Shown here: one piece after another, positions 1 through 64,000 of the stretch
How the letters are laid out: each line of letters starts with the position of its first letter
Position numbering within the stretch: the first letter of the stretch is position 1
Source: Octopus vulgaris
Taxonomy: Eukaryota
DNA length: 64,000 nucleotides
NCBI GenBank assembly: GCA_951406725.2
Contig: OX597834.1
Location: 46,562,001-46,626,000, forward strand
Reading direction: 5' to 3'
The notes under the pieces: model-generated
The model's input: only the letters and a program-made list of their open reading frames with translations
What the model was told of the DNA's origin: nothing
Databases searched by the model: none
Position numbers and translations under genes: made by a program

Positions 1-720
1 GAATAGAATTGAGGGTTTTAATGGATTTTAGAACTCTGCAGGACAATGAGCTTTTTTTATTATTATTCCTAATCCCTATTAGTATCAATTTGGTTTAAAT
101 GCATAATTATAACTAACCTCTGGAAGTACCTACAACAGGTACTGATTTGGCGCTCGTAACTCAGTTTTGTTCTTGCTTTTTCTTTGGTTTTATTTTTTTT
201 TTTTTTTTTTGGTGGGAGCAGGGGATTGTTTTGTTTTGTTTCTTACTCACAGCCACTTTTGTTTTAGTTAAGGATGTTGCAGGTTGAAGAATATTTTCAT
301 TTGTTACAATTAACCATTACGTTTTCAAGAGCCATTTCTGTCGGAAAGAAATTTACGTTTCTCAAGAAATTCTTTGCTAAAGTACCAAGCAGCAAATCTT
401 CAAAATGGTTAACGCTACCAATATCTACCAATAGTTCGATGTTTTTAACTTTGGTTGGTCCAAAGTAAGGACAATTTAAGGCAAATTATAGGTGTCATTA
501 GCTTAGGCTCCTTTTGGAATTCCTGGCAGGAAGTCACGTGATAACGCCACTACTACACAACCCAATAGGGACCTGCTGCCCTCTGCCCTATCATCAGGGT
601 CAATTAAATAAGTATCAGCTACGCACTGGGATCGATATAATCGACTTAATCACTTTCCCCAAATTTGAGGCCTTACGATTCCAGTTGAAAGGATCATTAT
701 CACCATCATCATCATCATCG

Positions 721-757
<37 letters not shown>

Positions 758-990
758 GATGGCGAGCTAGCAGAATTGTTTGAAGGCAAGAGAAAATTCT
801 TAGCGGCATGTCGTCCACGTTCTGAGTTCAAATTCCGCCGAGGTCGACTTTGCCTTTCATCTTTTCGGGGTCGATTAAATAAGTACCATTTACGCACCGG
901 GGTCGATATAATTGACTTGATCCGTTTGTCTGTCCTTGTTTGTCCCCTCTATGTTTAGCCCCTTGTGGGCAATAAAGAAATAAGAAATAA
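758..990 (+). mobile_element. tRNA-derived SINE (Nin/Deu-like central domain) with Tx1-like 3' tail
   Basis: A-box-like GGCGAGCTAGCAG head, B-box GAGTTCAAATTCC, core GACTTTGCCTTTCATC..TCGGGGTCGA, tail GTCTGTCCTTGTTTGTCCCCTCT..AGCCCCTTGTGGGCAATAAAGAAATA. Other copies at 11302, 17644 and 34660. Confidence 0.8.
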
Positions 991-1227
991 GTAAAAGAAA
1001 GAAGAGAAATGTTAGTATGTAGTGTTCCAAATATCTAGAGACCCAGTTATGTTTGTAGTATAGAGGTGTTTAAAAAGCAGTCTCGAGGACAAGATGATTA
1101 TGTCGAAGTGAATATAATTTGATTTCGTGATTGAGTCGTGTCGCAGAAATTTCAATATTAAAAGAAGCTTGAGAAATCACAGTTTAGTTTTAAATATATA
1201 TTAAAACCGGAATATTAACAGATGTTA

Positions 1228-1505
1228 CCTCATTAATTAACTCACTCACCGGTTCGATTTCCATTCATTTACTTTTTTTTCTTTCTTTCTAAATTTTTCG
1301 TTGCTTCTTACAACCTCTTCAATACTTGTTGACTCTGTCCGTTATCGGAACAGCGATTACGGACAGTTATTGACTCTATCCGTTATCTAGCTCCGATAAT
1401 GGAGTCAACAACTATTGAAGAGGTTGCCAGAAGCAACGAAAATTTTAGAAAAAAATAATAAGTAAATAAGAGGAAATCGAACCAGTGAGTGTGTTAATGA
1501 ATAAG
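1228..1505. repeat. Inverted-repeat (fold-back) element with non-canonical hammerhead-like motif
   Basis: Arms ~1228-1350 and ~1394-1505 are reverse complements. Motif TTGAAGA-GGTTGC-CAGAA-GCAAC-GAAA at ~1414-1441. Confidence 0.55.
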
Positions 1506-1736
1506 GCATTAAAACAGAATGACTCTTCCCAGACACAGCAAAATTTGCTTTAACACACGAATTCACATAAATAATCTTGCAAACCAGATACAAAAACGAA
1601 TATTAACAGATATGTAGGCTATTTTTCAAGTGAACAAGATGTTGTTGAATGTTGAGATATCTTCATGAATGGAGAAAAAAAAATCAAAAGGCACCAAGAA
1701 AGACTCTAACGGCTGCTTTGCTTCGTTATATGTATA

Positions 1737-1785
<49 letters not shown>

Positions 1786-1877
1786 GTATGTGTACATATA
1801 TATGTATGTATGTGTGAGAATGTATGTATATAATACTAATATGCTTATATATATGTATATCTGTGTGAATGTATGTG

Positions 1878-1897
1878 TATCTATCTATCTATCTATC

Positions 1898-1948
<51 letters not shown>

Positions 1949-1961
1949 ATCTATCTATCTA
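1878..1961 (+). repeat. (TATC)n microsatellite, 5' flank of Tx1 LINE
   Basis: Tandem TATC, which resumes at 7837 on the other side of the LINE. Confidence 0.95.
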
Positions 1962-2162
1962 TTGACGGATGTGATGTCGTTTCAGCTCCGAAGGTAATCA
2001 TTTATTTTGACTATTTATAGGCCAATTTTTGTGTAGATTTTTGCAAATAAGGTGTGTAAGGCAACCAACTTTCATTTGAGTGCTTTTCCAAGGGAGGAAT
2101 TCGCCCCTAGGGGCAGTTTCGACCCCATTTCATTTCTGTTATTTTCTTCTCGACATTAGAAA

Positions 2163-4023
2163 ATGTCTAGAAATTTTATTGTTGAACGCTGGTCGCGTTC
2201 TTTTATGGAACAACATTTTCCTAGTCTGGAAACGACAGAGAAAAAAAAGAACGTTCGCACGGAAAATGCCAACGTAAAATTCGGTGAAATGAACGCTGCA
2301 ACCACGTGCGTTAACAGCCCTGTCACCACCGCCACCACCACCACTAACAACAGCAACCACGAGACAACAACTGCTACCACCACCACCTCCACCACCACCA
2401 CCACCACTACCACGACCAACATAAATGATAAAAATAAAACTGAAACGAAAACTATTGACAAAAACAACAGCAACAACAAGAACAACAATAAAAATGAACT
2501 ATCTAATAGTGAAGATGCTAATACAAAAAAGTCAACAACAGTAAATTTCGCAGATATTCTTCGCCAGAAAAAGGAGATTGTTACATTCACAAATGAAGAG
2601 CTCATAGAAACAAGAGCTCTCTTTACAACCCGTGGACAAGATTTAGTCCTGCATACACCTCAACATATAAAACAAGAAATAGAAAATAAGACAATTGTAT
2701 ATAAAATTATTAGAAAAAACAAAAAACCAAATGAACAGATTACAAAAACTGATGTGGAGAAATGTTTAAAAAACATAATGAAAGAAAAAGAGTATATAAA
2801 CTGGGGTCCCCAGTTTAACACAGTAGTGGTCCGCTTCCCTAACCAGGAAGTGGCAAAAGCTCACTCTACTGAGTCTCTGGGAAATGATGAAATCATCATG
2901 GTCCCTTATTATAAAAACCAGAGGGTGAGTAGAATTACTATCAGAAATGTACCCTCCGATATGCCGAACAAATGGATAACAGGGGCAATCTGTTACCACT
3001 TGAAAAAGATCAATATTCTAGAAACAGCCGTGTACCTAAACGACAATTGGGGTGGAAAAACAGTAGTAGTGACCATCCAGATTGAGGGGCCTCTATCGAG
3101 AGCCTACCCGACAAGATATACTTGGAGAATGGGCAATGCTTATATGTTATGGCAGAAGGCAAAAAGCCTAGATGCTACAAATGTGGCAGCCCCGAACATT
3201 TGATTGCCAAGTGCGATCTGGTACAGAAAAAACAAGAAAGAACAATTCAGAAAACAAATAAAATCCCTTTGTTGCCAACACCAACACCAACACACTCAAT
3301 TATGGAACAACGCCAAGAAAAACAACAAACCAGCAAACAACATCACCAAGAAAAACAGTACCAACACAATCACCGTTGACGTCACAACCAATTAAACTTG
3401 TTGAATCTTCAAAAAATCGACCCACACCCACACCCAGGACGACAATTAAAAAGACAGAAAACACTGACGAGAAGACAAATGCTACCCCTAACACCACAAC
3501 AACACAAACACCGCACAAAACATCAACAATTTATACAAGCATACATAGTGATCCTGTTCTTTTTCCTCTACCCCATACTGATACCTCGGACGACGAAAGT
3601 TCGACGGAATGGCAAATAGCCACAGGGGGTAAAAGAAAAAGATCCAAAAAATCCACCAAACAAGGAATTAAAGCAGGGAGATATCTAACTCAGGACAACA
3701 TCCCCCTAGACAATCAAAAAAGTAATGAACCCGTAAAACCACACACACAACTAACTGCAATAGACACAGACAATAAAGAATTAATGGACTACATCAAATC
3801 TAACATGGTCGTCTGTGAAGATGACTTTAAGACAAACAATCATCCGCACACCACAGAAACACATCAGAATTTTACACATAACACAAGCACAACACCACAT
3901 ACTGAAAACAATATTTCCGAATGCGGTAGGCGGGTATCAACGATACCTGTCGAAAAAACTATACAAACACCTCATCAAAAACGATACAAGAAGAAGAAGA
4001 AAAAAATGAAACTTTTAAAATGA
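2163..4023 (+). pseudogene. Tx1-A ORF1 (nucleic-acid-binding, CCHC zinc knuckle), split by frameshifts
   Basis: ORF pieces 2163-3203, 3122-3379 (CYKCGSPEHLIAKC) and 3376-4023. Homologous in layout to ORF1 at 40416-41843 (V.EG.KP.CY.C...H....C). Confidence 0.8.
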
Positions 4024-4088
4024 GTAAGTGACCTCACTTCTTGCCTCTTGTCTCTTCTAATATAGTGTGTAAAACACAATTTTCGTAA

Positions 4089-7000
4089 ATGTCAAGTATG
4101 CTTAAATTAGGTTGTGTGAATGCGCGTGGCTTGGCGTCGGCTTGGAAGCAAGGTTACCTTCTAAACGACATCAAGTCACTGGACGTGGATATAGTAGCTA
4201 TCAGTGAAACCAGACTCAGTACGCCGCGGGCCCTCGAGTCCATGTTTGGCAATCAATTTGACATTTATTTTTCTCCCTGTCTGCCGAACATGGGTGGTGG
4301 AGGTACTGCGGTGCTTTTTCGAAAGAGTCTAGAGGTAAAAGTAAGAGCAATATTCCTAGACCCGGAGGGTAGGCTGGTTGTCTTGGACGTGGATGGCAGA
4401 AATGGGTGTGCATTCCGTCTGATGGCAGTTTATGCACCGTCCTTAACGGGTCGGGCGGATTTCTTCAGACGTCTAGAGGTTTTCCTGGGTACGTCTAGAC
4501 CTTTACTGTTAGTAGGGGATTGGAACGCTACCTTGGACACGCATCTAGATTATGTGGGAAGGGATAGGAATAGAAGGGGGTGTAAGAGCCTCAAAGACCT
4601 GCTCAGACGTTTCCATTTGTCTGACAGGTTCCGACTCGACCATCCGAACGTGCCAACGTGGACTTGGACAAACCGCGTCGGATCGTCGAGATCTTATCTA
4701 GATAGAATTCTATGCAGGACAGCGGATAGGGATAGTGTAGGATGTCCACAATTTAAAATAGTCAGCTACACAGATCACAAATTTGTTACGTGTACGCTCG
4801 ACTTAGATAAAACACATAGGCAGGGTCCCGGTTACTGGAAACTGAACACGTCGCTGTTAGCGCGACAGGTTTACGGGAACCGGATTAGCGAGTTAATTAA
4901 GAGGGCGCTGACGGGAGCGATCGTTAACAACCGCTGGTGGTACGCCCTGAAAATGGCAATAAAATCGGAATCAATTAGGTTTAGCAAGGAATTAGCGATA
5001 GAACGAAATAGAGTAGAGGGAGACTTAGTTAAGAAACTAGAAGAGGCACTTACCACTGGCAGCGCAACCAACGTGCTGGCTGCGAAGATGGCCCTCGACC
5101 AACACCTCAACGCCAAGCACGAAGGTTGCGTCGTCAGAGCTAAAATGCGTGCCTTAAGGAACGAAGGGATTGAAGCTGCGCGAGAGGCCCGGGTAGCGGA
5201 GGCGCAGCGTGGCAACAGATCAACCATCCGGTCTCTAATAGATCAACAGGGATGCAGTTTACTCGAACCCGAAAGGATGTGTGAGGCCTTTCAACAGCAC
5301 TTTGCTCGACTGTTTGGTGCGAGTGGTGGGTCGGAACGAGGGATGGATTTCAGTGCCTACCTGACCGACCTGCCGCGGCTCTCGGCAAGAGAAGCGGAGT
5401 GTTGTGAAAGTCCCATCACAGCCGCTGACGTGTGGGATGCGATGGCGGGCTGCGCGAGGGATAAGTCGCCTGGATTGGATGGTTTACCCTACGAGCTGTA
5501 TTGTCGAATGCCAGACTTGTTTGGCGACCTCTTGGCATCAGTCTACTGCAACTGGCAACAAAACGGGAGAATCCCCGGTTTCGTGAGCCGAGGTGCAGTG
5601 ACGTTGCTGAAGAAAGACTCAAACAAGGGGAATTTTATAGATAATTTCAGGCCCATCACTCTGCTCAACGCAGATTTGAAAATTTTGGCCAAAGTAATAG
5701 CCGAGAGGTTGGCGCTTGTCATTGGTAAACTGGTCGACAGGGCGCAAACATGCGCCGTGCCGGGCAGAACCATACATGACAACCTCCATCTGATGCGCTA
5801 CATTGTGGACAGGGTAGTTAAGGATCCTGGCATGGGTGGGGCGCTGATAAATTTGGATCAGTCTAAAGCCTTCGATAGGGTCGACCATCGGTACTTGGCG
5901 GCCGTCCTCAGGGCGGCTGGCTTCGGTCCCGTCTTCCGCGGTTGGATCGCTGCCTTGTATAGCGGCATCCGATCGGTGATTCGGGTGAACGGTCACCTGT
6001 CGAAACCGTTTGACATCACGCGTTCGGTCCGTCAGGGGTGTCCCCTGTCGGCGCTTCTGTATGTATTGACTCTCGAGCCGCTACTGCGGAAGCTGGCGAC
6101 ACTGAGGGGCATCCCACGGGAACTGGGTTGCGAGACGAGCGTGTCGGCATATGCGGACGATGTCACCGTCATAGTGTCGAGCTACCAGCACATCGAGCTG
6201 GTCGGCGAGACACTAAGAAAATATGAAACGGTGACGGGAGCAAAGATTAACCCGGAAAAGTCAGTGGGTTTGCTACTCGGCACCTGGAGAAGCAAGCCCA
6301 TGCCGTCCGACTGCGGCTCAGTAGTGGGACGCTGGACGGACGGACCGGTTAAATTGCTCGGGGTCTGGTTCAGTCCGGACCTCCAAATGGATAAGAACTG
6401 GGACGAGATCACGAGTAGAGTGGTCGCTCTCAGCCAAACATGGGCCGAGAGAAAGCTGTCTCTAAAAGGCCGGGCGGAGGTGGCGAACGCGTACATCGCA
6501 TCCGTCATCGATTACCGCCTGACCGTCGTACCTTGTCCCGACGCCACCATCACCAAACTGGAACGCATACTCTTCCGCTTCCTGTGGAAGGGTGGCGTTC
6601 CGATGGTGAGGAAGTCCATTTGCTGTCAACATCCGTTGAATGGAGGACTGGGCATGCCGTGGTTGATGATGCGCAGGCATGCGCTGAGACTGCGACATCT
6701 CTGGAAATTCATCGACGACGGTGAACAGGTGTGGGCGCCGTTTGTGAGGCGCGACTTCCTGCAGCTCGTCTCACTGACCGAACTGCAAACGTGGATCAAA
6801 AAGAGACCGAAACTGGGCGATTGGCACCGAGTGTCGCCAAGCTCTACAGCAGCTCTGCCGACCGGGGTCAAACTTGTGCAACTTCCAAACGACTAAAGCG
6901 TTCTATAGAGGACTAGTGGAGGGGAGGTCCGACGACACACTCGGGGCAAACCTGGGCGTCGACGAGGAATTCCTAACCCGCCTGTTCAGGACGACATTCG

Positions 7001-7536
7001 GGCCGGGGCCTATGGATAACTTCCAGAAATCCCTGGCTTGGCAGTGCTATCGAGACGCACTACCTGTTCGAGAGAAGAGCTACAGACACGGTTCGAAAAC
7101 CATCACCGGACCGACCTGCCCGAGATGCGGTCAGAGCGACGAAACCGTTCTGCACGCACTCGTGCAGTGTCCAGATATTTCAGAGCTGTGGTCCTTCGTC
7201 GAACAGCTGTTGTCACGTGTAGGTCAGGCTCGCCTATCGGCCGAGTCTATCGTGAATATTGTTCCACCACCTTCCTTTAATCGGGAAGGGAAAACGGTTT
7301 TCGTTACGCTGATGGCTATGGCGAAAGAATGTGTGTGGTGGACGCGTTTGAAAGGACTGCAAACAAACACCTTCCTCTCTGGTCAGTCTCTCGTCAACTT
7401 TTTCAAGTACCACTTGAAAAGGAGGATGAGAATAGAGAGGAAGGCTTTGTCGAACGAATGTTTTAATAAAAAGTGGGTAAAAGTGGCAAAAATGGTCAGT
7501 GTGAAAGACGACACTATTTTAAGCATAAATCTGTAA
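4089..7536 (+). CDS. Tx1-A ORF2: APE endonuclease, reverse transcriptase and zinc finger (one frameshift near 6830)
   Basis: NARGL..SETR, GDWN, YLDRI, TDH (APE); KSPGLDG, FRPITLLN, LDQSKAFDRVDH, RQGCPLS, YADD (RT); CPRC..ETVLHALVQC in 6874-7536. Confidence 0.92.
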
Positions 7537-7862
7537 CCAAAAGAGACAACGAGAAGTAAGGCGACTTACTCATGTGTTCTTTTTCGAACTGTCTGAGGTG
7601 ACCTTGGTCTTTTTTGTAGGTTTTTCTTTCCAAGGCTACACCTAAACTGTGAATATTATATATATATATATGGTGCTTTTTTATACACCACACAACCCAC
7701 AGATCTCTATTGATCAAACGTTTTTTTTTTTTTTTTTTTTTTGCCCCACCCATCCCACCTCGAAAAGAAAAAATTCTACATTGTATTTCGTCCATTTTTA
7801 TTCTGTGTTTAGCCCTGTGTGGCTACAATAAAAAGTTATCTATCTATCTATCTATCTATCCA

Positions 7863-7905
<43 letters not shown>

Positions 7906-7907
<2 letters not shown>

Positions 7908-8767
7908 CGGGAAGCTTTATGAAAATAGACAAAAGACGAAGGCAGGTGGGAAACAAACAAACAATTGTATTAGTACGGCGCTCAGGAAATATAAATAAAA
8001 CAAGTCTTATATATATATATATATATACACATACTGAACAACAAAAGAAACGTCGCTCTGTAAATGATTATTTGTTTCACACACGATATTGAGATTATGC
8101 GGATTTTATCACATTTATAGGTAATTTGACACGAGGAAGATATCACTGACCTACGCACCACTCTCTTTTGAAAACACAAGGTAATACTCGCGAACGCATC
8201 TTTTTGAAAAGCATGATGCACGTGCAAAACGCTGACTCACTGGGTATAAAAGCACCCAAGTTTATCAGCCTGTCATTCGCCCACGCAATGACCGACCGAG
8301 GTTAGAACGGCACGTCAAGATCGCCACCGGCACCGACCGAGCGCACTTGCGGGAGCGATTCCGGAGGGTAACGGAATCAGCTCGGCAGAGCATAGGGACT
8401 CACCACAGATCCATTTGTGCAGAGATAGTTCGACGCCGGCTGAGATCTTTCAGTCTGTCTTTTCGACGTCATCGACGGGCACGTCTCCAGTGGGCTCAAA
8501 AGCGTCAGAACTGGTGATATCTGCAGTGGAGGACTGCAGATATATATATATAGATCGCCATGTTGATTCGTTAGCTACTGCACGCATTTTTTTTCTCTCC
8601 TTCTTTCTGTGTTTTTTTTCTCTCTGTGTATCTTTCTGTTGAAGAGCGTAGGCTCGAAACGTTAAAGACTTGTTTTATTTATATTTCCTGAGAGCCATAC
8701 TAATACAATTGTTCGTTTGTTTTCCACCTGCCTTCGTCTTTTGTCTATTTTCATAAAGCTTCCCGTT
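7906..8767. mobile_element. Penelope-like terminal repeats in inverted orientation within (TA)n
   Basis: 7906-8008 is the reverse complement of ~8665-8767. Hammerhead-like TTGAAGAGCGTAGGCTCGAAACGTTA at ~8639-8664. A related copy lies at ~14820-15000. Confidence 0.6.
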
Positions 8768-8819
8768 ATATATGTATATATATGTATATTTATGTGTATA
8801 TGTGTGTATATATATATGC

Positions 8820-8857
<38 letters not shown>

Positions 8858-9329
8858 ATGTATGTATATATATATATGTATATGTGTGTGTGTATATATA
8901 TATACACACATATATGTATGTATGTATTCATGTATATATATATATTATAATTTAGAACAAACAGTAAGTTGGCATTATAGTACTCAGAGTTTCGAATGTC
9001 GGAGCGAAGAGCTACGATGCATTCTCGTTGGCTATTAATGGCAACAGACGTTATAAAAAAAAAACGTTGAATAGAAGAAAAGTTACTCTAATAGATAAAT
9101 AAAAGAAAAAGTAAAAAGATGAAAAAATACACGCAAACATATTCTCACAATACCTAGACATAAACCTCCTGCGTTGTCCAAGGAACTTTTCCAGGTGACC
9201 CATCTTTCCATATTACAAAGACTGCACTTTTCCCCTACTGTTGGTATAAGGTTTACACTTGGCTAAAATTTTCCAGTACATCCTATAGCTGACACATTGT
9301 TCTTATAAGAACCACATATATATATAAAT

Positions 9330-11720
9330 GAAGTATAAGGAAAAAAAATTGTAGGTGTAGATTTTTAATTCATTATCCAGGTCTAATTAATTCCAAAGAC
9401 AAAAACGAAAAACTCTTGAAATAAAAGTTAGATTCTTCGTCAGGAATTGCATATTGGTATGAATAATTATGACCAACAAAAATATACAAAGATCTTTCGT
9501 GGCCCAGACGGGAACGAAAAGATAATAATAGAACGAAAGATAATTAGAACAACAGACAATTCAAAATTAGAAAAATATATAAAAACACTCCAGCGTTTTA
9601 TTAAGATTAAGAAATTAAAGATTAATAACTACAAACTAAAAAGTAATAAATGTCCTAATTCAAAGTTAATAATATGGTAATATCAAATGAAAATAAAAAT
9701 AAAAATAAATTATTTTGTTTACAAAATAGCCATCTACAAGTAAAACAGTAGAACGAAGAAAGTGAAGGGAGAGGAGAGAAAATAGTAATACATCAGTGAA
9801 GGAGAGGTAGATAGAGTAATAGCCATGACTGAAAGAGTGAGAGAAAGTAGTAACCGTTTCAGAAAGAAGAACGTTGAGTGTATCTTCAGTTCTCATCATG
9901 TGACTGAGAAAGGAAGGGGCAAATAGAGTAAAAAAGAAGAAAGGGCCATTCAACTGTGTGTGAGTATATGTGTATATGTGTATGTATGAAAAAGGGAGGT
10001 ATGTGAAAATTTGTATGTGTATGTGTGTGCGTGTGCGTGTGTGTGTGTGTGTGTGCGTGCGTAATGGAAACCTACAACTCGGAAAATAAAAAACTGTAAT
10101 CATTTCAATTCTGTTTGAGTAGATGTCTGTGTGTCTGTGTGTCCTTGGGAAATATGTGAATGCTTGTATCTGGGATTATTTTTGTACCTCATTTTGTACC
10201 TTATTTAAATAGCAATTAGCCATCAATTATAAGCGGCACAGGGTCAGCTAATAAATATATAGAAATTTCAAAACGGTTGTAAGATAATAAATTAATTATG
10301 TGAAAAAATTCACCGTCCCACAATCACAGATGAACAAAATTAAAGTACTCACAGTATCTTAAAAATTAAATTTAAAATTTTTGAAATTTTTAAATGTAAA
10401 AAATTTTTTTAATTAAAAAAGCAATGCGAGAGGCACCAACTTGAGTAGTAAATAGAAAGGGTGAAACCGAATTTATGAAACTCTCAAAAGCCACTGAATC
10501 AAAATAAAACCAGACAGAATAAAACACCTACAAAAAATATCCTAATTTAAAATTTTAAAACACACATTTATTCTTACGGACACAGCAAAAAACCCCTTCA
10601 GATTTAGAGTTTAGCAGCCTTCTTCTGGAAAATAAAATCAAAAATAATTCTTCAGAACAAAGAAAGCAGAACCTATTACCAATCCTATAAACCGACGTTG
10701 TCCTTAAAATGCTCCATTTTATTATTAATTTTATGATTCCAGATGAAATTACTAAGACTAGTAGAAGCCCTATTTCTGATCCTAAAGGAATGGTAATGGT
10801 TCAAAACCCTTTTTTTAATATAATTAGCAGAAGAACCAATATAAAAGTAATCATTACCTTCAGAAATAACTTTAGTTTGATAGACGACTTCCCTACGTTT
10901 ATAAAAATTACCAAATAAACAATGTGTAACAACATATCCACCGATATGAACGACGAAAGGAAAGTAAAAGGACTCGGGGACAGTTTCTGAATGACCCTTT
11001 CGGGATTACAAAGAATTTGTAATTTGATGAATTTGCTCAAAAGCCAGAATCCCTGGGATCCTTGGATGCGTTGAACACTGCTTTCAATTTCTTAATTGTT
11101 TTAATTAGATAACCTTATTATTTTCCTAGATAATTTTTGTTTCATTAAATTTATCTGTTTTTACTAGATATTTACATAACGTAAAGTGTAATGCTAATAA
11201 AACGCTGGAGTGGTTTATATATAAATATATATCAATTTCTGGTTTTGAATTGTCTGGCGTTCTTGTTATCTTTCAATCTATTATTATTTGTTCGTTCCCG
11301 AGGGCGGTGAGCTGACGAAATCGTTAGCCTACAAGGCGGAATGCTTAGCGGTATTTTGTCTGCCGCTACGTTCTGAGTTCAAATATCGGGGTCGATAAAT
11401 TAAGTATCAGTTGACTACTGGGATCGATGTAATCGACTATCCCTCTCAGCGCAATTTCAGGCCTTGTATCTATGGTAGAAAGGATTATTCGTTCGATCCC
11501 GTCTGGGCTATGAAATCTCTTTGTATATTTTTGTTGATCGTATTTATTCATACCAATATGCAATTCTTGACGAAGAATCTAATTTTTATTTCAATCGTTT
11601 TTCGTTTTTGTCTTTGGAATTAATTAGACTCCGAAGTAATTTGAAGAATTTAGATTGGATCTCTACCAACCTGGCTACACCTACAACTTCTTTCCTTTCT
11701 TTCTACTTCATTTATTGTTT
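9330..11720 (-). mobile_element. Degenerate Penelope-like element: GIY-YIG remnant between inverted terminal repeats
   Basis: 9382-9600 is the reverse complement of 11198-11629, which is interrupted by a SINE at ~11302-11487. Degenerate hammerhead at ~11561-11650. Confidence 0.7.
10630..10900 (-). pseudogene. GIY-YIG endonuclease remnant (Penelope-like)
   Basis: Hand translation of the minus strand gives EVVYQTKVISEGNDYFYIGSSANYIKKRVLNHYHSF..STSLSNFIWNHK / IKWSIL..YRIGNRFCFLCSEE, homologous to the ORF at 57926-58555. Confidence 0.8.
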
Positions 11721-12007
11721 TCGCAAATACTGAATATATATTTTTCATGTATATTCTTTAATAGGACTGAAGCGGCCGACTTGGAGACATCCCTCCGAAG
11801 GATTTCGTTCCTCACCTCATTTATGTATGTATATATATATTTTTTTTTATATTTAGTTTCAGCTCACAGGCTGTGGCCATGCTGGGGCACCGCCATTTGG
11901 TGTTGCTACATGATTTTACTTCACGAATGCTTTTTAGCAATTGCCATCTGGTGCATGAGAGAATTCGATGCAGCTGCCCTCATCTGCACCTCCTGCAATT
12001 ATTTATT

Positions 12008-12575
<568 letters not shown>

Positions 12576-12639
12576 GCGTGTAAAAGTGAGTGTGTGTGTG
12601 TGCGTGTGGTGTTCTTATGTACATTATACAATGCAATAC

Positions 12640-14691
12640 TTAAGAGCTTAGAGAAGTTGTGTTGGAACGACAGAAACAGAATTTTCTTGCGTTCGAAACA
12701 CACCGAGCTTGATCGCCATACATGTTTGTTCGACTGATGTCCCCTAAAAGACTGAAATGTTTTGTTTTGCTATCGTACCTCACGGTTCCTTCAAAAAGAC
12801 CCCCACCTGGATTAGTCTGTATCGTCAGTTGGTAATCTTTGATAATAGTATTCACTTTATTGCCGTACACAACATGGCGGTTGATCACGTAGTTCCTATT
12901 CCGAACGAATCTCAATAGGTTTGTATTGGCTGCCATGATGACAGCGTCTTTGATGCTGACCAATTCTAGTTGATCACATAAGTTACGTAGCTGCGATGTT
13001 TTCTTGTTTATACATTTGACTAAATACTGCGCTCCTTTGGCGACGATACTGTCGGTAATTTTTACAGGTTTGGATTCATGGCATGTACACCAATGTGGTA
13101 AAATTGTCGCCTCCTCACATGTACGATTCAGTGGCACTTTTCGAAACAAACTAATTCGTTTCCTTTGCGTCGACTCAATTTCTTCATTGTGGTCTCTTTT
13201 CATTGCTTTCTTCATATCCAGTATGTCTACCAGTGTTTCGTAAATATCGAACGGTGTGGTTAAGCGATGCGAGTTCGATTTAAGATTATTCCACATGTGT
13301 GGAAAACTCTGTTTAAACCAATGAGGGGGAATAAGGAACATAAACGGAAGTCTTTCTTCCAGTTTACCGAGATATGTTGATCTGTACGAACCAAACCTAA
13401 TTCCATGATCCGAAAAAAATATCACAAAAGTGTTCTTTATGAGGTGATGCTTGAAAAGTTTGTGGAAAAACCTCTGGTATTCTAGATCGCTATAACCTGC
13501 ATTATTCATATCATTATGAGTGAGGGAGGTTATAAATGATAAACTAAAATGTGGTGTGTCGTTATAGGTCCTAACAAAATCATAAGTATATTGTAGCACC
13601 ATGTCTGTTATACTACGGTCTCGAACGCATCTCCGCTTCATCGACCAAACTGAATTATCCCTTCCGATTGCCAGAGTAACTGGTCGAAAATAATGATCTG
13701 TGGGTTGTACCTTAAATCCATATTTGGCGCAATTAAATGTAGCTAAAACAGGCGCATCTTCCGCAAACATTGTCCTAAAACCATTTCTATGGTATTTTTT
13801 CCACAAGAAATCATATTTATCAAAAGGGAGCATGCCTAAAGATTCGTTCCATGGTAAATCTTTAAGATATTTTCCGGTCAGCAATGGTACCAAATTCACC
13901 AACGTATTATCACCAACCTTATTATACCCGTTCATTTCAATGGCGTCCTTCTGTAATAGATACTGTCGTGTTTCCGGTAGCTGTCTCATGAAATTCAACC
14001 GTGATACAGAATCAATACCAAGTAACATGACGTCCATATGAACTTTCGCTCTTGCTGAATACGGATTGGTTTTTAATAATTTAAACACAGAACTGCTGTT
14101 TGTATGGTTCCTCTCTGATGTTTTTTTCTTCTGAATAAAAGCATGGTAATTGGTAAAAATTACTCTGTTACGCTTATTGAAACACTTTACTTTGATGTAA
14201 TCGTGAGGTATTAAGATGTCCGTCTTAAATTCTAAAAACTTCTTTTTGTAAAGGATATGTCTGTCATCAATAGTTCGTACTATAGGCCAAACGTGACAAA
14301 TCTTAAATGTGTTGTTATACCATCTTTTGATAACACTGTGGTTAACACGTAAAGCATTTTCGTCTTGAAACACAAGAGATTTACTTGGACAAGCTTTCCA
14401 TTTGTGTATGTGGAAAAAGGATTTCAGCGAAGATTCAAACGGATCCATATTGGGTATCCGACAAAATTTTGAATCAACAAGAAATGCCGAACGTTTCGAT
14501 TCGTCGTCATCAGACAAGTCTTTTATGTCTGTATCGTGTAAGTTAAACATTGTAAACATTAATGCAAATACGGCAAACAATATCAGGCAGGTAAACAACG
14601 ACCGCTTCGATACGCACTGAATTTTGGTTTTCTCACTTCGATATCTGAAAATGAAGCAACGGATGTTGTTACAATCGTAATTGATTAACAT
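12640..14691 (-). CDS. DUF229-family protein (alkaline phosphatase/sulfatase-like fold), probable type II membrane protein
   Basis: 683-aa uninterrupted ORF with an N-terminal hydrophobic segment ([18 protein letters not shown]). Motifs [68 protein letters not shown]. The true start may be in an upstream exon (acceptor TTTTCAG before 14644). Confidence 0.88.
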
Positions 14692-15089
14692 GGATGAGAA
14701 ATAAAATGAACAAGGTCGAACATATAAACTACAACTACAGCAATAAACCTAAGGAATAACAATTATAACATTCACACATACAAAACCACCACACACACAC
14801 ACACACACACACACACATTTTTTCTCTCTCCGTTTTTTTTTTCGTTCTCTCTCCAATTTTTTCCTCTCATCCTTTTCTGTCGAAGAGTGTAGGCTCGAAA
14901 CGTCAACACTTTTCCAGTTTTCTCGAGCGTCAAACTAATACACCTGCTCGTTGTGTCCCTCACCTGCCTTCGTTTTTCGTTTTCTATAAAATTGTACTAT
15001 AGATATATACACACACATATATATATATATTTACACATATATATATATACACACATACATACATGCATACATACATATATATATGTATA

Positions 15090-15712
15090 GTATATTTGTC
15101 ACCTAAATGTGGCGGACCCATGGGCGACGATGCTACTGTTGATTATAGCCCCAGGAAGAGATCTCCTCCAGCTGGGTAACGACACACTATCTGTGTCCGA
15201 TTAGTATTTATGAAGTGAAATCGTCGTTCCCATCTCTAGCTTTGCGTGATGCACACAGACCCGGGTTTCTGAGTAGTAACCCAGCATCAGCGTGTGACAA
15301 TCACCAGCCAGCGATTAGAACTCATTCCAAACGCAAAATACTCTCTGCTTTTTCCAGTCACAAACTGTCGCTGATCTCGAAAAAAGAGAAACAAGCAATA
15401 ATAATCTCTGAGCGAGACGTAAACAGTAGCAGCACAGTTTGTCACTGAAAGAAGCAGAGAGTATTTTGAGTTTGGTATCAGTTCTCATCGCTGGCTGCTG
15501 ATTGTTACACGTTGATGACGGGTTTCTACTCAGAAACCCGGATCTGTGTGTATCACGTAAGACTACAGATGGCAACAACGATCTCCCCTCGCAAATACTA
15601 ATCAGACACAGACAGTGTGTCGTTAGCCAGCTGGAGGAGATATCTTCCTGGGGCTATAAACAAAAGTAACATCGCCCCCTATGGGTCCGCCTCATTTAGG
15701 TTGTAAATATAC
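15090..15712. mobile_element. Fold-back element (~280-bp diverged arms), each arm with a type I hammerhead
   Basis: Arms ~15090-15373 and ~15430-15712. Motifs at 15253-15295 (-) and 15507-15549 (+) give the consensus ACACG-CTGATGA-TGGG-TTACTA-CTCA-GAAAC-CCGG-GTC-TGTGT. Each copy carries core mutations. Confidence 0.72.
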
Positions 15713-15761
15713 TTCATGATTCCGTGCTGCTTCTATTTGCGTCTCGCTCAGCTTACTATTG

Positions 15762-15846
<85 letters not shown>

Positions 15847-16000
15847 TAGAATAAAACACCTTTTATCAATTCAAAATGAATAATTAAATTACACCATCTA
15901 GAAAATTACATATAATAGAAAAGTTAAAATTAAAATAACAATTAAAAAGAAAAGATTTAGTAAATTACAAGAATAATATAATGTATGTAATAGGTAGAAA

Positions 16001-16087
16001 AACGACACGTGTTTCGCTGCTATATTTAAGAAATGATTATAGTAGAAGAGAAATCACTTGCATATAAATATAGTCGCTCATCAGGTT
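16001..16087 (-). ncRNA. Type I hammerhead ribozyme motif with long stem II
   Basis: Minus strand: AAC-CTGATGA-GC..CTATATTTA..(long hairpin)..TAAATATAG..GC-GAAAC-ACGT-GTC-GTT. Confidence 0.72.
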
Positions 16088-16163
16088 AAAAATATAATAG
16101 AACAGTAAAATAATTAATTAATAAATATACTTTAATATATACGTATATATACGTATATATACG

Positions 16164-16231
<68 letters not shown>

Positions 16232-16546
16232 AAAATTCTAAATATGCATAATTGAAAAATAAAATAATAATTCAATAATTAAATACTTTAAAATTAAATA
16301 AAAAACACAAAGCTATAACAAGTCATTATATTGTAATCAAAATAAAAAATGTTTCAAATATAGACAAACTCCTTACATAAGCTAACCACATAAAAAGGTG
16401 GTTTTTTTCTAATATTTTATATATATTATATTGTGTGGAATTTGATTTAGTATTTCTAAATTGAATTCTTTTTCCTTGTAAGTTTGGATTTTATTCCCTC
16501 AAATAATAATTATATATATATGTGTGTGTGCGTGTGTGTGCATATT

Positions 16547-16680
<134 letters not shown>

Positions 16681-17643
16681 TTTTGTTGTGTCTGGGGAGA
16701 ATCATTCTCATTTAGTGCCTCATTATTTAACACACTCACCGTGACTTTCTAATTTGTTTGAAATAATGATTCAAAATGGCAAATTTTTGTATAAAATGAT
16801 GATTTATTGGAAAATATTCAACGTTTTTAACATACTAATTGTGGCAAATGACTGTTGCTGGGGCCTTGACAACTGGTGCTGATGTGTTTACATCCCCGTA
16901 ACTTAGCGGTTCGTTGACCCAGCCTGAGTGTAGTCTTATAACTAAAACGAGTGAAAACCAAAACGCTGTTTTTCTGGGTCGTGTTTGTTTATCCAAGACG
17001 TAAAAACATATGAAAAATTTAAAGTGTTCTAAAGTTTGAGAATTTTGTTCTTTCTCATATTTCTTCATCAAATTTCCCGTGTTAATGGGTTTTTCATACA
17101 TTATCATATACAGTTGGGTACAAAAGTGAGTATACAGTTATGAAAAATGAAAACGCGTACAATACTTGTTTATTTTTTATCAAGAACATTCAAAGTTAGC
17201 CTCATTTTTGATATTTTCAATGTCATCGATAATATAATGATTGATTAAGTGCAGGACTGCCCAGTTTAATTTTTTTTCCTCCCTGTTATTAAAAAAAAAA
17301 AAGCCATATTACTCTGAAGAAGTCATGAATGTTAAACATTTGTTTAACTATAAAGTTTATTTGTATATTAAACATAAATTATAATGCTTAATATTACAAG
17401 ATTCGCTTCTGTTTTAAATGTCATCTTCTGTTCATAATTCCATATGTAAACAAATAGCTTTTCTTCACATCCATAAAAATGTAATAAAGCGAAAAAGAAG
17501 TAAATCAATTATTTTAAATCGTATTACATAAGCAAATCACAATTCCTAACTATAGAATTAAGTTTTCAAATTGTGTTAGGCTGCGGTCATGCTGGAGTAT
17601 CACCTTCAAATTATTTAGTCAATAATATAATTTTCCTTATTAA

Positions 17644-18045
17644 GGCGGCGAGCTGGCAGAATCGTTAGCACGCCGGGCGAAATGCTTAGCGGTATTTCGT
17701 CTGCCGTTACGTTCTCAGTTCAAATTCCGCTGAGTTCGACTTTGCCTTTCATCCTTTCGGGGTCGATAAATTAAGTTCCAGTTACGCACTGGGATCGAAG
17801 TAATCGAGTTAATCCATGTGTCTGTCCTTGTTTGTCCTCTCTGTGTTTAGCCCCTTGTGGGTAATAAAGAAATAGGTATTTCGTCTGCCGTTACGTTCAG
17901 AGTTCAAATTCCGCCTAGGTCGACTTTGCCTTTCATCCTTTCGGAGTCGATAGATTAAGTACCAGTTGTGTACTGGGGTTGATATAATCGACTGGCCCCT
18001 CACCACAAAAATTTCGGGCCTTATGTCTAGAGTAGAAAAAGAATA
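17644..18045 (+). mobile_element. Nested/dimeric tRNA-derived SINE (Nin-like core twice)
   Basis: Full head, core and Tx1-like tail ending AAAGAAATA (~17874), then a restart at GGTATTTCGTCTGCC with a second core and a different tail (..CTAGAGTAGAAAAAGAAT). Confidence 0.82.
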
Positions 18046-18525
18046 TCATCTCCATTACTTATTCTTCAAGCCTGTTCCTCATTTTATCGATCTAAGTTGC
18101 AGGACATAAACGTGACATTATTGAGAGCATCAAGAAAAGAAAATATTAACCCAGATAAATTAAAATCATCCATTTGTGTCTACAAGGATCTCTACAGTGA
18201 TGCGAAACACCCATTACTCTCTTTTAATTGAAATGTATTTAAGTTTCTTTTTAATTGCAAGAAAAAGTACACTAGAAATATTGAAGTCTGTAAGTGATAT
18301 AAAGAAACAGCAGTCGAGTAAAACTCAACTCTTCATAGTGGTAAATGTTATTCATTGATTCCCACCAGGAATATCTGTTTTCAAATTCACTCAAGTGAAG
18401 ATTCATGAACATTTTCCTTTGACAGTCTCAACACATTTCCAATTTTCCTTATCGTCTTTTTTAAATGTATCATGTATTATTTACATTATTTACATTTGAT
18501 ATGTGTCCTCATCTTGTTTTTTGTT

Positions 18526-18571
18526 ACTACAACGTTTCGGCTGATATACTCTCCAGCCTTCATCAGGTGTC
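18526..18571 (-). ncRNA. Type I hammerhead ribozyme motif
   Basis: Minus strand: GACAC-CTGATGA-A-GGCTG-(GAGAGTATAT)-CAGCC-GAAAC-GTT. The 3' side of stem I is partly degenerate. Confidence 0.65.
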
Positions 18572-18627
18572 TAGGGGAAAATTTCGAACCTGGGTTCTCA
18601 TTCCTAAGGTATTTTTCGATGTAACTA

Positions 18628-18686
<59 letters not shown>

Positions 18687-18928
18687 GAGTGAGAGAGCAG
18701 TGCATGCCATCAAAGTGACACTAGGGTAAAATATACGAAGCCCAGTATATCCATCATGACTACCCGTCTGATAAGGATGCACAAGGCACATACATCACAA
18801 ACCTATGTGCGCAACATGGTTATCTCATATCAAGATAAACAGCACATGAATTTGCAGGTGGGGTACAGTTACAATTTTATTCAGGTCGAGTAACCCATCC
18901 CGCTCAAAAGCTCCTCGAATAAGGGTTG

Positions 18929-18996
<68 letters not shown>

Positions 18997-19030
18997 CATC
19001 ATCATCATCATCATCATCATCATTATTATT

Positions 19031-20220
19031 ATGTTTTTTCCTTCTTTCTTCAAATTTTCTTCCGTTTCTCGCCGAGTGTTTTCCATACACCTAGGGCAGA
19101 GAAGCTCATTGTATGCATTCCCAGATTACACGCGCAAATTCACAGATAAAATATGTATTTAAAAATTAATAAATAAATAAATTCATGGATGGATGTTATT
19201 TTCACAGCGATAGTGCTCTTCTCAGTACATGAGCCGTTCCAGTTAATACGATTTTTTGCACTTCTTGTAGAGATGGTAAGCCTGGAATCATTTTCAAATA
19301 GGTTTCAGTACCTTTTTTTATCATTCCTAGAGATCCTACAATCACTAGTACTGTAGTCGCCTTGAGATGCCACATTTTTTCAATTTCTACTAGCAAGTCT
19401 TTATATTTACTAATCTTGTCAAATTTTTTCACCGCTATATTGTGATCGCAAGGAATACTCATGTCAATTAATAAACACATCTTTTTTGCCTGATCTTTTA
19501 TAATAATATCCGGTTTATTAGCTTTTATAGTCTTGTCGGTCTGTATGGGAAAGTTCCATAGAATCGACACATTTTCTCCCTCAGTCACAGCTTCAGGATG
19601 GTGTTTATACCATTTGTCAGCGGTTTTGATTTTTTAATGCCGACATATTGTCCAATGTAAATACTGGCCGACGCTGTCATGTCTTGCTTTATATTCTGCA
19701 GGTGCTAAGACTCTACACCCTGAGATTAGGTGGTCTATTGTTTCAATCTCATTGTTACAGAATCGGCATTTTAGGTCAGCTCCATTTTTTATCACATTGG
19801 CTTGGTAGTTCCGGGTTAATAAGCTTTGGTCTTGAGCAGCTAATATGAAACCTTCAATCTCCGCTTTTAGCCATGAGCTTTGTAACCATTGGTGCGTGTG
19901 TTTCTGGTCGATATCAGCTTTTTTGCTACGGGCCACATACTTGCCATGCAGAGGTTTCTGTTCCCATCTGCTAGCTAATTTTTCATGTGCTTTTGTCTTT
20001 GCAATTAATATTATTTCCTTTGCAGCTGCAGTTGGCGCATTTCCTTCAGGCTGATCAGCGAATTTTTTGCTCTCTGAGAATAGAGTGAAGTTTTTTCAGT
20101 CTTTCATGTTTTTCAACAAGTTTTAGCATCCAATCGTTGGTTGCTTCAAGGTATTTGGCCAGTCCGATTGTGGTGGTTTTGTATGTAAGTTCAAGCTGGA
20201 TCAAACCTCGATCTCCGGTG
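19031..20220 (-). mobile_element. 5'-truncated R4/Dong-like LINE with restriction-like endonuclease
   Basis: LHGKY, EGFILAAQDQ, CRFC..ETIDHLISGC (CCHC), RHD, KPDIII..LIDMSIP..KISKY (PD-D/ExK). Contains stops. The 3' end runs into (TAA/TGA)n. Confidence 0.88.
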
Positions 20221-20244
20221 ATAATACAGTCACTTTTTGTATAC

Positions 20245-20292
<48 letters not shown>

Positions 20293-20299
<7 letters not shown>

Positions 20300-20612
20300 T
20301 TAGAGACAAAACCACTATTTTGCAAAACAAACAAGGAAAGACTTAATCAATACATAAAATTTTAATAAATAGTCAAAAAAACCGCCACTACAATTGTTTC
20401 TTGTCTTGATCGACAATCTTCAGGTGGACTTCCAATAAGTCAGTTTCAAATTAATTTGAAACTGACTTATTGGAAGTCCACCTGAAGATTGTCGATCAAG
20501 ACAAGAAACAATTGTAGTGGCGGTTTTTTTGACTATTTATTAAAATTTTATGTATTGATTAAGTCTTTCCTTGTTTGTTTTGCAAAATAGTGGTTTTGTC
20601 TCTAATAATATT
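20293..20612. repeat. Perfect 320-bp palindrome carrying two hammerheads, in (TA)n
   Basis: Axis at 20452/20453 with 160-bp arms. An unpaired extension continues to ~20700. Confidence 0.9.
20478..20520 (+). ncRNA. Canonical type I hammerhead ribozyme (mirror copy at 20385-20427, minus)
   Basis: CCAC-CTGAAGA-TTGTC-GATCAA-GACAA-GAAAC-AATT-GTA-GTGG: all three stems and the core are intact, with a GUA cleavage triplet. Confidence 0.85.
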
Positions 20613-20695
20613 TTATAATATTTTACTATAAAATTGGAATTAATCCTAAATCTGATTTTTTCCCTGTAAATTTGGATTTATTCCCTAATATTTAT

Positions 20696-20757
<62 letters not shown>

Positions 20758-21399
20758 ACAATAACACAAGGTAGACATCGCGAAAAGATTTTATCATCTG
20801 GAACATTTTAGTACCGGTTTCAGTCTTTTTGACATTTTCAACTTAAGCAGGAAAAACAATTAAATTGTGGAAAAATTAAATGAAATGCTTTATAAAAAAT
20901 ATTTCCATGGTTTTCAAATAGGTGGGACATTTTCCTTTTTTCTGTCTCTCTCTCTCTCTCTTTTTCTCTCTCTCTCGCTCTCTCTCGCTCTCTCTCTCTT
21001 ACTTTTGTGAAGGTTTGGTAGGTAGATAGTAGCAGATCTGAAGAAATATTTAATATGAGAGGTGTTGGGTTTGGATTTTGATTGCTTAAGCAGCAGTAGC
21101 CGAGGAAGAAGAAGAAGAAGAAGAAGAAGAAGAAGAAGAAGAAGAAGAAGAAGAAGAAGAAGAAGAAGAAGAAGAAGAAGAAGAAGAAGAAGAACAAGAA
21201 GAACAAGAACAAGAAGAAGAAGAACAAGAAGAAGAACAACAACAACAAGAACCCCACACCATCCTCCAGAACATTCTTCTACTAAAACAGAATGAATCGA
21301 ATCCTACAAACGCACACCATCATAAAGAGCAAAAGACAACCCAAGTCAATGAAAATTTAACACAAGCCCAAGTACACTCGTCGACAACATTGAAACCGT

Positions 21400-21600
21400 C
21401 TGTAAAAAAATGCGGAAGATCAAACTGTTGTAATGCATCAATCTAATAACATTTTACAATGAAAAACAACTTCGGAAAACCTAATATATATGTAAACTTG
21501 CTCAGAGTGTCGAGACAATATATAGGCCAAACCAAAAACAGTCTACGCCAGAGGATGGCCCAACAAAGATCCCAGATTAAAATTCGATATTTGTGCCACT
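21400..21600 (+). pseudogene. GIY-YIG endonuclease remnant (Penelope-like)
   Basis: KCGRSNC..; TSENLIY..TCSEC / QYIGQTKNSLRQRMAQQRSQI, with frameshifts. Confidence 0.65.
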
Positions 21601-22317
21601 AGCGAACACACCAACTTCAGGATTTTTTCCCTATAATCAGCGCATTAGCAAAGGACTTCAGAATTATTTCCTTATAATCAGCGCATTAGCAAAGAAAGAT
21701 ATTTTATCGCAAAAAATATACACCTTTTGAATGCTTCCACTACAGATGACACTACTACAAGGATCTTAGAATAGAACTCACGCAAATATTAAAAACGATA
21801 TATTCAGAACAGCCACTACCCTTGAATTTATTCAGAACGATTCTAATCACTACTATTACAACCAGAACGGGTCACTTGTAGGTCACTTGACTATTCAAGA
21901 AGACTACGAACAATCTACTACTGTCATACTACTCCCGTCTTTTTCTTCTTCTTTCTCTGCTTTTCCTACTCCTTCTTTTTCAAAATATTTACCATATTTT
22001 TAAAAATCATTTTACCATATTTACCATATTTTTAAAATCATTTTCACTTTAAAATATTTTGCCCATCAAAATGTGCCCAATAGAAAGCTTAGAGTTTCTT
22101 CCCTTTCAGGATTAAGTTATTTTCGGAGTATTTTCCATTATGCACCGTTTTGGGTATTTATACCCCCCAAAACCCCGAATATCTCAATAACTACTCGTCC
22201 GATTTACGCGAAACTTGTTTTCTTCCGTTCGTATTCACATTATGTGCCAGTTTGGCTGTGTAACATAGCAAACAAGTAAGCAAGCAAGATTGAACTTCAC
22301 TTTTAATGTATTATATT

Positions 22318-22385
<68 letters not shown>

Positions 22386-22398
22386 CATACATATATAT

Positions 22399-22736
22399 AT
22401 ATTAGATAGAATGAGATAACAAAGCCAAGGCTGTGAGGAGTTTTCAGGACATTTATAAGAAAATAGTCTTACAGATGTTCCTGGGATATTATGGATATCC
22501 CTTCTTCAGAGACGGTGTGAAAAAGTTAAATAGAGGAAATATTTGAGTTCGAATTATTATGGAAAAGGAGACGATAGGGAATATGATAATTCAACCTCAA
22601 ACATTTCATTTATTTAACCTTCTCACACCGTCTCTGGTGAAGGGATATCCATAACATCCCAGAAACAGCTGTAAGTCTATTTATTTATAAATGTCCTGAA
22701 AACTCCTCACAGCCTTGGCTTTTTTATTTCATTCTG

Positions 22737-22743
<7 letters not shown>
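22399..22743. mobile_element. Inverted-repeat element in (TA)n with degenerate hammerheads
   Basis: Arms 22399-22531 and 22612-22743. Consensus TCT-CTGAAGA-AGGGAT..ATCCCA-GAAAC-AGCT-GTA-AG at 22631-22676 (+) and 22467-22512 (-). Confidence 0.72.
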
Positions 22744-22807
<64 letters not shown>

Positions 22808-22937
22808 TGTTAATACAAGACCTACATTAGACCCCTCAATCGTATCATTATCGAACCAAGAGTTTAACGAAGGTCTGTCTATAGCACTTACACTTAGCGT
22901 TACCTGACACCCTTTGGGTCTTCTAGATACCAATACG

Positions 22938-22992
<55 letters not shown>

Positions 22993-22995
22993 TAT

Positions 22996-23669
22996 ATAAT
23001 TAGTAATAATTTTACCAAGTGGTCAGTACGTAAAAAACCTTTTAGGTAAATTATACAAAATATTCTATGATTATACACATAATTATAATCAGGGCTCAGC
23101 TAATTGCCACGCCACGTACTGAATTAGAAATAGATGCTAATGTCTTTTCTACTACCATAAAATCTCCGAGTCAATAACATACTTTCAATGTAGGCAAAAG
23201 AAAAATGATGAATCAACAAAACCGCGGTCAATTACGGACGCGTTTCGAACTTAAAGTAAAGCATAATTACCAATTGGTCTCTTCAGCGTAATATCATGTA
23301 ATAAAATGACGAGTGTTAAATTGAATATGCACGCGATCAAGCGACATCGCGTGACTAATATTTGACTGCACTCATAAAAATGTTCAGCCGAGTATAATTC
23401 ATATTGATCTTTTACCACTATGAAGAGTTGAGTTTTACTCGACTGCTGTGAGAGCGGTCAGCTAAAAGTTTTTTGTGCATTTTGATGTCGACTTAAGTGT
23501 GTGCTTCGACCTATACCGCAGAAAAAATGCACTTTGAAAGTGTGTTATTGTCTCGGTGATTTTATGGCAGTAGAAATGACATTAACGTCTATTTCTAATT
23601 CAGTACGCGGCGAGGAACTTAGCTGAGCCCTGATTATAATTATGTATATAATTATAGAATATTTTGTAT
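22996..23669. mobile_element. Inverted-repeat element with hammerhead at 23231-23292 (-)
   Basis: Arms 23053-23188 and 23534-23669. Minus strand: ATTACG-CTGAAGA-G..C-GAAAC-GC-GTC-CGTAAT. Confidence 0.72.
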
Positions 23670-23674
23670 GCATA

Positions 23675-24328
23675 TCTATATATATATAAAACTGAGAATG
23701 TGTGTCTGTCTGTCTGTGTGTTTCCCTAAAACTTGAGAACTACACAGCCAATTTCATTCAAGTTTTACACATGCCTTACTGAGGGTCTATGTAGTTTCAT
23801 GGGCAAAAATTAAAAAATGTTCAACTTCTTGCCTAGGGCGAGCCTATAGCAATATCATATCTTCTCCACTATTTCAGTATTACGTGTTAAAAGTGAAACA
23901 AAAACATTTCTCTATTTTATGTCAGATACTTTCACTTTATCAATAAAAATAATAATAACAATTGAATTATATGTAGTGAGTAATAATTAAAATCAAACTA
24001 AAGTATAATATAATCGTAACATAACAAAAGTAAAAATAGCAATTGGTATAAAATTGCATCAATGACTTGAACTTGAATAAGTGGTTTCACATGAATGGGA
24101 ATAAATTAAAAATAAAATTAGTGTGCAGAAATGGAATAGTCCTACAATTCCAGTCTATTATATATTTTCAGTATTGTTATCACAAGCGATATCAAGATAT
24201 AACTTTATATTTTGTATTTTATGTGTAGATGTATATATATATAGATGTACATGTAATATGTACACATATATATACACATATATACATGCACTAGCACTAT
24301 GACCCGTCTTTGCCGGGTCATAGTGCTA

Positions 24329-24330
<2 letters not shown>
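23675..24330 (+). mobile_element. Helitron/Helentron-like non-autonomous remnant
   Basis: Starts TCTATATATATATAAAA..(GTCT)n. A hairpin ending CTAGT lies at 24290-24330. The two ends may not belong to one element. Confidence 0.4.
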
Positions 24331-24394
<64 letters not shown>

Positions 24395-24594
24395 GTTTGC
24401 ATGCATCTATGTATATATAATATAGATGTAATAATAAGTATATATAATATTTCTAATTAAAATGCTTGTGCATTATGTTAAATGAATGGAGATTGCCTGC
24501 GAAAAATAGCATGCTGACTCACACTCGCATAATTAGGTCGAACGACCGATAGAGAGAGAGAGGGAGGGAGAGAGAGACTGGGTGAGAGAGAGAA

Positions 24595-24637
<43 letters not shown>

Positions 24638-24847
24638 CACATAGACAGACACACACGCATACGCTGGCAGGCAGATAGAGAAGCAGGAGTATTATTGACT
24701 TATGGAATACCAAAGAGGGTGGGCCAGAGGGAGAGAAGAGTTGATGGATTCGTGGGTAGATCGATCGATATACACGGACTCAGATCGATATACACGGTGG
24801 ATGGTTCTATCGGTGGATAGAAGGATAGACAGATGGATGGATGGATA

Positions 24848-24951
24848 GATGGGTCGAACGATATGTGTAGATGGATGGGTCGAACGATATGTGTAGATGG
24901 ATGGGTCGAACGATATGTGTAGATGGATGGGTCGAACGATATGTGTAGATG
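24848..24951 (+). repeat. 26-bp minisatellite x4
   Basis: GATGGGTCGAACGATATGTGTAGATG repeated four times with no spacers. Confidence 0.92.
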
Positions 24952-25329
24952 GAAGTGTGAACGCATATATATGTATCTGGATAGGTAGATAGATTAATGA
25001 ATGAATCACACACACATACACACTCACAAACACATGCGTATACACAAAAGCACTCAAACACAAACACACACAACCAAACGCATACACACACACAAACATA
25101 AGCACAGTGCACACGCTCGTGCGCGCACGTGTCTTTGTGTCTGTTTGTCCCCCACCACCGCTTGACAACCGGTGTTGGGGTGTTTGTATCTCCATAACTT
25201 AACGATTCGGCAACAGAGGCTGTTAAGATAAGTACTACTTCTTGAAAAATGTGCTGAGGTCGAATTTATTCAGGACAGCGCCCCAGCATGGTCGCAGTAC
25301 TTATTCTTTGTAAGTCTAGAACATATTCT

Positions 25330-25426
25330 ATCGGTCTCTTTTATCGAACCGCTAAGTTACGGGGACGTAAACACACCAGCGCCAGTTGTCAAGCAATGTT
25401 AGAAGATGACAAACACAGACACACAA

Positions 25427-25506
<80 letters not shown>

Positions 25507-25668
25507 GACGGGCTTCTTTCAGTTTCCGTCTACCAAATCCACTCACAAGGCTTTGGTCGGCCCGAGGCTAAAGTAGAAAACACATGCCCAAGGTGCCACG
25601 CAGTAGGACTGAACCCGGAACCATGTGGTTCGTAAGCAAGCTACTTACCACACAGCCACTCCTACGCC
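25330..25668 (-). mobile_element. tRNA-derived SINE with CORE-like domain
   Basis: Reverse complement of GGCGTAGGAGTGGCTGTGTGGTAAGTAGCTTGC..GGGTTCAGTCC..CACCTTGGGCA. Same family as 45883. Confidence 0.8.
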
Positions 25669-26140
25669 TATATATATATATATATATCTATACACACACT
25701 CACACACACACACACACACACATACACACACATATTCATTTTCTTTCAGTTTTGTAGTACTTTCTGGTTGAAAGTTGGTCATGATTGGGTTCAGTTTTCC
25801 CTGAATGTATCTTTGAATGCTTAGCCTGGTCCGGTATCGTCGTTAGGAGCTTCACTAATGTCTTTTCGTTCCTCTTTTTTAATGTTTCCGTAGAGTTCCC
25901 TTTTATATTTCTGATTTCTTAAGGCAACCAGTTGAACAGGTAAGGACCTCTATCTATTAAACAGGTAAAAGAGTGCTTTTGTTTGTGATTTCGAAGTTGT
26001 TATATTTGGAAACTTACCAACCACATGAGTCTGGTTCAGTTCCTGTGCGTAGAACCCTGGAAAAGTGACTTCTAGTACAGCCTCGGGCTAACCAAAGCCT
26101 TGTGAGTGAATTTGATACTCGGAAATATATATATATATAT

Positions 26141-26443
26141 TGAGTAGTTGAATGAATTATCTTATTAAGGATAATTCGAAAGATAACCGATACCTGGGTA
26201 GCAAATTCACATCAGAAAGAACACGGTTGAAGCTACGTCCCTAGGGCATAGACTACGTGTCTTCGTGCGGAAATTTGTATGTTTATTTTAAAATTATAAG
26301 TATATGAAGGAATGGAGTTGAACGACTAGTTAACAAATATCCTTTATTCTCGAAATTCTGAGAAATCTGCATAATGTATTCCTTATTCCTTCGGAATTAG
26401 GAATATGCAGCCTTCGAAACACATGTCGAGAATAATGGTCAGG

Positions 26444-26492
<49 letters not shown>

Positions 26493-26645
26493 GTGTGTGT
26501 GTGTGTGTGTGAGTAATGGTTAGTTGTGTCACTTATTTTGTAATTGTTGAATAGTGTTTCACACCTGCTTACTTTGAACCTGACTTTACAAAAAATTGTT
26601 TTTCCAAACAAAAGGTCGATTGTTATTTTAAGCCATTAAACGACT

Positions 26646-26686
<41 letters not shown>

Positions 26687-27128
26687 CATCATCATCATCA
26701 TCATCATAATCATCATCATCATCATTATCAAATTATCAAAAGAACTTATTCTTTGTAAGCCCACTACTTATTCTATCGGTCTCTTTTGCCAAGTTTCTTT
26801 TGATTAGAAATTTAAGGTGCGTGAGTTGAGATATTTTAGAATTTCTTTAGAAATGTCAAAGAAAAGAAATAGAGTCATCATTTGAATGGATTTTTCATTG
26901 TGTACGAGACCGGATTTTGAAAATTATATGTCTATATACGCATATGAAAGTGAGTGTATGAATGTATGTATATAAATATATGTAGTTCTATATGCAAGTA
27001 AGTATATTGCTGTGTATGTATGAATGTATAGGCAGGTATGTATATACCTACGTATGTATTCACCTTTGTCTGTATTTATATATACAGGATATTTGTTAAC
27101 TAGTCGTTCAACTCCATTCTTTCATATA

Positions 27129-27131
<3 letters not shown>
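26141..27131. mobile_element. Penelope-like inverted-repeat element (family shared with 49355-50637 and 51470-51743)
   Basis: 26141-26351 is the reverse complement of 50426-50637. 26358-26865 is the reverse complement of ~49358-49841. 26984-27131 matches ~51593-51741. A 5'-truncated hammerhead lies at 26358-26432. Confidence 0.75.
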
Positions 27132-27168
<37 letters not shown>

Positions 27169-27331
27169 CACATTAAATGTTCAACATTTAATGTGGTTTT
27201 AGACTCACGTTTTGGCTGCTATTTCCAGCGTGAAGGTATCTCTTAGATACCCTACATTATAATTTGAATAATAATTATTACCTTTGAAGGTTTTTATTCC
27301 ACTTGATAAGATCGATAATTAAATTAACGAG

Positions 27332-27419
<88 letters not shown>

Positions 27420-27484
27420 GAGATATAAATAGATAGATAAAACTTACTTGGAAATGGACGCGTGGCGCTCAATCATATAATATA

Positions 27485-27523
<39 letters not shown>

Positions 27524-28512
27524 TATATATATATATTGTATATATGCATATATACATACTTATATGTACATACATATTTACGTATATACATATGCATATG
27601 TGGCACAGGACGTCACAGAACGTACGCAACATAAAATACGAAAATAACATGAAATACGAAATACGAATACATGGAATATAAACGTTTTTTGCGAACAACG
27701 AAAGAAACAAATGGAAAAAAGATAAGCAACATCAAGAACGACCCTCCATCAATCGTCGGCTGTTTTTCTAATCCATATTTCGAGCAATTCACGACAAGAT
27801 ACGTCTTCGATAAAACAGTTGCTCCCGCAAAGCAAATAAAATAAAATTTGAGATTTTGCGGAGGGTCAAAATTGGTACTAAAATCAAAATGATAAAAACC
27901 GGGCGTTTCCTTATTCATCTATATGAATCGGATGTTATTTGCTTTGTTTAGAATTTTTGTTATTTTGGGGAAAAAGGGGGGGGGGAGAAAACAAAGAGGG
28001 ACATACTAGACAGAGAGAGAGAGGGGGGGTTCTTTTATAAAAGAAAAAGGAAAGAAGAAAAATATATATACTTTTTGGGAGGGCAGAACAATCAAGAAAG
28101 AGGAAGAGAAGTAAAGAGTGGGGATAGGAGAGAGATTTCTTTTCAATTTGATGGCGCCCACAGTTTGTTTTGGTCCCCAACTTTGCACCCAAAGTAATGT
28201 TTGTAAACATTTTGAAATCTCTTTGTAAGCTTATTTCTCTGATCTTTTGGCGTCAGTTTTCTATCCACGTAACAAAATCTGGTGATTAATACAAACTTTT
28301 CTGCTCGTCATAAATCCATACAGTAATAACCCAAATCAACACTCATGGAAGCCTATCAGTAAACTAAAATATGAAATTAATCAACTGTAAATGTTACTGT
28401 AAAACATTAAAATATATTTCTAAAAAATAATCATTGAAATTATTATAGAATATACTGAAGCTATGGCTGTCACGAAACAATATTTCCCATCTCTAAATTT
28501 CAAACATTGATC

Positions 28513-29400
28513 GGATCTTTTCAATTCTGAAGCCAGTTTTTTCAAATTTTTCCTACTGAACCAAACAATTTGAAACTTCGTATACTGGTAGAATGTGTCA
28601 AAAGTAAACTTAATTGTAAACCAGAATGAAAACGGAATTGTAACTTCTAAGTTTAACGTTGTTTAATAATTAGAATTTTAACCAATGATATTCCGTCATT
28701 CGGCTTTATTTTATTTACTCCGTCTCGACCACCAATTTGGTGACGTATTAAACATCTTAAATGTAAACAAGCCGCATGTCTCCGTGAAATCTCCTTCTAA
28801 TTATTTAACGTACTCATGTTTCCAGGATCCTATAGTCAGCCACCTTCTAATAACAATATTTAAAACTAGTTAATAAGCCACATGTATTAAATTGAAAATG
28901 TTTCCATTCTGTTAGTACTTGCTTTCGTTTGCTATTAAGAAGTGGCATCTCAGTGACGAGGCTTCTAACAAGATTTCGTTTCTAAGCTAATGCGTTTCAT
29001 TTCACTTATTGTATTTATTTGTGCAAAAGGCAAGAAATTTAATATTAAAAAAGCAAAGAGCTGGCAGAAACGTTAGCACGCCGGGCGAAATGCGTAGCCG
29101 TATTTCGTCTGCCGTTACGTTCTGTGTTTGTTTACAGTTTTCCGAACGTTAGTACGTCACAAAAGCGCTTTCTACGTCACACTAATAGAATGCAGTCAAG
29201 TTTTACACATGAAAACAAACAATCTGATTGGTTAAAATTCGCAGTTTTAATCTACGATTAAAGTCATAAAATAGATTTTTCTCAAATAAACTAGTTCCAA
29301 CCTGTGTCTTGTTTTGCTAGACTCTATCAGCATACGAAGTTTCAGAATATTTAGTTAAGTAGAAAGATCTGTGGTCCTGGCTTCAGAATTGAAAAGATCC
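28513..29400. mobile_element. Non-autonomous DNA transposon, 24-bp TIRs and 8-bp TSD (MULE- or Merlin-like)
   Basis: Perfect TIR GGATCTTTTCAATTCTGAAGCCAG at 28513-28536 and its reverse complement at 29377-29400. TSD CATTGATC at 28505-28512 and 29401-29408. Confidence 0.85.
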
Positions 29401-29766
29401 CATTGATCACTTTAATAAATGACTAAACTTAGTACTTAACTACTTTTCATATAATCTGGCTCTCTTATTTGATGTGCTTTGTTTTATCAGTACTAGTAGT
29501 TATCAAGAAAAGGGAGTCTGAGTGGCTTACTATAACCTAATCTCAATAACCTACCGCGAGGAGAACTTTACTATAATTATAGCAATAACAAAATAAAATA
29601 AATTCTCATCTTGTGTGGCAATTTAACAGGGAGCTGACATTTGCCTCTATCAGCACTTATTGTTGTATTTCTAGCAATGTAAGTGTTTCTTGACACCTTA
29701 GTCACATTTCGTGACAATTATATATTGTTCTTTTTAGTAAAACATTGCAACCTGCTGTTAATATTA

Positions 29767-29843
<77 letters not shown>

Positions 29844-30053
29844 GCGAATATGATGGACTTTACAAACTGGATTACCTGGATGATTCCATATATTACAGGC
29901 CAATTTTCATAACCAGCTTCATCTTTTCTCTTCTCTAAGGGCTTAGAAAGTATTTCACGTTGCTCATTAGCTACTTTCCCATTTGATTCGATTGGATTGG
30001 ATAAGTATGCATGTATGTATGTATGTATGTATGTATGTATGTATGTATGTATG

Positions 30054-33000
30054 TCAGGTCGCTTTCGAGTGCTACTGGTAACATGTAACCCAGTACAACC
30101 TGTTGCATGGTCGGGTCGTCGGCGACTAAACCGGCAACCCCACCAAGCTTGCTTGGTGAGGAGGGTGTTTATTGGACACCCTGCGGGATGAAAAACAAAA
30201 CCCGCCAAAGGGCGGAGGACCTCTTGAGAGTTAACGGCCATCCAATAAATGTTAGCACGGGTACTCAGAAATTCCGGGGTGGTGTCCGGCGTGCTGAAAG
30301 ATCACTGGGAGTGAGGCGCCCCTCAGCTTTTGTTAAAGCATGTCTCTAGCAGAAGGTCACTTTGATATAAAACCAGATATGCAGGGAATGGCATTGGGCA
30401 TTTTGGGGATCTTTGGTTTGTGCTAGAGATCACGGCGCTCCCACATACCTGAGCCTGCGACTCATATTGTCACCAGACATCTTGCTCCGGCTTGTCTCTG
30501 GATAATGTCGATAAAATGGAGAGGGTCTATGAGGTGTTGTGCAAGTCTTATTGGACCTAAAACTCTGCACAGGCATTGCCGGCCTCTGCTCGATATGTGC
30601 ATTTTTTTTATTCTATATATATATTTATCTTATTTTTAGTATATATTTCCTTCATTTTTTTTATTCGGAAGTCCTGTGGCGATGGGAAGGTGGTGAAGCA
30701 TGCAGACCTGACGGGTTGGAAGCATGTAGTCAGCGACCTGCACCTAGGCGGCCCATGCTAGATATAAAGTCGTCTCCTTGTCACCCAAGACAGCGGTAGG
30801 ATTCGGTTGCTGCATGGGTGTCTGAGCAGCTCCATTTGGAGAGGGCACTGCTCACCTGGGGACCGGGGAGGTTCTAGAAAAGGTGAACAAAAATTGCCTG
30901 TCTTTCCATATCTGGTCAGTTTAGCGCGACTGACGGATGTCCACCCTGCGCTCGAAAAACAAAGAGTCTTTTATCTATAAAATCTGGACGGAACTTAAAC
31001 ATTTCATGTTGGAATGTGCACACTCTGTTGGACAACAAGAGTGATTGCAGGCCTGAAAGATGCACTGCACTTGTTGCTCGTGTGCTGAACCATTATAAAA
31101 TTGATATAGCTGCACTCTCAGAGACTCGTATAGAAGGTGATGGTCAGCTTGAGGAAGTAGGAGGTGGATACACCTTTTTTTAGAAAGGAAGGCAGAAGGA
31201 GGAGCGCAGAGAGGCTGGTGTTGGTTTTGCAGTCCGATCTGATATCCTTAAGAAGTTGGAAGAGCTCCCTGTTCCTATAAATGAACGTATAATGACCCTA
31301 CGGTTGCACTTGAAAGGTAAGCGGTTTGCTACTCTAATAAGTGCCTATGCACCTACTTTGACTAGCTGTGAGGAAGATAAAATAATCTTTTATATCCAGC
31401 TGAGAGCCATACTTAGAAAAGTGCCCAATTCTGATAAAGTCATTCTACTGGGGGATTTTAATGCCAGAGTTGGAACAGACTGGCAAACATGGAACTCTCT
31501 AGGACGTTTTGGAGTAGGGAAAATGAATAGCAATGGTCTCATGCTACTGGAGCTTTGCGAAGAACATGGACTTTACATTGCAAGCACTCATTTTGTGCAC
31601 AAAAGTGATCACACAACAACATGGATGCATCCAAGGTCCAAAGTTTGGCACTTGCTGGATTACGTCATCATCCGCAAGCGCGACATTTATGACATTTGTA
31701 ATGTCAAGTCCTTGCATGGATCAGAATGCTGGACAGACCACAGTCTGGTGCGAGCAAATTTCCGAATGGTGATTAGGACGAAAGAGAGAAGAGGACCAGT
31801 CAGCATTCCTCGCCGTCTAAATGTTCACAAGGTATATGATGTTGTGGTGAGGAAAGAACTTCAGACTCGCTTGTCCAGCATTGAAACTGCTGCAGCATGG
31901 GAAGATTTTCGAGACCAGGTTGTTCAATGAGCAGCCGAAACACTGGGGTATGTTACTGCCAGACACAGAGACGCGTTTGATGAGAATGATGCTGAAATTC
32001 AGCGACTATTAGTGGTGAAGCGCCATGCTAACAGTGTGTTGCTGCACAGAGAACTGTCTACTGTGCAGCGAAGTCTAGCACTTGTCCACTATAGCATTGT
32101 AAAATCACTACTGCAGCGATCTCTCAGGAAGATGCAGAACACTTGGTGGGAGGATCTTGCTCGTGATGTTCAGGCTGCTGCTGATGCAAATGACAGCAAG
32201 AAGCTTTACCATCTTATGAAGCGAGCTTATGGACCTAAGAGCTCCACATCAGCTCCTTTGCTTTCCAAGGAGTCTTCCACTCTGTTTACTAAAGCAACAG
32301 AAATCACAGGTCACTGGATCGAACACTTCTCTGAACTCCTAAACCATGAGTCAGTTGTGGATGAAACAGTGATTGATACTATGAAACAAAGACCTATCAT
32401 TGGCTCCTTAGACTCCTCGCCCTCAATAGATGAAGTAATGACGTCAATAAGTAAATTGAATCTTGGCAGGGCACCTGGAAAGGATGGAATTTGTGCTGAG
32501 GTCTTGCGATTTGGTGGTAATTGCATCACACAGTCCCTTCATGAACTTATTAGTGCAGTCTGGAGGGATGGTGCAATCCCTAAGGACTGGAAGGATGCAA
32601 TTATTCTTCCTCTATATAAAGGAAAAGGAGCCAGAACAATGTGTTGTAACTACAGAGGTATTGCTCTACTATCAGCTGCTGGCAAGGTTCTGGCAAATAT
32701 TCTTCATACCCGTCTGAATGGGTGTCTCATAAATGATGTCCTATCTGAATTTCAATGTGGCTTCCGATCTGGTAGAGGGACAATGGATATGATTTTCACA
32801 GCAAGGCAGATGCAGGAGAAGTGCTATGAGCAGAATATGGATCTTGTCCAGGTATTCATTGATTTAACTAAGGCCTTTGATACTGTAAATAGGGCCTTTC
32901 TATGGAAAATACTTGGCAAACTTGGATGTCCGGATCACTTTGTATCTATAATTAAATCATTTCATGATGGGATGGAGGCTTGGGTCAATGATGGTGGTGC

Positions 33001-34200
33001 CATGGCGGGACCCATTCCTGTAGAGAATGGTGTCAAGCAGGATGACATCCTTGCCCCAACTCTCTTTTCTTTGTACTTTGCTGATGCTTTTACTCATGCT
33101 TTTGCTTAGGTTAGCTCTCTGGGAATATATGTCAGATATCGATCTTCTGGCCGCCTCTTTAATCTTCGCCGATTTGCTGCCAATTCAAAGGTTTCCCAGT
33201 CTATTATTCGTGACCTCCTTTATGCAGATGACTGTGACTTAGTCACTCATACAGTGGATGACATGCAAATACTCATGAATTGCATTTCTGCTTCTTGCAG
33301 GGCATTTGAACTCAGCATTAGCCTGGACAAGACTGTTGTAATGTTCCAGCCTGCACCAGGAAATCCATATATAGAACCAGCTATCTTGGTTGAAGGAACA
33401 ATTCTGAAGGTAGTAGACAAGTTTGTCAACCTGGGCAGCACACTCAGCCGTTCTTGCTCCCTGGATGAGGAAATATCCTTCAGGTTGTAGAGAGCAACTA
33501 ATTCCTTCCGGTCTCTTCAGTCTCGTGTCTGGTCCCAACATGGCATCGCAAGGAGAACAGAAGTTGCTGTGTACCCTGCTTGTGTACTGACATCGCTTCT
33601 CTACTCATGTGAGACATGGACTCTGTACAAACGTCAGGTAAGGGTCCTTGAACGTTTTCATCAGAGATGTCTCAGACATATTCTCAATGTTGGCGGGACC
33701 TCAAAAATTCCAGACACACAGATCCTGAGGACAGCTGATATCTTGGGTATCGAGGCGATGGTGCACAAGCACCGGTTGCGTTGGACTGGACACCTCTATG
33801 GAGAACTTGTGAATGGAAGGAGACTCCGGTAGAAACCAAGTCTGCGATTTAAGGACTGTGTCAAGTCCTCGTTAAAGGCCTGTGATATGCAGGACACTGA
33901 CTGGGAGAACAATGCCTGTCATCGCCACAGATGGAGGAAGCAGGTTAAGGAGGGGATCGACACTATTGAGAGAGCACGTATCCAGCATGAAGAACTTAAG
34001 CGAGCTGCGCGAAAGCGCACGGCTCGTATAGTGAATGGGGAAAGCTTGGTCTGCAATGTTTGCAGTCGTGTATGCTTGTCAAGAGCAGGGCTCATTAGTC
34101 ACCAACGGAGCCGCAAATGCAAAATATAAGTTAGTCGTAGAGCGCACAATGTTCCTGGAGGTCGGCAATGGTCTTCCTCGGTCACGAGTGGACGGCCATC
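30054..34200 (+). mobile_element. RTE-clade (BovB-like) LINE, probably full length, with disrupted ORF
   Basis: APE (WNV.TL, IAALSETR, AYAPT, LGDFNARVG, LDY, TDH); RT (APGKDG, NYRGIALL, QCGFR, FIDLTKAFDTV, YADD at ~33221); terminal C2H2 CNVC..GLISH. Multiple stops. Flanked by (GTAT)n on both sides. Confidence 0.92.
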
Positions 34201-34659
34201 ATGTATGTATGTATGTATGTATGTATGTATGTAGGTAGGTAGGTAGGTAGGTAGGTAGGTAGGTAGGTAGGTAGGTAGGTAGGTATCTTTTATTCTTTTT
34301 CTCTGTTTCAGTCATTAGACTTTGGCCATGCTAGAGCACCACCTTGGAGAACTTTTAGTCATACAAATCGACTCATGTACTCTTTTAAAGCCAGGTATTT
34401 ATTCGATCTGTCGTTTTGGCCGAACCGATAAGATACGGAGACGTGACCAACCAGCACCAGTTGTCAAGCGGTGACGGGGGAACAAACACAGAAAAAAAGA
34501 TAAAATACGTACAGTGCTCATTTCTGTTTATCAAAAACATTAAAAGTTTCGATAAAAGAATTCTTATAGCTATGATGAATGAATTACTATGTTTAATGAT
34601 ACTGAAAATATCAAAAATGAGGCTGACTAATTTAATGTGCTAATAATTTTAACGAATTA

Positions 34660-35021
34660 AATATTCTTTTCTACTCTAGGTACAAGGCCGGAAATTTTTG
34701 GTACTATATTTATCGACCCCGAAAGGATGAAAGGCAAAGTCGACCTCGGCGGAATTTGAACTCAGAACGTAGAGGCAGACGAAATACCTATTTCTTTACT
34801 ACCCACAAGGGGCTAAACACAGAGGGGACAAACAAGGACAGACAAACGGATTAAGTCGATCATATCGACCCCAGAGCGTAACTGGTAATTATTTAATCAA
34901 CCCCGAAAAGATGAAAGGCAAAGTCGACCTCGGCGGAATTTGAACTGAGAACGTAGCGGCAGACGAAATACCGCTAAGCATTTCGCCCGACGTGCTAACC
35001 ATTCTGCCAGCTCTCACCGCC
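34660..35021 (-). mobile_element. Nested/dimeric Nin-like SINE
   Basis: Same junction as at 17644: tail ..AAAGAAATA joined to GGTATTTCGTCTGCC (plus strand GGCAGACGAAATACC|TATTTCTTT at ~34788). Confidence 0.82.
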
Positions 35022-35082
35022 CTGTATATTAAATATTATAACATTGATATGATACTTATTGTATACCTACTTTTGCACTCTC

Positions 35083-35129
<47 letters not shown>

Positions 35130-35263
35130 CGACGGCTTTCTTTATGTTTCGTCTATCACATCCACGGACAAGGCTTTGGTCAGCCCAAGGCTATAGAAGA
35201 CACTTGCCCAAGGTGCCACGCATGTATGTATATATATTTTTGCATAGCTATAGATATGTTTGT

Positions 35264-35630
35264 GGAGGCGCAATGGCCCAGTGGTTAGGGCAGCGGACTC
35301 GCGGTCATAGGATCGCGGTTTCGATCCCCAGAACGGGCGTTGTGTGTGTTTATTGAGCGAAAACACCTAAAGCTCCACGAGGCTCCGGCAGGGGATGGTG
35401 GTGATCCCTGCTGTACTCTTTCACCACAACTTTCTCTTACTTCCTGTTTCTGTTGTACCTGTATTTCAAAGGACCTGTATTTCTCTGTGTCACGCTGAAT
35501 ATCCCCGAGAACTACGTTAAGGGTACACGTGTCTGTGGAGTGCTCAGCCACTTACACATTAATTTCACGAGCAGGCTGTTCCGTTGATTCGGATCAACCG
35601 GAACCCTCATCGTCGTAACCGACGGAGTGC
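35264..35630 (+). mobile_element. tRNA-derived SINE, third family (related head at 35751-36005)
   Basis: GGAGGCGCAATGGCCCAGTGGTTAGGGCAGCGGACTCGC..GGTTTCGATCCC contains A and B boxes, followed by a non-tRNA body. Confidence 0.72.
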
Positions 35631-35705
35631 TAGGGAAGAGAAGTGCTTTCACAATAGGTATGTATGTATGTATGTATGTGTGTATATAGGTATGTATAGC
35701 AATAG

Positions 35706-35752
<47 letters not shown>

Positions 35753-36006
35753 AGGCACATGGCCTAGTGGTAGAGCAGCGGACTCGCAGATTCGAATCTC
35801 AAAGCGGGCGATGTGTCTGTTTATGAGCGAAACACTGGCAGAAGGTAATGGCGAACTTCCGCTGACTCTTTCGCCACAACTTTCTCTCACTCTTTCCTCC
35901 TGCATCTTGCAGCTCACCTGCGTCGGACCGGCGTCCGGTCCAGGTGGGGAAACCTATACACCAAGGAAACCGACCCTATGATCCAGGCGTGGTTCGAGAA
36001 GGAACA

Positions 36007-36054
<48 letters not shown>

Positions 36055-36263
36055 TATTGAATTTTTAAATGTCTCAACGAGACATGAGCGGTGGTGGAGC
36101 GATAGACTGGTTGTATAAAGTCAACATAACGTGACAGTCCCGTAGAAGGGATTACACCACCGCTATATAGCCCTAGGAAGCATCGACGCTTCCTGTCGGC
36201 TTTGACACATTTTCTGCGTCCTTAGCCCAACCTGAAACAAGTTAAAGGATAAAAGAATATATA

Positions 36264-36301
<38 letters not shown>

Positions 36302-36569
36302 TACGTATGGATGTATGTTTGCATTCATGTATGTTTAGTGGAACCAGAAATCAATTGAAACTACTCAACGAATGAGTTGTACATTGTATGTAATGCTATA
36401 ATAATACGATAGTGATTTAGTGTGAACAGACAAACATCCTCCGTTCCCAATACGTAAATATGCCAGAGGATGCGAAAAGTACAGTATTGATCAATATTAA
36501 TTAATAAATAGGTCGAATTGCTGCTAACTTTTTCTTTATTGATTTATAGCGAAAATGATGCTGTCAACC

Positions 36570-36779
36570 GATGGAGATGGTGGGGACAAACACGGATACA
36601 AAAACAAAAAACACAAAAAATGTACATATAAATGTATTCGACAGGCTTCTTTCAGTTTCCGTCTACCAAATCCACTCACAAGGCATTGGTCGGCCCGGGG
36701 CAATAGCAGAAGACACTTGCCCAAGATGTCACGCAGTGGGACTGAACCCGGAACCATGTGGTTGGTTAGCAAGCTACTT
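36570..36779 (-). mobile_element. CORE-like SINE body, split by the Tx1-B insertion (5' head at 42209-42247)
   Basis: Joining 36779 to 42225 rebuilds the intact SINE sequence seen at 45883. Confidence 0.88.
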
Positions 36780-37007
36780 TATTTCATATAATTTGCCATT
36801 TAGGCATTTACAAAGAGGGGACAAACAAGGACAGACAAATATAAAGGGTGAAGTAGCTTAACACAGTTACAATTTTCGAATGAAATTACGGATAAGATTA
36901 TAAACAATGAATTTTACGAAGGCAATGTTTAAAAATATTAATGATCATGTCGAAGGACGGACACCCAGCCATCCGGGTAGAACCTTTACTTTCTGATCCG
37001 GTCACAC

Positions 37008-40000
37008 TTACCTGGTGCCAAACATACCCGTCTCGTATGCCACAGGCTTCCATCTTTTCACAAACATATCTCGTGACAGACACCTCTTCTCCAGCCTGAT
37101 TTTGCTACTGAGGTGGTAACTAAAAAAGTTAATCAACCCCTGGCCGGAGACAAAGGTGCCTGTCACTATACCTTTCGTACGCGTCTTCCATACTGTTTCT
37201 TTCAGTATGGCTGAAAAAACAAGCCTTTCTTTCCCTGTTAAGGAAAGGGGGCGGCACAATCTCGATGATAGACTCAGCTGATAGCTGTACTCTTCCCATC
37301 ACTGACAACAGTTGTTCTACAAAAGCTATCAGTCCCGATAACTCCGGACACTCCACGAATGCGTGCAAGACGGTCTCCCTATCCTGCTCACATCGCGGGC
37401 ATGTCGGCGAGACGGCACTACCGTGCCTTGACAGCTTGTCGCGAACAGGTAAAGCCGCACGGAAACACTGCCAGGCTAGGGATTTCTGGTAATTATCCAG
37501 ATACCCCGGCCCGAACGTCCTCCGGAACAGGTTGATCAGCTGATTTTCATCGTAGCCCAGGGTCTCCCCCAAGGCGTCTTCGGACTTAATCTCCACTAAC
37601 CCGCTATAGAAATCCGTGGTGGAACTCCTGTTGCCGGCGTTGCCCACCCGAGATAGTAGCTGGAGCGCCTGACGGCACTCCAAATGCCATTCACTCAGTT
37701 TAGGTCTCCGCTTGATCCATGCACCGATGTCCGTTAGGGATGTTAACTGGGGAAGGTAGAACCGGACGTGCGGCGACCACACCTGCTCTCCATCCAGGTA
37801 AAGCCAGAGGTGCCTCAACCTTAACGCGAGTTTTCGCATCCTCAGCCAAGGCATCCCTAGCCCACCCTTTAGCGGTTTCTGGCAGCAGACAGAGCGCTTT
37901 ACAAGTGGCTTTCCTCCTTTCCACAAAAATCGGAAAAGGATTCTCTCCAACTTGTTCAGCCACAAATCGGGGCAAGGCACCACGGTAAGACGGTAGGTGA
38001 TTACTGATGCTATAAAGATCTGCGCCACCTCCGCCTTCCCTAGCAGGGATAACGCCCGCCCAGACCAGGTCTGGGTTAGAGCGGTCACCTTGTTGGCCAC
38101 CTCACTCCAATTTTTCTCAATCTGGAGGTCTGGCCCGAACCAGACTCGAGCAGCTTAACAGGACCTTCCGTCCAACGCCCTACGACGTTATTGGACGGCA
38201 TCGGCTTGCCCCTCCAGGTGCCGAGTTGCAAACCGACCGACTTGTCCTTGTTAACCTTTGCTCCTGCCACCGCCTCGTAGCTTTTTATGGCCTCTTCCAC
38301 CACTGGAAGCTGGCCTTCGTCTGCCACGATGATGGAGGTGTCGTCCGCATACGCCGTAGCTCCTCTTCCACACCATAGATCATGCGGCGCGCCCCCTAGT
38401 GCCTCCAACTTCCGCAGCAAAGGCTCAAGAGCCAATACGTATAGGAGCGAGGACAGGGGACACCCTTGACGAACTGAACGCTCGATCCTGAACGGCTTCG
38501 AAAAGGAACCGTTCACCTTGACTACAGACTCGATGTCGCTATACAAAGCAGCGATCCAACCTCGAAAGGTCGGGCCTAGGCCAGCCTCTCCGAGGACCGC
38601 CGCCAGGTACCGATGGTCGACCCTATCAAATGCTTTGGACTGGTCTAAATGTACCAGTGCTCCCCCTGCGCCAGAAAGCTTCCCCACCCTCTCTAAGGAG
38701 TAGCGTATAAGGTGGAGATTGTCGTGGATCGTTCTGCCGGGGATAGCGCACGTTTGCGCTTCCCCGACAAGTTTGTCCACGACCCGCGCCAACCTTTTTG
38801 CTAGCACCTTGGCCAGAATCTTTAACTCTGTGTTTAACAGAGTTATGGGCCTGAAGTTCCCTATCTCGTCCCCCTTGTTCGGGTCCTTCCTGATCAAGGT
38901 CACCGCCCCCGGCTCGCAGACTTGGGAATTCTCCCATTCTGCTGCCAGTTGGCGTAGACGCTAGCCAGCAGGTGCCCGAACAAGTTTGGCATACTTCTAT
39001 AAAATTCATAGGGCAGACCATCGAGACCCGGCGACTTCTCCCCGGGGCACTTGCCCAACACCTCGATTACTTCCTCGGCTGTGATTGGCCCTTCACAGCA
39101 CTCAGCCTCTCGTGTCGAGAGGCGCGGGCCACCAGACAGGAAGTCCCTAAGGGCCTCACCATGATCCAGCGTCCCGCACCTCCCGAACAACTCGGCGAAG
39201 TGCTTGTGGAGTGCCTCACACATCTCGTCCCGCTTCTTGATCGTGCATCCGTTTTCATCAACAAGAGACCCAATTGTGGCATCGTTTCCACGCTGTGTTT
39301 CTATCGTACGGGCCCATCCGGCAACATTAATTCCCTCACGGCCCAATGCTCGTACTTTAGCCCGGACTCTACATCCCTCATGTTTGGTTTTGAGGTGACG
39401 GTCTAATGCCGTTCTCGCCGCTAAAATGTGAGATGCAGAGCCCAACCTCAACGCCTCCTCTAAGTTCTTAACTAGTTGCCCTTCTATTCTAGCCCTATCT
39501 AGTCTTAGTTGTTTACTAAATCTAATGGACTCGAATCGAATGGCTCTTTTGAGGGTGAACCACCACCGGTTATTAACCACGGCTCCGGTTAACGCCCTCT
39601 GCACTAACACCTTAATCCGGCTACGGTATGCCTCGCGTGTCAAAATAGACTTGTTCAGCTTCCAGTAGCCGGTTCCTATCTTAAGTGTGCTATCTATGTC
39701 CAGTCTACACGTGACCATTCTATGGTCAGTATAGGGCACCTGGACGAGCTGTGGACAACTAAAACTAGACTTATCTCTAGTTCTTATCACTATCCTGTCT
39801 AGATAAGACTTGAACCTTCCGTCGCCACTCATCCAGGTCCACTCTGGGACGTTCGGATGGTCAAGTCTGTAACGATCTGCTAGCTGAAACCGCTTAAGCA
39901 GATCCACGAGACGTGAGTTCACTTTCCTATAGATCGAGCCAACGCTATCGATGTGTACGTCAACGATAGCATTAAAGTCCCCTAATATCACTAAAGTCTT

Positions 40001-40399
40001 CGACGTCACGAGAAAGCCCTCTAGGCGCCGATAAAAATCAGTTTGGAAACCTCTAGCACAAGGTGCATAGAGTCCGATTAACCTGAAGGCCTTACTGCTG
40101 TATGTCACATCAAAGACGACCAGCCCACCTTCTGGGTCTACATAGACTGTACTTGTCTGTAGAGCCAATTCTTTACGGATCAGTACCACTACGCCCCCTC
40201 GCCCTCCGGTCTGGCCAGGAGACATGATTTTCTCGTAGCCATTCAGGAGAGGCGAGAAGGTTTGTAGGCTGTCCAGCTTGGTCTCTGTAGCAACCATCAC
40301 ATGTATATCATGTGATCTGAGGTCGTCGAGGAAACAAGCCTGCTTCCACTTCGAACTCAGACCACGCACATTTAAACAACCAAGGTTAAGCGAAGCCAT
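37008..40399 (-). CDS. Tx1-B ORF2 (APE, RT, zinc finger) with three frameshifts
   Basis: Pieces 38900-40399, 38085-38903, 37129-38100 and 37008-37259. Motifs NVRGL, GDFN, YLDRI, TDH, LDQSKAFDRVDH, YADD, CPRC..LHAFVEC. Clearly homologous to Tx1-A ORF2. Confidence 0.9.
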
Positions 40400-40415
40400 T
40401 ACAAAAGTAAAGGTT

Positions 40416-41843
40416 CTACTTACATTTCGTTGGAGAGGTGGGGGCCGACCTCACCACACGTTTGTGGGCCCCTTCTTTCTCCTCTTTCTTCAGATAGTCC
40501 GGCAAGTTCGCGATATGCCGGATGGCGTTTGGGTGTCTGTCTTTTAATTGTTTGAACGTTGTTTCCGCAATCCACGCGTGTCTATTTCGATCTTTGTATT
40601 TGTTGTACAGTCTTGCTGACTGATGCTGAACCACAATATCGTTTATGTATTTGTCTTGTGTGTCGAATTCAATTAATATGAGTTCATTTTCTTTTTTGTC
40701 TTCTTTTTCTGGGCCAGTTGAGCGGGATTTTTTTTTCCGTGTCTGTGGTGTGTCTTTGTTTTTATTATTTTTTGTAGGGGATGTGGACGGGGATGCTGCA
40801 CGAATTCTTTTACGAACTGGTGTAAATCCCCCCTCTGATACCTCCATGGTATCGTCTGTGGTAGCAATAGTTTGTTCGGTAGGCGCCGCAGTTTTTAGGG
40901 GGGTGGGAGGTTTTAATAGTGTAGGGGTTTGTGAGTGCGAGGGCTGGGTTTTTTCTTCAGTCTGTTTTGGGGTTGGCACCGTAACAGCAGGAGTGGGATT
41001 TTTTGTTTTTGTAGGGGTAGGTGTGTTTGCAAGGGTAGGGACTTTTTTATTATCTGAGGGGCCTGGTGTCTGCGGTTTCTTTTGCTTGTCTGGACAGTCT
41101 ACACGAATGTGGCCCTTTTTGTTGCAGGCGTAACAGGTGGGTTTTCGGCCTTCGACCTGTACCCTGAGGGCTACGTTCTCGCCCACGAGCACCCTCTCAG
41201 GAAGGAGCTGCAGGTCCTCCGCTGTTCCTTGAATTAATATATTAATGTTACGCCCGAGCCAAAATCGAGGGGTAGAGCATGTTACTTCTAGTATTTTTAT
41301 TTTGTCCGCCCTTTTATATAACAGGGCGGCCACTACCTCTACCGGATCTACGTCCGGCGGGGCTTCTACAATCCTGACCCGGGACGACCTGCGTCCCCTA
41401 TAGCTTGGAAAAAGTACCACCTCCTTGGTTTTTAGGGGGTTCACAGAATGCCCGCGGGCCATTTCTTCCCCCGAGAAGCGGACATCCACAGTGCCATATG
41501 CCCGTCCCCTGGCGATGTACACGATGTCCTTCCAAATCGGGGACAGGCATTTCTCGATGGTGCTTTTTTCAAAGTGTTTGAACCTTCTGCTTTGTGGACA
41601 GAAAGTTTTAAACACTACGGTCCGCTTCTCGGTCTCCACGATACTGGCGGAGGGTGATATTTTAACATCACCACCCTCCTCTTGCATTCTTTTAAATAGC
41701 TCGACGAGCTGGTTGACATCGATGTCAATCTTCTCGGTAGCCACTGCGGCTACCTCAGAAAATTTTTTAACATTGCTCTCCTCAAGAGCACTACTTTCGT
41801 GAATAATTTCAACAGACATTATTCTGTTGAAATTAGACAACAC
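40416..41843 (-). CDS. Tx1-B ORF1, intact 475 aa with CCHC knuckle
   Basis: CYACNKKGHIRVDC followed by a P/T-rich linker. Lies directly upstream of ORF2. Confidence 0.88.
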   Translation of the reverse strand: MLSNFNRIMSVEIIHESSALEESNVKKFSEVAAVATEKIDIDVNQLVELFKRMQEEGGDVKISPSASIVETEKRTVVFKTFCPQSRRFKHFEKSTIEKCLSPIWKDIVYIARGRAYGTVDVRFSGEEMARGHSVNPLKTKEVVLFPSYRGRRSSRVRIVEAPPDVDPVEVVAALLYKRADKIKILEVTCSTPRFWLGRNINILIQGTAEDLQLLPERVLVGENVALRVQVEGRKPTCYACNKKGHIRVDCPDKQKKPQTPGPSDNKKVPTLANTPTPTKTKNPTPAVTVPTPKQTEEKTQPSHSQTPTLLKPPTPLKTAAPTEQTIATTDDTMEVSEGGFTPVRKRIRAASPSTSPTKNNKNKDTPQTRKKKSRSTGPEKEDKKENELILIEFDTQDKYINDIVVQHQSARLYNKYKDRNRHAWIAETTFKQLKDRHPNAIRHIANLPDYLKKEEKEGAHKRVVRSAPTSPTKCK

Positions 41844-42559
41844 AAAAATTACGAATATTGGTTTCCCACAAAACTGGGAAACCTATAGAAAGTTTTTCTT
41901 CCAAAGTAGTTCAAAAAAGCAGTTCAAAAATTCCAATTCCCACCCCCATTCGGGGGAGGGGCACGAAAATAGTCTGGCAGGACTATATATAGTCACGTAA
42001 ATAAAAAGCCACAGTGGCTAACAGTTCAACGGTAAGAAATTATTCAATTATTTCCCGGTAAAACCGGAGAACAAGACAGTTCAGCAACGTTTAAAGGCAA
42101 ATTTTCAGTAGTAGGAATTCAACAATTAACAACACAGCAAAACTCTTACCGGGAAGAAAACGCGTCCAAACCGTAGTACGGTAGGCAAAGTCACTCTTCT
42201 GTCAGTGAGGTTAGCAAGCTACTTACCACACAGCCACTCCTGCGCCTATATGTATAAAAAACATGAATAGGTCGACATTGGTGACACTGACAGACCCTGT
42301 TCTATAACTTAACTGCGGTTACATATTTAGCCTAGCGTGAACCAATTTATGGCTCTAACATATGAATACACGGAAATACGATTTGTAGTCTTTCTTTATT
42401 CAAATTAGTACGAATATTCATGCGTCTTTTAGAAATATTATAGTAATGCGTATAGCCGTACTCCCGGGTCGTGTATTTTTAAATAATAATAATAATATCC
42501 CATTATATGTACTACCAGAAAGACCGCCCTCCAGTTTTCCCCATTTTTATATATATATA

Positions 42560-43024
42560 CAGTAATCCTCGACTATTTCAGGTGCTACGTTCCAAAAAAC
42601 CCGCGGTAGGTGAAAATCTGCGAAGTAGAAAATGTACTGTATTGTATATATCTTTATTATTTTTATATTTTTTATCAATACCACACACTCGTCTCCCGAG
42701 TTACGTTTTCCATACAGCAGGTGCGATTCTTTTGTTTACTCATCTTCAGTACACCAGGTATTTTCTTTTAGCATATTTTAATTCATGTGTTATACTGTGC
42801 AGTATTGTGTTGTATTTTTATTTATAAGATTTATTAATTTTTAGGCGAGAACATGTTTATTTTACCATAGAAATAATCAAATCTAAAAAAAGTATAAATA
42901 CCTATCGGCCACAGGAACCCACGATATACTGAGGAGTTTGAGATATAAATTTACATATATTTACATAAATCAGCGATGTATTGAGGACGCGATAGGTGAC
43001 GAGTGATGGGACGAGTGATTACTA
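42560..43024. mobile_element. pogo/Tigger-like MITE remnant
   Basis: Left end TA|CAGTAATCCTCG, degenerate right end CGAGTGATTACTA|TA. Confidence 0.5.
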
Positions 43025-43226
43025 TACATAAAGATTTAAATAAATAAACAAATATATATATATATGTATATATATAAAACTTAGATAAAACTTAGATATG
43101 TTTCGACCAAGGATTGGTCCAGGCCATGTCTAAATTAACAGCACCACCTGATAGGATTATTCGAATCCTGTTTAAGTCAAGTTTTGTTCAAGTAGTGAGT
43201 AATATATATATATATATACACGCACA

Positions 43227-43318
<92 letters not shown>

Positions 43319-43688
43319 AACATTTATTCGTGTATGTATGCATTTATGTATGTAAACAGAGCTCAGATAAAATTGCGTTTAACGGTGTAATGTAACACGG
43401 TAAGCAGTCGAGTTGACTTACCACCGAAATTCCGACTTCGACAGCGAATAAAACAAAAAATGATGTTGGAATTGCTGAGAAGTGTGCACGAGGAAGAGAG
43501 GATGAACAGGCAAAATTTAGAGGATGGAATTTTATATTAAAACGTAATTCCTGTGTTGTTTACTACAGAGTAACAAACAGACATGCACACACGTGCAGTT
43601 AGATAGATAGAGAGATAGATAGACAGAGAGACAGATAGACAGAGAGACAGATAGACAGAGAGACAGATAGACAGAGAGACAGACAGAC

Positions 43689-43775
<87 letters not shown>

Positions 43776-43821
43776 GAGATTGAGAAATAGTCAGATAGAC
43801 AGACAGACAGATAGATAGATA

Positions 43822-44255
43822 TGTTTCTTTATTAGCCACACAGGGCTGCACACAGATAGAACAAATTACAAGGTAGAGCTTTTCTTTTGAAGGTTTAAAA
43901 AAAAAAAAAAAAGGAAGGGGGAGTTTCGATCAAAAGGGATCGTAAAAGGAGAGAAAGAGGACAAAAAAAGGGGGTTAAAAAAAGGGGGAGTGGAAAAAAA
44001 AAATTGATCAATAGGGATCGTTATCACAGAAATGTCAATATGAAGTGTAAAGGGGAGGACAGGTGAGGTTTACCCGTGGAAAGAAAAGCCTACGGAAAAG
44101 ACCACGGTAACCTCGGTCAATGGAGTCACATGTTATATTTCTTTTTTTTTTTTTTTTTTGCGAATAAGCAACTCTCTGTTTTCAATTTCTGGGTTCATAG
44201 GATCATGCTCAAGGTGGCTTCGTCATTCATACGTGCCATTCTTGCTACATTCACC
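43822..44255 (-). mobile_element. 5'-truncated Tx1 3' end inserted in (GATA)n
   Basis: Encodes VNVARMARMNDEATLSMIL*, compared with the Tx1-A C-terminus VKVAKMVSVKDDTILSINL*. Ends AGCCCTGTGTGGCTAATAAAGAAACA. GATA repeats on both sides. Confidence 0.85.
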
Positions 44256-44336
<81 letters not shown>

Positions 44337-44724
44337 TCAGGTAGGTAGATAGATGTGTAACGAGCGGGCCTGCGTGTTGATATTTGTTTCCCACAAAGAC
44401 AAGCCACTCCACAAAATAGATCTGATATAATTTACATCACTTTTGGAAATGCGATCTCTGTTAATTCCTTTGACTAAATCATTCGCAGAAGTAACCCAGT
44501 ATGGTTGCCTAGGACAGCTTAAAAAAACAAAAGTATTAAAAATACCCACCCACCCACACGTACCCACCCATACATACACACTTACTGTTGGCTTCTATGG
44601 TGTGTCTTAATATGCATATATGTATGCATATATACACGTGCGCACATATACACAGATATGTGTGTGTGCGCGCGCGCACGCTGTGTCTGTGTGTAGAAAT
44701 GTACAAATATATATATACATATAC

Positions 44725-44787
<63 letters not shown>

Positions 44788-44826
44788 AATATAAATTTAA
44801 TATACAATTATTCATAATTGTAGTGT

Positions 44827-44917
44827 CCTACGCTGATGAGAAAAGAAATTGGGTAAGGTAGAATTATCTAATTCTTATGCTTTCCTAAAACTTGATTTCG
44901 AAACGTACGTCCGTAGG
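44827..44917 (+). ncRNA. Type I hammerhead ribozyme motif with long stem II
   Basis: CCTACG-CTGATGA-GAAA..TTTC-GAAAC-GTAC-GTC-CGTAGG. Confidence 0.8.
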
Positions 44918-45106
44918 TGACTTAAAATTGTATGATAGATTGCCGTCATTTCATTCTCTCTTACCTGTCTGTGTTTGCCTTTCAAATGGTGTGTTTTTAC
45001 TGAGATCTCCCTTTTAGTAGAAAGAATAGCTATAACTCTTTGACTGCTATTTCTAAATTCGGTGTGTGGTGAGGCAATTCGTTGCTAAACCCTTAATTGC
45101 TTAGTG

Positions 45107-45154
<48 letters not shown>

Positions 45155-45194
45155 GATAAATATCAAAGTGAGTTATATACAGTAGCGGTAACAC

Positions 45195-45679
<485 letters not shown>

Positions 45680-45696
45680 GTATATATATATATTTA

Positions 45697-45745
<49 letters not shown>

Positions 45746-45754
45746 GTATATATG

Positions 45755-46314
<560 letters not shown>

Positions 46315-47000
46315 TTAAATCCTTAAAAATGTTTCAGCCCGAAGGCTGCGGCCATGCTGGGGCACCACCGCTGAATGAGCTACACTAATATGTGAATCCA
46401 CCTCTGATACGTGGCACTTGGTCAACAAGGGAGTTCGATGCCGCTGCCCGCATCTGTGTCTCCTGTCGTGAGGTAGGTTCATCTGGGACCCCCACACCCA
46501 CACATTCCGACGCGTGTGTGCGTGTGTGTGTATGTATGTGTGTGTGCGCGCGCGCGAGTGTGTGTGTATGTATGTTTATATAAAAGCCATTTCGCGTATA
46601 TTCTTATTTATAAGCGAGAAGAATAAACGCTAAAATAGAAAAGGAAAAACGAACGGCGGCAGAGGGAAGAACGGAATGGCAAAAGAAACGGGAATCATCG
46701 AAACCGACAGAAATTCACATCAATAACAGATAATAATAAAAGAAAACACTAACCTCTCCATTTCCTAAAATTTTCTACATTCGTTACGTTTACTTTTCTG
46801 AGGCCAAGATTGTGGTATCGAGGCAATAGTATTCTCAAAAAGTAGCACTAGTAAGCTCTCCGTCTACCAATATCTGCCACTCTCGCCTTCTCTCTTCCTC
46901 TCTTCTTCTTGCTTTTCGCTCCAATACTCTTACGCCTCTACTCTCTATCTCACTCTCTCTCTTTCTCTCACTCTCTCTCTCTCTCACTCTTTCTCTCTCA

Positions 47001-47058
<58 letters not shown>

Positions 47059-47620
47059 CTCTCTCTCTGTCTTTCTCCTCTTTCATTAAGAGTTCTCTTC
47101 TGCGTTCATTGGTGGATAGAATGATCGAATGGAGAATTGTCGATTATGAATTACATGCATGCTGATATTTCGGGCAGTTCCTTTTTTTTTCTTTTTTCTT
47201 CAACTTGTTTCAGTAATATCACTGCGGCCATGCTGGGGCACCGCAAACATATATTTTATATTGTACGTGTTTATATTTTTTTCACTGTTCTCGGTTCTAT
47301 TAACGGCGAGGCGTTCAGGAGAGTCTACTAGCATTGATGTACCAAGATTTGAAATATTGTCCAGATAAATCTTGCTGCAGAAGACTAATCAAATTTACGA
47401 TAACAAACGTATTTGAAGAGTCCGAAACCTACGTACCAGATTATCCGATTCTAGGTTCTCCATTTATCTAATGTTCTTCCTGGAGATAAGACGAATTTTT
47501 TTTTTTTTTTTGCTCCCCTCACACGTGTTGGCCAGTATATACACAGTGAAGCTTTACTATAGCGTCGTAAATTTATGGACTGCTATTTCCAGTAAACGTT
47601 GGTGCTTTGCTGTACCACTA

Positions 47621-47675
<55 letters not shown>

Positions 47676-47839
47676 CATATATACGAAAGAAGGTTTGAAA
47701 ATGCAATTTTAAAAGATGTTTATTTACTTTACCGGTTTCACTCTTTGGAAAAAGATTATCAAAAGTAACATGTAAAAGTTTGGTTGCGTTAATTATTGGT
47801 TGTTACAAAATGCTACATTACATATATACAGTTTTTAGT

Positions 47840-48218
47840 AACAAGGACATGTTAAGGACATAAACAAGTTTAACAAGTTCCTTAAAATATTGGGCACAAA
47901 AGATTACAACATAAATATACATTCTCAAGAAAATGTTAAAGATAGTTTCCAGAAGGAATTATTAAAAAGTTCAGTGGGATATTGGTATTGTATCTGTATA
48001 TTCAAACACGCACAGAATATTGGTTGACACAGAGTACTACAATATATATATATATATTCTTTGGTGACAAGAGCATGTTAAGAACTTTAAAAAGTTTAAC
48101 AAGTTCATTGAAATATTGGGCACCAAAGATTACAACAAATATATACATTCTCAAGATAATTTCCAGGAGGAATTATTAAAAAGTTCAGTGGAATATTTGT
48201 ATACACGCACAGAATATT
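47840..48218 (+). repeat. Diverged tandem duplication (~150-180 bp)
   Basis: 47840-48021 matches 48067-48218 (AAGTTTAACAAGTTC..AAATATTGGGCAC..GGAATTATTAAAAAGTTCAGTGG..ACACGCACAGAATATT). Confidence 0.75.
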
Positions 48219-49354
48219 ATGAGTTCATATACTTCTCCGTACACAGCCCTCACTAATGTCCCGTACATGGTACAAATTGGCTTTGGCAACGTTTGAACGT
48301 TGATTAATCTTTAGCACACTGTAAGTGCATCAGGTGAGCGGCATGGGAACATTTCTAGAGAAAAGGCAGTGTGCTAAAGGTTAAAAGCAAAGAGAAACGA
48401 ATCTCGAAAGTTCTTTTTTTTTCCATACTGGACTCTCAATGTTCAAATGTCTACAAAGCGGTAAATTTTTTTCATATTTCAACCTCGATAAACAGAAGTT
48501 GCAGAGGAAGAATAGAGCTACACAAAAAATAAGCATGATACACTATGATGAAAATATTTTCTGTGTTAACTCAAACAACATGTGAATGAAACGAGTGATT
48601 TTATCTGATAACACGATACAATAGTTACCGCTTCTACCTTGGAAGTTTTTTTTATCTAAATGTCAAGAAGTCACGTAAAGATACAGATAGAATATTCACA
48701 ATTATCTGTAAGAAAAAAATTCACTTTTTTAATTTTGACCAAGTTAAAAATTATTGAAATGAGTTGAAAAATAATGTGGGAACAAAATTGCTTTTGAAAT
48801 AATTTGCTGCAATGAAACACAAACTGTACCCCGATTTTGAATCTGAGTTTGTTGAAAGTTATAACATTTTATTATTATTATTTTGAAATTGTATTTTTAT
48901 GAAGCGTTTGTTTTTTGAGATGGTAACGTCCACACAGGTGGAACTGAAGGTGCAGTTTTAGGAGAGAACATCTATGAAAGCCCTATTCTTTGTTTGCATA
49001 TTTATTCTTATACGTTACGGCAGAACCGAACCCAAAACAAGTTAATCTTGTGGGTCACAAGAGAACAACTCCCTTTTGCGACAACAATATATTCATAACA
49101 CACTCGGCTCATTGGCGCAAGGGGTTTGGGCACATCGGGTAAATCTGACCACAAATGCAATGGTAATTAGCATGGGCATTGCAGACAATGTGGGCAATGG
49201 TCAGCGACCGCCTTCTTCGATCAGGAATGGACAGCCTTCATCATCATCATACATACATACATACATACATACATACATACATACTTACATACATACATTC
49301 ATACATACATACATACATACATACATACTTACATATATGCCTATATACGAAACT

Positions 49355-49697
49355 GCATTTTCTTTGACATTTCTAAAGAAATTCTAAAATATCTCAACTC
49401 ACGCACCTTAAATTTCTAATCAAAAGAAACTTGGCAAAAGAGACCGATAGAATAAGTAGTGGGCTTACAAAGAATAAGTTCTTTTGATAATTTGATAATG
49501 ATGATGATGATGATTATGATGATGATGATGATGATGATGAGGATGATGATGATGAGGATGATGATAGTCGTTTAATGGCTTAAAATAATAATCGACCTTT
49601 TGTTTCGAAAAACAATTTTTTGTAAAGTCAGGTTCAAAGTCAGCAGGTGTGAAACACTATTCAACAATTACAAAATAAGTGACACAACTAACCATTA

Positions 49698-49759
<62 letters not shown>

Positions 49760-50637
49760 ACCATTATTCTCGACATATGTTTCGAAGGCTGCATATTCCT
49801 AATTCCGAAGGAATAAGGAGTACATTATGCAGATTTCTCATCAGGAAAATCAAGGAACTTATGTCGACATCAAAACGCACAAAAAACTTTTAGCTGACCG
49901 CTCTCAAGGAACCCATGGCGATTATGAGTGTCTCTTTATAAGGAGTGACGTCAGAGTGGCTGAATGTAGAAGAATCTAGAAGGTTCTAAAGGTTCAAGGG
50001 TTCAAACGAAGTAGGAGGAGGGAGGCATAAGAATAGTAAGGTGAGAGACTGCAGGTCAAAAGAATGGTGGGTTTAAATGATTTCTTTTATGAATGAGTGC
50101 CTATGTGTGTGACTGTATATAACTGTCTTAATGTGTGTATGTGTGTGTCTGAATGCGTGATTGTGTTTGTGGATGGGTAGATGTCAGAAAACTGACAGCT
50201 GTGAGGTGAGAGGTCTGTGTCTGTGTGTTCGATTATGTTTACTGTAGAGAAAGGAAAGTAGATAGCGAAAGGGAGAAAGAATCGGGCGAGGTGAGAGCGG
50301 TCAGCTAAAAGTTTTTTGTGCATTTTGATGTCGACATAAGTTCCTTGATTTTCCTGATGAGAAATCTGCATAATGTACTCCTTATTCCTTCGGAATTAGG
50401 AATATGCAGCCTTCGAAACATATGTCGAGAATAAAGGATATTTGTTAACTAGTCGTTCAACTCCATTCTTTCATATACTTATAATTTTAAAATAAACATA
50501 CAAATTTCCGCACGAAGACACGTAGTCTATGCCCTAGGGACGTAGCTTCAACCGTGTTCTTTCTGATGTGAATTTGCTACCCAGGTATCGGTTATCTTTC
50601 TAATTATCCTTAATAAGATAATTCATTCAACTACTCA
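49355..50637. mobile_element. Penelope-like inverted-repeat element with two intact hammerheads
   Basis: Arms ~49764-49905 and ~50293-50433. Hammerheads at 49767-49849 (-) and 50349-50431 (+). Confidence 0.8.
50349..50431 (+). ncRNA. Type I hammerhead ribozyme with long stem II
   Basis: TTTTC-CTGATGA-GAA..CTGCATA..TCCTTATTCC-TTCG-GAATTAGGA..TATGCAG..TTC-GAAAC-ATAT-GTC-GAGAA. Confidence 0.82.
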
Positions 50638-50640
50638 AAT

Positions 50641-50706
<66 letters not shown>

Positions 50707-50709
<3 letters not shown>

Positions 50710-51223
50710 GGTGTCCCCAAAAATGTATACACATTGAACAGGCTTTGAACAAGACTTTGAACAGGAAGAGTTTTATTTCCAGAGATGGGGCACCTCCACA
50801 CTACCATCGCGATGTTAGATCCTTTCTTGATGGGATCTTGCCAAACAGGTGGATTGGACGGAGAGGTTTTGTCGAATACCCTCCACGTTCACCAGACCTC
50901 ACACCACTAGACTTCTTTTTATGGGGATACCTAAAGGACAAAGTCTACGCACAGAAACCTGCAACAGTCGTTCAATTGAGGGCAACCATTGAACATGAAT
51001 GTACGAATATCCCAAGGGAATTGTTCCATGACGTGTGCCATTCCATTGCTTCGCGTTGTCAGCAGTGTCTGGAGCAGAACGGACATCAGTTTGAGAACAT
51101 GCGATAACAAGACAATAGAATGATATTTGTAAATTCTTTTACATGTTGAAAATTATTCGAATTATAATAAACCCCAAATTTACAATTATTTAAGGTGTGT
51201 ATACATATTTTTGGGAGACCCTG
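50707..51223 (+). mobile_element. Internally deleted Tc1/mariner-superfamily element
   Basis: TIRs TA|CAGGGTGTCCCCAAAAATGTATACAC and GTGTATACATATTTTTGGGAGACCCTG|TA. Transposase C-terminus DGAPPHY..WIGRRG..PPRSPDLTPLDFFLWGYLK. Confidence 0.88.
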
Positions 51224-53277
51224 TATATATATGGTTGCAGCTTGTTAAAAAGGTTCTGAAAACAATTACAGTACGGACATTTGATAAGAAACATAGAAGC
51301 AACTTCGATGAGGTTTTCTTTGGTTTTATATCGATCTCCATATTCAACTGGTCCTTATTTAATCGACCCTAAAAGCATAAAAGTCAAAGCTGACATTGGT
51401 GGAATTCGAACGCGGAATGTGAAGCTCCTGGGCAGAGCTCTAGACATTAGTAACAAGGTATTAGCTGGATGTGTGTGTGTGTGTGTGTAATGGTTAGGTG
51501 TGTGTGTGTGTGAGTAATGGTTAGGTGTGTAACTTATTTTGTAATTGTTGAATAGTGTTTCACACCTGCAGACTTTGAACCTGACTTTACAAAGTTCTAT
51601 ATGCAAGTAAGTATATTGCTGTGTATGTATGAATGTATAGGCAGGTATGTACATAGCTACGTATGTATTCACCTTTGTCTGTATTTATATATACAGGATA
51701 TTTGTTAACTAGTCGTTCAACTCCATTCTTTCATATACTTATATATATATATATTGATAAAACGGTAAGATAACAAAAGAAAGAAAGAGACCTCAATATT
51801 ATGTAAATAGAGGAAATTTATCTATACAATATGTTACATTACTCGGTAGTCAAGATAAAACTATATATACTAGCTTAAAAGCCGCCCTAGCTGCCGTGGA
51901 GGGCTCTTCATTGAGCCCAATAATGACCTTGAGTCCAATAATGACACTTCATGCATTGAGTACATATTAAATTTTATTAAACGTGACCAACCAATCTTTT
52001 TCAAACAATGGGCAATTTTCGTTAAAACAATGATGTATGTCGACTTGAGACTTATTGAAAAGCTTCATGATAAACAACATATTTTGTCTTCGCGTTCGGG
52101 GGTCATCACCACCACTAGTACCACCACCATCGCCACCACAACTGCCATACACACACCATTCAGACTTCTGACACCACCACCATCAACACCTTTGACTCCA
52201 CCGCCTTCCCCACCACCACCATCACCACTGTCTTTCATATCCCTTACTTTTACCATCATGCTTGGAACGTAGGAAAAAACACAGGTTTAAAAATGTTTCA
52301 AACATTCACATTTTTAGCTTAAATAGAAAACTTACAACTTTTTCTATTGATCCACTTAACTCGTTGATTTTTCTTTTTTATTAAATTCGTAGCTTGTACA
52401 ACTTGTCACTTAGGCATTTACTTATGAAAATTAAATGCGCTAAATTATTATTGGTATAAAAGAGAATTCATTATCTGAATATGGAAGGCGGACGATTCGG
52501 TTAAGTGCCCGTAATGAATCTCTTTTTCTATTGTTTTCAAAATGATTTTCACATTAGCGGAGCAACTGAACACTATAACGGTACATACTATTACAGCCTG
52601 GTCACACTTGACAGAAGTTTTGATAGGAATTTCTACTGACATTCTTTGTCTGTACGTATGCATGGATGGATGTATGGATGGATGTGTGTGTGTGTGTGTG
52701 GTGTGTGGCGTGTGTCTTATCTTTAATTTTTTTTTATTTGTTCCAGTTTATTAGACTGCGGCCATACAAGGACATCGCTTCGAAAGGTTTTAGCCGAACA
52801 ATGCAACCCTAGTAATTACTTTTCTTCTTAAATCCCTTGCTAATCCTATCCCTCCTTTTTGCCGAACCGCTAGTTTACGCGGATATAAACAAACCGGTGC
52901 CGGTTGTCAAGTGGTGTGGGGTGGAACAAAGCACAGGCACATAGGCACACAATCTCGTATATATATGTATATATATATATATATCATGTAATGCCTTATT
53001 TTGACAGCTGTTTCAAGAGGCCAAACTTATATAATAACCATATTCATAGATGATATGTTCATGATGTCATAGGTATGCAGCCACTAGTAAGTCCAGGTGA
53101 AATTGTTAAGAAAGTCAGACCTACTTTTCCAAAAGTAGAGTGATAAATGTGAGTTGTTTAGTAGTGCTTACAAATATAAAGACTTAAAGAGAAGAGATAG
53201 GAATAGGGGTAGAAAGAAGAGGACGGCTATAGTGAGAGAGAGAGGAATAGCTAAAAGGCAAATATGTATATACACAG

Positions 53278-53339
<62 letters not shown>

Positions 53340-53344
53340 ATATA

Positions 53345-53710
53345 CAATTTCTCGACAATTCCAAGATCACGCAGTTTGAGACATATCATTCCATGATCAA
53401 CTTTGTTGAAAGCCTTTGCAAAGTCGTGATATATGACATCCACATTTCAGTGGTTGAGCAGCTATTTCAACACTCAGTCATAGTGTTGTAAGAGCTGAGT
53501 CAGGTAGCTTCTTCCTGGTCGGAATCCATGCTGGGTGTCAGTCAGCAAGTCATTTACCACAAGGAAGGTGATTAGTTTTCTTCTGACTATTCATTCCATG
53601 ACTTTGCTGATGTGTGAGGTTAGAGAGATAGGTCTGTAGTTTTTGGCCACTGTTCTGCTACGTCCTTTATGAAATGGGCATATTTTACCCGTCTTCAGCT
53701 TGCTTGGAAA
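53345..53710 (-). pseudogene. CR1/Jockey-group LINE RT fragment
   Basis: HKG..NYRPISLTSHISKVME and DVIYHDFAKAFNKVDHG. Confidence 0.75.
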
Positions 53711-53711
53711 C

Positions 53712-53894
53712 TCTGAGAACCTAATTTATGTAATAACCTGCTCGGGTTGCGGACACAACTATATTGGAAAGACGAGTATGACCTTGAAACGTCTTAATAT
53801 GCACGTATAACCAACTTTCATCTTTTTACATATATCAATTCCCGATTACATCACTGTTCATAAATCCCCTCACTAAGCAAGTTTTTCGAAACCC

Positions 53895-53951
<57 letters not shown>

Positions 53952-54309
53952 ACGTGTGTGTGTCTCCCCTTGCCGAAAGGTGAACCCCTTGCCCACAACA
54001 ATAACAATAATAACGATAACCAATTACTTCTTTTTCAAACATATATGTATATACAAATATATATAAATACAAATATACATATTTGTATTTATGTGCTATC
54101 TGAGTGTATTCCACTGATGAAAGCAGAGGATCTCTTATGCAAAGCCAGAAATCCGGGATCTGGAATTATCCAGTAACTTTTTGCCAGTTCATTTTGTCTC
54201 TTTGTCTTCTCTCCTGGTGTTGTATGAACATTTAATGTTGTTTTAGAGTCAAGCTTTTTACTGCTATTTCAAGCATGATGGTATCTCTTAAATACCCTAC
54301 ATTATAATT
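53712..54309 (+). mobile_element. Penelope-like 3' remnant: GIY-YIG fragment plus hammerhead (54108-54166)
   Basis: SENLIYVITCSGCGHNYIGKTSMTLKR at ~53712-53795. ATTCCA-CTGATGA-..-GAAA-TCCGGG-ATC-TGGAAT. Confidence 0.7.
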
Positions 54310-54310
54310 A

Positions 54311-55582
54311 CGAGGGGCGTTCAATAAGTAATGCCCCTGACCCACTTCCCATAGCAGTAGAGCAACGAAACTTGGCACAGTTATTAGTCTTTTTCTACAT
54401 AGGAACCACCCAGGGTTACGCATTTCTCCCATCGTTTGATGCAGCGCTGGAGACCGTTTTTGTAGAAGACCCCAGCTTGGTCCTCCAACCACGACGTGAC
54501 TTTAGAAATCAAGGCTGCATCAGCTGTGAAATGCTTTCCTTTCAAAAACAACTTCATGGCTGGGAAGAGGTCAAAATCAGAGGGTGCGAGGTCAGGAGCG
54601 TAGGGGGGATGGGGAGGAGTTCATAGCAGCACGCCTGTGCTTCTGATCTGGCGACACGCGAGTTGTGGACCGGAGCGTTGTCCTGCAGGAGGTGGATGCC
54701 TTTGCTGATCTTGCCCCACCTCTTGATTTTGATAGCTTCTCTTAATTTCCTCAAAAGTGAAGCATAATAGGCTCCTGTAATTGTGGTACCCTTTGCCAGG
54801 AAATCTGTCATCACTACTCCGTCCTGGTCCCAGAAGACTGTGAGCATGACCTTGCCAGCGGAGGGCTGCACCCTTGCCTTCTTTGGAGGAGGTGAGTCAT
54901 GGTGCTTTCACTGCATTGACTGGGCTTTGGTCTCTGAATCCTAGTGATGGACCCAGGTTTCGTCCTGTGTAATCAGTCTTTTGAAAAATTTTGACTCATC
55001 TTCTTGGCACATCTCCAAATTCATCCTCGAGCACTCGACGCGTTCTTGCTTCTGGAAAGGTGTGAGCAACCTGGGGATCCATCTGGCAGACACCTTTTGC
55101 ATATGCAAATGGTCATGAATGATAGTTTCCACAGACCCGGTACTAATCTTGACCTCATGGGCTATTTGGCAAATAGTTATGCACCGATCTTCCAAAATGG
55201 CAGCCTCAACTTGACGGACAGATGCCTCATCAATGGCAGAAGAGGGGCGACCAGATCTGGGAGCTGTTTCCACAGAGTTCCGACCATGTTTGAATTCACG
55301 ATGCCAGCGTTTTACAAGGTCATATGATGGGGCATCATCACCATAAGTTACTTTCATTTCATCAAAAGTCTCCTGTGGTGTGCGTCCTTTCAAATACAAA
55401 AACCAGATCACTGCTCGACACTCAACAGGCTCCATTTCACACTTGTAAATCAGAAACCACAATTAGCTCAGAACTGTAATTTGCCACTTAATCTATAGAG
55501 ATATAAATAATTGCACATGCAAAATTTCAGCTAGATCAAACAACTGCAAGTGGGTCAGAGGCATTACTTATTGAACGTCCCT

Positions 55583-55584
<2 letters not shown>
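54311..55584 (-). mobile_element. Mariner (DD34D-type) transposon, full length, inactivated
   Basis: ~36-bp TIRs (CGAGGGGCGTTCAATAAGTAATGCCCCTGACCCACT), TA flanks. Transposase 55462 to ~54370 with WIPRLL, TQDETWVHH, QDNAPVH and a frameshifted YSPDLAPSDF. Confidence 0.93.
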
Positions 55585-55627
<43 letters not shown>

Positions 55628-55849
55628 TAGCAAACGCACCCGCTTTCTGTTTTCGACTCTGTAATTTATTATGATGGTGCACTCCTTTGGACGGCTGAAA
55701 TCAAATTATCCCGCAGTTAGACAAGCGTAAATTGTATAATTACTCTTTTCGTTAGCCGTTTATTATATGGTATTAAGCAACCTAGGTCATAGAGTTTTTT
55801 GAACCCAAATTTGGCAGTTAATATTAAATGAAAGTCCATGAAATTTTTT

Positions 55850-56125
55850 TAAGCCTAGTACTTATTTTATCGGTCCCATATGTCGAACCACTAGTTTACA
55901 GAGACGTAAACACTTCGACACAGGTTGTCAAGCGCGATAGTGCACAAACAGAGGCACACACACACACACGGCGGGCTTCTTTCAGTTTCCGTCTACCAAA
56001 TCTACTCACAAGGCTTCGGTCGGCCCGAGGCTATAGTAGAAGACACTTGCCCAAGGTGTCACATAGTGGGACTGAACCCGGAACCATGTGGCTGGTAAGC
56101 AAGCTACTTACCACACAGGCACTCC
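55850..56125 (-). mobile_element. CORE-like SINE
   Basis: Reverse complement of the 45883 family. Confidence 0.78.
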
Positions 56126-56390
56126 TCTTATATATAAGAAATAATAAAGATTCTGTTGAAATAGGTACTTAAGTTGAAGTACCAAGTCACTCTGGTATTA
56201 TCCGCACAGATCGAAATAAGGTGAATAAAATAAGTAATAGAATTTCAAGCAGTAATGCAGTGCGACCATTTAATTGAACAATATAATCATTACTTCAACG
56301 CTATCTTCAGGGGCACAAATATGAAATTTAACATTTCCTATTTAATAATAGCTATTAATGCTCACTGACCGTCAAATGTTCAATATAATA

Positions 56391-56513
<123 letters not shown>

Positions 56514-56638
56514 AACAGAGATATTCAGATGAATTAGGTACTTAAGTTGAGGCACCAGAATTTAGTACGGTATTATCCAAACAATTTCAAAATAAGGTCA
56601 TTAAAATCAAAATAAGCAACAAGGATATCCAGAGGTAA

Positions 56639-56724
56639 TACAGTACGATCGTTTCACGCAACTCCATTTAATTTAACAATGCGACCATTACATCAATTTA
56701 AATGCAGAGCAATCCTCAGCTGCA
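56639..56724 (-). ncRNA. Type I hammerhead ribozyme motif with long stem II
   Basis: Minus strand: TGCAG-CTGAGGA-TTGC..CATTTAA..TTAAATG..GCGT-GAAAC-GATC-GTA-CTGTA. A decayed related copy lies at ~56160-56312. Confidence 0.75.
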
Positions 56725-57689
56725 TAAAGACATAGAATTTAATTAAATTAAGACAGATGGATACATTAGTATAATTTTGCCTAAAATCTCCAAGAAGTTA
56801 AGGAGATAGACAAAGAACATTGTTTCCCTTCCTTCCACTTAGAAGCTACTAAGGTATCAGGAAGAAAGACTTGTTACAGATTTTGCTTGTCACTTTTATA
56901 TGGGGTCAGTTTTAATTTATAGACTAGTTTTATCAAATCTTTGTATATCTAATGCCAAGAGATCAAGGGGCAGTGTCTGTTAGGGGTAGGGCTGAGGGAG
57001 TCGACAGAAATCATAGTGGGTATAGTCATAAAAAAACTATCATGACATCTTAAGTCATCTTAAATCAAGATGTTCGCTAACATCTTGATATAAGTTTTCC
57101 TTTACCAAATCTCATGATATTGCTTCTAATAAATCAAATACCTTAACCCTAATCATTCTATAAGTAGCCCAAATAACAGGAACCCACACACTAATACCAC
57201 TAACACCAACCACACACCAGGCATCACCACAAACTACACCAACAATAAGATAATTATGGGTAACTCCAATAGAAACCACACCAATATGAACAACGCCAAG
57301 GCCCATACACAAACCACGAACAACAACAAAAATAACCGCAACACTAATACCGACAAACTGATACTAAATAAGATTAACAATATTAACAGAACTAATAACA
57401 CAAAGTACGTAAACAAGTCCCAAAATAACAGCACTTACAAAACTAATAGTATAAACCTATACATCGGTATCAATAAAACTATAGTCACCTAACGAACTAA
57501 TACGAACCCTATTAATAGCAAAAAACTAGGCCCTTGAACCCACATGAACCCTACGATAATAACACGAATAGGACAGACAAAAGCAACACGAAAGTGAAAC
57601 ATAACTATGGATATAACCAAGATACATACAACCATAACTTCACACAAATTACAAACAAGGAGGGAAGCTTCTATACTAGGAAAAGCAAC

Positions 57690-59219
57690 ACAAAAAATAA
57701 ACAAAATAGCGATAATACCTGGCTTGTACACCATGCACCTCAAATCAAATATAGTTCACTCATTAATGAAAATCATAGACAAACACCTAAACGTTAATAA
57801 TTAATATGCAGATTTAATTAGGAATAAAATCAGAATAGGCCACAGTCTGACTAATAACTTAGCCACAATAATAATGAATAATTAAAAAACTCGACAAATT
57901 CTATGAAACTAGAACAATAAAAGTAATGACTAACCAACCAATAGAACTTAGCTCCCCCACTAACGCAGTGCCTCCTGCTAACTTAGGTACAGACCTGAAT
58001 AATAATTGGCCCCCACAATACAATACGGACGAAAATATATCTAATTATTTATGCGGCTGTAGGGATAGAACAACGTGCCATTTCTCAAGTAGATGCAAGG
58101 CAAATAACGTTTACCAATGTGACGTCCGCACAAATAACCAGACGAAATCATACATAGGTGCAACTAAGAACCAAATGATTCTCAGATATAATGCACACCA
58201 ATCGAGCTTCACGAATAGGAATAAGGTTAACTCAACAGGGCTAAGTACATACATTTGGGAACTTAAGGATAAAAAAAAAATAGATTATAGTTTAAACTGG
58301 CGTATACTCACAAAAACAACCTCCCACAACACCGCCAATAGACGCTGCGATCTTTGCCTATCAGAACGCCGAGCTATACTTACGGCTTCTGTACAACCCC
58401 TTCTGAACAGAAAATTTGAGAACAACTTTTTTGTCTTCATATGGGCCTTTATGTATTTTCAAAATACCGGTAGAATAGCCCCTTTTGTCTTTATGCAGGC
58501 CTCTATGTCCTTCATAATCCCAAACTTGAATACTCAGCTAAATAAGTCTAATTAACTGGGAAACACCTTAAACACTTACAAATAGTCACCCAGAAAACCC
58601 ACTCGCCCCCACATTCCATAATAATACAGTTTGCACATACATAGGACCTCTTCTAGCACTAAGAACTTCCTAAACTCTAGCAATAAGATAATTATTAGCC
58701 ACAATACATTTTTAAACCACCCCATCTAATCCAATAAAAATTTGGTAGGAGTTAGCTCACTTCTCACCCTATTAGAGTTACCCTCCTTCACCTACACCAC
58801 CGGTGATAACCCACTGCAGAATATAAACAAATTGAATGCACACGTGCGAACAAAATGTGCTTAATCAAACTAGGAACCCAACACCTAAATAATACTCATC
58901 CCGCCCTAATAATCCAACGAAACTTACCAGTCTTACCACAAGCAAACCTCTACCCAGCGATTTTACCAGCACAAGGACAAAATTTCATGTAAGACTTACT
59001 ACCTTTGTTTATATTACCATCACATGTGTATCAATTATTTTCGCATCCAAATCGATGCATCGATCTATATTCACATTCTGAAGAGATTTACTTAAACCAG
59101 TAAATTGAAACGATCTTAAATGCTACTTTCACTCTGCTTCCTCCTTCTTTGTTACCTAATTAAATTAAAGGCATACCAGCGAAAACCACGAGTTTCACCT
59201 TGTTACTGCATCTATTTTC

Positions 59220-59225
<6 letters not shown>
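57690..59225 (+). mobile_element. Penelope-like element 3' part: linker, GIY-YIG endonuclease and hammerhead
   Basis: ORF 57926-58555: CGCRD..C..C..NVYQC..SYIGAT..RYNAHQSSF..STGLSTYIWELK..WRIL..CDLCLSER..LLN. Hammerhead CATT-CTGAAGA-GATTTACT..AGTAAATT-GAAAC-GATC-TTA-AATG at 59074-59122. Confidence 0.82.
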
Positions 59226-59305
<80 letters not shown>

Positions 59306-59308
<3 letters not shown>

Positions 59309-59814
59309 ATATTTATAAATCTGAAATGAGAAAGTTTGTTTGTTTGTCTGGGTTTGGCATTGGAACGGGTTAAAGGGCATTAGATCCCGTCAGATTCGCT
59401 CCAAAATTTACAGGGACATGTAAAATGAGGTGAGGATATTAGTGGGCTAGGTTATCTCAAAAGTTGCGGTTACTAGGGCAAAAAAACCCCACACTTTGAC
59501 AAGTCTTTTTTTGTTACTCTCATTCTCTTATTTGCCTGTCTTCCTCCGTTTCTCTCTCTCTCTTTCCTCCTTTCCCTTCACTTTCTCTCTATAACGACGT
59601 GTGACAGATCAACCATCTTTCCCCCGCCACCTTCGCCAGCGCTGTCACTCTAATTATCGCCACCACCACCACACAATCATGAGAACGAATATTTGTTCTC
59701 ATGATTGTGTGGTGGTGGTGGTGGTGGCGATAATTATTGAGTTAATTTATATATGTGTGTGTTCTATATATAAATATGTATATATAATGTATATATACAA
59801 AGTGTATATGTCTG

Positions 59815-59873
<59 letters not shown>

Positions 59874-59902
59874 ATTTGTATACATTTGTATATATAATGC
59901 AT

Positions 59903-59937
<35 letters not shown>

Positions 59938-59972
59938 CTGCGTATATATGTACATATATATATTTAATCCTT

Positions 59973-60026
<54 letters not shown>

Positions 60027-60915
60027 GTGTGCATTGTGTGGTCAGTTGAGCTGAAAATATGCACACCTATGTTAAAAGTGCTGGCGAATTTGCATGGCAA
60101 CTATTTTTTTCCTCAAATGACCTCTATGACAAAATTCCTCATCTTATAAAATGTGGCTCGAGTAGACCCAAATGAAATCGAGTTATATTAACCAAAATGT
60201 GAAAAGATGTCTAAATGGGGCTGGAAGGGGATTAAAATTTACAGGAGTGGGTATTTAGGAATTCTCTGTTACAGCAAGCTAAAAAATTTGCGCCAGCCTT
60301 TAAATCGTCAATGTGTTGCCGTCCATGATGAAGAAGTTTTGAATGCTTGCCATGGTGAGTCTACTGTCGTGAGAAAGAATCACTTCAAAACTTGGTGTTT
60401 AGGAATTTTCTTTAACATGAAGTTCAAAATTTTACGCCAGACGTTAAACTGCCACTACGTTACTGTCTGTCATTAAGAAATGCCAGCCATGGTGAGCCTA
60501 CTATCCTTAGATTCTATCCCTTTAAACTTTGGTGTCCTATTTTTTTTTTTTTTTTATATTCAGCTCGCAAGTTCGTCTGTTCCTTTTAAATGTAAGTGTT
60601 TTGCTGTCTGCCTTGAAGCAGACCTTTCTGTTGTCACTGCTTGATATTTATGATTGATCTTTCAAAATATTTTGTTTCTCAACTTACTCAAGATCTTTTG
60701 TTGTTTATAAATGGGACTGAGATAGATAGAGAAAGATAGAAAGTAAGAGAAAGTGAGGAAGAGTCCGAGAGAAAGGAAGAGTAAGAGAGTGGGAAAGTGA
60801 GAGAGAAAGGAGAGAGAAACAAAGAGGGAGAATGTGGTGATAAAAAATAGAAAGGAAGCAACAGAAAGTAACAACCACATTCTTACCTGCGCGTAGAGCG
60901 GGTCACCGTAAGCTA

Positions 60916-60917
<2 letters not shown>
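59306..60917 (+). mobile_element. Possible Helitron-like non-autonomous element
   Basis: TC start after (TA)n, (GTTT)n near the 5' end, GC hairpin and CTAGT end, internal subrepeats at ~60280-60505. Confidence 0.35.
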
Positions 60918-60962
<45 letters not shown>

Positions 60963-61684
60963 ATAATTCTAATTATGTATGTGTGTATATATATACACAT
61001 GCATTTATATACATGCACACACATGCATATATATACATACGTATTTGTTAAATTGCTTATAAGCCACCCGTTTTATTTATAGTTTTCACTTTAACCGCTT
61101 TTGAAATCAGCGTCTGAGTTCAACGGTTTTGTTATAGGCTGACAAGGTGAGTTGAGTTTAACCCTAGGCGCAGTAAGAGCCACCGATAAATATTAAGATG
61201 CTCAACATCAAAATTCGAAATCGCCGGTGATCTGGCTATGTCCTCAAAGAGAGCTTATCTTCCTTGTCGTCATTAGGATAGTGTTCTCGTGGCTAGTAAG
61301 TCGGTTTGACTCTTATTTCTAGCAATGCCGGTATCAGTACCCCCTGTCGCTTTACTGACGTCTATAAATTTCCTTTTAGGCAGTTAAATTGCTAATAAGC
61401 CGCCCATATTATGTGTGTGTGTGTGTGTGTGTATTGTCAGTGACAACAAAGTACCAAGCACGTCCTTGGTTCAGTGTAATCCACTTCACCCGCCTCTCCA
61501 AAACTTGAAATCATGATTTTTGCCTTTCGTGTTTTCGGGGATCGATGGAATGAACTCCCAGTTGGGTTCTGGGGTCGATTCCGTTCACTTCGTTCGTTCT
61601 CTCCGCCAAAATTCCATCCTTGGTTTCTATGGCGAAAAGCATTACTTATAAGGATTATTAGAATTTCACACACGCGAGACATAC

Positions 61685-62369
61685 ATCTCTCTCTCCCTCT
61701 CTCCCTCCCTCTCTCTCCCTCTCTCTCTCCCTCCCTCCCTCTCTCTCTCCCTCTCTCTCTCTCTCACTCTCTCTCTCCATCTCTCTCTCCCTCTCTCTCC
61801 CCCTCTCTCTCTTCCTCTCTCTTTCTCTCACTCTTACTCTATTTCACTCTCTCTTGCACTACTTTCATTCTCTTTCTCTGTCACTCTTTGTCCTTTTCAC
61901 CCTCACTCCCTTTCTCTCTCTCTCTTTCTCTCTCTCTCCCTCCTCTCTTTTTCTGTCTCTTTCTCTCTCTCTCATTCTTACTCGCTCACTCTTTCTCATC
62001 CTCTCTTACACTACTTTCATTCTCTCTCTCTTTCTCTGTCATTCTTTCTCACTCTCACCCCCTTTCTCTATCTCTCTCCCTCTTTCTCTGTCTCTCGTTT
62101 TTGTCTTTCTCACTCTCTTTCATTCTCTATCTCACTCTCACCCCCTTTCTCTATCTCTCTCCCCCTTTCTCTGTCTCTCTCGTTTTTTTTCTTTCTCACT
62201 CTCTTTCATTCTCTCTCTCCCCCTCTCTATATCTTCCTTATCACATTATCATTCACTCTTCTTATACCTTTCCCCACCATTTCACTTTCTCTTTTCCTCT
62301 ATACCTCTCTCTTTTCCCTTTCTCAGTCTTTTATCTTCGCCACTCACTCTCACACGCTCTTCCACCCTT

Positions 62370-62416
<47 letters not shown>

Positions 62417-62445
62417 AATCTACCCCCCCACCTCACTTTCTCTAA
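61685..62445 (+). repeat. Degenerate (CT)n polypyrimidine tract, ~760 bp
   Basis: Directly visible. Confidence 0.92.
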
Positions 62446-62640
62446 ACTATAATTACACCTCCGGGAGTTTGGCGGTGAAACTGTGACATTCTCCGGTGTC
62501 CATCGATGTAATTGTACTGGTATTGGTGGTAGTGTAGGTGGTGCTGGTGTTGGTGTTAATGGTTGGGGTGGTGGTGGTGGTGGTGACCAGTAGTAAGTAG
62601 TAATACTAATAGTAGTAGCAGTAATACTAGCAGCAGCAGT

Positions 62641-62696
<56 letters not shown>

Positions 62697-63084
62697 TGAA
62701 GTGCTGTTGTTGTCGTTGTTGTTGTTGGTGGTGGTGATTGCCTGCAAGATGTTAGTGTTGGTCGTATAATGACTGCAATGTGGTGGTGGTGGTAGTGGTG
62801 GGTAGAAGGACCACATTAAACATTATAAGAAGGAAATAACAGAAGAAGAAGAATTTCAGTAATTCCTCTCCCCAAGACACCAAAAGACAGATTATCAATA
62901 AAAATTTCAATACACATTTATAATACACTCTTGGACAATTTCACAGAAGGTGGCGGAATTTTTCGAAAAACTGTAACAAGATAGTATTGCAATGGCCTTT
63001 TAAGAAACATTTCTTCATAAATGGCACAGGCCACCTACCCTTTTCAATGATGAAGCTGAGTGGTTCTCCCTGTGTTTTCTCCAA

Positions 63085-63520
63085 CAAACACAGTGTCAGG
63101 CCATTTGCTCAACGATTTCAGATCACTGAACTTAGACGTGGTAGCCATCACTGAAACCAGAATTTCTGAAACGCATGCACTCAGCCTCATATTTGACGGC
63201 TACAAGGCTTTTTTGGTTTGTGAGCTGATGGAATCCAGCTCCTAAGTGGTAGTGCTTTTCTAAAAGGAATCGGATTTAGAGATACAGTTTTCCTGGACCT
63301 GAGCAGTAAATCTGTAGTATTAGATGTGAATGATAGTAAAGGTAGTGTCTTCAGACTAATGGCCATCTATGCACTCACTAGAATAGGAAGGCCAGACTAT
63401 TTTAGTCGCTTGGAAACTTTGACAATCCAGGAACAACCTGTTCTTTAGGACTGGTCAGGTATTGGAATTATAATTTAGACGCACAATGGGATTGTGTAGG
63501 ATTTGCACACAGGAGCCTTG
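63085..63520 (+). pseudogene. Decayed Tx1 ORF2 endonuclease fragment
   Basis: GHLLNDFRSLNLDVVAITETRISETHAL.., FLD..VVLDV..FRLMAIYA match the N-terminus of Tx1-A ORF2. Confidence 0.8.
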
Positions 63521-64000
63521 AAAAATGTATGAAATAAGACAGGTTTAATATGTAAAATAAGGCCGGTTTAATATGTGTAATAAGGCAGGTTTAATACTTA
63601 AATGGAGGGCAAGGGGTGCATGGATGGATGTGCCAAACGGCGGAGAGGAGACCCAAAATCTCATTTATTTTCTTAAAAAAAAATAACTGTTGATATCACG
63701 CACTAACAGTGCCAAAATTCCGAAGCAATAGCTACACGCTTATTATCTATAGCTTTATCTCCAGCGATAAAAACGAATTATTTCACGCTCTCTAAAAGTT
63801 TCTAAATTCTCACGATGTAATGAAATTTAGTGTTTAAGCATGAACAATATACGGAAACAAACTGCATGAAAGTAAATTTTGTTGATAATACCTATTGGTG
63901 ATAACAGCTTTAAGATGTGTGAGCTACATGTGGATATCGAATGGCGAATTTCTTCATAGGTCTGCAAGCCAAGTGCTTCTTTCAGGTTTTTATCGTTAGC

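Follow-up and report, generated by a model that had tools for sequence, protein, structure and literature searches.

Within the 64,000 nucleotide stretch of Octopus vulgaris contig OX597834.1 that was analysed (positions 46,562,001 to 46,626,000; the window, whose own coordinates are used below), a LINE of the L1/Tx1 type lies inside the head of a SINE, which raises the question of whether it landed there by chance or belongs to a family that recognises this site. The LINE was found at 36780–42208 on the minus strand and was 5.4 kb long, with 5,429 bp between two copies of a 16-mer (36764–36779 and 42209–42224) that could not be extended on either side. A first-pass annotation of the sequence had proposed that the LINE interrupts the SINE head in the same orientation and separates the A and B boxes. 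This was confirmed by the 16-mers and by rejoining the SINE head (42225–42246) to the SINE body (36763 downward), which restored a match to uninterrupted copies in the window, such as that at 45884–46099.

Read along the minus strand, the locus begins with positions 1–22 of the host SINE (42225..42246), assigned by their match to the uninterrupted copies. These contain an A-box-like motif (42226–42236), which we take to be an A box on the basis of its sequence and the known organisation of Pol III type 2 promoters. Following the 5′ copy of the 16-mer (42209..42224), the LINE consists of a 5′ UTR (41820..42208), whose 5′ end was uniform in 79 of 100 copies, ORF1 (40416..41819; 467 amino acids), ORF2 (37008..40399) and a 3′ UTR without poly(A) (36780..37007), at the end of which an AATAAA was complete only with the first two target bases. 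Three features were located in this 3′ UTR: a 9-nt motif antisense to target positions 1–9 (36851..36859), a 30-bp stretch common to the LINE and the tail of a second SINE family, distinct from the host (36810..36839), and a short terminal stem-loop (36794..36806) that the LINE has in common with its passenger elements and with a (TATC)n family described below. The 3′ copy of the 16-mer (36764..36779) is the original target, SINE positions 23–38, and the remaining host SINE (36556..36763), which in this copy has lost its tail or retains it in decayed form, contains a B-box-like motif (36738–36748). Compared with three other copies, ORF2 was broken by three frameshifts, two of them single-base gaps (near 38911 and near 38148) and the third a gap of 8 bp near 37213. 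The element, annotated at first pass as a full-length Tx1, was thus full length though not intact.

Domain searches of ORF2 revealed an N-terminal APE endonuclease (Exo_endo_phos, PF03372), a reverse transcriptase (RVT_1, PF00078) and a C-terminal zf-RVT (PF13966), and the CCHC zinc knuckle of ORF1 (zf-CCHC, PF00098) scored 22.4 bits against a cut-off of 20.8. ORF2 aligned with human L1 ORF2p across residues 6–870 (E 5.5e-67) and with R2 proteins in the RT region only (E about 7e-20), placing it nearer to L1 than to RLE-type elements. A separate ORF1 with a CCHC zinc knuckle is a feature of the Tx1 clade, and a 3′ poly(A) tail is a feature of the L1 clade proper; none of the 100 LINE junctions started with four As. 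Protein homologue searches with the LINE returned unnamed proteins only, with no named Tx1 relative among the matches. The Tx1 label is consistent with the domains and with the similarity to the L1 group. In the account of crocodilian Tx1 elements, target preference is taken as >20% of flanks being of one kind (PMC4494074); the figure for the octopus LINE was 99 of 100.

The host SINE was short, dispersed and present at very high copy number (53,949 exact matches of a 33-mer), with tails ending in short tandem units and with A and B box-like motifs 33 bp apart. ARAGORN predicted a cloverleaf at a relaxed score only and none at the default, and an Rfam scan of an intact copy gave simple-repeat noise only, with no tRNA match. 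The SINE presumably resembles the octopus OR2, or CORE, SINE. OR2 has been assigned to the CORE SINEs (PMC4758252).

LINE copies were collected with an exact 27-mer, a flank-blind pattern that biases the sample to young copies, and 100 of its 107 exact matches were taken. The family is young, with a median identity of 98.3% to the window copy. The first-pass annotation had suggested that the 3′ junction might recur among other copies, and that insertions at unrelated sequences would speak against a specific target. The same base was used in 99 of the 100 copies, the window junction being repeated in 98 of the 99 others, and an unrelated insertion site was seen once. Ninety of the on-site copies lay directly in the SINE and seven were stacked at a SINE 16-mer; the remaining two comprised one rearranged copy and one, L168, in a non-SINE tandem repeat bearing the first 9 target bases, where 16 bp were duplicated. 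The SINE half of the proposal that the target is a SINE or tRNA-like sequence was therefore borne out, in 90 flanks, but tRNA genes could be discarded as 0/100 flanks continued as a tRNA gene. For the LINE, the SINE may represent a safe haven.

The target itself was strongly conserved among occupied SINEs. No differences were found at target positions 1–6 among 87 host SINEs, and positions 1–10 differed in 8 of 870 cells, compared with 205 of the 6,232 cells further downstream (p 2.7e-5). The first 7 target bases were intact in 85/87 occupied heads and in 17/32 empty heads. Altogether, the LINE and ORF1-only passengers filled approximately 1,300–1,340 junctions, distributed over two versions of the site, and at least 58,000 sites were empty. 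Older relatives occupied the other version (256 junctions), including 4 passengers with a tail motif matching the newer one; recognition of target position 4 is therefore not absolute across the lineage. Occupied hosts fell into two subfamilies (57 and 30 of 87), and no preference for one young subfamily was seen on comparison with the ratio of about 62:38 among 100 empty sites, counted by eye among the matches listed. A sister LINE family in the same window was followed by TATC units in 30/30 copies and by the SINE site in 0/30; its identity to the SINE-targeting LINE was 61% in ORF2, 49% in EN and 69% in RT.

Among 300 random pairs of copies, the element 3′ ends were 98.0% alike whereas the SINE flanks were 91.8% alike. 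The host SINE copies were older than the elements they contain, and the insertions were therefore independent; additionally, the outer flanks of the copies were mutually unrelated.

The maximum target duplication was 16 bp, and 16 bp were duplicated in the truncated copies L099, L153, L168 and L174. Target position 13 varied in 23 of 74 hosts, and none of the 37 host differences at positions 13–16 was present at the 5′ side. Because these variants were not copied, the last 4–7 bases of the apparent 5′ TSD of full-length copies (42209 to about 42215 in the window) are carried by the element, leaving approximately the first 9–10 bases as duplicated target; the nick spacing would still be 16 bp. 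The repeat in the window is exact only because its host SINE subfamily has the same sequence as the element-carried 5′ bases. Hence the 16-bp TSD annotated at first pass holds as a nick spacing but not, for full-length copies, as a wholly duplicated sequence. Target variants at positions 8, 9 and 10 were present on both sides in single copies (L155, L185 and L236). However, 4 of 5 host variants at positions 7–10 were absent from the 5′ repeat, suggesting that the RNA-borne part of the 16-mer may be larger than 4–7 bases. Positions 1–10 of the 5′ repeat were too invariant to fix the boundary there.

Our preferred reading, to which we give a probability of about 70%, is that this copy belongs to a young L1/Tx1-type family occupying a single fixed position within the SINE head, and that the endonuclease most likely brings it there by reading the sequence around that position. 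The published account of Tx1 elements attributes their target choice to the endonuclease (PMC4494074). Judging from the junctions, ORF2p would nick the bottom strand between SINE positions 22 and 23, and the top strand would be nicked 16 bases further on. As the AATAAA of the LINE is completed by target bases, its RNA probably continues past the element end to include a few bases of downstream target, with which the nicked strand would pair, priming at one exact base; accurate priming by R1Bm is described as requiring downstream target (PMC7265360). At the other end, the RNA would start about 5–7 bases inside the upstream duplicate, so that the end of the cDNA could anneal at the overhang tip, which it would overwrite, producing uniform 5′ ends. 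Truncated cDNAs, without target-like 5′ bases, would be joined by microhomology with 1–16 bp duplicated. The left junction would restore the site, allowing later elements to stack upstream, and the ORF1-only passengers, which have the same terminal stem-loop, would borrow ORF2p. Target-matching bases at both LINE ends likely help precise joining, and the antisense 3′-UTR motif is probably an accessory helper rather than the main determinant.

A larger role for this motif, in which it pairs with the displaced top strand or the RNA read-through end, supplies a large share of the specificity and changed together with the site as the SINE changed, is possible but rather unlikely. The motif is complementary to the target at 9/9 positions, lies 71–79 nt from the LINE end and exceeds in length every other antisense match of the element (43/20,000 shuffles of its final 150 nt); however, it was chosen after looking, and chance antisense matches are made easier by its palindromic core, AGCT. 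It was kept in 98/100 LINE copies and in the older autonomous relatives L237, L248 and L252, whose UTRs have otherwise diverged. The passenger tails agreed with the version of the site in 45/50 cases (motif-A in 31/32 at the newer site, motif-T in 14/18 at the older), an agreement not expected from targeting by protein alone, and autonomous-type tails agreed in 4/4 and 1/1. The pseudoknot-free fold predicted for the final 100 nt also went from -9 kcal/mol to -16 kcal/mol when 16 nt of read-through were included. Against this, supported branches held only 3 independent motif-site pairs, with which the sign test was not significant, 4 tails were mismatched, and one passenger family used either site with no antisense motif (15 tails). 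GATAGA was absent from the final 300 nt of the (TATC)n family (0/30), and with both of these families lacking it the motif was rejected as a clade-wide feature. It is similarly doubtful that the lineage tracked one SINE through three successive subfamilies by RNA-DNA pairing at the 5′ bases, the 3′ read-through and the co-changing antisense motif. The same three pairings taken as RNA-assisted, co-evolving and possibly reprogrammable LINE targeting make for an equally tentative proposal.

Sequence reading by the endonuclease was also weighed against a preference for the region, in which tethering by SINE-bound Pol III factors, or open chromatin, would act alongside a loose sequence preference. 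Elements associated with tRNA genes are a precedent for such tethering, the insertion site is one base past the A-box-like motif, and the occupied heads are mostly well preserved. Nevertheless, the precision of a single base in a single orientation, the selective conservation of positions 1–10, the occupation of a motif-bearing non-SINE repeat, and stacked sites lying kilobases from any B box make this very improbable. Amplification of one SINE-LINE composite as a unit, by co-transcription or segmental duplication from one old insertion, was rejected as the least probable explanation because 5′-truncated copies sit at the same base and the hosts, from two subfamilies, have diverged more than the elements, with unrelated outer flanks and an occupied non-SINE site (L168) also opposing it, even though some of the 5′ repeat is passed on along with the element and one junction variant showed weak clustering on the tree of copies (13 changes compared with 17.2 when shuffled, 1/500).

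Tx1 elements that target transposons are already known, and a SINE adds to their list of targets. As described, the crocodilian Tx1-Mar LINEs (PMC4494074) are likewise Tx1-type and insert into another abundant transposon, Mariner-N4_AMi; the same target is used by their non-autonomous passengers (SINEU), a TSD lies between tandem insertions, and the TSD reported for SINEU-3 is 16 bp, the same length as in the octopus. The Tx1-Mar target is, however, a DNA transposon and not a putatively tRNA-like SINE head, and its passengers are snRNA-headed SINEs whereas those of the octopus are ORF1-only elements of 1.5–2.2 kb. Youth and a specificity of 99/100 at one base further distinguish the octopus LINE from Tx1-Mar as reported. 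Other targets named in these sources (PMC4494074, PMC3706591) are Tx1D for Tx1L in Xenopus, LTR elements for Tx1-8_Crp and Tx1-4_AMi, Harbinger for Tx1-9_AMi, U2 for Keno, microsatellites for Kibi and Koshi, the tRNA-Leu spacer for Dewa and 5S for Mutsu; no SINE is among them, unlike in the octopus. All of these elements and the octopus LINE are APE-type with family-specific repetitive targets, and Kibi and Koshi have a counterpart in the microsatellite-targeting sister family of the window. No SINE-targeting LINE was found in the literature searched, Repbase being outside the search. In R2, target-derived bases at the RNA 5′ end are described as annealing to the target and giving uniform 5′ junctions (PMC3774820), as proposed here, but the R2 endonuclease is restriction-like, and R2 has a single ORF and an HDV-like ribozyme, whereas the octopus LINE is APE-type with two ORFs. 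Dada elements also target the A-box region of Pol III type 2 promoters but are DNA transposons, use real tRNA genes and have a 6-bp TSD (PMC3706591).

SINEs thus join the targets of sequence-specific LINEs, reversing the usual relation in which a SINE exploits a LINE, and each insertion parts the A box of a SINE from its B box. The presence in one genome of a young family, its relatives at the older site and a 61%-identical (TATC)n sister makes target change by an APE endonuclease testable, as is the contribution of RNA pairing to targeting. The junctions bear on the open question of how the LINE 5′ end is completed, and element-carried target bases distort TSD calls and SINE/LINE consensus ends in the octopus genome. 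The target SINE was rejected as a passenger of the LINE itself since their tails do not align (local score 12, reached in 479/500 shuffles). The tail of the second SINE family aligned to that of the LINE with a local score of 55, reached in 0/500 shuffles.

The 16-mer (SINE positions 23–38, here target positions 1–16) was found at 36764–36779 and 42209–42224 of the window, and the repeat could not be extended on either side. A third, single occurrence lay in an uninterrupted SINE at 45906. The 5,429-bp element between the two 16-mers was on the minus strand, as was the split SINE, which confirmed the co-orientation reported by the first-pass annotation. It encoded ORF1 (40416–41819, minus strand), with a zinc knuckle, and ORF2 (37008–40399, minus strand), with endonuclease, RT and zf-RVT domains; ORF2 of the window copy was broken at three places. 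Human L1 ORF2p was its nearest relative among solved structures. Protein homologue searches returned no named Tx1 reference, and the Tx1 label is consistent with the architecture, the L1-group similarity, the target specificity and the lack of poly(A), which was seen at the 3′ junction in none of 100 family copies.

A flank-blind 27-mer within the LINE, stopping 5 bases short of its end, matched exactly at 107 places in the 2.8-Gb genome, and the control gave 0. One hundred of these, including the window's own copy, were examined with 6.6 kb upstream of each, a sample biased to young copies. The first six target bases followed the 3′ junction in 98 copies and one more had one A fewer, so that the junction whose recurrence the first-pass annotation had proposed checking fell at the same base in 99 of 100; only copy L179 lay in unrelated sequence. 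Downstream DNA was SINE body (88 copies), SINE remnants (2), the 16-mer and then either another element or unknown DNA (7), a rearranged SINE (1) or a non-SINE tandem repeat (1). As a 33-mer of the empty site had 53,949 exact matches, one such bond in one orientation represents only about 1e-5 to 5e-5 of all genome positions. The second LINE of the window, a full-length sister element inserted in (TATC)n (about 1963–7836, plus strand), served as a control. It shared 61% identity with the focal LINE in ORF2 (endonuclease 49%, RT 69%) and its 3′ end had 338 matches; TATC units followed in 30 of 30 copies fetched (27 passing a three-unit test) and the SINE site in none. The SINE-site specificity of the focal family is real.

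The copies are independent insertions. Across 300 random copy pairs, similarity was 98.0% for the element ends and 91.8% for the SINE flanks, and 5′-truncated copies sat at the same base as full-length ones. The 87 hosts analysed (the remaining 13 copies had no plain SINE flank) comprised two subfamilies, one of 57 and one of 30, which diverged from their respective majority sequences by 3.1% and 5.8%. The other 78 full-length copies were 91.3–99.5% identical to the window copy (median 98.3%); by our own criteria 10 of the 79 kept a long open ORF2 frame and two kept both frames. Target positions 1–6 did not vary among the 87 hosts, and positions 1–10 varied by 0.9% compared to 3.3% downstream (p = 2.7e-5; CpG and diagnostic columns excluded). 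The first seven target bases were kept in 85 of 87 occupied heads and 17 of 32 empty ones. Additionally, a truncated copy, L168 (G000:C13:64560179), lay with a 16-bp duplication in a non-SINE tandem repeat whose first nine bases are those of the target. The invariant positions, intact occupied heads and non-SINE site point to the target sequence being read by the element.

The 16-bp target site duplication described earlier held only in part for full-length copies: the 16-mer is present on both sides, but host variants at its end are not. Among the 74 full-length copies whose 3′ flank is SINE, 23 hosts differed from the window 16-mer at position 13, and none of 37 host differences at positions 13–16 appeared in the 5′ repeat. 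Outside this set, the 5′ side of the older copy L185, which is stacked on both sides, had the other base at position 13. Host variants at positions 8, 9 and 10, one each, were common to both sides (L155, L185 and passenger L236). The boundary between duplicated target and element-carried bases falls at roughly positions 10–12, placed no more closely because four of five variants at positions 7–10 in the 74 copies were absent from the 5′ side. An extra T preceded position 10 in 15 of 66 unstacked copies and position 11 or 12 in nine, consistent with addition of an untemplated base to the cDNA end. On a 75-copy FastTree tree of near-identical rows the former was weakly clustered (1 of 500 shuffles) and the latter was not (76 of 500). 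Among the 21 copies whose alignment did not start at base 1, the 16-bp duplication was clean in four truncated ones; others had 1–10 bp or none.

These junctions suggest two nicks 16 bp apart, with an RNA that would start inside the upstream duplicate and anneal to the overhang, much as RNA annealing to the target was postulated for R2 elements keeping 28S bases (PMC3774820). At the 3′ end, read-through RNA probably pairs with the target, because there is no poly(A) and the AATAAA needs target bases to be complete; such pairing is stated for R1Bm (PMC7265360).

Known Tx1 targets include DNA transposons, LTR elements, snRNA, 5S, tRNA-array spacers and microsatellites (PMC4494074, PMC3706591, PMC8869645), so transposon-targeting families are not new. 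Our literature search found no SINE-targeting LINE, although Repbase, Dfam or the subscription literature (Kojima and Fujiwara 2004 among it) may contain an entry; none is described in the accessible text of PMC8967140 and PMC4758252. A 2026 octopus repeat annotation reports 13 recently active L1-Tx1 families, and the words "target" and "nested" are absent from its main text as accessible (PMC13282606). The crocodilian Tx1-Mar/SINEU system, as described in PMC4494074, resembles ours in its passengers, tandem stacking and 16-bp duplication.

Another element's 3′ end lay upstream in 10 of the 79 full-length copies. Twelve fetched neighbours were mostly 1.5–2.2 kb passengers in head-to-tail stacks that shared the terminal stem-loop and contained an ORF1-like frame but no ORF2. 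A pattern of this tail plus the site had 1,087 matches. With the older site version in place of the newer one, there were 256 more, and the older site when empty had 4,092. A flank-blind passenger pattern had 753 matches; 25 of 30 were at either site version and five were altered. Twenty chosen tail types included older autonomous relatives (ORF2 86% and 72% identical), and the 5′ carried bases tracked SINE subfamily, with oldest, middle and youngest forms in stacked ends. The family also occurred in sequencing runs assigned to three organism labels, no RNA run being listed among them; contigs of two were examined. L194, L196, L254 and related loci formed a 1.5-kb ORF1-only passenger family that was present at both site versions and lacked the antisense tail motif described below. 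Several passenger 5′ ends began with a GCGCATGCG-like palindrome. One SINE held three full-length copies head to tail (L148–L150, G000:C9:2664560-2680900), and at least seven 2-kb passenger copies preceded one full-length copy at G000:C1:223689000-223707000 (L103, L192). Two family 3′ junctions faced each other in opposite orientation 50 bp apart (G000:C1:111116892-111116967), and at L049 (G000:C17:75138757 region) a tRNA-like 3′ half, recognised by eye, abutted the host SINE head on its upstream side.

A tail motif at 36851–36859 was complementary to the target site at 9/9 bases, a score reached by 43 of 20,000 shuffles for a motif picked after looking, and 98 of the 100 copies retained it. 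In one passenger group, 45 of the 50 tails scored (three were unscored) had a base opposite target position 4 that fitted the site, as did 5/5 autonomous-type tails, and four related passenger tails mismatched it; with three independent pairs only, the fit was not significant. The motif was lacking in the 15 tails of a second passenger group and had no counterpart in the (TATC)n family; it is likely to be accessory. Several very short insertions (L174, L181, L182, L257 and L310) broke off at or near it, as if reverse transcription had stalled or switched template there.

The target SINE did not have the focal LINE's tail in common with it. A second SINE family had three window copies, at about 17640–18030 (plus strand), 34650–35020 (minus) and 750–985 (plus). 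It had 30 bp in common with the focal LINE tail, as well as the type of terminal stem-loop, and two of the three copies ended in the head of another copy, at one position.
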